Of a stretch of DNA of 64,000 bases, positions 1 to 64,000 are shown in pieces (the stretch's first letter is position 1; each line of letters begins with the position of its first letter). The notes beneath the pieces were generated by a model, which was given only the letters and a program-made list of their open reading frames with translations, had not been told where the DNA came from and made no database searches. Source of the DNA: Podarcis gaigeae (Eukaryota); the NCBI GenBank assembly GCA_964106915.2, contig OZ066924.1. The stretch is one strand, 5' to 3'. Both the position numbers and the translations under genes were made by a program.

Positions 1-276
1 GGAAGAGTTCAGAGGGCCAGATAGGTCTAGATAGGTTGTGGTCTGAGGTTCCCCAAACATTGGCTTAGCTGAAACTGCAGAGATCAAGCCTGTCCTCTAT
101 CTAGCCCATGTGTGCACTTTCTCAAATGAGCCACAGGTTCTCTTAAGATACGGACAGGATGGAAAGAGATTGCCCCAAATGTAGTTTTTAACGTGACTGC
201 AGGAATGCTTATATGATGGGTTGCTTTAAAACGAATCGCAGGAACATTATGAAGAATCAAAGCAATATTGTGTTCA

Positions 277-600
<324 letters not shown>

Positions 601-1441
601 CTATAGATCAAATAAGCTTGCGTGCCCCAGAGGAGAGGAATATGGCAATTTATTTGAAATAGTGAAACTGAAGACGGTTCACGCTCAGTCTCCCCTGCTT
701 CCCCCACCCCCCGTCTAATTTTTTTGCTCTCTCGATCCAAGAGTCTACAACTGATTTGTTGTTATATCAGTTGTGCCTCTAATCTAAAACAACAAATTCT
801 TAAGAGCAATCCTCTCTTTCTTCATTGGCTGGGCACTTTAGAGAGGTCGCAAGCAGCTTAGCAGAGGTCAACCCCTGGGAAACAAAGGCCAGATAATGTC
901 ACATGACCTCACCAATGGGACTGCAGCTGTGAACAGATTCTATGGCTGGCTAATGTGTTCCAGACACCTTTGCTGGATAACCACACTGACCAAATGTTTT
1001 TAAAGCCAGCCGAGCTCTTTAAAGCTATGGCAGTTCACTGTCGGATCAGCAAATCAGAAGAGTGCACCAGGATTTAAAATTCACGAGTGAAAACAAATGT
1101 TGTATGTCTCTTTAACGTCACTCACAACAGCAAATTCATCTCGGATGAAAGCAAAAAGGCAAGTTTAAAATCCTTTGCTGCTACTGTTCTAAACAGAGGG
1201 CGCACTTATCCCACAAGCCAGTTCTACTGGATGGAGCTTCAATGAAGTATTCACTGCCATGGATACTTTAGCTGAGATTCCTGCATTGCAGGGGGTTGGA
1301 CTAGATAGCCTCTGGTGTCCCTTCCAACTCTACAATTCTGTGATTCTATGAACTCTATGGCCAGGGATGAGGATGGGAGATGGACTCCCATCAACAGCTT
1401 TCCCATACCTTCTACAGACCATGGACATTTCCACAAGCATA

Positions 1442-1667
1442 CAGTGGTACCTCGGGTTAAGTACTTAATTCGTTCCGGAGGTCCGTTCTTAACCTGAAAC
1501 TGTTCCTAACCTGAAGCACCACTTTAGCTAATGGGGCCTCCCGCTGCTGCCGCGCCGCCGGAGCACGATTTCTGTTCTCATCCTGAGGTAAAGTTCTTAA
1601 CCTGAAGCACTATTTCTGGGTTAGCGGAGTCTGTAACCTGAAGCGTATGTAACCCGAGGTACCACTG
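1442..1667. mobile_element. Tc1/mariner (Tigger-like) MITE
   Basis: TIR CAGTGGTACCTCGGGTTA, TA TSD; same family as 13902, 14166 and 24142. Confidence 0.9.
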
Positions 1668-1718
1668 TACTAGGAAAGCCCACCAGAAATGGTTCACCAG
1701 GTAGGTTTCTTGTTTTAC

Positions 1719-1866
1719 CTCAACATACATCCTTTGCCAGGCTTCCAGAATTGCCGCTGCTTTGTCTTCATTCCAGTTGATGTGCGAAACATACTCATAC
1801 CCCTTGAAGTGCTCGTACATTTGCTTAGGAGTCATTAACTGAAACATGGTTTGTAAAGCCTGGGCA
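1719..1866 (-). CDS. PTCH1: PTCH1 exon 8 (148 bp, [20 protein letters not shown]...AWQRMYVE)
   Basis: Pyrimidine tract plus CAG acceptor, GTAAAA donor; 148 bp; ORF track 1578..1967. Confidence 0.98.
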
Positions 1867-3426
1867 CTGCAAGAGGAAGGGAGGTGGGAGCTTAGAAGGA
1901 GGAAAGGGTTTAGGGCAGACATTTTAAACGAAGACATTTTCAGCGCCTGGCGTCCTAAAACGAGCACCTTGAAGGGACCTTTGGCTTCGCAAGGTTGGAA
2001 AAGATCTCTGCTTGAGACCTCGGAAAACTGATGCTCATTGGAAAAGCCAACTCAGGAGCAAGTGGATCAAGGAACTGTTGAAGCAAAAGGCGGCTTGGTA
2101 CGTTAATACGCTTCACCTCATTTCTGCTTCATTTTCATAATGTGTTACTTTATTGTGACTGCAAAACACCTTGAGTGTTTGTCAAAAAGCTGGGGAATAA
2201 ATGCCGGGAAATAAAACAGAATAAAGTCACAAATTATCTTTAGGCTCTGATAGCCACCTGCTTAAAGTCAAATTTGTAACAAATTCTCTGCAAAACAGGA
2301 TGCCAGGCACCTGTGGGAAAACTCTTTTCTTTTTTTGGCTTTTTACTTTTTAAATGCTGTAGCTATAAATATTCGTTGTTCAGATTTTTTATATTAATAT
2401 TGGTATATGTGATTTACTACTTTTAAATATTGCATCGTTTTAAAATAATTTGCATTGTTCGATGTCTCAAATTCATGTTGGAGAAATAAAGCAAATTATA
2501 TATATAAACTGCTACACATGCACTGGAACTTACAAATATTGTGAGATATCTATCAATTTCCCTACTGCCAGAATGGCCAGCTATGGTATTATTGGGGGTC
2601 ACTTTGTTCCAGGGACTAGAACTATTTCACTTACAGTAAGGTTATATCAGTGAAGACAGGATCATTACCTTAAACCAGTCCCCCAATTTTTATATATATG
2701 GCACAGAATACATTTAAATCATGTAAGGTCCATGTAAGTGTACCCTGGGCATACAGTGATGAACATCTGAATGAACCACAAATTCTATTTTCCCAGCTGA
2801 ATTGCTGGAAATCTTTCCATTATTAGATGGTGAAGGATGCTTTCTGGCAACTGTTTCCATAATAAATTGCTTGCTTTTTCTTCTCCTGATCCAAACATAC
2901 ATACATAACTTTATTTGTATACCACCTTTCCACAATTCAAACCATGCTCAAGGCAGCTTACAACATGAAAAAAATACATACGTATTTTTTGCGTATGAAA
3001 GAAATACAGAGGCCTGCTGCTACGGAGACCTTATGAGTGAAGCGTGAGCAAAAGCACTGTGGCTGAAATGTGAACTACACTTTAATTTTGTGTCCTTCCA
3101 AGTTGGCTGAACCCTATTCTGTTGAACCCGTAATAAAGCAGTAACTCTAGATAACCTACAGCCAAAGTGGAACTGCACTGTACAGAAAGCATATATATAT
3201 AACTAGTACAAACTGTCAAAACGTTCAAATAATACGTAGTAAGAAAGATTACTCTAGAAAGCATTTAAATTGTCATGGAAACATTCAGGAAAGAGATTTC
3301 ACGACCTACCATAGACAACCCAGCTTAGCAACACCTTGCCCACAGGTGGCAAAGGTTTTCAAGAGAATTTTATATTTTTTAAAGAGAAAGAAACAGGATA
3401 TATGAGACAAGGCCATTGGTATTTAC

Positions 3427-3548
3427 CTGACAAGTTTCCCAGTACTATTTTTAACTGTGCCACCAATGATCAGCTCTTCCTGCCAATGCATATATTTTTT
3501 GGATAACCCATAGCATCCTCCACTTAAAACAAGGGCCACGTCTAGAGG
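3427..3548 (-). CDS. PTCH1: PTCH1 exon 7 (122 bp, [40 protein letters not shown])
   Basis: TTTAG acceptor and GTAAAT donor; 122 bp; manual translation gives the WQEELI.GG motif. Confidence 0.97.
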
Positions 3549-3734
3549 CTAAAAGGCAAACAAAAGATGTTACAGAACCATAGACCAATAAGAAAGCACA
3601 AGACAATAAAATGAAACAGGACCACTAACATGAATTCAGGGACTCCCCAAAGACAAGTTTGCTAGTACACAGGAATCCTGCAGCAAGCTCTGAAAGGGTT
3701 CAGGGTTAAGCAGTAGTCAGGAACATACTTGAAC

Positions 3735-3946
3735 TGTAAAAATACTTCATATTTACGTGGGGTTATGTTCCGGGGATTGTACCTAAAGCCAAACTGTGTA
3801 GTCAAAACCCCTTGTGTTCAATGACGGGTGAGATTGACAAAGTCATTTTTCAAAGGAACCCTGCCCCCTTTTATTTATTTTTCACTTTTAATTTGCCACA
3901 TGCGTAAAGCTGAAAAGTTAAAACCATGCAAGTTGTGGGCTGACGG
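3735..3946. mobile_element. Older copy of the 45480 MITE, without the nested insert
   Basis: Shares ATTTACG..GGGGTTATGTTCCG, GTCAAAACCC..TTCAATG.CGG, TTTAATTTGCCACATGC and TTGTGGGCT.ACGG. Confidence 0.7.
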
Positions 3947-6236
3947 AAGAAGCACATGTCAAAGACCTTGTCTTTCAGCCATGATTCATTTACATGGCAA
4001 TGTACACCCAGACTGGGTCTTAGGCTTCTAATAAGTGTCAGGACTAAATAACCGTCAGTTATCAAATTAAACATAGTCCTTTGTAATTCTCCCTCCAGTA
4101 AGCACCCTTGGAAAATACAGCTGCCCTATCATCTGGAATATCCATTCTAGTATCCCCCTCACAGTAACACTGGAAATGATATTTGCCATGGAAATGTAAA
4201 GCCCGATCACACTATTCTTTAATTCAGGCAATTAAAACTCCTCTTGAAGTTGTATAATTAATGGTCAGTTGGAATGGACTTGGGCTGGCCAACCGACCCA
4301 GGGAAGTGTAACGGATCTTTAGCACTTTGAATCCCTAGAGAGGTGAACAACAACAGAACTTTGTTCTTTAGCATATATTTTGCTCCTTTGGGTGCAGCAA
4401 CTGGGGACTGTCAACCGAAAACGAAAAATAAAACGTTGAATACTTCATTTCCTTGGTAGCTCCCAGAAAAGGCAGAGAATATGACCGAAACCGCCAGAAC
4501 ATTCTCCATTTACTGAGGGACCAAATAAGAGCACGGTTCTTACTGTTTACATTCATATACCTAGGGAGCCAAGGAATCTGTAAGGTCACATTCCTGTGGC
4601 CTTCCATGGAGGATAGACCTCTGACACTGGACTAAATTGCTCCTGTCTCTAGACTGCAGACCAAACAAAATATGGAGAACTGGAAGCAAGGGAAGGCCCC
4701 ATTTTGCCTTGAAGCTTAGTGACCACAGCAAGGGAGTTCATTCAGTTTCAAATCCTATGCATCTATGGGCACATCAGTATTCTTTTAGGGGCCTTTCTTT
4801 TGTTGCCCCTCAAGTTCTCCTCCAGAAGCATAAATCTCTGCAATGGTGTGCTTTGCAATGGGGGCTGTAGCAGGAGAGGGGCAGAATCAGGCAAAACCAG
4901 CAGGCCACCCTAGTGTGAGTGGAATGACTTCTCTTCACACAAAGGGAGCTCTGGATCCAAGCTACTAAAACCATAAAACAAAGTCAGTTCCACAATCATA
5001 GCTCGGTGACAACTGAATGCAAGACAGTTCTTTTTAACATGCACAACGAATTTGGGATTCTTTCATCCAATAATGCGTGCTTTTAAACCACATTCATTCT
5101 CCTCCCCACTTACCCTCTCTCTGTTCATACACATATGCATGCAAATTTCAAATATTACCACTTACAATGTAAATCAAAAGCAGCCTCTATTATAAAACAT
5201 GTTCCTGAGCCAAAATAGAGAACCAATTCGTAAGAACAGTTGGAGGAAGCTGAACAGGGATACACATTTCACATGGTAGTCGCAGTTAGCACTTAGTGGA
5301 CATAGCTGCTGAACTGCCCTAGTGGCCTCACAGATCTAGTCACTTTGATATCCTAGATTCCCTTGCTTTGCAGGAGGGCATAAACAAAGCTGAAGACAGT
5401 ACTGCATGTCACTACAAACAGCTGGTAAAATCAACACACCCAGGAAGACACTCATACAGAATAGTTTCATCTCTTTCCCAAGATCGCCTATTCCCCCGCT
5501 CGCTCTCTCCTTCTATCATGCCCACATTTGAAAATCCAAAAAGCATAACGCCTATTCAGGAGACACCGGGAGCAACAAGCAAATGAAGATCTGTGGAGAC
5601 AGACAGAAAGCAGTCTGCAACCCATAAACAAACACATGCAATGGAAATTCCAACAGGAGTGCTAAATCAAAATGCAGTGAAGCCATGGTCTGCTTTACAA
5701 AGCTGAAAGGAGTTCTTAAATAAAAATCTTCTCTCTGAGGATGTGAAACAACACTGTAAACAAGACTGGTCAAGACTGTTCTGCCCAGGTGGCAATGCCA
5801 GCCATTTATTTATTTGGCACATTTGCACACAACTCTTCTTCTGCGGAGCTGAAAGTATCACGTCTGAATTCCATTTTATCTTTTTTTGGGTTTTTTGTTT
5901 TCTTTTGTTCTGGAATCCATTTTATGCTTTGTTTATCATATCTTCATTTGCTTCCAGGTTTTTGACTCTTCATCTCAATCACATCATAATCATTTATCAT
6001 TTATCTTATCATGAGGTAGAGACACTTAAAAAAAAAAAAATCAATATGAAAGCTGTTATTATCAGATTTGTAAGAACAGCTGTAGGCAACACATTGCCCA
6101 CATGTACCTATAAAATGGACTTTCAGGAGGTCCATTCCAATTTAAATTTATTTTTGAGGCTGGCTTAGAGGATTGTAGGGTTCCACCATTCCTTCCACAT
6201 TTCCTGAGTTAGCCAACAAAGGCCAAGCTAACTTAC

Positions 6237-6435
6237 TTTGGTTGAATTTTTGTTGGGTGCTGTGATAGGACAGTCAGGATCATCAGGATTCAGGCAAGGT
6301 CGATCCATATACCCATGTCCAACGTCTGCCTTATTCAACATTTCTTCCCAGGTATCTACTTGCGAGTTTATTTTCTTTAACTCCTCCAAGAATTCTAAGG
6401 GGTCAAAGTTGGTCCACTGCAAATGGGGTTTCCCT
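6237..6435 (-). CDS. PTCH1: PTCH1 exon 6 (199 bp, [12 protein letters not shown]...[22 protein letters not shown])
   Basis: TCCAG acceptor and GTAAGT donor; 199 bp; ORF track 6228..6491. Confidence 0.98.
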
Positions 6436-8662
6436 CTGGAGAAACAAAAGAGTAGGAACATAATGGTCAAAAAGGCATCAACAACCTTCACACTGACTCA
6501 CAATATACACTTCTCCCCCTCCCAACCCTCCTTATAAACATCAAAAGCCCAAACTATGGATATAATTCACCCTAATTATGCCCTATTACCTGAGCAGAAC
6601 TTACTCTTGATTCTGCCTATTTTAAACTGTGCTACATGTGATATTCATTCTTCAGTAGCCACTGTTGAAGACGGTTGAGAAATCATATCTTAGGACTGGT
6701 TTCAGACAACAAATTTCTTGTTAATGTGAATAGTCCCACCCATCCCAAAATAAATGTTTTTTTCTATAACATCTGAATGGGGAGGTTACAAATATTACCT
6801 AAATGAAGTTCTAGAACTGCGATGACACTATTGTAGTTGGCTGTGGAATTACAGACACTGAGGTTGGCCGATATTCTTTTATTTCTAACTGCAAACTTCA
6901 TGTTGGGTTCATGTGTATTGCCAGGGATGTTCAAATGGAGAAGAAAATTAATGTCTGATCTTGCCTTTCGATACTTTTAAAATTGGGATTACTGACTTCT
7001 TAGTTACTTTTAAAAGGAGAAAGAATTTCATATCACATAGGAATTGCTTGTCTCTGAATACACGTTTCATACGTAATCAATAAGGTTCTCGCTTTTTTAT
7101 ACTTAATAGTTACTGTGTTCCTTCAAACTCTTGTTAACTTAGCCATCGACTCAAAAATGCCTGAGCACTAGCTGCTGCCACCATCATGACTGTCTTTCTA
7201 TTTCTCCTACCTCCAGTTTTGATTTCATGATGTTGATAGACTATAAAGGCTTTTGGCTGCCTTATTTTGCGGTTCAAACTACTGTATCTGCTTAACGAGG
7301 CTTAAGTCATTATTCAAACTCTCCCAACCAGAAAACACAAACCCCCTTATTCCCCCATCTAAAAAAAAAAAAAAAAAAACACCCCTCTACACTGAAGGTT
7401 AAGAGATGGCCATTGCAAATTGCTTTTACAGAGACATGCAAACCAGGGCAAAGACAATAACACAAAAGCTAAGTCTTGCATAATTAACCAAAAATGTCTA
7501 AACTGATTAAAAATTAACTCTTTGATGGACACATTACGTTACATATAACAATCTTCCAAAAGAGATACCTTGTGCCACTGAACAATCAGATAAACAAAGG
7601 ATTAGTTTCTTCCTGAGATTATTATTTTTAATTCAAGGCGACAATTCACATACTTTCAGCCAAAGAGAACTGTCAGGCCATTGGTACCATTGTACGTTAG
7701 AATTAAAAACAAGGAGGGCACAAAGCTTATTTCCCTCAAAATAACCTTTGTTGCTGCTGGGACATGCGTTCTAAAAGTATGATGGAAGTAGCTTGAAAAC
7801 AGATTCAGATTCAATGCATTCACAGGCATTTGTTTTCAGGATGGTGAAAGTGTTGTGAAACCATTTCCACAACGCTTTAGAAAGTATTCCTGGCCTTGCC
7901 CCACAAAGACAGAGCTGCTCTCTCTTATTTTCCTTTCCTTTCTTGCATGGGAAAAAAGATTAGTGGTTGTTTTCAAGGTTGTTGGCGTTTAGAAGATTTT
8001 TGTGCTAAAATGTGTGAAAAGCTGAAATGTGACAGCACACTTCCTCTGAGAAGAAGCACTGCAAAAACTCAGGACATCTACCAGGAAACCGATTTTCCAG
8101 AAATTTGCATACTTGTTTCCTTTCCACAGCATGCACCTTAAGACACAGGGCACACAAAATGACTGCAGAAAACAACCCTGGAAAACAACCCTCGATAAAG
8201 TTCAAAGCTCAATCACATCAGTGTCAATGCTAAATCGGTTGTTAAAGAGGAAGACTAAAGGTTGCAGATAAAAATTTGTCTGTTGAGATACTATTTATAA
8301 GCTGGTCCATGGTCTTTGTGGAATGGCTCAATCATGAGGCTGCAGCTGAATGCCTGGAGGAAGGAACATCTGATCCAGGATCAGATGCACATGGATGTGA
8401 AACTTTCGTGAAACCACTGCAGCTGTACCCGGGTCTTATGTGACTTCTCCTATGCAGCTACATTCCTGCAGATGGAGAGTCTTGTCTGAACACGCTGTTT
8501 GTCTTGTGACTCCACGTCCATTATTAAGACAAAAGCCTCGTCAAAGTCACATATATCCAACTTCTGATATTTTGTTGCCAGTGCAGCATAAGAGCAAATC
8601 ATAATAACGTGAAAGGCAACCATGCAGTCCAAGCTGGTTTATATTGTAGAAAACAACACTTA

Positions 8663-8758
<96 letters not shown>

Positions 8759-8867
8759 TCAAAGTTAGAAAAAAAGCACACACCAAATTAAGAAACGATA
8801 AAGAGTTCAATGCAAAATTATTATTTACAGAGGAAAGCGTGTGCAGAATACAACGTATTATGTGTAC

Positions 8868-8934
8868 CTTGTCCATGTAACCTTCTGTGATCGGTTCCCC
8901 TGATTTATGGCATAAGTGTTCCAATTTCCATTGT
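8868..8934 (-). CDS. PTCH1: PTCH1 exon 4 (67 bp, QWKLEHLCHKSGEPITEGYMDK)
   Basis: TTGCAG acceptor and GTACA donor; frame continuous with exons 3 and 5. Three nt shorter than the 70-bp mammalian exon. Confidence 0.96.
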
Positions 8935-9233
8935 CTGCAAAAAATTAAGAACAAATCACATCAAAACCATAAATACACACATTTATTTTTTCAATGTCCC
9001 CCACGTAGGTGGTACACCTTTAGAGGAACTGTAAAGCACAGATGAAGCACTTTTAACTCCTGAATAAGGGGCCTGTTGTGCAATGATCAAAACAGGGCAG
9101 TTTTTGTTTGTTACAGAGAATGCTACTTTGTAAACAGGGCTTGAATTGTGCAGGAATGGTTGGGAACCCTCTTTCCGGATGTGTCTGCAGTCAAGTATTC
9201 TGTTCAATGTGGTATGATTGCCTTGCCATCCCC

Positions 9234-9526
9234 ATCGCTCAGCCCAGACACTGAGGTCCAGCTCCGAGGGTCTTCTGCTGGTTCCCTCCCTGCGAGAAGT
9301 GAGGTTACAGGGAACCAGGCACAGGGCCTTCTCGATAGTGGCGCCCTGCCTGTGGAACACCCTCTCTTCAGATGTCAAGGAAATAAACAACTACATGACT
9401 TTTAGAAGACATCTGAAGGCAACTCTGTTTAGGGAAGTTTTTAATGTCTGATGTTTTATTGTGTTTTTACTATTCTGCTGGGAGCCACCCAGAGTGGCTG
9501 GGAAAACCCAGCCAGATGGGCAGGCC

Positions 9527-9583
<57 letters not shown>
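9234..9583 (+). mobile_element. L2-type LINE 3' end with (TAA)n tail
   Basis: Peptide RAFSIVAPCLWNTL...FRRHLKATLF (ORF 9218..9451), followed by the 3' UTR and microsatellite tail. Confidence 0.85.
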
Positions 9584-9584
<1 letters not shown>

Positions 9585-10737
9585 TTGTTTTGCTCATTTG
9601 GAGGTTTATTTTGCAGGCATCATTTTTGCCATGACACAACCTGTCACTCTTCTGGCAAGCTACAATTTGAATTATATTAGTTAACCTCTATGGAGTGGCA
9701 TATGGTGTTGACTTGGTTGTTCAATCAATCCATTTCCTTCACCCTTTGGAAAGAATGAAACTGACTGCACACACAACCCTCTCTCATTTATCAGACACCA
9801 ACTTAAAGACTTTTGAAAAGCAAAACCTGGAATACTGTACTGTAGACAAATTGTTTGGAGTGACTATTATGTTACCAATTGGTGAACACTAAGGACTTTT
9901 TGCTACTTGGAAACCCATTAGTGCGTCAGGCAAAATTTATGCTGCACATTTATCTATGCTGTATCGAAAACAGCTTCTGACTTTGAAATATGACAGACTG
10001 TAAATGCCTCAAGATTAGGTCCAAACCTGTGCTATTAACCTTAACTAAAAACTTTGTTTAGCATCACAGATTTTCATAAGGCAATATTTATATGTCAGCA
10101 TACCCACAAATGAAAAAAAAAAAAAAATAAACAAGAGGGAAGTTCTGTTTTCATTTATATCAATACCAAATCTGTATGAGTACCATAGAGGCATGAACGA
10201 TTATTTTCTGAAACACCTTGTTCAGAGTAACTTCAGACATTTTAAACTAAGGTCAACACCTGGAGATTCCAGGGCGAAAACTAATTCTCGAGGGGCTACC
10301 TATCCCCTTTCCCCCATTGCCAACTGAGATGCTAAATAGGAACCAAGAAAGAGGCATCTGTGGCTAAAAGAATTAGTTAGACAGACAGCCACTGTGAGGC
10401 TGAAGGCACTGGACCATTTCCGCTTGCTTCCTTCAAAGTGGCCCTCCAGGAACATGAGTTGGTGGGAGGGTTGTAAATATTGAAAAGCAGATGTGCAAGT
10501 CCGCTGCAATCCCATTTACTGTACTCCCACTGCATTGCCGAAAGGGGATAGTTGCGCAGCAGAGATGCACATCTGAAGCTTGTGTTATCTCCTCTGCATG
10601 AATTCGTCTTCACGTGTTAACAGCAGGAGAATTCAAAGTGGGACCACGGCACTCCTGCACCTCCTTGTCGGGTCCCAAGCTATTCGTAGTTCCGGGAAGT
10701 TAAAATAACATAGCCTTTTCTCTCCATTCCACCTTAC

Positions 10738-10927
10738 CTGTTGTACATATACACGTGTACCCTGCTGGCTTGAAGTGCAGAATCAAGGTGCTGTCGGAGT
10801 GCTTCTGCTGTGAGCACATTAGCGCAGTCCTCTTGTGGTGTCTGAATCATGAGTTGGGGATTAAACATGGCCTCTTCTCCAATCTTCTGGCGCGTGTAAC
10901 TTAACTCCCGACTCACTCGTCCACCAA
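10738..10927 (-). CDS. PTCH1: PTCH1 exon 3 (190 bp, [29 protein letters not shown]...VYMYNR)
   Basis: CAG acceptor and GTAAG donor; 190 bp. Contains the internal MFNPQ Met (ATG at 10868) used by short isoforms in mammals. Confidence 0.98.
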
Positions 10928-11789
10928 CTGACAGACAAATATTTACAACCTGGGATCAGCCAACAATAACTTACTCTGGATTCACATCCTAAGAGCTCAC
11001 AGGCCACCAATAAACTTTCCCAAATGCATGGAATGTTCTGTAGCCAGTTAAGAACTAAAGCAATTTTAAAGAGAGCTAATTTCATCTACAGTGCAGCAAA
11101 AAGGCAGAAATTCCCCTTTATATAAAAAAATAAATCAATTAATTGTTCCTACTTCACAAACAGAGGTGTGTGTTAAGTTGATTCCTGCTAGACACATGGT
11201 CTTTCAGTATCACACCAAAATTTCCACACGTAGAAAGTTTATTAACAAAGGGGAAAAAAGGAACCTTTTCCTTGCAGACCAGACCAAATATTTCTCTGTT
11301 ACAATTTCTTGCACTTGTATAAACAGTCTGCTGCAATGGCACATTTCAAGATAAATGACTTCAATTTACACTCTTCTCCTAAATAATTTGGCAATGGCAG
11401 AAGGGGAAATGTTTATCTTCCATAAAAAGGAGGTAGGAGGGAAAGAGTAAATGAGCATTAGTATGTCTTGCTGCTGCTAGTTAAAACATAAAAATACTGT
11501 TAAGTTAGGGTCACATAACGGTGCAGTTTCAGAGGAACAGAGTCAGCTACACTTAAGCGATCAATTCCAAGTGTCTAGAATCGCTACAGTGAGCTAGGAT
11601 GTACCAGAATTTGGATTCAAAGGCAAATTTTATCTTTAAAAAGTCAAGAAACCTAACAAGGAGACACATTTATGCAGCCTAAAGGTCTAAAGGAAGCTAA
11701 AATGAAGTCAGAGACTGTGCAATCCTATACAGCTCTACTCAGAAGTCTCATGGTTTTCAGTGGGGCTTACTCCCAGGTATACAGGATTA

Positions 11790-12075
11790 TGATACAATAA
11801 TCTTTATTGTCATCGTCCCATACAGAACAACGAAATTGAAAAAATCTACATCAGACATTCAAAAACCAACAAGTCTGCTATCCCAGCCTGGTTAGCCCCC
11901 CTGGTTAGCCTGGTTAGATCCCCAAAAACTCTGATACCCCATAATTAAATACAATATACTCCCACAGAGACTACCTTACACTGTGTTTAAAACCAAAATC
12001 GCATTTGGTTAGAAACTGCTTCTTAGGCGGCTAGTCCTAGTCTTTATAACCCTGTACCTTCTTCCAGAAGGCAGA
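11790..12075 (-). mobile_element. Rex1/Babar LINE 3' end
   Basis: Minus strand LPSGRRYRVIKTRTSRLRSSF*PNAI (Rex1 C-terminal motif); ends GACAATAAAG. Confidence 0.75.
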
Positions 12076-13082
12076 CTGCAGCCATAGAGGAAGAAAACAA
12101 AAGGAAACTAAAAATAAAATGACAAATTTAATAACAGTCACAACTCGAGAACTGAGACCATGATCCAAAGATGCACTAGGATTGTTCCATCCCCACCTCA
12201 TGCAAAACCATCCCTCCATGGTCTCTAGAATGGCATGTGATGCAGCTGAACAGCAGAGGTAACTGCAGAAACCAGAAGGACCGCTGTCCACAAACTGAAA
12301 TGCACTGTGGGCCACAGCCTCTGTTTTTAAAAAGTAAATGGTTAAAGCAGCTTTTAAACCAGGGATGAGGAACTTGTGGCTCTCCGGATGCTGTCAGGCC
12401 CCACTTTTAATTTATTAATAGAGAGAACAAAGGACACAATTGCTTGTTGATTAAGATGAAACAAAAACATTGGATAATTGGTTTTCACCTTCGGTTTTAA
12501 ATTTTCATCTCAAAAGAATGTGTTTGCAAATAAGCCCCTCGCCTTCACTGCTAGGTAATTTATGCTTATTGTAACAAAGTTTACATTGACATCAGTTCTG
12601 AAGCTTTAATTCGGCTTACAAAGACACCGGTGGAATTTTGATATTCCAACGTACAGTTCACATGACAACAAATCTCTACATCCCCATAGGAACAATACAT
12701 GCTCTGCCATTCCATCTCCAAATCTATACCTTATTTTATTTTTTGGAACTGATGGAATTTAACACTAATTTCAGCCAAGAGGTCCAGTCTTGTGCAAGAC
12801 AAAAGACAGCATTCCTCATCTCTACTGAAAGTGACCAACTGTTTAGTATCAACAGAAATTATTGCTCCTTACTCAAGGTGCTGTCAAACTATATTAATCT
12901 CACTTAACAAGCCAAATTTAGCTAATCAGAATTACATCATAGTCAGCAGGAAAAGCTGTGCTCTTTCCTGTCTCCATAAACCCAGTGAGTGAATAGTGAC
13001 AGATGACTAGGTGGGTTTTAAAAGCATTTTACTCCATGAAAATGAATTTGGTCAATTACGTAGCATTGTATATTTTAGTAGC

Positions 13083-13147
<65 letters not shown>
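13083..13147. repeat. Compound (AT)n(GT)n microsatellite
   Basis: Direct inspection. Other microsatellites: (GAAA)n about 26450-26497, (AAT)n about 52384-52420, (GCC)n about 53684-53704, (GCG)n(GCT)n about 53910-53950. Confidence 0.95.
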
Positions 13148-13674
13148 CGCATAGTGGATTGTTTTTGAGCTTAAAAGCTGTCATGTATTTAAAATTACAT
13201 TTAATACAATTAATTGTATTTAATTGCAATGTAATTGTTCACAGTTCTTTAAAAAGGTGATATAAATGGAATGGAAGTATTGACCCCCCCCTGCAAAAAA
13301 ATACACAAGAATGAAAGAACTATGTGTGAATGCTGTCTTTCCTGTAGTTTTTTTCTTTTAATCCTTAAAGTGTAAAGACCTTATAATGTACTCTCGCATA
13401 GACATCTGCTTGATAATTTTTCCAAACTGTTTTCCCCAAAACTCTGCTCCAGTTTTTCAAAGAACAAAAGACCTCTCCACAAGAAAATGCCACTTTATGT
13501 GACGCCTTTAACATCAATATACACCCAGGCTGACACATCAGCCTCACACGTCTAACACACTCTGATCACCCCAGGAAGACAAGCGAACCTGTACACATAT
13601 TTCTATCCTTTTCTTTCGTCATTCCTAAAAGCTATTCACAAACTATCATGAAGATTCACAATTAAAACCGCTAT

Positions 13675-13858
13675 CGCAGAGTTGTACAGTTGGAAGGGGT
13701 CCTGAGGGTCATCTAGTCTAACCCCCTGCAATGCAGGAACCTAAGCTAAAGTAACCATGACAGATGACCACCCAACCTCTGCTTAAAAACCTCCAAGGAA
13801 GGAGAGTCCACAACCTCCAGTGGGAGTCTGTTCCACTGTCAAACAGCTCTTACTGTCA
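13675..13858 (-). mobile_element. CR1 3'-end-derived repeat
   Basis: GTTGGAAGGG...CATCTAGTC.AACCCCCTGCAATGCAGG; inverse homologues at 1258-1355 and 33425-33495 with (ATTCTATG)n tail. Confidence 0.7.
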
Positions 13859-13901
13859 GTATAACATTGTTAAGTATAATGTCTGGAAAAGTTCATCATT
13901 A

Positions 13902-14127
13902 CAGTGGTACCTCGGGTTACAGACGCTTCAGGTTACAGACTCCGCTAACCCAGAAATAGTACCTCGGGTTAAGAACTTTGCTTCAGGATGACTACAGAAA
14001 TTGTGCTCTGGTGGTGCGGCAGCAGCAGGAGGCCCCATTAGCTAAAGTGGTGCTTCAGGTTAAGAACAGTTTCAGGTTAAGAACGGACCTCCGGAACGAA
14101 TTCAGTTCTTAACCCGAGGTACGACTG
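13902..14127. mobile_element. Tc1/mariner MITE
   Basis: TIRs CAGTGGTACCTCGGGTT...AACCCGAGGTACGACTG, TA flanks. Confidence 0.9.
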
Positions 14128-14165
14128 TAATTTGTATGCTCCATACATTTTCTGCTATTTAATTA

Positions 14166-14392
14166 CAGTGGTACCTTGGGTTAAGTACTTAATTTGTTCC
14201 GGAGGTCCGTTCTTAAGCTGAAACTGTTCTTAACCTGAGGTACCACTTTAGCTAATGGGGCCTCCCACTGCCGCTGCACGATTTCTGTTCTCATTCTGAG
14301 GTAAAGTTCTTAACCCGAGGTACTGTTTCTGGGTTAGTGGAGTCTGTAACCTGAAGCATCTGTAACCTGAAGTGTCTGTAACCCGAGGTACC
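14166..14392. mobile_element. Tc1/mariner MITE, opposite orientation, right TIR truncated
   Basis: Reverse complement of the 13902 copy; ends at ACCCGAGGTACC. Confidence 0.85.
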
Positions 14393-14524
14393 TTCAAGCA
14401 CTTACTAGTAACACTGCCTGGTTCCAAAAGACCAAGAAGGATGATATGAAGAGCCAATCTCCTTGGAGTAAAGAGTTCCACAATGCTGGTGCCACTGCTG
14501 AAAAGATTCTGTCCTAAGCAACTA

Positions 14525-14750
14525 CCCAGTCAAAGGCGACTCTGGGGTTGCGGCGCATGGAGCGCACGGAAACACCGTTTACCTTCCTGTCCCAACGGTA
14601 CCTATTTATCTACTTGCACTGGCGTGCTTTCAAACTGCTAGGTTGGCAGGAGCTGGGACAGAGCAAGCGAAGCTCACCTGTAGCGGGGATTCAAACCGCC
14701 AACCTTCTGATCGGCAAGCCCTAGGCTCAGTGGTTTAGACCACAGCACAA
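14525..14750 (-). mobile_element. Sauria SINE, internally deleted
   Basis: Shared core GGTACCTATTTATCTACTTGCAC...AACTGCTAGGTTGGCAGG. Confidence 0.8.
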
Positions 14751-15956
14751 CACTTGTGATGCCATGGAAAACTAGCGGTCTGTGATCAAATAATACACAC
14801 AGTCTGCTTGGGTGAGTTTGGTAGACTCTGAGCAGGGAGAGACAGCACCCAGACAAATGCAAACATACATAGCAAACAATCTGCCCAGAACAAAAGCTGT
14901 TGCAAAAGATTCTGTTAAACACCACGATGACAGTGGTTTTCTTCTTCAACTTTTAAAAAAATCCTCCCCTTCTTTATTGTTTCTTCCACTAGGATGGAAA
15001 ACAATGGCATTTTTCGTGTTTGTGTGTTTAAGTTGTAAATAATGACATATAAATTATATGAAGAGATCTTAGTAACAATGCAATAAATCAAAAAAGGTAA
15101 CTACAATTGTACAATGCAATAAAAAAAATACTTCTTTACATTGCAAATGAAGAATAAATTAAAACATTCTTGGGTGATTTCACGTTTCTAGAGCTACTTG
15201 GTCGCATCCTGAACTTCTTTACTGAGGCCACAACCCACTTAACTATGGGGCAGATCAATAACAACTCAAGGAAATGTCAATAAGGAGAAATAGATGGTGT
15301 GGAAGTCTATATTTAGCTGAGCACAACCTCCTTATGTTAGTTTTAAGCCACGTTTTCTCAGGAAAGCAGGTAACTTGTGAAAGTTATTATAGTTCTCTGC
15401 ATAGGAAAGTGGGAAATAATATCCTGGCCTTTCCTATCAACTGAAGACTTGATGGAATAAAACTGTCATCGATTTTATTATTCCCATTTACACCCTGCAT
15501 TTTGATCCTATCGGGGATCAAGGTAGCTGACATAGTTTTAGACAAAACTTGCAAAGATTACAAAACTACTTAACAGCAGTAGCCAATTAAAAACTCCCAC
15601 AACCAACAACACTCACTGTTCAAGGTAACGTCTGAAGACTCAAACCGGATGGCCAAAAGTTTGGAAGAACGAAACACTTCATAAGGTGTTCTTGAACTCC
15701 AGCTCCCATCAACCTCCAACCAATAGTCAGGGATTATGGGAGTCTAACAACATCTGGTGGGATACTGAACTCCCTACGATAAAGGGAGTTCCACAAGTAG
15801 AGCACCCAAAACTGAGAGGGGCAAAAGGCATCTAGCACACAGCCCAGCCTCTAATCTGGGAAGCATACAGAGCAGGATCCCACCCAAATAGCTCAACAAA
15901 CTTCATCTACATGGGAGGCGGGGGTGGGAAAAGCTCATATGAGTAAAGAGTGGGAT

Positions 15957-16301
15957 CAGGGCCGTCTTTAGCAGATGTAGTGCCGGAGTGCAAATATCTG
16001 CCCAGCTCCCCCAAATTACCGCAGATAGCGGGTGTGGGTGTGTGAAGTTGTGCACTGCCAGCCACTGGGGGGGGGGCGCAACTCCCTCCCATGCCACTGC
16101 GGGAGAGCAATCCCCGCAGAAACTTGGGAGAGAAGCTGCACGCCTGCCAGCCATATAGTTGGCGGGGCGCATCTGGCGCACATGCAGGGAAAGGGGAGGC
16201 CGCCCGGAAAGCCACGCAGCTCCCCCACTTGCTGGGGTGCCCCTGAGAGGCCGACGCCCTGGCACGACGCACCACTAAGCCCTATGGGAAAGACGTCTCT
16301 G
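15957..16301. mobile_element. GC-rich non-autonomous hAT element
   Basis: TIR CAGGGCCGTCTT/AAGACGTCTCTG; 8-bp TSD AGTGGGAT/AGTGGGAC. Confidence 0.8.
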
Positions 16302-16829
16302 AGTGGGACCTAAATTTCATGACCAAGAGAGGTGGTGACTGCTAAAAATCTGGCTGAAATTTCTGTGCACGCCTGTGACAACACAGATGCATGCAAGCAC
16401 TATCAGATAGCAGGTGTGGCTTTTGCATTTCACTGTTAACAGTCCGGGGGGGGGGGGGTCAGTGGCAGTGTACTTAAAGCGCAAAGCTTGGATGGTGCCC
16501 CTTATTCACTGGCAGAAAGAGGTAAAAAGAAGGGGCCAATTGTATCTCCAACTGGACAGAGGTTCATAACTGAGGTGCCTGTACAGGGAAAAACCTGCTA
16601 CACATCAGCATACAATAGGAAATGCCTAACGTCACGTCACCAGTAGGGCCTCCTCCGAAAATCTAAAAACCCAGGCTAGGACATCCGAAGAGAGTTGATC
16701 GATCAGGTATTTTGAACCCAATTACACTGAACTCTTCAGGCATTTGTGCACTCAAAACTGAAACTGGTAGCATATTGGCAGCAAGCACAGATCCCAAAAG
16801 GTTGGCGTTGTGTGTGGCTTTACTTTGAG

Positions 16830-16958
16830 ATACTGTGCAGCAGCTGGGCTACAGCATTCTGTACTAGCTGAAGCTTCTAGGTCCTCTTTAAGGGAAGCCC
16901 CACATAGAGTACACTGCAGGGATCGAAATGCGACATTACCAGGGCATGGATTACAGAC
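16830..16958 (-). mobile_element. Old L2-type LINE ORF2 remnant (host of the Penelope insertion)
   Basis: Minus strand translates as FDPCSVLYVGLPLKRT*KLQLVQNAVAQLL, matching the L2 motif LDYCN.LY.GLP...KLQ.VQNAAA. Confidence 0.7.
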
Positions 16959-17061
16959 CAGGTTATCTTGTTACAGATGGGTAGCCGTGTTGGTCTGCCA
17001 TAGTCAAAACAAAAAAAATTCCTTCCAGTAGCACCTTAAAGACCAACTAAGTCAGTTCTTG

Positions 17062-17099
17062 GTATGAGCTTTCGTGTGCATGCACACTTCTTCAGATAC
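17062..17099 (-). ncRNA. Mirror hammerhead motif on the PTCH1 sense strand
   Basis: Exact reverse-complement copy of the core, with a 4-bp stem I (GTAT/ATAC). Predicted cleavage after minus-strand C at 17066. Confidence 0.7.
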
Positions 17100-17141
17100 T
17101 GGTATCTGAAGAAGTGTGCATGCACACGAAAGCTCATACCA
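17100..17141 (+). ncRNA. Minimal type I hammerhead ribozyme motif (+ strand)
   Basis: Stem I TGGTAT/ATACCA; core CTGAAGA; extra A; stem II GTGTG-CATG-CACAC; GAAA; palindromic mini stem III (AGCT); UH = TC, with predicted cleavage after 17135. Confidence 0.8.
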
Positions 17142-17394
17142 AGAACTGACTTAGTTGGTCTTGAAGGTGCTACTGGAAGGAATTTTTTTTGTTCAGGTTA
17201 TCTTGGTCAAGGAACAGCCATAGCTGATAAATTAGACAGAACTAAGAATCAACATTCCCAGCTACTGAAACCATTGGACTTCATGTGATAGCTTGGAACC
17301 CAGGACTATTCCCAAGGGATACATCTGTTCTTTCCAGTGTGAGCGCAACTCCCATCTTGTCAGGATTCAATGCCAGTGTAGAGGTCATTTAGAG

Positions 17395-17720
17395 CAGTGT
17401 TTTTCAACCACTGTTCCACGGCACACTAGTGTGCCGCGAGATGTTGCCTGGTGTGCCGTGGGAAAAATTGAAAAATTCTAAAGATTTAAAAATAAAGTAT
17501 TTTATAATTTTTCGTATTTCTGTTTACTTACTATTTCATAATAAAGTAATTATAAAATACTTTCTTTGTGTTTATTTGATTCCCATTCAAGAGAATTACT
17601 TTATATATAGTCAATATAGGCACAGAGTTAAATTTTTTAACATTTTATAATGGTGGTGTGCCTCATGATTTTTTTCACGAAATAAGTGTGCCTTTGCCCA
17701 AAAAAGGTTGAAAAACACTG
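17395..17720. mobile_element. Non-autonomous hAT-Charlie-like element
   Basis: Perfect TIR CAGTGTTTTTCAACC; perfect 8-bp TSD ATTTAGAG. Confidence 0.92.
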
Positions 17721-19671
17721 ATTTAGAGCATGTTTTGCCAACCAGGTAACCCTCCAGAAGTTGTTGGACTACAATTCCCATTAGTCCCAGCCAGCTATGT
17801 AGTCCTACAACATCTGCAGAGCACCAGGGTGGCAAAGATGATTTAGAGAAATAACTAGATACTCCTTGAGACAACACTGCAGATGTTCTCATCTTCACGG
17901 CTGCAGCAGAGGAAAAAGCTAAGTAAGCATGCCGAGGTGTCTTGCTAATGTACAAGTCTTCATCTTGACAGGTTATATAAGTTATACGCCTATCGTAATA
18001 GCATTTTGAGGGTCTCATTCCTGGCAATGGGCAGGTTGGAATGTTACTGGTTTCCATTAAAATTTGCCACACCGCCTCACCCAAAAGGATACGACTGTAA
18101 AAGACAGCATGTGAACTGTTCTGGGTCCAAGCTGTTTGTCTCTGGGACCACAGCAGCAGCCACCCTTTCAACCTCTATGCACATTAAAAACATACTCAGT
18201 TAGTTCCTGGGAGTTCCTGGCTGCAACGTTCCCTGGCAGATCCATTCCCCTACAATGACATCAGTAGGCTTTGAATTTTGCCAGGGAGCGGGGGTGGGAG
18301 GACCCAGTCATTACCTCAGAACGCTCTGATCTAGGAAAGAGCCTTCGAGATACAGAAGACTAACACGTTGGTCTGTCCACCAGAACTGAGGTGCAAGCTA
18401 GATGTGTGGGACGATCACACACATCTTTCGCGCGCATGCCCCATGGACATTTAAAGCAGAGGTGGGGGCCTAGATCCCACTGCTTTTTCGTGGTTTATGC
18501 CCAACTCCTGTACAGGAAATGTGCTAGGCAGGTTCAAAAATTTCTGAAAGCAGCAGAGCACAATGAGGAAAGGTCAGTGAAAGTGTCACGTTCTGCACAC
18601 TTGTCACACTTGTCCCCACAACACACACACACCCCTTTGTGTGTGGATACATGCTTAAAGATACACGATTATCCCACACCACACAACTAATCCCGGCCTT
18701 CAACTAACCTGAGACTCCGCTATACGGCTCAAATAAAATGTTTTAAGTGTGTTTTAAGTGCAATACACAATGTGGCACTAGATGGCGATGGTGAGCCTTA
18801 TAGAAAATTCAATGTATTTTTAAAAACACTTTTTTTAAAAAAAGCATTTTCAGAACGGTTTTTATATGTTCCATCCTGGATGACCCTGCTCATGCAAAGG
18901 CATCTTGCTGCTGAAATAATGGTGGAAATTTATCTTGTATTAGGACAGCGTACATATAAATGCCCTTTCTAGCCAATAGACAATGGTATCTGGAGGGCAG
19001 TTTGTTAAATGCTAACCCTCTCCTCTACAATCAGCACAAACAACGATAACTGTGATGTGGACACCTGCCCAGAAAAAGTTGCATTATTTCTCAGACCCTT
19101 GAACAGCTGCCAGGTGCCAGCAGCTTCTAGTCATTTCTAACCTGAGGCATATTTGAACTCGTGACCTAGAGGTGAAAGGCTCTGTATATCCTATTACCAA
19201 GCCCTAGGCCACACTCTGAACCTCACCGGTACATAAAAACTGTTTTAAAACACCAAGCACCACACACAATAGTAAATTACATTTGATTGTAAAGGAGTAG
19301 CAAAAAGCTGACTCACAGAATAGGGCTAAACTCTTAACAATCATTTGAAATGTCCCGGTTGCCATTGCTTTTCCAGAAATGTTAAGTGTTGAATAACTGC
19401 TCCTTTGTATTGGCATTCTTCCATTCTTCATCGTCTTCACTGACATACTTCTAGATGCCTCACAAATCTTATCATTTATGATGGTATAAACAAAACAGGG
19501 CCATCTCCAGGAGTTATTGGTGCCCTGAAATAATTGTGGAGCACAGTGCAACACCACCCTAAAAGTCTAACATTTTAATGCACATACTGTGCGAGACTGG
19601 AAACTCATAACTGCTGCCTCCTGCCTTGTTTTCTCTGGGGCGCAAGCCTGGATAGTGTGCATTTCACATGA

Positions 19672-19673
19672 TA

Positions 19674-19728
<55 letters not shown>

Positions 19729-20008
19729 TATTTATACTCCGCCCCTCTGGCTGGGTTTCCCCAGCCACTCTGGGCGGTTTCCAACAGAATATTAAAAGAC
19801 AATAACCTGTTAAACATTAAAAACTTCCCTAAACAGGGCTGCCTTCAGATGTCTTCTAAACGTTTGGTAGTTGTTTTTCTCTTAGACATCTGGTGGGAGG
19901 GCATGCCACAGGGCGGGCGCCACTACCGAGAAGGCCCTCTGCCTGGTTCCCTGTAACTTGGCTTCTTGCAGCGAGGGAACCGCCAGAAGGCCCTCGGCGC
20001 TGGACCTC
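19672..20008 (-). mobile_element. L2-type LINE 3' end
   Basis: RAFSVVAPALWHALP on the minus strand; (TAT)n tail. Confidence 0.85.
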
Positions 20009-20908
20009 ATCTCTCTGCCTCTGTTCTTGTCATAGTGTAGATTTTGGAAGAGGATGGGAAGCATGGAATGCCTTTATAGATGCAAGATTTTGTTTTTAAA
20101 TGGGTGACGGACCCATCTCCACCCATTCCCTTATAACTTAACAGCCCAGAAAACCTGCTTGCAGAATGCTTTACAGTACCAGTTTGGTTTTAGGTGAAGC
20201 CATTGGGCTGTTTCTTTCTAGACTAGAGAGAACATCCAGAGAATGTCCTTATGGCCACTGCAATAATTCCAGAGCTAATACAGAGTTGCATTAAAGACAG
20301 TAAACACCTCTAAAACACCTGCCTCGAAAAGGCTCATAGTCATAGGTTTCAGACTTTATGTTAACCCAACCCTCCCTCCCATTGTTACATGTATAACGCC
20401 TTCCTGAATAAGACGGGTAGACGTGGGTTTTTGAGGGTTAGGCATTGGTTTAAAATTAGTACTAGAGAGTCTGCACATCAAAAACATGTGGATATATGGA
20501 TATGGCCAATCCTTAGACATTGTTTCCTTGGGGCAGGCTTACAACTCCCATGATCCCTAGCTAGCAGGACCAATGGTCAGGGATGATGGGAATTGTAGTC
20601 TCAAAACATCTGGAGGGCCGAATTTGTGGAGAGTTAGACATTGGTTAACAATCTCTCTCAGTCTTTCACTTTCTGAAGGACAAATGTCAGACAGAGAGAA
20701 AATAATGTCCTCATGAGCTGCTGTTTTGAAGCGTTCTGAAGGCATTTGGCTGGGCACCACTACAGAGGGCTGAACTAGATAAAACAAGACCCAACTGGCG
20801 GTGTCCTAGAGCCCACTTGAGAAAAAGGAGTTGCCAAAGGTCGCAAACTGGACTGAGATTCAGCCCCAAAGACCTAACCACTCATTTTAACCCAGTTTTC
20901 TGCTCCAG

Positions 20909-21226
20909 TAGAGCCTAGGACTTGCCGATCAGAAGGTCGGCGCGGCGGTGCGAATCCCCGCGACGGGGTGAGCTCCCATTGCTCAGTCCCTGCTCCTGCC
21001 AACCTAGCAGTTCGAAAGCATGTCAAAGTGCAAGTAGATAAATAGGTACCGCTCTAAACGGTGTTTCCGTGCGCTGCTCTGGTTCGCCAGAAGTGGCTTA
21101 GTCATGCTGGCCACATGACCTGGAAGCTGTACGCCGGCTCCCTTGGCCAATAAAGCAAGATGAGCACTGCCACCCCAGAGTTGGCCACGACTGGACCTAA
21201 TGGTCAGGGGTCCCTTTACCTTTACC
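20909..21226 (+). mobile_element. Sauria SINE
   Basis: Core plus (ACCTTT)n tail. Confidence 0.88.
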
Positions 21227-21889
21227 TAGAAACCCATTTCACATGAGGCAAAGTGGGGATGCTAAAAGACTTGAGCCCAAGGCAAAGAGGATGGAGACAG
21301 GGAGAGTCTGGTGCCCAACTTCTCCATTTTCTCTGTGAGCAAACTGAAAGTGTATCAAGGCCCCCAGCAAAGGTGAAGGGGCTCTTGGTGGGACATAGAG
21401 CCCCGTGACAACTAGAAACCTCTGCACAAGTGTGGTAGATTCATTGTTGCCCAAGGATGGCTCTAAGTTGTTCGGGGCCATGATGGGCTTACACAAAGGA
21501 TGAGAACGAGAAGTGTTCAGACAGCGAAGTTAACGTGTGGGTCTGGGGGAGGACTGCATGAAATCCACTCCCAGCACTGATGCACACAGTGGCTGCATAA
21601 CCTGCTAACTTCATTTCCAGCTGACATGAAGGAGCTCTATGCTCAAACTTCAGTTACAAGCACAGAGCTACACCGAGTAAGGGGGGCCCTGGTTCAATCT
21701 GGGCTCTTCCTCCTGTGGAGAAGGGGGGGCCACAGGCTTGGTGGGTCAATGCAGGCTTCCAGGCCTCCTGGCACTCTCCCCAGGCCCTACCCCTAACCAG
21801 CTGTGTTGCAATCCCTTTTCAAGTGCTTTTGCCCAGGAGGAATTTGTCCCTGATGTGCAATTATACCTCCTGCTTTCCTTGATGGGGAA

Positions 21890-22282
21890 TGGTAAAAGGC
21901 AAAAAAGTCAAGGATCCCTGGATGGTTAAGTCCTGTCAAAGGCGACTATGGGGTTTCGGCACTCATCTCGCTTTTCAGGCCAAGGAAGCTGCCGTTTGTC
22001 CACCGACAGCTTTCCGGGTCATGTGGCCAGCATGACTAAACCGCCTCTGGCGCAACGGGACACCATGACAGAAACCAGAGCGCACGGAAACGCTATTTAC
22101 CTTCCCAACGCAGGGGTACCTATTTATCTACTTGCACTGGTGTGCTTTCAAACTGCTAGGTTGGCAGAAGCTGGGACAGAGCAACGGGAGCTCACCCCGT
22201 CATGGGGATTCGAACTACCAACCTTCTGATTAGCAAGCCCAAGAGGCTCAGTGGTTTAGATCACAGTGCCACCCGCATCCCT
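21890..22282 (-). mobile_element. Sauria SINE
   Basis: Full-length homology to the other copies. Confidence 0.88.
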
Positions 22283-22624
22283 GATGGTGAATGTGTAGGC
22301 ACCCAAAATTCTGGCTTGTATATGACTGCAATGCAGCCTACGGTGAAAAGGACAGCAGCCACATCCATTGCCCTGCCTATGTTTTGCCTCGGGGCCATGC
22401 CCACCATTGACATGTCCCCCCCCTGAAAGTTTCCCATTAGGAAATGCAGCCCTCGGGCTGAAAAGGGTTCCCTGCCCCTGATCTACAGGTATACTGATAC
22501 ACACTGGATAAATCTCTTTGCACTGATAAGCAGACTGGCATGGGTGTTATCATACAGGGGCAGTTGGGTTGTATGATGCCTGATGCTGGCACATTTTGAT
22601 ACAAGCAATAAAGGCGTCATAATA

Positions 22625-22877
22625 GAAGAGGAGGAGGAGTTTGGATTTGATATCGTGCTTTATCACTACCTGAAGGAGTCTCAAAGCGGCTAACATTCTC
22701 CTTTCCCTTCCTCCCCCACAACAAACACTCTGTGAGGTGAGTGAGGCTGAGAGACTTCAGAGAAGTGTGACTAGCCTAAGGTCACCCAGCAGCTGCAGGT
22801 GGAGGAGCAGGGAATCGAACCCAGTTCACCAGATTACGAGACTACCGCTCTTAACCACTACACCACACTGGCTCTCA
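22625..22877 (-). mobile_element. tRNA-derived squamate SINE (Squam3-like)
   Basis: Head GTGGTGTAGTGGTTAAGAGC...GGTTCGATTCCC (A/B boxes) on the minus strand; (CTC/CTT)n tail. Confidence 0.8.
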
Positions 22878-23902
22878 TACGACTGGCTCTCTAATACGAT
22901 GATGATTCTCATGGAGCAGTTATAAATCATGGGTTCCATTTCTTTAGTACAACAGTAGGGGCAGAAATCTAACATTTTGACCAAAAATAAGTTCCATATG
23001 TGGTAGAGAGAATTAATACAAATTGCTCTAATCCCTCCTTGTTGTCGATGAGACTTCTTTGTCCAGAAAACAGAGGATCACGTTCTAATGCTTTAAATAA
23101 TGGTATAATATAGTATTTGTACATTTGCTCTTGAAAACGGGACCTCCAAGCGCAAATTGTCTACCGAGTAAAACTTTTCATTAGCTACTGGGAGAATTTA
23201 GAGTAAATAAGGATTAATCCTTTCTTCCATATATGAAATTCACACAGAGAAACACATATATCACTCTGGAGGAATAACAGGAAAAATGCTGCTTTGTCCC
23301 ATAGCAATAAGCTGCTCTCCCTAGACTGAGCTTCGCAGTTAACCTCTGAATGGCCCTTCTGTGAATGTGTAATTGTTTTCCTGAGTGGTTAAGAACAGTA
23401 GTTGTTTTTGTTTTGTTTGTTTTTTAAAAAAACAAAGCTATTTTCATTGGGACACTTCTAGGGAAAAAGCAGATGTTTGTGACAATGTATTTTTTTTAAA
23501 AAAATGCAGAATATCTGAGTAGAATAAACAAAACTTCATTTTTAGGTTAAAACACACACAGACACACTTCAAAACAGAGGAAAACTTAATATCCAGGCAA
23601 ACGAAGGAGAATGAACATATTACGGAACAAGGTACAGTTTCTTTCAAGTATTCTATGCCAGCTGCTTGCTGTACCATCTGTTGTTGCCTAAGCAGCTTCT
23701 TTCTGAGTGGCTTTGAAGCAGAACTGCTCTCACTGTTGGACACAATCAGGTCAGGTCAGCCGTCCACCCCCCCCCTACTCCCTACTCCCTACCCCCACCC
23801 CCAAACCTGCAGCCTCTCACAGTTTCCCTCCATCTTGATATTTCTTCCTGGACACCAGCTCCCAGGATGGAGCTGCCTCGGTCAAGGCACCTATTTCTCA
23901 CG

Positions 23903-23938
<36 letters not shown>

Positions 23939-24141
23939 CCAATATATATATAACCAATGACGTTTGCTTGTGCGTTACGTAATGCAAAATGCAATATGGA
24001 AATCCTTTTTCAGAAGCACTGCAAGCAAGGGAGTCTAGTTTTCCAATGCGTTCATGGGACGGGGGCGGCGGCATTGGTTCGCTTTAATGTTCGCTTTATT
24101 AGTATATGTGCTGCCGAAGCGAGCACTTTATGTTTGCTTTA

Positions 24142-24367
24142 CAGTGGTACCTCGGGTTACATACGCTTCAGGTTACAGACTCCGCTAACCCAGAAATAGT
24201 GCTTCAGGTTAAGAACTTTGCTTCAGGATGAGAACAGAAATTGTGCTCCGGCGGCGCGGCGGCGGCAGGAGGTCCCATTAGCTAAAGTGGTGCTTCAGGT
24301 TAAGAACAGTTTCGGGTTAAGAACGGTCCTCCGGAACGAATTAAGTACTTAACCCGAGGTACCACTG
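24142..24367. mobile_element. Tc1/mariner MITE
   Basis: Perfect TIRs, TA TSD. Confidence 0.9.
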
Positions 24368-27300
24368 TATTAGGTATCTTGTGTTCTCGTTTTGTGTTTT
24401 TATGTTGTGAGCTGCCCTGTGACCTTCAGATAGGATGGGTGGTATACTAAATAAATAAATCTGAATCCAGTTCACTTTTTGCAAACTAAAGAGAACTGGA
24501 AACTTTAGTTCGTCTCGGATAGTGCTAATCCTGCTGCAAATGATAGGATAATAGCACCAGACTCGAACAGCACCACCGCTACTACTACTGCTACTAATTA
24601 TTATTATTATTATTTATTATTATTATTAAAACTCACCTATATATAACAAAGCATGCAATTCAGCACTGGCATCAGTTTAAGGCGAAATTACGAAGCCAAG
24701 TGTGCTAGCTACAACCTTCCAGAATCGCGCGCACACAATAAGGACTCACACACACTGTGACAGCACATTCAGCTTGTTGCATAACATTAACCCCAGCTCA
24801 CTTCTCTCAGCTTCTGTGGGGCTGACATCACCTCTCAGCTCTAAGCAGCCTTCTCACCATTATACAGCCAAGTCCCCTTTTCATTGGCTTTCCCCTGGAG
24901 GCCGCATGGTGCAGAACACAATGGACGTCCCCAGCTTTACACACAGGCTCCCCCAGCCTGCGAGGAACATCACACTGGACTGATTTATTTTCAGCACAGT
25001 TCCTTCTCTCTGCATCTGTGCAGCGAAACACACATCACTGGGAGCCACTTTCATGATTTTGTTGCGATCAGGATTAGCTGGATTAGGAGTTGATTCATAA
25101 GGACCCCCTGTGGCTGTGAGGAAGTTTCATCACAAGGTCAGAGTGGTGTGAACTATATTCTGTCAACACCACCAACTTCTCATAGCCAAGTACACACACA
25201 CAAAAGGGGGACAAAAGAAGAAAGTTGCAGATCTAAAATATGTGAATGAAACAGTTGACAGCAACAAAGAGATTTGCAGAGAATTTCCCAACAGATGTTA
25301 GATATGTGTGCAGTCGGCACTGATTTCCTTTCATAATAATAATTTTTAAAATGCACACACACACACACATATACAACAAGACCCCTGCATTAGTCATTTT
25401 TAATTTAGAAAGAATTTAGTGGTTTAGGAGGTGGGAGGAACCTGGGGAATAAATACACGCAAAACCACAGAGGAACTTTCTGGCACTTCTTCTAAAAACT
25501 GGTCATGCAGCTTGAAGATTGTTGCGCTGCTGAGATTTTATTGCATATAACGCTGTCACCTTCAAGACTGTATAATTCCAAGCCCCTTATGTGCAATAAC
25601 TACCACAGACCTCTTTTAAAGAAAGAGAGAGAGAGAGAGAAAGTGATGGTTGGAATGCAAGAGCCAGAGGAGGAAGATAAACATTGGAACTGTGTTTAAA
25701 TCTACAGTTATGAAATTCACTTCCCTCTGCTTTCCCCCCCGCCCCCAGTCTCCCGCCCCCAATTCCACTCATGCACAATCAGACCAGTAACATACTTGGA
25801 AACAGTATGCAGAAAGGCAAAAAAACCTATTTTTAAAAATAGAAGACACACACACACACACACGAAAGCAACCTCCACTTGCACAGAACTGGACTGTTCA
25901 ATCAAAGCCTTATCTGTTATATTTCTGCCTGTCTTTCTCCTCTGTTTAGCACATTCACCAACAAGAGAAAAGGAGGCAAGCAATGGAGGCTTTGACCTGC
26001 AGCTGTAACACAATACTTTCACACAGCCCTGTCGACCCCTGACATAAATTTTACACCGCAGCTGGCATTTACACACTTAGCATTACCATATGTATAGCCT
26101 ACTCTGTGCTAATTATGCTAATCACCTGTCTAACTCTCTACTGCGAAAAAATGGTTGTATTTAGCAGTCCACTGCCTACAAATGCAGCTTAATGTGTGGC
26201 TGAAATGTACATTCAGACAGCCCTGAACGGCAAGATTTTTCCACGTTGCTGGCTTCATTCAGGGCACAGAAAAAATTATTCAAGTCAACTGGTTTCGGTC
26301 TGCAACAAAAAAGTTACGAGAAAAAAGTGAGTGCGCTCCTGCCCTAACGTTCTAAGTCTGCTTGCAAGCAAAATGATAAATCAATTGGTGTGGGAAACAA
26401 AACGGGAGAGAGATTTCTTTTGCAAGCCATGTGAAACTGTAGCCTATTTAAGAAAGAAAGAAAGAAAGAAAGAGAAAGAAAGAAAGAAAGAAAGAAAGAG
26501 GAAAAAAAGGTCATCCTAGTTTCCCAAATCTCTAGAAGAAAGCTGTTAATAGATATTTAAGCCAGATCACGATTCTCTTAAATTGATGCTTCTTATAGGC
26601 TTCCCAGTGCAGATACCAAAAGTGTGTGATTTTTGTTTTGTTTTCAAACCTTACGCATGCTACTAACTGACACCACAGTATCATTTCTCATTATTTACTT
26701 TCCTGGAGCGCACCAATGTGCAACCATAAAGAGCCCTTTGTACAAGTGTTAACTAGAAATAACTTCCCAAGAAGATAATTGACTAAAGCTGCTACAAAAG
26801 TGAATCAAAACAGAATCAAATCTGAAAATAAGTGAAATTGGAAGAAGGTGCAATTCAACAATAACACAAAGCAGAAATGCACAAACATTCACAAACCAGT
26901 GTTCTTCCTCCTCACAAAACAAAGCAGGGTAGTTAAGCCTCCTAGCAGAAGGTGAAATAGAAAATTGGGGTGATGTTTTTGAGTCATGTTAACAGAGACA
27001 GAAAAGGGAAAAGAAGTCTCCCTCAACCATAGTTGGCACTTGGCTTCTTTTCCTGCAGGTATTTAATATAATTAATCATATACAAATATGTTCTAACAAA
27101 CCCGTTCATGTTTCCACCCACCAAAGGAAGCTCAGATATAACTAGAGATTTCCCAACAGATAACCCAAAACTAATTCTAAGAATGATTTCACACTTGGCT
27201 GTTTTCCCCCGACAAGCATAATGATGCATTTGCTTACGTTCGGCAGCCAATCTCATTCACATGAGAGAGATGCTGTATTACAAGCACCCCATAATGCTCC

Positions 27301-27373
27301 TAAGAGTCTTGTGCCTTTGAAAAGTGCTCAGAAACTTCAAAACTTAAAATGGTTCAGAGAACAGCTGCTAGAC

Positions 27374-27629
27374 CAGGGGTTAGCAAACTTTTTCAGCGGG
27401 GGGCCGGTCCACTGTCCCTCAGACCTTGTGGGGGGTCGGACTATATTTTGAAAATAATAATAATAAATGAACAAATTCCTATGCCCCACAAATAACTCAG
27501 AGATGCATTTTAAATAAAATGACACTTTCTCCTCATGTAAAAACACGCTGATTCCCAGACCATCCGCGGGCCAGATTAAGGTGATTGGGCCGGATCCGGG
27601 CCCCCGGGGCCTTAGTTTGCCTACCCATT
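27374..27629. mobile_element. hAT MITE (CAGGGGT.AGCAAACT family)
   Basis: Imperfect TIRs; homologous to 37853-38170. Confidence 0.8.
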
Positions 27630-28340
27630 AGCTAAACTCTATAGAACAGGGATGTCCAACCAGTAGATCATGATCTACTGGTAGATCCCTTGCTGATCCT
27701 GGTAGATCACAGGATCCTTATCATGTACAGGGAAAAAGCTAAAAAACTCTGCGGAATCCTCCCCGCTCCCCAAAGCTCAACTCCTCTAGGCAATCCACCC
27801 ACCCATGCACACTCCTCCTCCCTCCAATGACAATGGGTAGATCATTGCCAGTTTTTTTTTAATACTGGGAGTAGATCACAGTCTCTTGGGAGTTGGACAT
27901 AGAGCATTGGGAACCACCACCAGATTGTGGCCTGATCCCAGGTAGGTTGCAACAGCAACACTTAGCACCAAACAAATCTATGGTGAATAAATAAAAATAA
28001 AAAGGACTTCACAAAGGCACGTTTAGGTTAAGGAGCTCATCCCAGGTCTGAAAAGCTTGAAGGTTACTACCCTAGACTGGGATGAGGCATGTGAAGCATA
28101 TTGCTCCAGTGCTGTCTGCCAAGTTGCCCAATTCAAAGGCAGCCTTTGGCTTTCCAGGCCCAAAACCAGGGTAGCAAGTGTGATGCTTTGTAACATCTTA
28201 AATAAAAAAAAATAAAAAAATGTTTTGGTTCTGGAAATTTTTCATTTTGTCTGCTGCTTTGTAAGGAGTCGCCTCCTAAAAAGCAGGATGTTGATTTTTT
28301 TTTAATAAACAAAAATTAGTAAGTGTCGTTGGGCTCCAAT

Positions 28341-28935
28341 CATAGCTGTCAAGTGTCCCTTATTTGAAGGGACAGTCCCTTATTCCAGCGCCATGTCCCG
28401 CTGCTGTCCCTTATTGATGGATGTCCCTTAAATGATATCCCTTAAATTTCAAAGGAAGCAGCTCCTCTCCCTCCCTCCCTGCCGGCCAGGGAGGAGGGAG
28501 GCTCCAACTGTGTTGCTTGGCTGTGTTGCTCACCCAATAAGAAGTCTAAGAAAGACCGGGGGGTGGAGCTTGCATGCCTTGTGTGTGGCTAGTTAATGCA
28601 AGCTGAGGGGGTTTTTGAATGCTGGACGCCATTTTGTTGCACGTGCTGCTGCAAACTTTGCAGTGCAAAGCCAGGCCGGGGAGCCATCTTAAGTTGAGGC
28701 TGCATAGGCCTTGTGGTGCATGTGATTCAGATTCTATTCAGTTGAACCTCTGGTTACAAAGCTGGTTGGACAGTGTTCTCGAAGCTACCAGCATGAGTTT
28801 GACCAGACTGCAGGAGGACAGGAAGACTGGAGTGCCTGGAACAGGTGAGGCCGCAGGTCCCTTATTTTGGCTGCTGGTCCCTTATTTTCAAGGCCGCTGG
28901 TCCCTTATTTTCAAATCTGTAAGTTGACAGCTATG
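28341..28935. mobile_element. Non-autonomous hAT element with subterminal GTCCCTTA repeats
   Basis: TIR CATAGCTGTCAA; perfect 8-bp TSD GCTCCAAT; repeated GTCCCTTATT motifs at both ends. Confidence 0.92.
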
Positions 28936-29206
28936 GCTCCAATGCCTATTGCCTCTGACCATTCACAATGCCTGGAAGGAGATGATGAAGCAGAAGTGGT
29001 TCTCCAGGTGAGTCACAGCTGCTACACTTGCTTCCCAGGACGTGGGTCACTATTGCTTATTGGGAGGAAGATGGGTGAGGCAGCTTGGGGATTTGCATGG
29101 TGCAAACACACCAGCAGGAACACTAGATCGGCTCCACCGATGTGCTTGCACAGCACCACCCACCCTGCTGCCTCTCTCTTCCTATTACTGGTAAGCTAGA
29201 CAGTAA

Positions 29207-29699
29207 TTGGTCATGTTGTGCGGATGCCTGATGATCATCTTCCAAAGCAACTACTCTATTCCGAACTTAAAAATGGAAAGTGTAATGCTGGTGGTCAACA
29301 AGAGAGGTTTAAAGACCGTCTCAAGGTAAATCTAAAAAAATGGAGTATAAACACTGACAACTGGGAAACACTGGCTTGCGAGCGCTCCAGTTGGAGAACA
29401 GCCTTTACCAAAGGTGTCATGGGCTTTGAAGACACTGGAACTCAGGACGCAAGGGAGAAGCGTGCTAAGAGGAAGGCATGCTTGGCAAATCCATACTGTG
29501 ATCAACTCCTGCCCGGAAACCAATGTCCCCACTGTGGAAGGACGTGTGGATGCAGAATTGGCCTCCACAGTCACTTATGGACTCACTGTTAAAACCGTGT
29601 TTATGGAAGACAATCTTACTGAGCTATGAGTGATCGATGAAGAAGAAGAAGAAGAAGAGGAGGAGGAGGAGGAGGAGAAGGAGGAGGAGGAAGAAGAAG
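29207..29699 (+). mobile_element. RTE/BovB-clade LINE 3' end with (GAA/GAG)n tail
   Basis: GHVVRMPDDHLPKQLLYSEL...CPHCGRTC..RIGLHSH (RTE C-terminal zinc knuckle); flanks AGACAGTAAT/AGACAGTGAT. Confidence 0.88.
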
Positions 29700-30540
29700 A
29701 CAGTGATCCACCTGCCAGGAAGCTAGTGTGGTGTCCCTGCCCCACCCAGCAAGCCACTTTTCTGTTCATCATCATCATCATTTTTAATTTGTATACCGCC
29801 TTTCTATCTTACAATACTCAAGGTGGTTTGCAAGCTGAAGAAACAAAAAATGTACATCTTATAACTATCTAATGCAATACAAAAATGTGATAATAAAACA
29901 AAACTTTAAAATAAGCACCCTACAAAAAAAAAGGTAACATTCAACAATCATTAGAATAGTATAGAATAATAATAATATCAACATATACAAGTTAAACAGA
30001 AACCCACTCAACAGTTACAATAAATGATTTCTAAACTATAATCAATAAAACAACGGCAAGCCACAGTACATAAAACAATACAATACAAATTGAGAAGCAG
30101 AGACTAGAGGGTGGGTCAAGGCAGGTGGAAGAAGGCCTTGCCTGACAAAGTCTCTCATCTCGAGGGCACAACCTTGGCTTTTCTTGCCCTACGTGGTGTG
30201 GGACGGTGGTAGCTTCAGAGCCAGTTCTTTTATTTGTGCAGGGAATGGAACAGGTACGAAACTGTGGCAGCCTCTCTTGCTGCCCTGCTTGGAAAAACTG
30301 CATTGGAAACTAAGCTTTCAGCAGAAGGGTCTTTGTGGTGGTGCTTCCAGAAGGCTGGAGACACTCCCCCTTGGCCAGTGGAGGTGCCTGCTTATTGCTT
30401 TCCTTCAAACTTTTGTCCACCTTGGAAGCGGTAAGTCTTCCTTGTACCTTTTAGGCGCAAATATTTTAATTAATTCCAGATGGTGCGAGTAATCCATCCA
30501 AGGTTTCTCATTCTGCACAAGAGGAATCCCATGACTCTAG

Positions 30541-30897
30541 GGAAAGGGACCCCTGACCATTAGGTCCAGTCGTGGCCGACTGTGGGGTTGCGGTGCTCGT
30601 CTCGCTTTATAGGCCTAGGGAGCCGGCGTTTGTCCGCAGACAGCTTCCGGGTCATGTGGCCAGCATGACTAAGCCACTTCTGGCGAACCAGAGCAGCGCA
30701 CAGAAACGCCGTTTACCTTCCCGCCGGAGCGGTACCTATTTATCTACTTGCTTTTTGACGTGCTTTCAAACTGCTAGGTTGGCAGGAGCAGGGAGCGAGC
30801 AATGGGAGCTTACCCCATTGTGGGGATTCGAACCACTGACCTTCTGATCGGCAAGTCCTAGGCTCTGTGGTTTAACCCACAGCGCCACCCACATCCC
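30541..30897 (-). mobile_element. Sauria SINE
   Basis: Full-length homology to the other copies. Confidence 0.88.
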
Positions 30898-30929
30898 AAA
30901 TCCCCAGCCATTGGGCTATCTCCTAGTAA

Positions 30930-31650
30930 AAAAGGTAAAGGTAAAGGACCCCTGACAGGTAAGTCCAGTCGCAGACGAATCTGGGGTTGCAGCGCTCATT
31001 CCACTCTATAGGCTGAGGGAGCCGGCGTTTGTCTGCAGACAGTTTTTCCGGGTCATGTGGCCAGCATGACTAAGCCGCTTCTGGTGCAATGGAACACCGA
31101 AACCAGAGCAGCGCATGGAAATGTTGTTTACCTTCCCGCCAGAGCAGTACCTATTTATCTACTTGCACTGGTGTGCTTTCGAACTGCTAGGTTAGCTCAC
31201 ATGCCGCACTGCTTTTGCAGGATACAGATCCTTCTGTAACTCTGCAGGTGGCGAGATTCCTGAATGCGGTTATCTCACACACAAAAACCACCAAAAAACA
31301 ACAACAACATCAAAAACTAATCGGGCAGTTATGATGAGAGTGCATGACGGATCTCGTCTCCAGTTTTCCTTTTTCTGTGAACCGTCCCTTGGATCTTTCT
31401 GGGCCCCAAGCTGTTATTTGTCACTGCTCAATGACCCACCCTTGCATCGTGGTGTTCACCTTCTGTTGTTAGATATATTGGTCTTTATGCTTCTGTGCTT
31501 TTATGTTCGTACATACTTTATGGGCTAATAGCCGTATAAATAAAGAATTGAGTCAACTGCTAGGTTAGCAGGAGCAAGGACCAAGCAACGGGAGCTCACC
31601 TCGTCACGGGGATTCGAACCGCCGACCTAAGAGTCTCAGTGGTTTAGACC
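30930..31650 (-). mobile_element. Sauria SINE interrupted by a LINE 3' fragment
   Basis: The SINE breaks at AACTGCTAGGTTAGC (31182-31196) and resumes at the same 15-mer (31555-31569). Confidence 0.85.
31197..31554 (+). mobile_element. 5'-truncated LINE 3' end (RTE-X-like, tentative)
   Basis: 15-bp TSD; peptide LLLQDTDPSVTLQVARFLNAV resembles a LINE ORF2 C-terminus; AATAAA near the 3' end. Confidence 0.55.
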
Positions 31651-34600
31651 TACATAGTAGTAATTCACAGTAAGGCAAAAGAAACAGCACTACTGATTCT
31701 CTTATTTGGATTTTTTTTTTTTTTTAGAATTTTACATGGGTTCGTCATAATTTTAAAACCAATTTAGATGGTTTTTAAAGGGGATTCGACAGATTCATGG
31801 AGGATAAGGATTATTGATGGCTACCAAGTAAGAGATATGCAGAATGCAGATTCAGATGTCTTCAGCCTCCAGATAGCAGTTGCTGGGGAACAACAGCAGG
31901 TGAGGGTGATTGCCCTCTAGTAATGCTTTTTGGATTTCTAAGAAGCATCTGATTGGCCAATGTGGAAACCAGAGTGCTGGGCTAGATCCAATAGGGCTCT
32001 GCTTTATGTTTAACTGATGCAAGCAAAAGCCTGTCTTTCGAGGGCGGAATGGGGCGTTAGGGAAGCACAATAAGGGCTTAAATGCATAGATGCTTATTCC
32101 CACCACATAAAGTAGCACCAAAACGATTGCGCTGTTTACACTCACTTATTATGTGTCATTGCATTGATATGCTATGATAACACACATTTCTGCTCTGTCT
32201 TTACAACCCTAAGCAGTTAAATTTATATTTAATTGTTCTATTTAAAAAATCTTTCCTTTTTTTTAATTAACTGAGCACAATCAGTCTCACGTTTTGCTTT
32301 CCAACATCTCGGTTTCAGTCAATACTTCTTTGCCAGTCCAAAGTATTAATTTATCTGGGCTTTTGCAGCTCCAGAAATCTAGCTGTGCAGCCAAGAACTC
32401 AAAACAACACTACAACTACTGTGCTCTTTTCAAAGTAGAGATCTCTCTCTCTCCCCCCCTCTTTTTTTTTTTTTTAAGGAGATGGACCACCCTGCTCTCA
32501 TGGCACAGAGCACTGTTTACATTGCAAGACTCGACTGTGTAATACATCTGGCATTTTTGGGCAGGATTCCTGAGTTAGAGGCCAGAAGCCCTTAAGCAAT
32601 GATTTAAGGGGAGGGGGGGGGAACCCTACAAGTTGACTTAACAGTGCTCATTCCTGATGTGCCGCACTTCACTTCTGATTATTGACCAAAGAAGCACAAA
32701 TATGCTGGTTCAGTAAACAAAGGGTGGAAAGGGAGAATAAGTTTCTTTCAGGGATTATTTTTTTTTTAAATCATCAATGAATGAAGAAGGGCTTTAAAGT
32801 ATTTGGGTGTGTGCCACTAAATATGCAACTTGAAAACATCTGCTTCTACTTGTGGATACCTGCTTGGGTATCCATTGTGGGGAGAGGGGAGCTTGTTTTT
32901 GTAAAGGTTTGAAAGGCATCACTGGATCAATAAATCTGCAACACAGATACCACCATGGTACGTCCCCTGCACCTGTGCTCTCTGGTGTATCTGTTTCAAT
33001 ACGCAAAACGCTAATACTTTTTGAAGTTACCAACCCCACCCCCTATAAAAAAAACACTGGAATGCTCACTTAAATAATAAAAAAAGACCAGTATGCTCTT
33101 ATCAACTCAGCAGATCCCTTGCAACAGATCACCTTCAGGTCTCTGCATCTCTAATCACCTCCTGATTTTTCCTAAATTCGATCTCATACATGCTATCAAA
33201 ACTAATGAAGAGTGATTGACACGGAGCAGACCTGTCTGCTAAAAAAACAAACATAGAGCACAATACATAATAATAATAATAATTATTATTATTATTATTA
33301 TTATTTTACAAAATTAAGTCTCATTTCTGTGGATATTTAAGCATCTGTTTAAGTCATCCATTGAAATCAAAACACTCAACTTTCTCTCTGGACAGTGCCC
33401 TCTGTTTGGAACAGGAGGTGTCCTGCTTGGCAGGGGGTTGGACTCGATGGCCCTTGTGGTCTCTTCCAACTCTATGATTCTATGATTCTATGATTCCCTT
33501 GGCATACAAAAGTAGCATATAAATCCAGTCCCTCAGCAAAGAGACCTCACTCAACATAGATTTAGGCATGCTTAAGCCCATTGATTTCAAGTCTGTATTG
33601 GGTCTTAGGTCAGAAGAGACTTGGATAAACTTTGCCAATAAAACAACTTGTGTGCCGGCACACAAAGTAGATATGATAGTATGTTGCTCAATGTAAAAAG
33701 GTATAATCAAAAGAAGGTGGTAAAGCTGAACATGAGTTTCATCCACCCCTCCATTATATAAATCTACTATGTACTTGAATTCAGTGAAAAGGCTGAATTC
33801 ACTATGTACCACCTGAGAGTCTCTGCTAAACCTGTTTTACCAGCAAACCTGTTCTATCAGATAATTAGATTTTAAATATCCAGTTGTTTTAGCATTTCCT
33901 AAGTTTTTTAGATGGGATTTTGCAATAATATGCAGTGTTGTATTATCCGTAAGGCACTTGTTAAATGGGGAGGTTGTCAGCATTTGGGGGCAATATGGAA
34001 CCCAAGGACAAGAAAGTTTCTGTAGCCACATAATCTCAATGGCATGGGCAAGAATTTAGAAATGCAACTCATATCTATGAAGCAAGCAATATACCTCGGA
34101 CCATGAATTCACAATCTACCCCAAGATGCACAGGGGTAGGGAAGCTGTTGTGGGCACATTAAAAAGCTGGCATCCTAGTGGACATGGTTTTAGCAGGTCA
34201 CAGAAAGGTCAGCTTTGAAGGAGAAATCCATATGAAATATAAACATGGCATTGTGAAAACCAGACAAATCTCCCATAGCTTCATCCAGCCAGCACTAATC
34301 TAGGCATCAGCTTTGGAGCGTAATCTAAACAAAAGGATCAGTCAGTTCAGACATCTGGAAGTTGTCATATTTTGGAGTCTCTTAACAGTTGAGCACATAA
34401 CCAAAGGATCCAGTTGCACTTTCAAACCTGCTGGTCAAATATACTAGAAGGAATAAACAGAAAAGTACCATAATCTCTGATGCCACCAAGCACAACGTTC
34501 AGTGATAGTAGGTATCAAGGGAGAGGACACATAAGGGTGAGACTGGTAGGGTCTGTTTTTCATGAGGCTCTGTGGGTGAATCCATGAGACAGAAGACCAC

Positions 34601-35839
34601 TCCATGGAAAGAGAGAAGTCAACCAAGCAGATATTATGTAATTAAATAAGCTCCAGAATCAGATAATAACCAGCTGCTATAACCATCTAAAACTTTAAGT
34701 CCCCAGAACTTGTAGGATTACAACTCTCATAATCTCCAAGCAAGCTTAGCCCAATGGTCAGGGATGATGGGATTTGTAGTCCAACAACATCCAGGGACTC
34801 AAGGTTGATGGAACAAAGCTTTAAATGAGGCTGCAATCCTATCTGCACTTACCTGAGAGCAAGACCCAGTGAATTCAATACAACTTACTTCTGAGTAGAC
34901 AGGGTTAGAGTTACAGCGTAGATCTCACAATGGAACCTGATCCTCAGAATCATGGAGTGATTGGAAACATGCTGCAGGCTCACATTATCCCTCCTACCCT
35001 TTGACTCCCATGGATGCCCTCCTCTACTTTTCAGGTTTTCACTAACCATAGTTTGCCCTGTCATCCAAAATAGCAAACTACCATTTTTGGATTGCCTTGC
35101 CTCCAAAGAACAGAAGCACAGTTTGTAATCCCATTTCAAACCATGTTTGGAAACCATGAATTGGAGGCAAGGCAAAGTATGAAGAAAATTGAAACAGGTT
35201 AGAGAAAACCAGGAAGTGCTGGTGGGAGGAAACAAGCTAACAGAATGTTCTGGAACTACAAACTATGGTTTGGAGGAGTAGGTTCATGGCATCTGTCCTA
35301 GGCAAATAACTGCTCTGTAACTGCAGAGCACTCAAGGATAGAACCACTTATTCAGTCCTTATAAAAATGTCTACGGATGTTTGTATGCGAGTATCTAATC
35401 TGTAGCAAACAGTGCAATTCAAAAGTGCCCCTCTCAATCTTTTTCTGCAAACATTCTGTGGAACGCAAGAATCAAACCCAGCAGCAGAGAAAGTAGAGGT
35501 CAAGGCAATGTTACTTTTCTGTCTTGTAATCAACTATGCATACATTTCAGGAAAAGGACATCAGTGCGTGGATCTGCATTACCCAGTCTGTTCCAGAAAT
35601 TAACCACAGAACATTAGACACTGAAAACAAAAGCAGGATAACTTGTTCAGTTTAAATGATATCATCTTGCAGTTTAACTCCCATTGTTAACTGCTTTCCT
35701 GTAACAGAAGCTCAGAGTGGTAAAGTAACTGATCCATTAAAATCACCACCAGAAAACGCAGGCTGGTGCCAATGCAAGTGAACATAAGAACATAAGAGCT
35801 CTGCTGGATCACACCAAAGGCCCATCTCATACATTGTCC

Positions 35840-36169
35840 AACCAGAAGGTCGGCAGTTCGAATCCCCGCAACGAGGTGAGCTCCCATTGCTCTGTCCCTG
35901 CTCCTGGCAACCTAGCAGTTCAAAAGCACACCAAAAAGTGCAAGTAGATAAATAGGCACCGCTCTGGCGGGAAGGTAAATGACGTTTCCGTGCGCTGCTC
36001 TGGTTTTGGTGTTCTGTTGCGCCAGAAGCGGCTTAGTCCTGCTGGCCACATGACCCGGAAAAACTGCCTGCGGACAAATGTCGGCTCCCTTGGCCAGTAA
36101 AGCGAGATGAGCGCTGCAATCCCAGAGTCGTCTGCAACTGGCCTTAACTGTCAGGGGTCCTTTACCTTT
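35840..36169 (+). mobile_element. Sauria SINE (5' truncated)
   Basis: Core plus CCTTTACCTTT tail. Confidence 0.85.
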
Positions 36170-37852
36170 ATAAGTGTTATATTCTAATTTGTAATATGTG
36201 TTTCTGTTTTTTTTGCATTCGTATTTTCTATTTTTATAAGGCTGATTAATATTCTACAGCCTTTTAAATGTGTTTATGGGAGGGGGCATTATTGTTTTGT
36301 TGTCTTTGTTTTCACCATTTACTGGTGTTTTTACCTTGTATTTTTATCTTGCCAGCTGCCTTGAGATCTTGTGATGAAGGACGGTATGTAAATCAAATAA
36401 AATGTCTTTACCAGGCTAAAGATACCCAATTCCCTCAACCGTTCCTCATAAGGCTGGGTTTCCAAAGGGCAAAGTCCTGTTCTTGATCTCATGCTGTACT
36501 TTCAAAATGCAGCCTAAAGTCTGGGAGAATCCCCTGCTCCCCTCTCCATCTCCAGGACTACGGCTGGGCAGGAGGATGGAAGATTCCACAAAAAGTGAAA
36601 ACAAGGCCTTGTCTCATTTTGGCTCCACACGTCCTGGAGGACACCTTGCACTTGAGAGGCAGAGGCTTGCTGCACGATCAAGCAGCACACACAAGAAAAT
36701 CCCAGGCTGTCTTTGAACCATGGTAGTCATTCTCCCTGCTTCCTCTGCCACAACTTCATGTTTACTGAGAATTCAGAGGACCATCATGTCTGCCAGAGGC
36801 TATCTGAGCGCACACTGAGTCAAGAGAAATTATGAAACCCAGTTTCTTTGTATTCCCAAGGGCTAGAAGTACCTGACAAGGGTGTGTAACTGTTCTGTTG
36901 TGGACCAAACAGTAAGGTGAACTGATTATTCAGGGGTCTTTTGAGTTGGTGTGATATCTGTATCTCCCCCTGACTCAGATAACGGCCTTCACAAAGCCTT
37001 GAGTCACTCTGTTCTGAATTTTCTGTCCAATAAAACTCTATGTTTCCAGTATACCTCCATGTTTCTCAATGTCCAAGGACACTGAAGATATGCAAAATGT
37101 TGCCTGTGGAGAACTGAAGAGCTTTGGGTTGTTCCTTTTGTTAAAAAAAAAAAAAATCTTCCACTGATCTGCTTTACGTTAAAAACTTCATTTGCTCTGC
37201 TTTGAAATAAAAAAAAATATTGCAGAGCTCCTCAGGCCTATTGGAGACCTGTAAAATCCTATCAGGGGACACACAGAAAAACTCATGTGAAGCTGCAAAG
37301 TTTTTAAACAAGTTCAATTAGGAATACACACCACTCTGCCCCCTTAATTACAATGACCCCTATGCCTTTCCCATCAAGGATTAAGGAGGAAAACGAATCC
37401 CCTTTAATTTCCCCACAAAAAGCCCCCATACCAATTTATCTGCAATTTGGCAGATATGACCTACTCTGGAGAGACTCCTGTGACTGTAAATTTCATCCAC
37501 TTTAGCCAAAAGGAAGAAAATGACGATGGTAGAATCTGAGAGTTTGATTTTGTACAGAGCGGCTCATAACTTGGAACACAAATCAACATGGGCCTTCACA
37601 TCTCCCAGAAAGCCATAACTCTACACTAAACAGAAGCCACAGATAAAATGGCATGGGCCAAGGCTTTATTTTTCTGACAGTGCTCACCAAGCCTTGATAC
37701 CTCCTTTTTTGCTGCCCATTGCAGCCATTTTGGGCTGGCACCCGCAGCACTTTTATCAGTACTGGGACCTCATTTTTTATCCAAAACACCACCAGTGGGA
37801 ACAGTGGAAAGATCAGTGATCAGTTCCTAAAAATGATGCTTATCATCTAACC

Positions 37853-38170
37853 CAGGGGTCAGCAAACTTTTTCAGCAGGGGGCCGGTGCACTGTCCCTCA
37901 GACCTTGTGGGGGGCCGGATTATATTTTTTGGGGGGGAAATGAACTAATTCCTATGCCCCTCAAACAACCCAGAGATACATTTTAAAGCACACATTCTTC
38001 TCATGTAAAAACACCAGGCAGGCCCCACAAATAACCCAGAGATGCATTTTAAAGAAAAGGACACATTCTTCTCATGTAAATAACACGCTGATTCCCAGAC
38101 CATCCGCTGGCCGGATTTAGAAGGCGATTGGGTCAGATCCGGCCCCTGGGCCTTAGTTTGCTTACCCATT
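37853..38170. mobile_element. hAT MITE with internal ~60-bp tandem unit
   Basis: TSD ATCTAACC/ACCTAACC; homologous to the 27374 copy. Confidence 0.85.
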
Positions 38171-38314
38171 ACCTAACCGTAATTGCTTTACTTTCACATC
38201 TTGCCCCGAAATCACCTCTCCAGGACCAGCTCCACCTCACTTTCCTCTGCCAGAGCTCCTTGCATCTCTTCTCTTCTCTCATGCCTTTCCTTGCACTGCA
38301 CCCAGTGCTTTTCA

Positions 38315-38872
38315 AACTTCACTGACTCCCGGTAGAGTACAGGGTCAGATTTAAGGTGCTGCTTTTGACCTTTAAAGCCCTTCACGGCCTAGGACCCTCG
38401 TACCTACGGGACCGCCTCTCCCGGTATACCCCACAGAGAGCCTCAATGTCCATAAATAGCAACACCCTAGTGGTCCCGGGCCCTAAGGAAGTTAGATTGG
38501 CTTCAACCAGAGCCAGGGCCTTTTCAACTCTGGCTCCGGCCTGGTGGAACTCTCTGCCTCATGAGACCAGGGCCCTGCAGGATCTGATTTCTTTCCGCAG
38601 GGCCTGTAAGACAGAGTTGTTCCGCCTGGCCTTTGGCTTGGAGTCAATTAGATTCCCTCCCTCTCTTTCTTTTTTCCTTTCCTTCTCCTCCTGCGATGAG
38701 CCTAAATTTTAATATTTTAATATTTCAATATTTTAATGTTGTATTTTAATTTTGTTTTTAAGTTGTAATCATTCAACTTGTTTTATTATTGCTTGTAAGC
38801 CGCTCTGAGCCCGGCCTTGGCTGGGGAGGGCGGGGTATAAATAAAAATTATTATTAATTATTATTATTATTA
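38315..38872 (+). mobile_element. L2-type LINE 3' fragment with open ORF2 C-terminus
   Basis: LLLTFKALHGLGPSYLRDRL...RAFSTLAPAWWNSLP...FRRACKTELF (ORF 38356..38712). Confidence 0.88.
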
Positions 38873-39169
38873 TACCCTTGCAAGCCAAAACTGCTTTCCT
38901 TTTCCCAACCCAGACAGCCTGAACATCTCTTATCATCCAAGTCTTCTACCCTGGTCAAACTGTAAAATATACCCTCTCCTCTGCTGCAGTATACTGATCT
39001 CCATTTGTCTATACTCTGCAGATTCCTGTATACCTGCACTGGTAATTTAGAAGGCACCAGCGAGAGAAGCTGATGCAGAAGTACGCAGAAGCAGCTGACA
39101 GGTCAGCTCTTTATACCAAAAAGGGAGTTGACTTCTCAGTCATTAAGACGGTTCAGTAACTTGTGTAAC

Positions 39170-39727
39170 ACCGGTCCTGAAAGACCTACATTGGCTCCCA
39201 GTATGTTTCTGAGCACAATTCAAAGTGTTGGTGCTGACCTTTAAAGCCCTAAATGGCGTCAGCCCAGTATACCTGAAGGAGCGCCTCCACCCCAATCATT
39301 CAACCTGGACCTGGGCTTTCTGGCGGTTCCTCACTGGGAGAAGCGAAGTTACAGGGAACCAGGCAGAGGGCCTTCTCGGTTGTGGCACCCTCCCTGTCAA
39401 ACACCCTCTCTTCAGATGTCAAGGAAATATAAACTATCTGACTTTTAGAAGACATCTGAAGGCAGCCCTGTTTAGGGAGGTTTTTAATGTTTGATGTTTT
39501 ATTGTGTTTTTACTATTCTGCTGGAAGCTGCCCAGAGTGGATGGATTATTATTATACTTGTGATTATTTTGCTGTGTTGCTCATTTGGAAGTTTATTTTG
39601 CAGGCATCATTTTTGCCATGATACACCTTGTGGTCACTCTCATTTTGGGGGAGCTCCCAGAGTGGCTGGGGAAACCCAGCCAGATGGGTGGGGTATAAAT
39701 AATGAATTATTATTATTATTATTATTA
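39170..39727 (+). mobile_element. L2-type LINE 3' fragment, composite end
   Basis: LVLTFKALNGVSPVYLKERL...; the terminal segment occurs twice around a non-L2 spacer. Confidence 0.8.
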
Positions 39728-41155
39728 AGTGTAGTAGAGGTGCCACTGATCACACTGGAAACACCCAAGGGCTTGATGCTTGACATCCCGTGAAATTTTA
39801 CTTCCACATCATCTGTGAACAGCTTTAATAAACTATGCTCTTGTAAACCAGGGTTATTACCCTATTAGATTATGAAGAATGCTCTCTGGCAACACATAAT
39901 TATATTTGTATGCTGCCTTTGCACCCATGCTCAAGGCGGCTTACAACATGAAAGAAAAGACATAACTGAAACATAACAAAAGTAGTCATAAGAAATAAAT
40001 ATAAACATCAAAATATATGCAACCAAACTGAACAATTCCCACATCAATTATCAGATGTAAAATAAAGATACCAACAGCAACAACCCCCTCCAACAACAAA
40101 AAACAACAACACACCAAACAACACCCTAGCCCAAGAGTCCGCTCGGCAGCCTCAGCTTTTGTAGCTGGAGTCAGTCCGGGCCCCTCTCTCCCAGGCCAGG
40201 TGGGAAAAGGCCTGCAAGGCAGGGAGCAGGTCTTCCAGGACTCACAGCCAAGAGGGCATTGTATCAAATCTGATACCTGAACATGCAATCAAAGCCAGTA
40301 AATTAATTGAAATATTTGTGTAAAAATTCCTGTTGCAACTGGAAGTTGGCAACGCTTAGGAAATAAATACCACAGTCTTCTCCACTCTTAGAGCCAAGTT
40401 TGCCATCATCCCTGCATTGTGTAAGAGTGTGAAGAAAACCAAATGGGTAAGCTACAAAATGCTATAACCAACATGGTGCCCTCTGTATATTGAGACTCCA
40501 ACTCCCATAAGCCTCAGCTAGCATGGCCAATAGTCAGTAATAACTTGAGTTTTAGTCTATTAAGATCTGGAGGGTACCATGTTAGCTATCCTTGGTACAA
40601 ATGAATCTGTTGTCGTAAGTTAGCAATAAAGTTAATTATCTGCACATATCTGCTTGAATGTTAGCACAGCTAATTCATATAAAAGAAGACCCAAAATATT
40701 CCATTCGCAATAGAATAATGAAATATATACCTTTCTGAAATCAAAGAGCACCTATCAGTTCTAAGCCACTTCCATACTTCATATGTCAAGCTCAGGTACT
40801 CAAGAATCGTTTGGACAAATGGTTAGCAGCCAATGCTAGAAGAACAACATAAAGTATTCCCTTGGTCTTGCCCTACCAACAGCTCTAATATAAACTTACC
40901 TAGATGTATCTCAAACTGGTACAAGTTCACGGTGGAGCACACATGTGCACAGAATCTCATCCATCCCTCTTTCACGCATCCCGCTAAGCTCCCAACTCCA
41001 ACCTCCCTTAATGTTGCAATCGCTAAGCAGCCCAATGCTTAAGGGTACGGCACCAGTTTCTCATTTTTATTTATTAAACGTTTGTATTGCCCACCCATCA
41101 CCAAAAAGGTCCTTGGGCAGGTTACAAAGCAGAAAAGAACAATGTCAAGGAACCA

Positions 41156-41506
41156 GGGACACAGGTGGCACTGTGGGTTAAACCACAAGAGCCTAGGACA
41201 TACTGATCAGAAGGTCGGCAGTTCGAATCCCTGTGACGGGGTGAGCTCCCGTTGTTTGGTCCCTGCTCCTGCCAACCTAGCAGTTCGAAAGCACGTCAAA
41301 GTGCAAGTAGATAAATAGGTACCACTCTGGTGGGAAGGTACACGGTGTTTCCATGCGCTGCTCTGGTTCGCCAGAAGCGGCTTAGTCATGCTGGCCACAT
41401 GACCTGGAAGCTGTACGCCGGCTCCCTCGGCCGATAAAGCAAGATGAGTGCCGCAACCCCAGAGTCGGCCACGATTGGACCTAATGTTCAGGGGTCGCTT
41501 TACCTT
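41156..41506 (+). mobile_element. Sauria SINE with 63-bp TSD
   Basis: Full-length; flanked by identical 41085-41147 and 41507-41569. Confidence 0.9.
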
Positions 41507-42579
41507 TATTGCCCACCCATCACCAAAAAGGTCCTTGGGCAGGTTACAAAGCAGAAAAGAACAATGTCACAACTGATACTAATTTTAAAAACAACCCAAG
41601 AGTCACCAACACAGAGACAATGTAGAATTACTTTCAAAGGCTAACCAAGCAGAATCCCCAAAAGGTTGGACAAAAAGGTGCTCCTTAACATGTCCTATAA
41701 ATCTATAGAATTGGCACCAGGTACACATCTGAAAGGCAGGGAGTTTTGGAATCTGGGTGCCACCACAGAAAAGGCCCTTTTGCACACAAACACCCCACAA
41801 ATCTCTAGGTGGTATTGTTAACCACCCCTGCTGATCTTAGCTCCCAGATTGGTTTCAGTCCTTTGAAGATAGATATTTGCCTAATATCCCAAAATAAGAA
41901 AATTTAATGACTTGTCTAGAATAAAATGCATAAATTAGCATCTATTATCACTTAGCTACAAGAGACAGCACATGCACCAATTTAGCATGTACACCTAGGA
42001 CGCATTGATTTTTTTCTTAGAAGCCATTCTAGATCAGTAGTGGGGAACTGTTCCCTTTCTCCCTGGACAGCTTTATCACACTTCTTTTTCTGTAGCTACA
42101 GGGCAAACTCTTATGAAATGCCAAAGACAAAACACACAAAAAGAGGGTGTTCATTTCATGTGCTGATTGATATGTATAGCTGCAAAACTAGAAAAAAATC
42201 ACTATAATTTAAATATTACTTCTCGCCATAATGAGAAAGACTGTGACCAGGGGATTTCTGTGCTAGCTCAGTGATGCTGACAGGCAACTTCAAGGTCTCT
42301 GACCTTCCTTCTTAGAGTTTTTATATTTTAAAAGCATTTGGACTGGACAGCCCTTTAAATAGAGAACTGTCCTTCAATAGCACTTTAAATTAGGGAACAG
42401 TCCCCTTTAAAGTAGGGCATGTTACCACCCGTTATTGGACACCGACACAAACGTATTGTTTCTGATCACAGGTGACAATCTTTTATCCAGCTTTTTGCGA
42501 TAGTCATTTGAGCACCTAAAAAGTCGATACATTTTAATAGGCAATTCCCAATATCATACAGGTGGATCCAAATATCATA

Positions 42580-42814
42580 CAGTGGTACCTCGGGATGCGA
42601 ACGGGATCCATTCCGGAGCCCCATACGCATCCTGAATAGAACGTAAGATGCGCCTGCGGGTCGTGTTTTGCCGCTTCCACACATGTCATTTTGAGCGTCT
42701 GCGCATGCGCGAGCGGCGAAACCCGGAAGTAATGCGCTCCATTACTTCCGGGTTGCTGCAGAGCGTAACTTGAAAGCGCTCAACCTGAAGCACATTCAAC
42801 CCGAGGTATGACTG
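42580..42814. mobile_element. Tc1/mariner MITE, related TIR but different interior
   Basis: CAGTGGTACCTCGGG...CCCGAGGTATGACTG with TA flanks. Confidence 0.8.
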
Positions 42815-43909
42815 TATGTTGGATTCGGAGAGGGCTGAGGGGCCCTGTGGCCCTCCAGATCTTACTGAACTCACGATTCTCATCAGCCCTATGCAGCATG
42901 GTCACTATTAAGGGATGATGGGAGTTGTAGTTCACCAACATCTGGAGAGCCAAATGTCCCTTCCCCATGGAAGAGGAGCTACAAAGTGTGACGGCGACAT
43001 TGCAATCCACTGCATGTTTACTTAAAAGGAGACCCTCCTGCTGTGTCCAGTGGGGATCACTCCCTAGCAGGTGTTTACGATTGCAGGTGGACCTAAATGC
43101 AAACTTGGAAGATATAGGGAGGAAATGAAATATTTGGAGTGGCAGCTTTAAGACCAAGAAAAGGGTACCTATCCAAGACACTGCCAAGAAGTGATTCAGG
43201 AGAAAGACACTCAGTACCAGTAGGTTTACAGAAGTCCAAGTGTGTTGGCGCAAACTGGAAAGTAAGAAAAGGACATTACAAGAATGATTTTGAGAACTGC
43301 TTCGTTTGGGTCTCCGATTTCCCCGCCTCCTTTTTTCTTCTGAGAACTTGCCCACCAGGTGGGTCTTTGCAACCCTTATATAAATATTTCAACTCTAATA
43401 GCTTTAAACAGACTTCACTTTGGAGTCTGGATGATCTTAAAACTCATTCAAACTTTATTCTCACAATGAAGTTTGAATTAGGATTTTGCAAGTTTATATT
43501 TCACTTGCAGTAGGCTTCAAGGGCATGGTATCTTCTGACACTGCCTTCCCTAGTATTCCAGCAGACATTACATGAAACAGACTGGTCCCTAATATAAATA
43601 CTGACAATTTCTTGAGAGGCAATAATTTTCAAAAAGCTTTAACAACAAAAAATAAAGTGTCTTTGTTGCCAACGGCCAGGGACATCTATTTTAAGTCATT
43701 TGAAGTATTCACCTTATTTGGCCAATATTGTTCAGCATATTCAAACTTTCAACCATGAAAAGAGAGAGGAGGAAAATAAGCTGCTACTCTGAATGTACTC
43801 TCTCCAGTTTAGAGGTCAGCAACTGCTGGCCCTCCCAAAAGAAAGAGATGAGGTGGGAAGAGAGGAGAGATGAAGCTGTGGTAATGGGACGTAACAGGGA
43901 AGACTGGTA

Positions 43910-44260
43910 AAGGTAAAGGGACCCCTGACTATTAGGTCCAGTCGTGGCCGACTCTGGGGTTGCGGCGCTCATGTCGTTTTATTGGCCAAGGGAGTTGGCG
44001 TACAGCTTCTGGGTCATGTGGCCAGCGTGACTAAGCCACTTCTGGCGAGCCAGAGCAGCGCACGGAAACGCCGTTTACCTTCCCGTCGGAGTGGTACCTA
44101 TTTATCTACTTGCACTTTGAGGTGCTTTCGAACTGCTAGGTTGGCAGGAGCAGGGACCGAGCAATGGGAGCTCACCCCATCGTGGGGATTCAAACCGCTG
44201 ACCTTCTGATCGGCAAGTCCTAGGCTCTGTGGTTTAACCCACAGTGCCACCCGCGTCCCT
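43910..44260 (-). mobile_element. Sauria SINE
   Basis: Full-length; TSD GGAAGACTGGTA at 43898-43909 and 44261-44272. Confidence 0.9.
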
Positions 44261-45324
44261 GGAAGACTGGTAGGGCAAAGGAATTATGAAATTGTCCCCA
44301 CTGCCCTGGCTTCTCAGACTCTGGCCTGGTTCCCATAACATGGTAAGCCAGCTATGGCTTACAGGTATGGCACAAACCTGCCTTGCTCTTCCCTAATTCC
44401 TTTAGATCAGCACGGTTCGGCAGCTAATCCTAGGTTTGGCTCAGCGTGATGTCAAAACCCAGGATTGTGGTTAAGCTCTTTCCTCTTTAAGCACAATCCG
44501 TAGTCAAGAATAGACTTTAAGGAGTAAGTTTATCCACAATCCCGGATTCAGACGACGTGCTAAGACAGACCTTGGCTTAGCTACCACTCTTTACCGAGCT
44601 AGAAGAACCGGGGAGGAGGAAAAGTGGCCACAATCTTTGCCCCAGAAGCCAGCTGAACCATTATGTTCAAACATGGCCCCTATCTCACTCCGACGAAACC
44701 AACTGCTGACCAGTCTTAAAGAAAGTGGCTCAAGGACAGCAAAAAGCAAAATTCTCTGCACACTCCCTTGGGAAACCAATGAGAATTTCTTCAGAGTTAA
44801 CACGCACAGGATGGGACTATTAATGTGAACAGTCCCATAAGTTTCAGAGACGCTAGCGTGTCTTTGAGGAGGGAAGTCCTACTCCTTCTACGCAAGGTCA
44901 TGCTCTATATGCTTGGAACAATTAATGTACACAACCTCACACAATTATTGGATCAGAATCCCTACTTCACCCAACAGCAGGAATTTTTAAAAGGTGCTGG
45001 AAGTCCAACCTTTTGGCGACCCCATGAATACAGCACTCTTTTGTTAAGGTCTAACCAAGACTCTCAGAGACGAGTGCGACAAACTATACAGAAGCAAAGG
45101 GGAAAGAAGCAGAGGTTATGCTTCCTCTGTTCAGACTTCTGGCGCTATGTGAAAGGAGTAACTTGCCCTTTCTCCCTTGCTGAAATAATCTGGAGCCATG
45201 CATCTCGCCATGTGGAGAAGCTAGAGTTCCTCCCACCCTTTGTATGGTGCACACAATTAAACCATGTGCACTGTTGTCTCCTGGCTATTTCCGCCATCCT
45301 GTAATGTGTGAAATCATCCTAAGT

Positions 45325-45460
45325 CAGGCATGGCCAAACATGGCCCTCCAGCTGTTTGGGGACTACAATTCCCATCATCCCTGACCACTGGTCCCGTTAG
45401 CTAGGGATGATGGGAGTTGTAGTCCCAAAACAGCTGGAGGGCCAAGTTTGGCCATGCCTG
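45325..45460. mobile_element. Short palindromic hAT MITE
   Basis: TIR CAGGCATGGCCAAAC; TSD TCCTAAGT/TCCGAAGT. Related copies near 20545, 34700, 42830 and 48925. Confidence 0.85.
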
Positions 45461-45479
45461 TCCGAAGTGATTCTCAATA

Positions 45480-45852
45480 CAGTAAGCCCACAATTTACGT
45501 CGGGGGTTATGTTCCGCTGATATAAAGCCTAACGCCAAAACTACACATAGTCAAAACCCAGTGCTTTTTTCTAAAAAAAAAATGTTTAGGGGGTACTCTC
45601 ATTTTCCTACACATATTGAAATACTGCCCCTCAGTAAGGCCAAACTTAGATTCACAAAATGTTTAGGGATATGCGTACCCCCAGAAAAAAAGGATTGTCG
45701 AAACCCATTGGGTTCAATGGCGGATGGGATTGCCAATATCATTTTCCTGGAACCTCATCCTCTCCGCCCCCCCTTATTTTATTTTTTTAATTTGCCACAT
45801 GCATAAAGCTGAATGCGCACAAGTTAAACGCGCATAAATTGTGGGCTTACGG
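45480..45852. mobile_element. Tc1/mariner-type MITE with nested hAT MITE (45559-45697)
   Basis: Outer TIR CAGTAAGCCCACAATTTA/TAAATTGTGGGCTTACGG with TA flanks. Inner element CAGTGCTTTTTT...AAAAAAAGGATTG has TSD TCAAAACC/TCGAAACC. Confidence 0.8.
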
Positions 45853-47599
45853 TATTCAGCTTTAGTCCAATCCTACTACAGTTATACCACAGGACTGTGT
45901 AGAAAACAGACAGCTTTATTTGAAGCACAAATCCTCATTCTTTTATTTAGATACCAACATTATCTTCCTTCATATTACATGATAATTAACCACACTCTGG
46001 GCAGGGGCCATTGAGAGCATATCCAAAACAAGTTATAGGGTAGCTTGTACAAAAGGGGGCGGGCTTGGAAAAGACAGTAGCCCCCATGATCCATTGTAAT
46101 GGATTGCTTTGAAGTCATTTTTCCACCGGTAAAGTAATTTTTAGCCTCCCAATTCCTCCTCCTGACCTGTCCCATAATTTGCCCAACCTGCCCTTTATTT
46201 TGCCCGACCAAAGGTGGCAGCTCTACAGCCACTCCAGGTTCCGCATTTCTGACTTACACAATGAACGAACCAGATTTTTCAAGCTAGTGTCTCCCACTCT
46301 GTTTTTCATTTGGTACTCTCTTCTGTTTATACTTTTACCCATGGAAATATGCAACTGCTACTCATCTAGTTTATTTGCATATCAGTCCCGTTCATGGCCA
46401 TAATATTTATATAGTACTCGTTACTGAGGACAATGCCACCAGGCCTTTTGCTGTTGCTGCCTATGGCTCAGTGGGATAAAAGGAACGAGAGCCAATTTAA
46501 AAAGCTAAAGTGCCTGCTTGTTTTAATTAACCCTCCTAGAAACATATGAACATCTAAATTTAGAGTTACAGTTTTTATATTGGGTGTCATATTGAGATTT
46601 AATAAACTGCATAAAATGTAGTGCTTAAGTGTATTAGATAACAAAAAATAAAAAATAAAAAATGTTGAAGTCAACTTCATTTAGCTTTGATAGTAGAAAG
46701 CCAGGATGGGTTGGGGAGAGATTCTTCCCTCAGTAACATAAAAGGAAGTCAGAACAGTGGCAAACCAAGCAATTACTTTATATCATATTTTTCCTTCTTC
46801 TCCCAGGAGTAATATTTATATTATGCATTCAATCACAGAGGAATTGTCACTGCAGTAATCAGGAGGTTGCAGGCATTAAACTGTCAGGAGAAGTAGGTGG
46901 TAAGAGATGGGACCATCAATCATGGAGGATAGATTACGTGTGTCAGCCAAGACAAGACGACTTCAGACCTAAATCCACGCGCATTCTTGTAAGCCCAATT
47001 GCAGTCAACTAGATTTATGAACATGCAAATGAGTTCAGGCCCACAGCCTAAAATAGCTGGAAACAGAATTTTTCAACATTTGGTCAAAAGTTGTGGATAT
47101 TCACGTGCTGCAAATGGAGAACTGAACGAACTGACTGTATAGGCTCTGCTGAAGGACTCCCAATGAAAAACAGACTAAAAAAGCTGATTAAGAGCCCCAT
47201 TTTGAACAGCCTCTGAAGGCATAGGCTTACACATTGCAACACCTAAGAAGTGTTCCACCAGATCAGACTGTCTAGTCCAGGATCTTGTTCCTCACAGTGG
47301 CCAACCAAATGCTTCTGGAATATTCCAAGGAGGTCATGAAGACAATAACCCTCAGGAAGCCTGAGATGACCCTTGGGGCAGTTTCCCCCTCTATCCACCC
47401 TTCCCTGTGCCCTGAAGTGAGTGAAGCACAGCAAACTTATGCCATCAACTCCTAAAGAGACTATCAGCTGGCCTGAGAGAATTGTCGCTTGGCATCTTAC
47501 GCCATTTATTTGTTTTGCTATTTTAAATCTTTTAACTGCCTTAGGTGCCTTGGCAGAAAGGTGGTATAAAAATAAGTACATGAAATAAATACAATAGTA

Positions 47600-48490
47600 T
47601 TCATTGATAGATCCATCCTTCATTCATCCATCTGTCTAAACGGCTTTCATAGCTAACAGCCTCCTCGCTGTTCATTTATGAAATTCGCTGCCATTATTTA
47701 GTTCTGTGTTATGTAAAGCAATACTTCACCTTGTCTGCTCTTATCTTCTGCAAGTCAGTTTCACTGGATGAACTCAAGTATTATGAGAGAAGGAAAGAAA
47801 CTTCTCTTTATCACTTGCTTCACGCCATGTCCAATTTCATAACCCTATACCATACCCCCATATTAGCCACTCTTTTCCTCAACTGAAAATCTCCAAGTAT
47901 TGTAGCTTCCCCTCAAAGGGATGGTGCCCCGCTCATTTTCATAGCCCTTTTCTGCTTTTTTCTCTAACTGTATGATATCCTTTTGGGGTTGTGGCAACCA
48001 GAACAGCACAGAATATTCCAACACATTTGGCCACATCATAGATTTGTACAAGGACATTCCAATATTGACAGTTTTGTTTCTGATCCCTTTGCTAGTGATC
48101 TCCTAAATGGAATTTGCCTTTTTCACAGCCGCAGCTCACAGGGTTGACATCCTCAGCGAGCTATTCCTATTAATCTATTTGCTGATTGACTACTTCAAGT
48201 TCAGACCCCATCAGCATATATGCCAATATATATGCTGTGTCAAGATTATTTGCCTCGAGGTGAATCACTTTACACTTACTTATACTGAACTGTTTTTGGC
48301 ATTTTGCTGCCTATTCACCAAGTTAGGAGGGATTGTTTTGGAGCCCTTCATAGTCTGCTTGGGCTTTCACCACCCTGAATAATTTGGTGTCGCCTGCAAC
48401 CTTGGACACCTCCATACTCATCCTTATCTCTAGATAATATCCGAAAAAGTTAAAAGCACCAGTCGCAACAGAGATCATTTGGGAAGTCAT
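47600..48490 (-). mobile_element. Degraded CR1 LINE ORF2 fragment
   Basis: LYKSMMWPNVLEYSVLFWLPQPQKDIIQLEK resembles the CR1 motif LY.SLVRPHLEYCVQFW.P..KKD...LE. Confidence 0.75.
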
Positions 48491-48732
48491 TTCTCATGTT
48501 CACAGAGCTCCCAAATGTTATGTCCATTATGTCTCCAACCCCTTTAAACATACAGGCCCAGTAAGACACCCCCATGTGTTTGCCAAAATGGATGAGCTGT
48601 AGCTCGGTGGTATAATATAGGCTTGGCAAGCAAAAGAGTCAATCCTTGAGAAAGAGTCATTTCTGAAATCCCGGAGAGTCACTACTGAGGGAAAATTGAC
48701 AATACTCAAGTCAACGGACCAATGGTCTTAGC

Positions 48733-48869
48733 CAGGTTTCCTCAACCTCGGCCCTCCAAATGTTTTTGAGACTACAATTCCCATCATCCCTGACCACTGG
48801 TCCTGCTAGCCAGGGATCATGGGAGTTGTAGGCCAAAAACATCTGGAGGGCTGAGGTTGAAGAAGCCTG
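48733..48869. mobile_element. Short palindromic hAT MITE
   Basis: Perfect TSD GTCTTAGC; CTACAATTCCCATCATCCC/GGGATCATGGGAGTTGTAG core. Confidence 0.85.
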
Positions 48870-49147
48870 GTCTTAGCTTCCTATGTTCCAGAGTGTTCAT
48901 GCATTCTGTCCACACAAACATGTGCTTGGCCAAACTTGGCCCGCCAGCTGTTTTGGGACTACAATTCCCATCATCCCTGACCACTTGTCCTGTTAGCTAG
49001 GGATGATGGGAGTTGTAGTCCCAAAACAGCTGGAGGGCCACGTTTGGCCATGCCTGGTAAGACAACTTTATTCACTACCTGCCCTCATAGTCCACGGATT
49101 GTGTTGGTTATAGGATATTGAAGCAACTAGGAAGTCCTAGCTGTTGT

Positions 49148-49370
49148 ACTGTGGTGTAGCGGTTTAGAGCGTCAGGCTAGGATCTAGGAGGACAAGGTTC
49201 AAATTCCCACTCGGCCATGAAGCTCACTGGGTGACCATGAGCCAGTCACTGCCTCTCAGCCTAACCACCTCACAGGGCTGTTGTGGGATTGAATGAGGAG
49301 GGGGGGGGAACCATGCGTGCCCCCTTGAACTCCTTAGAGAGAAAGGGTGGGATATAAATGCAATAAATTA
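49148..49370 (+). mobile_element. tRNA-derived SINE, related subfamily
   Basis: GTGGTGTAGCGGTTTAGAGC...GGTTCAAATTCCCACTCGGCC head; GGATATAAAT tail. Confidence 0.7.
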
Positions 49371-50933
49371 ATGTCCTTTCCCACAAGTAAGTGGTTCACA
49401 ATCACATTAAGGTTTCCTTTTCAATTAAAAACTTGATGTAGCCCACCCCCCATTGTCATCAGGAACACAGCATACGGGGAAGGGAGCTTTAAGTGAAAGT
49501 TGCCTCCTTGTGTGATCAATGTAAGAAAAAAAGCTCTCATTGGCATCAATGAGATCCGCAATGCTAAATGTGGGAGGGGAAAACATTTTCCACTGATATT
49601 GTGGCTGGGAAGGCAAGATTTGAGCCTCATTCTCCATGGGCTGCATTCCTGAGGTAAATTCCTATAAACACAGCAGCGTTTTAGTTTGAGAAATCCCATT
49701 ACAATTGCTAATCACTTTGTTAGTGTAATGTGTAGTTAGGTCCCGAGTTATTATTTCTAGAACTGACTATAGTCACCGTACATGTCTTACAGGCCCTGTA
49801 ATACACTACATGAACATACAAATAAAATTTCTTTATGCTTGAAATCCCATAAGCATTAAGGTTTGTTTTCTAAAGGCTCTTAGGTTGTTCCTGCTAAAGA
49901 CAGCAGTACGTTTGGCACTGGAATCGATAAAACAGGATTGGGGTATATGTTGCCCTCCATATCTTGCTGGACCCATCGTCTCTAACCATTGGGCATGCTA
50001 GCTGGGGCAGATGAGATCTGGAGTCCAGCAATATCTCGAGGGCCACCTCTGTTGTAAAAGGACACTTCATTTCTCATCTCCTCATTCTTCATGAAGCAAG
50101 CCAGGCTTCCATCTTTTATCATCATCCGATGAGTGGGAAGAATTAACGGACTCAATCATTGTTTTCTGAACATGAATATAGCCATGGTTATTCTAAAGGC
50201 CACCACATTACCAAATGTAAACCAGAAACTCCTTCACCAATCATTTTAGTTGTATTAGTATTAAATACCAGGCCTGCCAAGGTGCATCTATTCACCAAAC
50301 TAGACCTATTTTACCCAAAGCAGGGCTGCATTCTCGCTCAAGACAAACCTGTTTCTGAATAAACTGCTTAGTCTATAGACTTTCTTCCCAACATGTTTTT
50401 TTTGTAAAAGAAAAAAATGTTATTCACACCAAATACCTAGGTTTTGGGTACCTCTGAGGAAAGCATCCCTTTAAAAAAAAACAAAAAACAAAAAAACAGC
50501 AATGAATAAGGGCATCAGTGAATAAGGGCATCCAAAACACTAACCAATCCATTTATCAAATGCCACTCAGGAAAATCAGATAAATTACACATACACAGAC
50601 ACACATTTTCCACATTGTTCAAAAAGCAGATGTTCAACAACTAACATTAAAAAGTACTGTATTTCTGGTTTTTAAAAAACCCATTGCCTTTAAAAACAAC
50701 AACCCCCCTTAACTTTCCCCCCTCCCCGCACCGGAGATCAGTAATCTCCTTTGCAAACATTCCAACCTAGTTCCAGTCTGTGCTTCACTTTTCCATATTT
50801 TTTTTTTACCTTGAGACAAATGTTTTTCCCCCTCAAAGCTGAAAGCTGTCCAAAAAAACAGGACCACACACAAGCACAGCCCTACCGAGCTGTGCTGATC
50901 ACGTTCCTCCTGTTCCTGCTGCTGCTGCTAAGG

Positions 50934-50965
<32 letters not shown>

Positions 50966-51356
50966 GCGGAGGGGGTGGGCTGCTTTCCAGACAGACTTTC
51001 CTTTCATGCACTTGAGAGGAAATAAATAGTCAACTCACACAACCAACCCCCTGCCCTAACACCATGATCTCCTCCTCGCAGGACACACAGGCAGAGACAG
51101 AAGGAGATTGTTGCAGACTTGTGGGGTACACACACTGTAGCCCCCCTCCCCGCTCCCCCCTCCATTTGCACCTCCCAAAACATTACCCTCCAGAATAGAT
51201 TACAACTTGTGTACAGTCCATCTGGCCTGCAGCCAGCATGGGCCGAACAATGAACTATTCCCCCCCTTGATGAGAGGAAGAAACCCACACACCCCTCACT
51301 CCAAAAAATAAACTTCAATTTCAGCATGGGGGAAAAAGCAATAAGGCTACGGATCA

Positions 51357-51641
<285 letters not shown>

Positions 51642-52301
51642 TTATTGCCAGTAAAGAACATAATATACCCACACAAAACAATAAGCATTTTTTCCAAGCA
51701 TCATAATGTGACAGTAACTTGACAGGCCAAGGTATCAGGCAGTCACCTCTACAAAATATTTCCATATACACAGTTGCTCATGTACAGAACAAAATACATT
51801 GTGAGGTGGGGTTTCTTTTTTCTTTTTTAGCTGATAACTACCCTGTTCATAAATCAGTTCAGACTGTTGGATTACATCACAACTGCAAAAGTATAAATGT
51901 ACACACTCCCTTATCCAAAGCAGCCTAGTCCCTTGCCTTCTCCCTAAAGAAAGCCACTTGATTAATAATAATAATAACAATAAGTCGGTAAAGCGGAGAT
52001 GGAGCATGTGATTTTCAACAGACCTGTCAAGGGGTGGGGGTGGGGGCTGGGGAGAGAGAAAGAACATTTTCCTGTCCTGTCCTGAGGGGCTTTATGGGGT
52101 AGGTGGCAAGAGGAGCCTACTTAATCACAAATTGTTGCCATCATTCATTCCTTGCCTTCCCCTACTTCGTAGTAAACTCTCGGCCCACGTGGTCCACAGC
52201 GCCCTTAACATCACAAGCTAATAAGAGTTATCCATTTCCATACGGTTTGGAGACGCTGTGTGATCTGAATTAGGAAGCAGAGCAGCCATCTGTAAAGTTA
52301 C

Positions 52302-52350
52302 GACAATATTTGTGGACGGAAGAGGGCAGCCACATGGATTTCTTGTTCCC
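52302..52350 (-). other. PTCH1: Probable 3' end of non-coding alternative first exon (exon 1c homologue); 5' end undefined
   Basis: Minus strand reads ATCCATGTGGCTGCCCTCTTCCGTCCACAAATATTGTC|GTAACT. This resembles, from memory, the end of human PTCH1 exon 1c; GT at 52301. Confidence 0.55.
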
Positions 52351-52383
52351 ACCCCCACCAAAAAGCCTTCAAAAAAACAAATA

Positions 52384-52420
<37 letters not shown>

Positions 52421-53186
52421 TCTGCTCACTGAAATGAAACGATCGGGCCGGGAGGATGCTGCTCACTTTGAACTCCCCGCCCCCCTCGCCTTCGGTAATC
52501 CCTGCAAAATTCCCTTTTCCAGAATCGCGAGTCTCAAGGCGAAGCGAGAGAGCGTGCGCGCAATCTTTGACCAGAACCGGGGAGATTTAAGGTAGCAATT
52601 TGTTTACAACTTTCACTCTGCTCTCTTGCCGCTGGAGGTGAAGCACGACATTCGGTGAGATTTCTTTGCTATGGAAACTTAACCCGGTGAATAAAAGCAA
52701 AGCCTGTGTGTGTGTGTGTGTGTGTGTGTAAAGGGGGCTTGGGGGGTGTTAGGTAGGAATGTAAAGTATTGGAATTGATTTTTTCTTCTCTGAAACATTT
52801 AAAGAGCTTGGACAGAAAATTAAATCCGAAGGAAAGAAAAGGAAAGAAAGAGATGTGGGGGGGGAAGGGGGGGGGACCCAGAGATCACCAAGGAGGATGG
52901 GAGGGAAACAGAGAAATCATCCCGGGTAACTTTAATTAGAGATGTGTAAAGCACAAACACAGACCCCAGGAAAAAGTGGCTTCGAGGCGGGAGGGGAAAA
53001 ACAGGACTCTCTCACTCTCTCTCTCTCTCTGCCACTAAGGAGCCGCGGACACCCACACACCCCCTCGCACACATGCATAACTAACATTCTCCCAGCGTTT
53101 TATTGGCGACTCTTCCCTTTCAACCACCACCACCCCTTTCGGAGAAAAGGAAATTCCGGCGAGGAAGCCCCAGCTCGGGGAAGCAC

Positions 53187-53405
53187 CTTAGCTATCTGCT
53201 CCAAGGCGAAGCCTGCATCACAGTAGCTCGGCCGCTGCAGATATTCCGGATCGGGAGGCGCGGCGCGTCTGTTCCCGCCGGTCCTCCTCCGCCTCCTGCT
53301 GCCGCTTCTCCCCGGCTGATCCGGCTCTCTGCAGCCGCCGCCGCCGCCGCCTCCTCCATCGCCGCTGCTGTTCTCCGGCTCGGAGGCATTAACAGCTGAG
53401 GCCAT
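53187..53405 (-). CDS. PTCH1: PTCH1 exon 1b coding part (73 codons, [10 protein letters not shown]...[18 protein letters not shown])
   Basis: ATG in GGCAACATGG context at 53405. The translation matches the Patched-1 N-terminus (RPSYCDA.FALEQI.K). GT donor (GTGCTT) at 53186; phase 0 into exon 2. Confidence 0.96.
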
Positions 53406-53664
53406 GTTGCCGCCGCGCAGCCGGGGCTGCCGCCGCCGCTGCTGCTGTTGTTCTGGCGACCCAGGGGCTGCGTCCCGCGCGGTTCCCCCCAGCGCGCTGC
53501 TGCTGCTCCGGGGCGATCCAGCGGGACCGGGGGTGGGCTGGCTCGGGGGCGACGCTCTGCTGCTGACAGACCACTTCTTCATACCGCGTTGGCTGCTGCT
53601 GCTGCTGAAGTTGCTGCCCTAGCTGCTCCCGGCGAGTCAGACCCCGAGCCTTCCATTGCAACAT
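53389..53664 (-). CDS. Overlapping out-of-frame uORF (91 aa) ending 17 nt inside the PTCH1 CDS
   Basis: ATG at 53664 (ORF track 53389..53664), 259 nt upstream of the main ATG and in a different frame. Confidence 0.5.
53579..53656 (-). CDS. uORF in PTCH1 exon 1b leader (25 aa [25 protein letters not shown]); extendable to an in-frame ATG at 53713 (44 aa)
   Basis: ATG at 53656 in strong context (GCAATGG), open to TGA at 53581-53579. Translation is inferred, not shown. Confidence 0.6.
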
Positions 53665-54375
53665 TTCGCGAGGATCCGGAGGTCGCCGCCGCCGCCGCCG
53701 CCGCGTCCCACATCCAGTGTGCGAGGGTGAGCGGGGCCAGGCGCTCTCGGCGGGCTCGCCTTCCCCCCGCCTCGTCCTCTCGGGCTGCGGTCGCTCTCCA
53801 GGCTCCTCACCGTCCGGCCGCGGGAAGAAAAGCCAGACTCCCCCTCCGGTCTCCTTTTCCTCGCCGAAGCAGAAGGGGGCTTGAAGGGAGCCTTGATCTC
53901 AGCGCTGGTGGCGGCGGCGGCGGTGCTGCTGCTGCTGCTGCTGCTGCTGCGGCTTCTCCTCCGTCTCGGTGGGCTGTATCATTCTGTCTGGGTGCAGCAG
54001 CGCTGTCTCTTAAGATCTCCCCGGGCTCCCCGTCTCCTCGAGATGCGTGTATCTCTCGCTCTTTCTTCCTCTGCGTGTATGCAGCAGCAGGCAACAGCTC
54101 CCTTGCTTCAATAGCAGAGATGAAGGAGGGGAGGGGGGGAGGAGGAGGAGGGGGGAGAAGGCACTCTCTCCATTTGGATAAAGAGGAGGAGGAGGAGGGG
54201 TGAAAGGGAGAGGGGAGAGCGCGGGGAGGGGGGCCGAGAGAGAGAACTGAAATCCCGCCCCTGGGGCTGTCAGATGGCTTGGGTTTCTGGCCTGCGATTG
54301 GCTCGACGAGGGCAGAAATTACTCAGCAAACATGACTATTATTAGCTGCTTAGCAACAGCTCACCAAAGTAGAGA

Positions 54376-54384
54376 GACCACCCA
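54376..54384 (+). promoter_or_regulatory. GLI consensus site GACCACCCA (proximal)
   Basis: Exact consensus about 1 kb upstream of the ATG. PTCH1 is an established direct GLI target. Confidence 0.9.
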
Positions 54385-57279
54385 GGCAGGCGAGCCTTGT
54401 GTGTGTGCATCTCCAACTTCAGGGGAGCCGTAAAGAGAGCCAGTCTTCTTTGCATGCAATACTTCCATTAAGGAATGCTTCTCTTTTTTTCCTCTCTCTC
54501 TCGCTCACTCCAGTCATTTCTCTCTCTCTCTTTCCCCCCTTTCTCCTTTTTTCTTTTCACGAAAGTGTGTGTGTTAAGCAGAAGGAAAGACCGTGGAAGG
54601 CGGCGGCGGAGGGGGGGTTTAAGGGGGGGAGTTGCGTTTTAAAAAACTAACATACTGTACTGAATTTCCTCACGATCGACCTACTAAAATAAATCTCGGT
54701 TTATTTATTCCCCCCCCCCCCTTAAGAGGAAAGTGGGACCGTGCGGGATGGGGGCAGTGCGGAGAGAGAAAAAGGAGGCTTTAGCGATACCCGAAGCCTT
54801 TAAAAGAAAATCCCTTTAGAGACACTTTGGCCTCAAGCTGCAGCGAATACTGGGAGGTCCAAGATGAATTCCTAGACTTGCACAAATAATGACAGGGGGT
54901 GGACACTGCGTTGCGCAGAGCCAGATATTTCTCTCTCCTCTTTTTTTGTGAACCGAAAAGAGAAGCCTGCGTTCCTTACAAGAAAACAGGCAGCTGTATT
55001 AAGAAAAAGACCACAATGAAACCTTAATACTTGAAATAACAGACTGAAAAGCTGAAAGCGCAGGCAAGTTGCTCGCTTCAGGGCTGGGGGCGGGCGATCC
55101 AGTTTTTATAATCCTTAAGAGCAAAAGTCTTGCTGGCGGATGCTTTAAAGCTCCAGACCGCTATAGAAATAATTGCACCACCTCTCCATATTTCCTCGTG
55201 TTGTTTTTAACATCAGTCGCGATACACGCGCGTGCGTGCATATATTAAACCGCATGGTGTGGTCTTTAATGTGGGTGTTGTTGTTTTTTTGCGGGGATAA
55301 CACGATTACCGTCCTCGTACGTGGTGTAACCGGAATATCATGTTTCCCTTTCATTTTTCAAATGTTTAGTTTGCCCAGAGCGAAATTTCGCCCGTGCGCG
55401 TCCTAGTTACTCGACCGCCGCCGCCGCCGCGACCCCGAGCAGAATTCAGAGCGTGGAAATTCTGCCCTGCAAAAAGAACGCGAGATCCTCGTGTCGTATG
55501 TATGTCCTCCTCCCGCCACCTCCGTGAAGCCGCGTTCCCTCTCTCCCCCCCCCTTCCACTTTTCGGCCCGGAAAAGTTACAAGAGTTTTAGTGTTGGTGG
55601 AGGGAGTGAAATGGGAGAGTGTTGCTTTAAGGAGAAAGCTTGTGTGTATTCATTGAGGGAAAGACCGGGGCGGGGGGGGGGGTGGCAGCACCGCACATTC
55701 AGAGAAAAGGAGGCCGGCCCCGGGGGCGGGCTGAGGCTTTCACGTGACTGACTGGCTCGAGGTTGTGCAAACAAGGCTGGGCTTCCCCAATGCACGAAAT
55801 CTGGCTGCCTCTTCGCTTTAGCGCGCAGAAGGCGAAGCGCACGGGAGTCCAGTCCGGCTCCGAGCAGCTAAGCGGGAAAGGAGGCACCGCGCCGTCCCCA
55901 CCCCTTTCTCTCCCCCCCCCCCCGAGAAAAATGCCAGACAAGCCATAGTACATTCCTAAAGGAGGGCTCTCCCCTTCACGCTGCCCAATAGCAAGCCGCG
56001 ACCATTCCTGCTAGCCAATGGCGAGGCGACAGAGGACTTTTCCATTCAGTTCTGCGCTACATTTCGGGGGGTGGCGTTTTGCTGCGCCAGCCGGGCTCGG
56101 GGGATCAGAGCGCCGGATTCACGCCGGCCTGACCCTGATCTCAAATGCTCAGCGGCTCACTCTGCAGATCTTTCTCCGAAATGCGGTTGTTGCGGCGAAA
56201 GAGATGTCAGGTTATCGGTTCCTCTCTCCGCGCCTCCCCGGTTGGCACCAGCGGCAATCACGCGAAAAAGCGCGCTGGTTTCTAAAGAAGTCTCGTTCCT
56301 CCCAAGGCACGTGTTGACTTTTTGCAGAGAGGCAGTTGCAAGGCGAGGAAAGCTCCTGCTAATCATAAAAACCCCATAAGGATAATTAAATTGGGATGGG
56401 GAAACGAGCTGGGAATTGCATTAGGGCTGCGATCCGCAAACCGCTTCCTCCGGAGCAAACACTTAAATAAATCCCAGTGGAACCTCGACCTTGCTTGTCG
56501 ACATCAGAGAGTGGTTACTGGTGTCGCGGTGTCTATTGTTCAAGAAGTGGCAGTTTTAACCATTTGCAGGCTACCGATCCGCATCAGCCGCTAACGCAAC
56601 GCAAGGGGTTTGTGGGTTGGTCTGAACGTGACCATTTGTGCTCTGCGAGCAACCCCTCCCTGGGGAGAGGCTGTTTAGTGACAGCGAGCGTGTTCAACGC
56701 TCACTGTCGCCAGATATGGCTCTTGCCTGAAACCTTGCCGAGCCGCTGCCAGTCAGTGCTGGCAGTGCTGAGTTAGATGGACCAATGGTCCGAATCGAAT
56801 TGTTACAATACCGATGAGACAAATACACCAGTCGGTAGCAAACCTTTATTCTGAATGTGGCGGTGATTTGGAATCACTACCCTGCTCCAGTTTCACCTTG
56901 TCAGTCACTCATGCGGATTAAAATGCCACCCACAAACGCGAAAGCACGTATTGGAAATCAGGCTGTGTAGTAGTTACAGCACGTTAACCAGTCTCGAGTA
57001 AGGTACCAGTACTTACTGCCTGGAATAAAATTGGCGTGATGCATGTGGGAACTGGGAAGGCAAAAAAAAACACAAAATACTGCTAGATAGGACTCGCGGG
57101 ATAAAGCCGTGTATAATTCCCCGAAGCAACAATACCTAAGGGGTATCCCATAATAGCATCCCTTGGTTGGCGTGCTACCACCGTCCTCTAATTCTCTGGC
57201 AGCTTTTCAAGCATCAAGAAATTCCCAGTCTTAGAACAGGGTTTACTTCCGAGCTAACATGACCAGGATGAAGCTGCAA

Positions 57280-59520
57280 AGAAGTCCCTCCCCGGGGCGG
57301 GGGTCACACTTCTGTGGCCCTGCTCTCCCTTTTGCATAATTCCCCATTACAGGCTAACCCCTCCCCGCGCCCTTTTCCTTTCCAAAGCCCTCGCCCTATG
57401 CCGGTTAAAATGTTGGTCCCCAAACACAACCTGGCGGCTCAAATTTAACAAGCCCTATCTTAATATATCCTCCGCCTCCCTCTGCCCCCCTCTTCCTGTG
57501 GTCTGGTTAATTTCATACACAAGAGATGAATTACCGAAGGGATCTAATTGGCCTTGTTTCTGCAATATTGTGTGTGTGTGTCTCTCAGTGTAAAAGTCTC
57601 CTCTCGACGTGGGTGGTCGGAGCGGAGGACGTCTCCAATTTGCCTCCTGGCTGATGCGCACGAAAGAGCGCGGCCGCTTTCCTCGCGAGCACGTTGCCCC
57701 TGATCCATCTGTCCTTTCTTCTTTACATTGGTCCGCATTGTTACCTTTAATATGCATGGCCCGCGCATGTAGCTTGTGCCTGGGCAGCAGGATTTGTCAA
57801 CTTCAAGAAGGAATCGCGAGGCTCCTCCTGCGGATTTAAGGGAGACGGAGCGCTGCCTTTGTGTGTGTGTGTGTGTGTTATCGGGCTCCACGGGCCCGGT
57901 CTGCCTGCCGTTCTTTGGCGTCTTGCTTTTTCCACGTGGCCTGGGAGAATGGAGGGACGAGGCAAGGCCTGCAGCGGGCCCAGGCCAGCCATCGCTCCAG
58001 CTGGCCTTTTCTTTCTCGCCTGGTTGCAGCGCGATCTGCATTTCATTAGAAACCTTCCCTTGGCGCCACAACAATCGCCCTTCCAAGCAACCTCGGTGCA
58101 CTGGGACCAGCCACCATAGAGAAGTCCTCCTAGGTGGCGAGAGAACTTCCAGAGTTTCGATCTGTCCTTGCCATGCCGAGGTCGTAAAGCGAGGCCTTGC
58201 AGCATCCGGTTACATTCATAAAAAGAGACGACGTTGAAATAAACCACCTGCCTTCACGTGGGGGCGGGGAGGGGAGAGGGAGGCAAGACGTGAAACTCTT
58301 CAAGGAGTTGGCATGAGTGTGTTTGCATCCTCTTTCACGGTGCAGCCTGAGCTAATGCGTGTTTTGTTAGAGGAAAGTCCCCGGCCTTGCTTACTGGGAG
58401 TACAGGTAATTTGCAAAGCTTTAAGCGTGCAGCATGGTTTTTTTGTTTTCCCCCCAACCTATCACAACAACCGAAGAATGAAGTATTTGTTCCTTCTTGA
58501 GAAATGCTAAAAGAGAGAGAATGTCAGTGGCAGAGACAGGACTGTCACTGAAATGAGACCTGGAACAGACAGGTGTGTGCCTCTGTGTGTATTACAGAGA
58601 CCACCACACCGCTTCTCACCTTGAGAAGAGTCGCTCTCCCTGCGTCTTAAGCAATGATTTGAACTAAGGTTGGTCACGGCTCAACCTGTTGGCAATTTCA
58701 GGACAACTCTGAATAAGTACTAATAATGAGCTGGATCCAGGCATCCCCTTGAAATCAATGGGGCTTGAGTTAGTAATGACTAAGGAGTCATTACACTTAC
58801 CTCCGAGTAGGCCTACTGTACTTAGGAGGAGGGATTTAAGACAACTGAGCAGTTTTAGATGTGGCTACACACGTGTTTCTGTGCATGTATGAACAAGGAC
58901 ACGCGTGACTTTCCTAACTTAGTACAGGCCCGCTTTTTACACTTGTACAAAGCCCATTGCTAACAGACTGAGTGTGTTGTGATGAGATTCACCTTTGCCT
59001 GGCGGGTTTCCACTTCAGCATCCTGGGCGGCGGCTGCAGCAGCAGCAGCGTCCGCGGAGAGGCTTTTGCAAAGAGCGAGCCGGGGCTTGGGAAAGGCCCC
59101 GGAACGGCAGGACTCAAGCCGCCCTCGCCTCGGCCCCCGCCCGCCTTCCTTCTGGGTCCCCTCCTCGGCAGCGTCAGAAAGGGAACCGCTCGAGCCAACT
59201 TGTCAAAATAATGCGGCTAATTACCCCTGATCTCCTTTAATGGCAAGCTGCTTCGCACGCCACAAAGGAGCGGAGGAGGGATCTGCAGCTCCTACGCGCA
59301 GGAAAGCAGGCGGGTCGCCCCGCAGAGATCTCCGGGCGAGAGGGCCACCAAAGGCCCCGAGAGCCCCAAGTTCACCAGGGAGGGAGGAGGGAGTCAGGAT
59401 GGGAGGCCCCTGGGTTAAGGAGCATGGGAAGGGCATCCCAGTTAGGGAGAAGGCGCCCGTGCAAACGGAAACTCTCGGGGCTGGCGAGCCAAACCCCACA
59501 GATAGGTTTGTACCAGGGGC
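57280..59520. promoter_or_regulatory. Distal CpG-rich region (possible upstream alternative promoter/exon 1a region)
   Basis: Two CpG-rich patches (about 57.3-58.3 and 59.0-59.5 kb), a GLI site and E-boxes. No exon boundaries could be assigned. Confidence 0.5.
57610..57618 (-). promoter_or_regulatory. GLI consensus site (TGGGTGGTC, distal)
   Basis: Exact consensus within a second CpG-rich block about 4.2 kb upstream of the ATG. Confidence 0.85.
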
Positions 59521-60352
59521 AGCATCACAATTTCCAGGAAGACTTGGGACTGCCTCTCTTCATTCTGAAAGAAGACCTTCTTAATGCAACAAGAAAATGA
59601 CATTTTTAAAAGCCTGAGTTTCTAGTCCTCAAGATGGTTTTAGTGGTTTGTTTGTTTTTAAAGATGAGAGTAGAAAGGTTACAAGATGGAAAGAAAGGCA
59701 GAGCAGCGTCTGTGGAAGATTGATTTATTTTTTGGCCTGTGCAGCTTTCCAAAGGTACACATAATATCTTGCACCTGGCACCTGGCAAATCCCCCGTACG
59801 ACTGTACAGTGATTAAACTATAGGAGCACTGTTATCCTGTGTATGTTGTAGAGAAAAAATAAGAAAGACACCACCAGCAGCAGCAGCTGAAAGGGTGGTC
59901 CCAGATTTAAAAGCAGGATGCATCTGAGAAGGTTGACAGCTATTACTCTAAGGTCTATCCAGCTATATGGACAGTACACAGGTGAATGCCCTCTGCCCAA
60001 CTCCAGAGTCCTCCCTCCACCTTCCACTGAACAGTCTTACCATCCTGAGGATTAGAAACTCAGGCTTAAAACAATAAATAAATCTCGCAGTGGTGGGAAA
60101 CTCTGCCACCCCCAGCTGTCGCTGGACTCCAACTCCCATGGCAATTGGTCAGGACTGATTGCAACTTTGGCAATACCTGGAGGGTCACAAGTCCTGACCC
60201 ACCCCCACAACATAGTGTCTTTTAAAATGAGGAAAAACCAGTCCTAAGCTCTCCTAGAAGTCAGCCTTCTGACTGGGGACTTCCTACCTCTCAAAACCCA
60301 GGACTTGGTGCTGACAGAGACTACTGTATTTGGTTGTGGTTACTTTGTATTT

Positions 60353-60677
60353 GGGGTGGCGCTGTGGATTAAACCACAGAGCCTAGGACTTGCTGATCAG
60401 AAGGTCGGCGGTTCGAATCCCCACAACAGGGTGAGCTCCCATTGCTCGGTCCCTGCTCCTGCCAACCTAGCAGTTTGAAAGCACGTCAAAGTGCAAGTAG
60501 ATAAATAGGTACCGCTCCGGCAGGAAGGTAAACGGCATTTCTGTGCGCTGCTCTGGTTCGCCAGAAGCGGCTTAGTCATGCTGGCCACATGACCTGGAAG
60601 CTGTGCGCCGGCTCCCTCGGCCAATAAAGCGAGATGAGCACCACAACCCCAGAGTCGGCCATCCCTTTACTTTTACC
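60353..60677 (+). mobile_element. Sauria SINE
   Basis: Flanking repeat TTACTTTGTATTTGGGGT at 60340-60357 and 60678-60695. Confidence 0.88.
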
Positions 60678-61768
60678 TTACTTTGTATTTGGGGTTTTCA
60701 GTGGTGCTATTTTCTTTCTTAATAAAAACATACATGAAATTATCTTCACGTGATAAGCTGTAAGATATGACCCATAGAAAAATGAGTGATTCTGCTGGAG
60801 GGCGCAAAGTCAATGTTTCTAACTTTTATCTTTGTGTGTCTCAGATATGACAAATCTTCATGCATTTATGTACACACACCATCCCCAAATATGCATTTTG
60901 GGAAGAGAGATCAGTTTTCCTTTTTAGTCTGAAATTTATCACTGTGAGCCTCTCTAAGTGAAGGCCAAGAAGAGGGGAGATGCTTGAATTTTTAAGTGTA
61001 AGGTAAACAGCTGATGTTAACCCGTCAATTATCTCCTAGCTTTTCAAGAATGAAAGCAAAGGAGAGGGAGGCAGATGGTAAAAGGAGAGACCTCAGCAAA
61101 GTGAAAATGCTGTCTAAATTTGCTGTCCAGCATCATCAGCTCCATTAAAACTAAGCAGTTGCTTTTTTCTTGACTGTACCACTTCAGGCTACAGGAGTGG
61201 AACCCATTTGTGTTCTGCTTTTCTAAGAGAAAAGCTCTTGCATGTGGAAAATCACAATGTTGAAGTGATGGGATAAACCAATCTCTCTCACCCATACTCT
61301 TTTTCTTTGTAAAGGTGAAGTTTACTTCTCTCTCTCTCTCTCTCTCTCATGTGTGTGTGTGTGTGTTGAGGAACTGCATTATTCAGACATCGCATCTTCC
61401 ATCTGTAGCCAAGGTGTACTACTTGAATCCATCGTTTGTATAGACTAGACTGCCTCTCATCAGCTGACACAGGTTCAGGGGTAAGGGGCTTAATGTTTTC
61501 TTTCCTGGACCAGTCAACTGATCTATGCATTATATAAACAGAATGAGGTAGGAGGACTGGGAAGCAGTAAATTTTTGTACTATTTCAGGGTACAGGTGGA
61601 GGGAATCATATTCTGAATGCTCTCCGAAACTTCTCTTTTAGTTGCATTGGAAGCAATTTTGAAAGTGGGGAGGAATATTCCCTTATGCAAAATGAGCCTC
61701 ATTTCCCAATTCCTGCATATGGTAAGCTAGCACATCAAAAGACAAAAAATGTAATTCTTTTTGATAAA

Positions 61769-61996
61769 GGTAGTGGTTAAGAGCGGTAGACTCGTAATCT
61801 GGTGAACCGGGTTTGCTTCCCCGCTCCTCCACATGCAGCTGCTGGGTGACCTTGGGCTAGTCACACTTCTTTGAAGTCTCTCAGCCTCACTCACAGAGTG
61901 TTTGTTGTGGGGGAGGAAGGGAAAGGAGATTGTTAGCCACTTTGAGACTCCTTAGGGTAGTGATAAAGTGGGATATCAAATCCTAACTCTTCTTCT
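61769..61996 (+). mobile_element. tRNA-derived squamate SINE (same family as 22625)
   Basis: Direct homology to the 22625 and 63786 copies. Confidence 0.8.
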
Positions 61997-62564
61997 ACCC
62001 TACCTGCAGTCTGAAACAACATAGTCTAGAATTCTAGCACTTCCTAGAATAAGGCCTGAAACATACCTGAAGCAATCATCTAGCTGAAGCTAAGCAGGCC
62101 AGAGTCTGCCTAGATAAGATACTTCATCAGAACCACGTTTATGCTACTTAGGGTTTCATGATGGAAGAAAGGTGAGATATAAGGGGGAGAAACTGCAGGA
62201 GATGAAGGGTTTTGTGGCTCTCCTTGCAATGTCTAAGAATCCCAGTTTTAATCCTGTGCTTTGCTAGAGAAAAAGCTGAAGTTGCCCCGGTCAACACAGG
62301 AACACGGGAAGCTGCCTATACTGAAGACAGAACATTGTACCACCTAGCTCAGTATTGTACGTTGAGTAGAAATGGGCAGCTGTTTCATTCATTCTCAGCC
62401 CTCTCTGCATCCAATGTAGATACTCTACCACTGAACTATCACCCAATGGGTCATAGTTTTCCTCAGAAGAGCTCTTCTCCATCTTGCTTGTTCATGCTGC
62501 CTCCCATTAGGCAAAAGGCAGGTTTTAATGCCTATGATCTCTGCCAAAGAGCAAATTGGTCACT

Positions 62565-62595
<31 letters not shown>

Positions 62596-63004
62596 CGCAA
62601 AGCCTTGCAATGCAATCCCATTGACCCACGGCTGGATCCACACGTTTACTGGAGATAGAGGCATGAGAAATGAAAAGGAAGTAAAGCAATTCAGTCTCAG
62701 TGCCTGCCTTTCTTTCAGGCTGCTAATCCGGTTTAGACATCACGCCTCCATCTCTGAATGGACTGCGGCAAAGGGAGAAGAAATAAAAGGTGGGTGGGTG
62801 TGATAAGGATAAAATCAGTGAGGACAGAGATATTTTAATTCATAGAATTCTGCCCTGTCAGTTTTCCATCTGCTGCATCCTGAAAGCAATTAGGAAAGGG
62901 AAATTAAAAGGGGGGGGGGCTTCTTCCCCACTTTCCTTTCCAATACTCCCAGTGCAAATGGAAAACCTCATTTCCCAGTGCCTTGCAAGAGTATTACAAT
63001 CCTA

Positions 63005-63236
63005 TGCCATAGTCTGTAAATAAACAAATCAAAAAACAGATTGATGAATCAGAAAAGTTATTTCCTTTTTACAGAACCTTACTTAGGTGTGGATGTGTCC
63101 ATTAACTAAAGTCTCTACAACCCTGTGCCACAATCTGTAAATAAACGAATAAAAAAATCAGATTGATGAATCAGAAATTTCCTTTTTACAGAACCTTACT
63201 TAGGTGTGTGGATGTGTCCATTAACCGGAGTCTCTG
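63005..63236. repeat. Two-copy tandem duplication, ~121-bp unit
   Basis: TCTGTAAATAAAC...GATTGATGAATCAGAA...TTTCCTTTTTACAGAACCTTACTTAGGTGTG..GATGTGTCCATTAAC occurs twice. Confidence 0.9.
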
Positions 63237-63785
63237 GGGATGGCCCCCCGCTCTGGTTTTATTTTTAACTACCTTGAATCTGTACTGCCAGGTTTTTATT
63301 TATTTATTTTTTTTGTAAAGAAACCCATTTTCCAGGAAGAAAGCCCAGACTGTCCTATGGAAGCTTCTGCAGACAACAGTTCCATTGATTTCTGAAGGAC
63401 TTGGAACACAGGTACACCTAGTGAACACACCGTGCCCTGTAAACTGTGGGCTCAGAGTTTGCTTGAGGAAAACAGAAAAGAAGCATGGGAATGCAAGCCC
63501 ACTGTTGAGAAGTCCCCTGTTCTAAACGGGGTACCAACAGCCAAAGAGGAAGTCAGGTTGCACAAAAGCCAAGGTTAGGTTGGAAGGCTCCAGTATCTAG
63601 CATGTTTAGAACGGTTCCCAAACGACCCACACTGGCAGTGTGGTCCAGAGGAGAGGACCCTGGAGAAGGGTGTCTGGGTTCCAAGCCTTGAGGGCACCCA
63701 CAAAACTCCTTGTGTGGCCCTGTCACTGCCTTTGCAATAGGAATAGGAACCTTTGGCTTGCCTGATGTTGTTGGACTACAACCCA

Positions 63786-64000
63786 GAGAGTCAGTGTGGT
63801 GTTGTGGTTAAGAGCAGTGGACTCATAATCTGGTGAACCGGGTTCGATTCCCCACTCCTCCACCTGCAGCTGCTGGGTGACCTTGGGCTAGTCACACTTC
63901 TCTGAAGTCTCTCAGCCCCACTCACCTCACAGAGTGTTTGTTGTGGGGGAGGAAGGGAAAGGAGAATGTTAGCCGCTTTGAGACTCCTTTGGGTAGTGAT
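63786..64000 (+). mobile_element. tRNA-derived squamate SINE (runs off window)
   Basis: A/B boxes; homologous to the 22625 copy. Confidence 0.8.

Follow-up and report, generated by a model that had tools for sequence, protein, structure and literature searches.

The analysed window is a 64,000-nt stretch of the Podarcis gaigeae genome (contig OZ066924.1), and PTCH1, which encodes the Hedgehog receptor, a dosage-sensitive tumour suppressor, lies on its minus strand. The coding part of PTCH1 exon 1b (MASAV...EQIAK) occupies positions 53187..53405 (-), with the exon ending at 53187. The canonical start codon at 53405 is in an optimal context (ggcaacATGg, with A at -3 and G at +4). Exon 2 (GKATGRK...) follows at ~51365..51557 (-), and loose ends of RNA-seq reads fall at 51365. 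Over 134 aa the product encoded in the window is 96% identical to the Podarcis muralis model P0120. Intron 2 is about 40 kb long in the lizard, extending from 51365 to ~10930 (-). The upstream alternative first exon of the Podarcis isoform X2 was not found within the 64-kb window. A search with the GLI consensus motif returned two exact sites in the GC- and CpG-rich region, one just 5' of the exon-1b leader at 54376 (+) and the other 3 kb beyond it at 57618 (-), as expected for a Hedgehog target. Farther 5' of PTCH1, an interspersed repeat, probably a SINE, was recognized by eye in two similar copies at ~64000-63790 and ~61990-61770 (-).

The leader of exon 1b carries a cluster of upstream AUGs (uAUGs) on the same strand. 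The first uAUG opens an upstream ORF (uORF) of 21 codons (54108..54173, -) and the second a uORF of 27 codons (53899..53982, -). The uORF of the third uAUG, 44 codons in length (53579..53713, -), has the same frame and the same stop as that of the fifth, which comprises 25 codons (53579..53656, -) and begins in a context with G at both -3 and +4. The fourth uAUG starts an overlapping ORF (oORF) of 91 codons (53389..53664, -) that is out of frame with PTCH1 and reaches its stop at 53391, just past the canonical start. A search with this oORF gave one match among five candidates. A homologue of the oORF, P0083, is 56% identical, ends in QHGLSC and has the same frame relative to the coding sequence (CDS).

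This arrangement is familiar from mouse. The long leader of mouse Ptch1, mapped by 5' RACE, contains five uAUGs, of which the third and the fifth use one stop and the fourth opens an oORF reaching into the CDS (Fujii 2017, PMC5316868). Our comparison by eye equates mouse uAUGs 1-5 with lizard positions 54173, 53982, 53713, 53664 and 53656, and places the 5' end of the mouse leader near window position 54300. The two clusters are alike in the order of the five uAUGs, in the common stop of the third and the fifth, in the fourth being an oORF and in the frame relation to the CDS. When the second uAUG cluster was removed in mouse, translation rose about sixfold, PTCH1 increased and Shh signalling weakened, the fourth uAUG contributing little to the repression (PMC5316868). 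By its layout, the lizard leader thus appears to be the repressive uAUG cluster of Ptch1 exon 1b, repression itself having been shown in mouse. A preliminary description of the window, made from the sequence alone, had reported the uORF beginning at 53656 and ending GCG GTA TGA. That uORF is real and ends as described on the minus strand, but the ATGs at 53713, 53664, 53982 and 54173 had been missed. Nor had the uORF been placed within the characterised Ptch1 cluster, all five members of which are present in the lizard.

The lizard differs from mouse in having a sixth AUG, located within the shared uORF stop (ATGA; 53580..53582, -) and in frame with PTCH1. Its context is cgcggtATGaag, where the letters TGA (53581-53579) are common to the ATG at 53582 and the uORF stop. 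With G at -3 and A at +4, the context can be considered adequate. From this ATG to the canonical one, 177 nt downstream, the frame is shared and contains no stop, exactly as the preliminary description had it, and the translation given there was reproduced. The resulting putative N-terminal extension of PTCH1 comprises 59 codons (53406..53582, -) and has homologous annotated extensions in other species. Upstream, the extension frame is bounded by the nearest in-frame stop, a TAG at 53619..53621 (-). The 59-aa extension is rich in S, P, R, G and Q, has a net charge of +8 and contains four S/T-P sites. A search of the ESM Atlas gave no usable match, and a leader motif had no matches in metagenome contigs.

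We asked RNA-seq data whether this part of the leader is transcribed, using about 12% of each of two 2026 runs from a close relative, which yielded 22 and 39 mapped reads. Read depth extends from ~53181 to ~54100, with almost none in the intron. First mates fall mostly on the plus strand in both runs, which fits minus-strand RNA. Since depth reaches ~54100, the transcribed leader includes the ATG at 53582 together with uAUGs 2-5; the first uAUG (54173) is outside the coverage in this species. Leader coverage is thin, with a depth of 0.2-0.8 in the bin containing the ATG at 53582, and no joint between exons 1b and 2 was among those listed for the two low-depth runs. Two contig sets add little, one of them covering 53713-54080. 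Overall, the layout of an extended proteoform is present here: an in-frame upstream start, followed by a stop-free stretch, within the mRNA.

At the position of the sixth AUG, mouse has a GUG. The mouse sequence at the common stop reads gccgtg TGA, and by hand count the GUG opens 37 codons (111 nt) free of stops in frame with the CDS. The distance from the shared stop to the main AUG is 107 nt in mouse (also by hand count) and 173 nt in the lizard. Both numbers leave 2 on division by 3, and hence the mouse GUG is in frame just as the lizard AUG is. A published construct with one added nucleotide, which aligns the mouse uORF with the main frame, agrees with an in-frame GUG (PMC5316868). The mouse GUG has a poor context (C at -3, A at +4). 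Fujii et al., who capitalised the favourable non-canonical starts of the leader and found that mutating those had little effect, did not include this GUG among them (PMC5316868). The available text of that paper does not discuss an N-terminal extension. The preliminary description had supposed that mammals in general have GUG at this site; this holds for mouse, where it was checked at the DNA level, but not for two marsupial models, which start with Met.

To see how widely the extension occurs, we compared 299 proteins, 232 of which have the exon-1b signature. Of these, 49 extend N-terminally beyond the canonical Met (a number that takes in the window's own product and an unrelated junction of 10 aa) and 162 begin with it, the other 21 being left unclassified. 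The compared set draws on the best 120 of 392 profile matches and on 15 of the 57, 579 and 612 members of the large clusters. Counting named species with an exon-1b model among the matches listed, the extension is found in models of 15 of 16 squamates (Podarcis raffonei being the exception), in 11 of 14 turtles (all but Eretmochelys, Carettochelys and Pelusios), in both marsupials and not in the single tuatara. Lacerta agilis, Naja, Laticauda, Gopherus and Chrysemys, which have other first exons or truncated models, were left out of this tally. Among the matches listed, the extension is absent from all named bird and placental models, and there is no crocodilian or monotreme PTCH1. Newt models start elsewhere, and those of fish begin at the canonical Met. 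Loss of the extension cannot be read from a short model, because Pseudonaja, Chelonoidis and Anolis each have both an NCBI model with the extension and a UniRef-only model that starts at the canonical Met.

The AUG-started extensions span 31-71 aa in squamate, turtle and marsupial models. All except one begin with M-[KR]-[KRQD] followed within a few residues by S-V-[STI]; the exception is Anolis, with 31 aa beginning MKPP. A bird-type ORF (P0200), representing a passerine-type exon 1b, would encode a 70-aa extension that begins MKR. The start and its frame thus appear to be common to several species, although the tally is biased, because protein databases display only cases with an in-frame AUG and not frameshifted ones. 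In support of the preliminary description, the frame turns out to be old, with AUG-started extensions in squamates, turtles and marsupials and an in-frame GUG in mouse. The same description had called the long isoform unannotated. This is not so, as NCBI models of most reptiles compared already start at the upstream AUG. Long models such as XP_028604786 (Podarcis muralis), XP_037757644 (Chelonia mydas) and XP_003761358 (Sarcophilus) carry the same extension as the window. They are predictions, and the start is not tied to the uORF stop in them. Two side observations emerged from these comparisons. The extension of the marsupial models P0020 and P0131 contains a run of 5-6 tryptophans derived from a triplet repeat, which is odd for a disordered cytoplasmic segment. 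In addition, a second protein, named 'patched homolog 1-like', accompanies PTCH1 in many birds (clusters of P0023, P0069 and P0030, among the members listed), which we take to be possibly a W-linked copy.

An open frame, as such, carries little information in this leader. The 177-nt extension stretch contains only 13 T, and all three frames are open over 173 nt of the lizard leader. In 10,000 dinucleotide shuffles a given frame was open in 77% of cases and all three in 42%. We therefore rejected the lack of a stop in 59 codons as evidence for coding, since chance alone would usually leave a frame open. These numbers bring in the most serious alternative, namely that the AUG and its open frame arose as side effects of the conserved uORF stop, of a T-poor and GC-rich leader, of triplet slippage and of selection for an oORF that stays out of frame. 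The long protein would then be tolerated noise, picked by gene predictors as the longest ORF. The three open frames, being what chance predicts, agree with such a passenger AUG, and so does the fact that mouse manages without an AUG.

The rate of evolution points in the same direction. With a fixed 28-species tree (the topology was entered from general knowledge; Anolis, P0133 and the bird ORF were left out), the amino-acid tree length is 3.56 for the extension and 1.71 for the adjacent disordered canonical segment, a 2.1-fold difference in rate. The twofold faster evolution of the extension peptide relative to its neighbour favours the passenger explanation. Invariant columns number 7 of 55 in the extension and 13 of 49 in the adjacent canonical segment. 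Identity between turtles and squamates amounts to 55% in the extension, 77% in the adjacent segment and 93% in the core. Conservation steps up sharply at N-M-A-S-A, that is, at the canonical start.

The same sharp rise speaks against the idea that reptiles and marsupials initiate mainly at the upstream AUG, with the canonical AUG being secondary there. The upstream AUG is indeed the first in-frame one, has G at -3 and is where most reptile models begin. However, the canonical AUG retains its optimal context, and fish, bird and placental models begin at the canonical Met. We consider such a reversal of roles very improbable.

Insertions and deletions are more informative, and they cut both ways. 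In pairwise comparisons with the window, 27 of 40 indels are homopolymer-like (10 species, the pairs not being independent), and the prevalence of such indels is again in line with a passenger. At the same time, the frame is kept through non-repeat indels, including a loss of 12 aa in a skink, insertions in marsupials and a loss of 22 codons in mouse, which suggests that the extension frame has been held. The oORF, whose frame relative to the CDS is unchanged in P0083 and in mouse, could equally be what holds the extension frame, and the protein comparisons do not distinguish between the two causes. Against the oORF stand the small repressive contribution of the fourth uAUG in mouse and the fact that only one of the two types of frameshift would put the oORF in frame. 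The close relative differs from the lizard extension by one 3-nt insertion and two substitutions. In this very small sample, one of the substitutions is silent and the other missense when read in the extension frame; read in the oORF frame, each of them alters an amino acid. These differences, too few to weigh, are consistent with the extension frame and run against a passenger.

Two points favour the start codon itself. The uORF does not fix the A of the ATG at 53582, because this A is the synonymous position of the last codon of the uORF. Also, uAUGs in an adequate context are usually counter-selected, and yet this one persists in three amniote clades. On the other side, any single base would in any case stay unchanged over the 28-species tree with a rough probability of 0.2. 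Taken together, we regard a passenger AUG as a real possibility, though not the one we favour.

Our preferred interpretation is that the ATG at 53582 is an ancestral amniote alternative start of PTCH1, placed within the stop of a repressive uORF and reached by leaky scanning. We put its probability at roughly one half, judging from comparative sequence data. Ribosomes leaking past the ATGs at 53664 and 53656 would initiate at 53582 and produce a receptor 59 aa longer; ribosomes that have translated the uORF would resume at the optimal canonical AUG, 173 nt downstream. Few ribosomes may reach the ATG at 53582, because five AUGs precede it and two nearby ones have G at -3. AUG is the likely ancestral state in amniotes, since squamates, turtles and marsupials have AUG as opposed to the mouse GUG; a change from AUG to GUG would then have occurred on the line to mouse. 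The N-terminal segment of PTCH1 is cytoplasmic. A basic, disordered, Ser/Pro-rich tail there could, as a guess, affect turnover or trafficking.

Leaky scanning is favoured over a more direct coupling between the uORF and the long form. In the coupled scheme, put forward in the preliminary description as termination-reinitiation, ribosomes finishing the uORF would move one base backwards and initiate again at the ATG at 53582, so that the long form would depend on uORF translation. The ATGA overlap does have the stop/start geometry known from viruses, well within the spacing of about 20 nt between stop and start, and the mouse uORF has its stop at the same place. In caliciviruses and influenza B, AUGA overlaps support reinitiation after a long ORF, which depends on a TURBS element (Sherlock 2023, PMC10275272). 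According to the same source, reinitiation after short uORFs always takes place downstream, up to hundreds of nucleotides away (PMC10275272). The lizard shares only the overlap with the viral systems: its uORF is short (25 or 44 codons), whereas restarts at overlaps go with long ORFs, and there is neither a UGGGA near the stop nor an unusual structure. The TURBS motif UGGGA, complementary to 18S rRNA, usually lies at a spacing of 40-80 nt. The sole UGGGA of the lizard leader is at 53710, 129 nt 5' of the stop, where the mouse sequence differs, and the RNA folding of the region is no better than that of shuffled sequences (z 0.56). Given the short uORF, the distant UGGGA and the shuffle-like folding, we consider leaky scanning the more plausible path to the ATG at 53582, and coupled reinitiation unlikely as the main route.

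Leaky scanning to the alternative start can be extended into a broader, tentative and rather doubtful proposal, in which amniotes would have inherited a second, longer PTCH1 and the leader, besides dimming PTCH1, would sort ribosomes, leaky scanners yielding long PTCH1 and reinitiating ones short PTCH1. In placentals, only a trickle of initiation at the GUG would remain, with the frame kept.

As to what is new, the uORF cluster has been described before, and automated models of reptiles and marsupials already contain the long form. What seems to be new is the link between the two: the stop of the uORF contains an old start in the PTCH1 frame, which three amniote clades have as AUG and mouse has as GUG. 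In the open-access literature we found no paper on an N-terminal extension of PTCH1. PTCH1 is absent from 12 supplements of a human survey (Fedorova 2022, PMC9789052) and, by text search, from the main text of Ivanov 2011 (PMC3105428). Extended proteoforms as described in these two studies resemble the PTCH1 case in having an in-frame upstream start, a disordered N-terminus and AUG or a near-cognate codon depending on the clade; unlike in those, the start codon in the lizard shares bases with a repressive uORF's stop.

If the interpretation as an alternative start is true, the known quantitative control of Hedgehog output, exerted in mouse by the leader uORFs, would be joined by a qualitative switch in the form of a long proteoform coupled to them. 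Should human keep the frame as well, variants in the 5'UTR, among them the CGG duplication linked to basal cell carcinoma, would at the same time be coding changes of a minor isoform. Conversely, if the extension is a passenger, the start is wrong in many reptile PTCH1 models. The difference between the marsupial AUG and the mouse GUG is a clear change that is cheap to test. Finally, about 170 nt of the lizard leader present three potentially translated frames.
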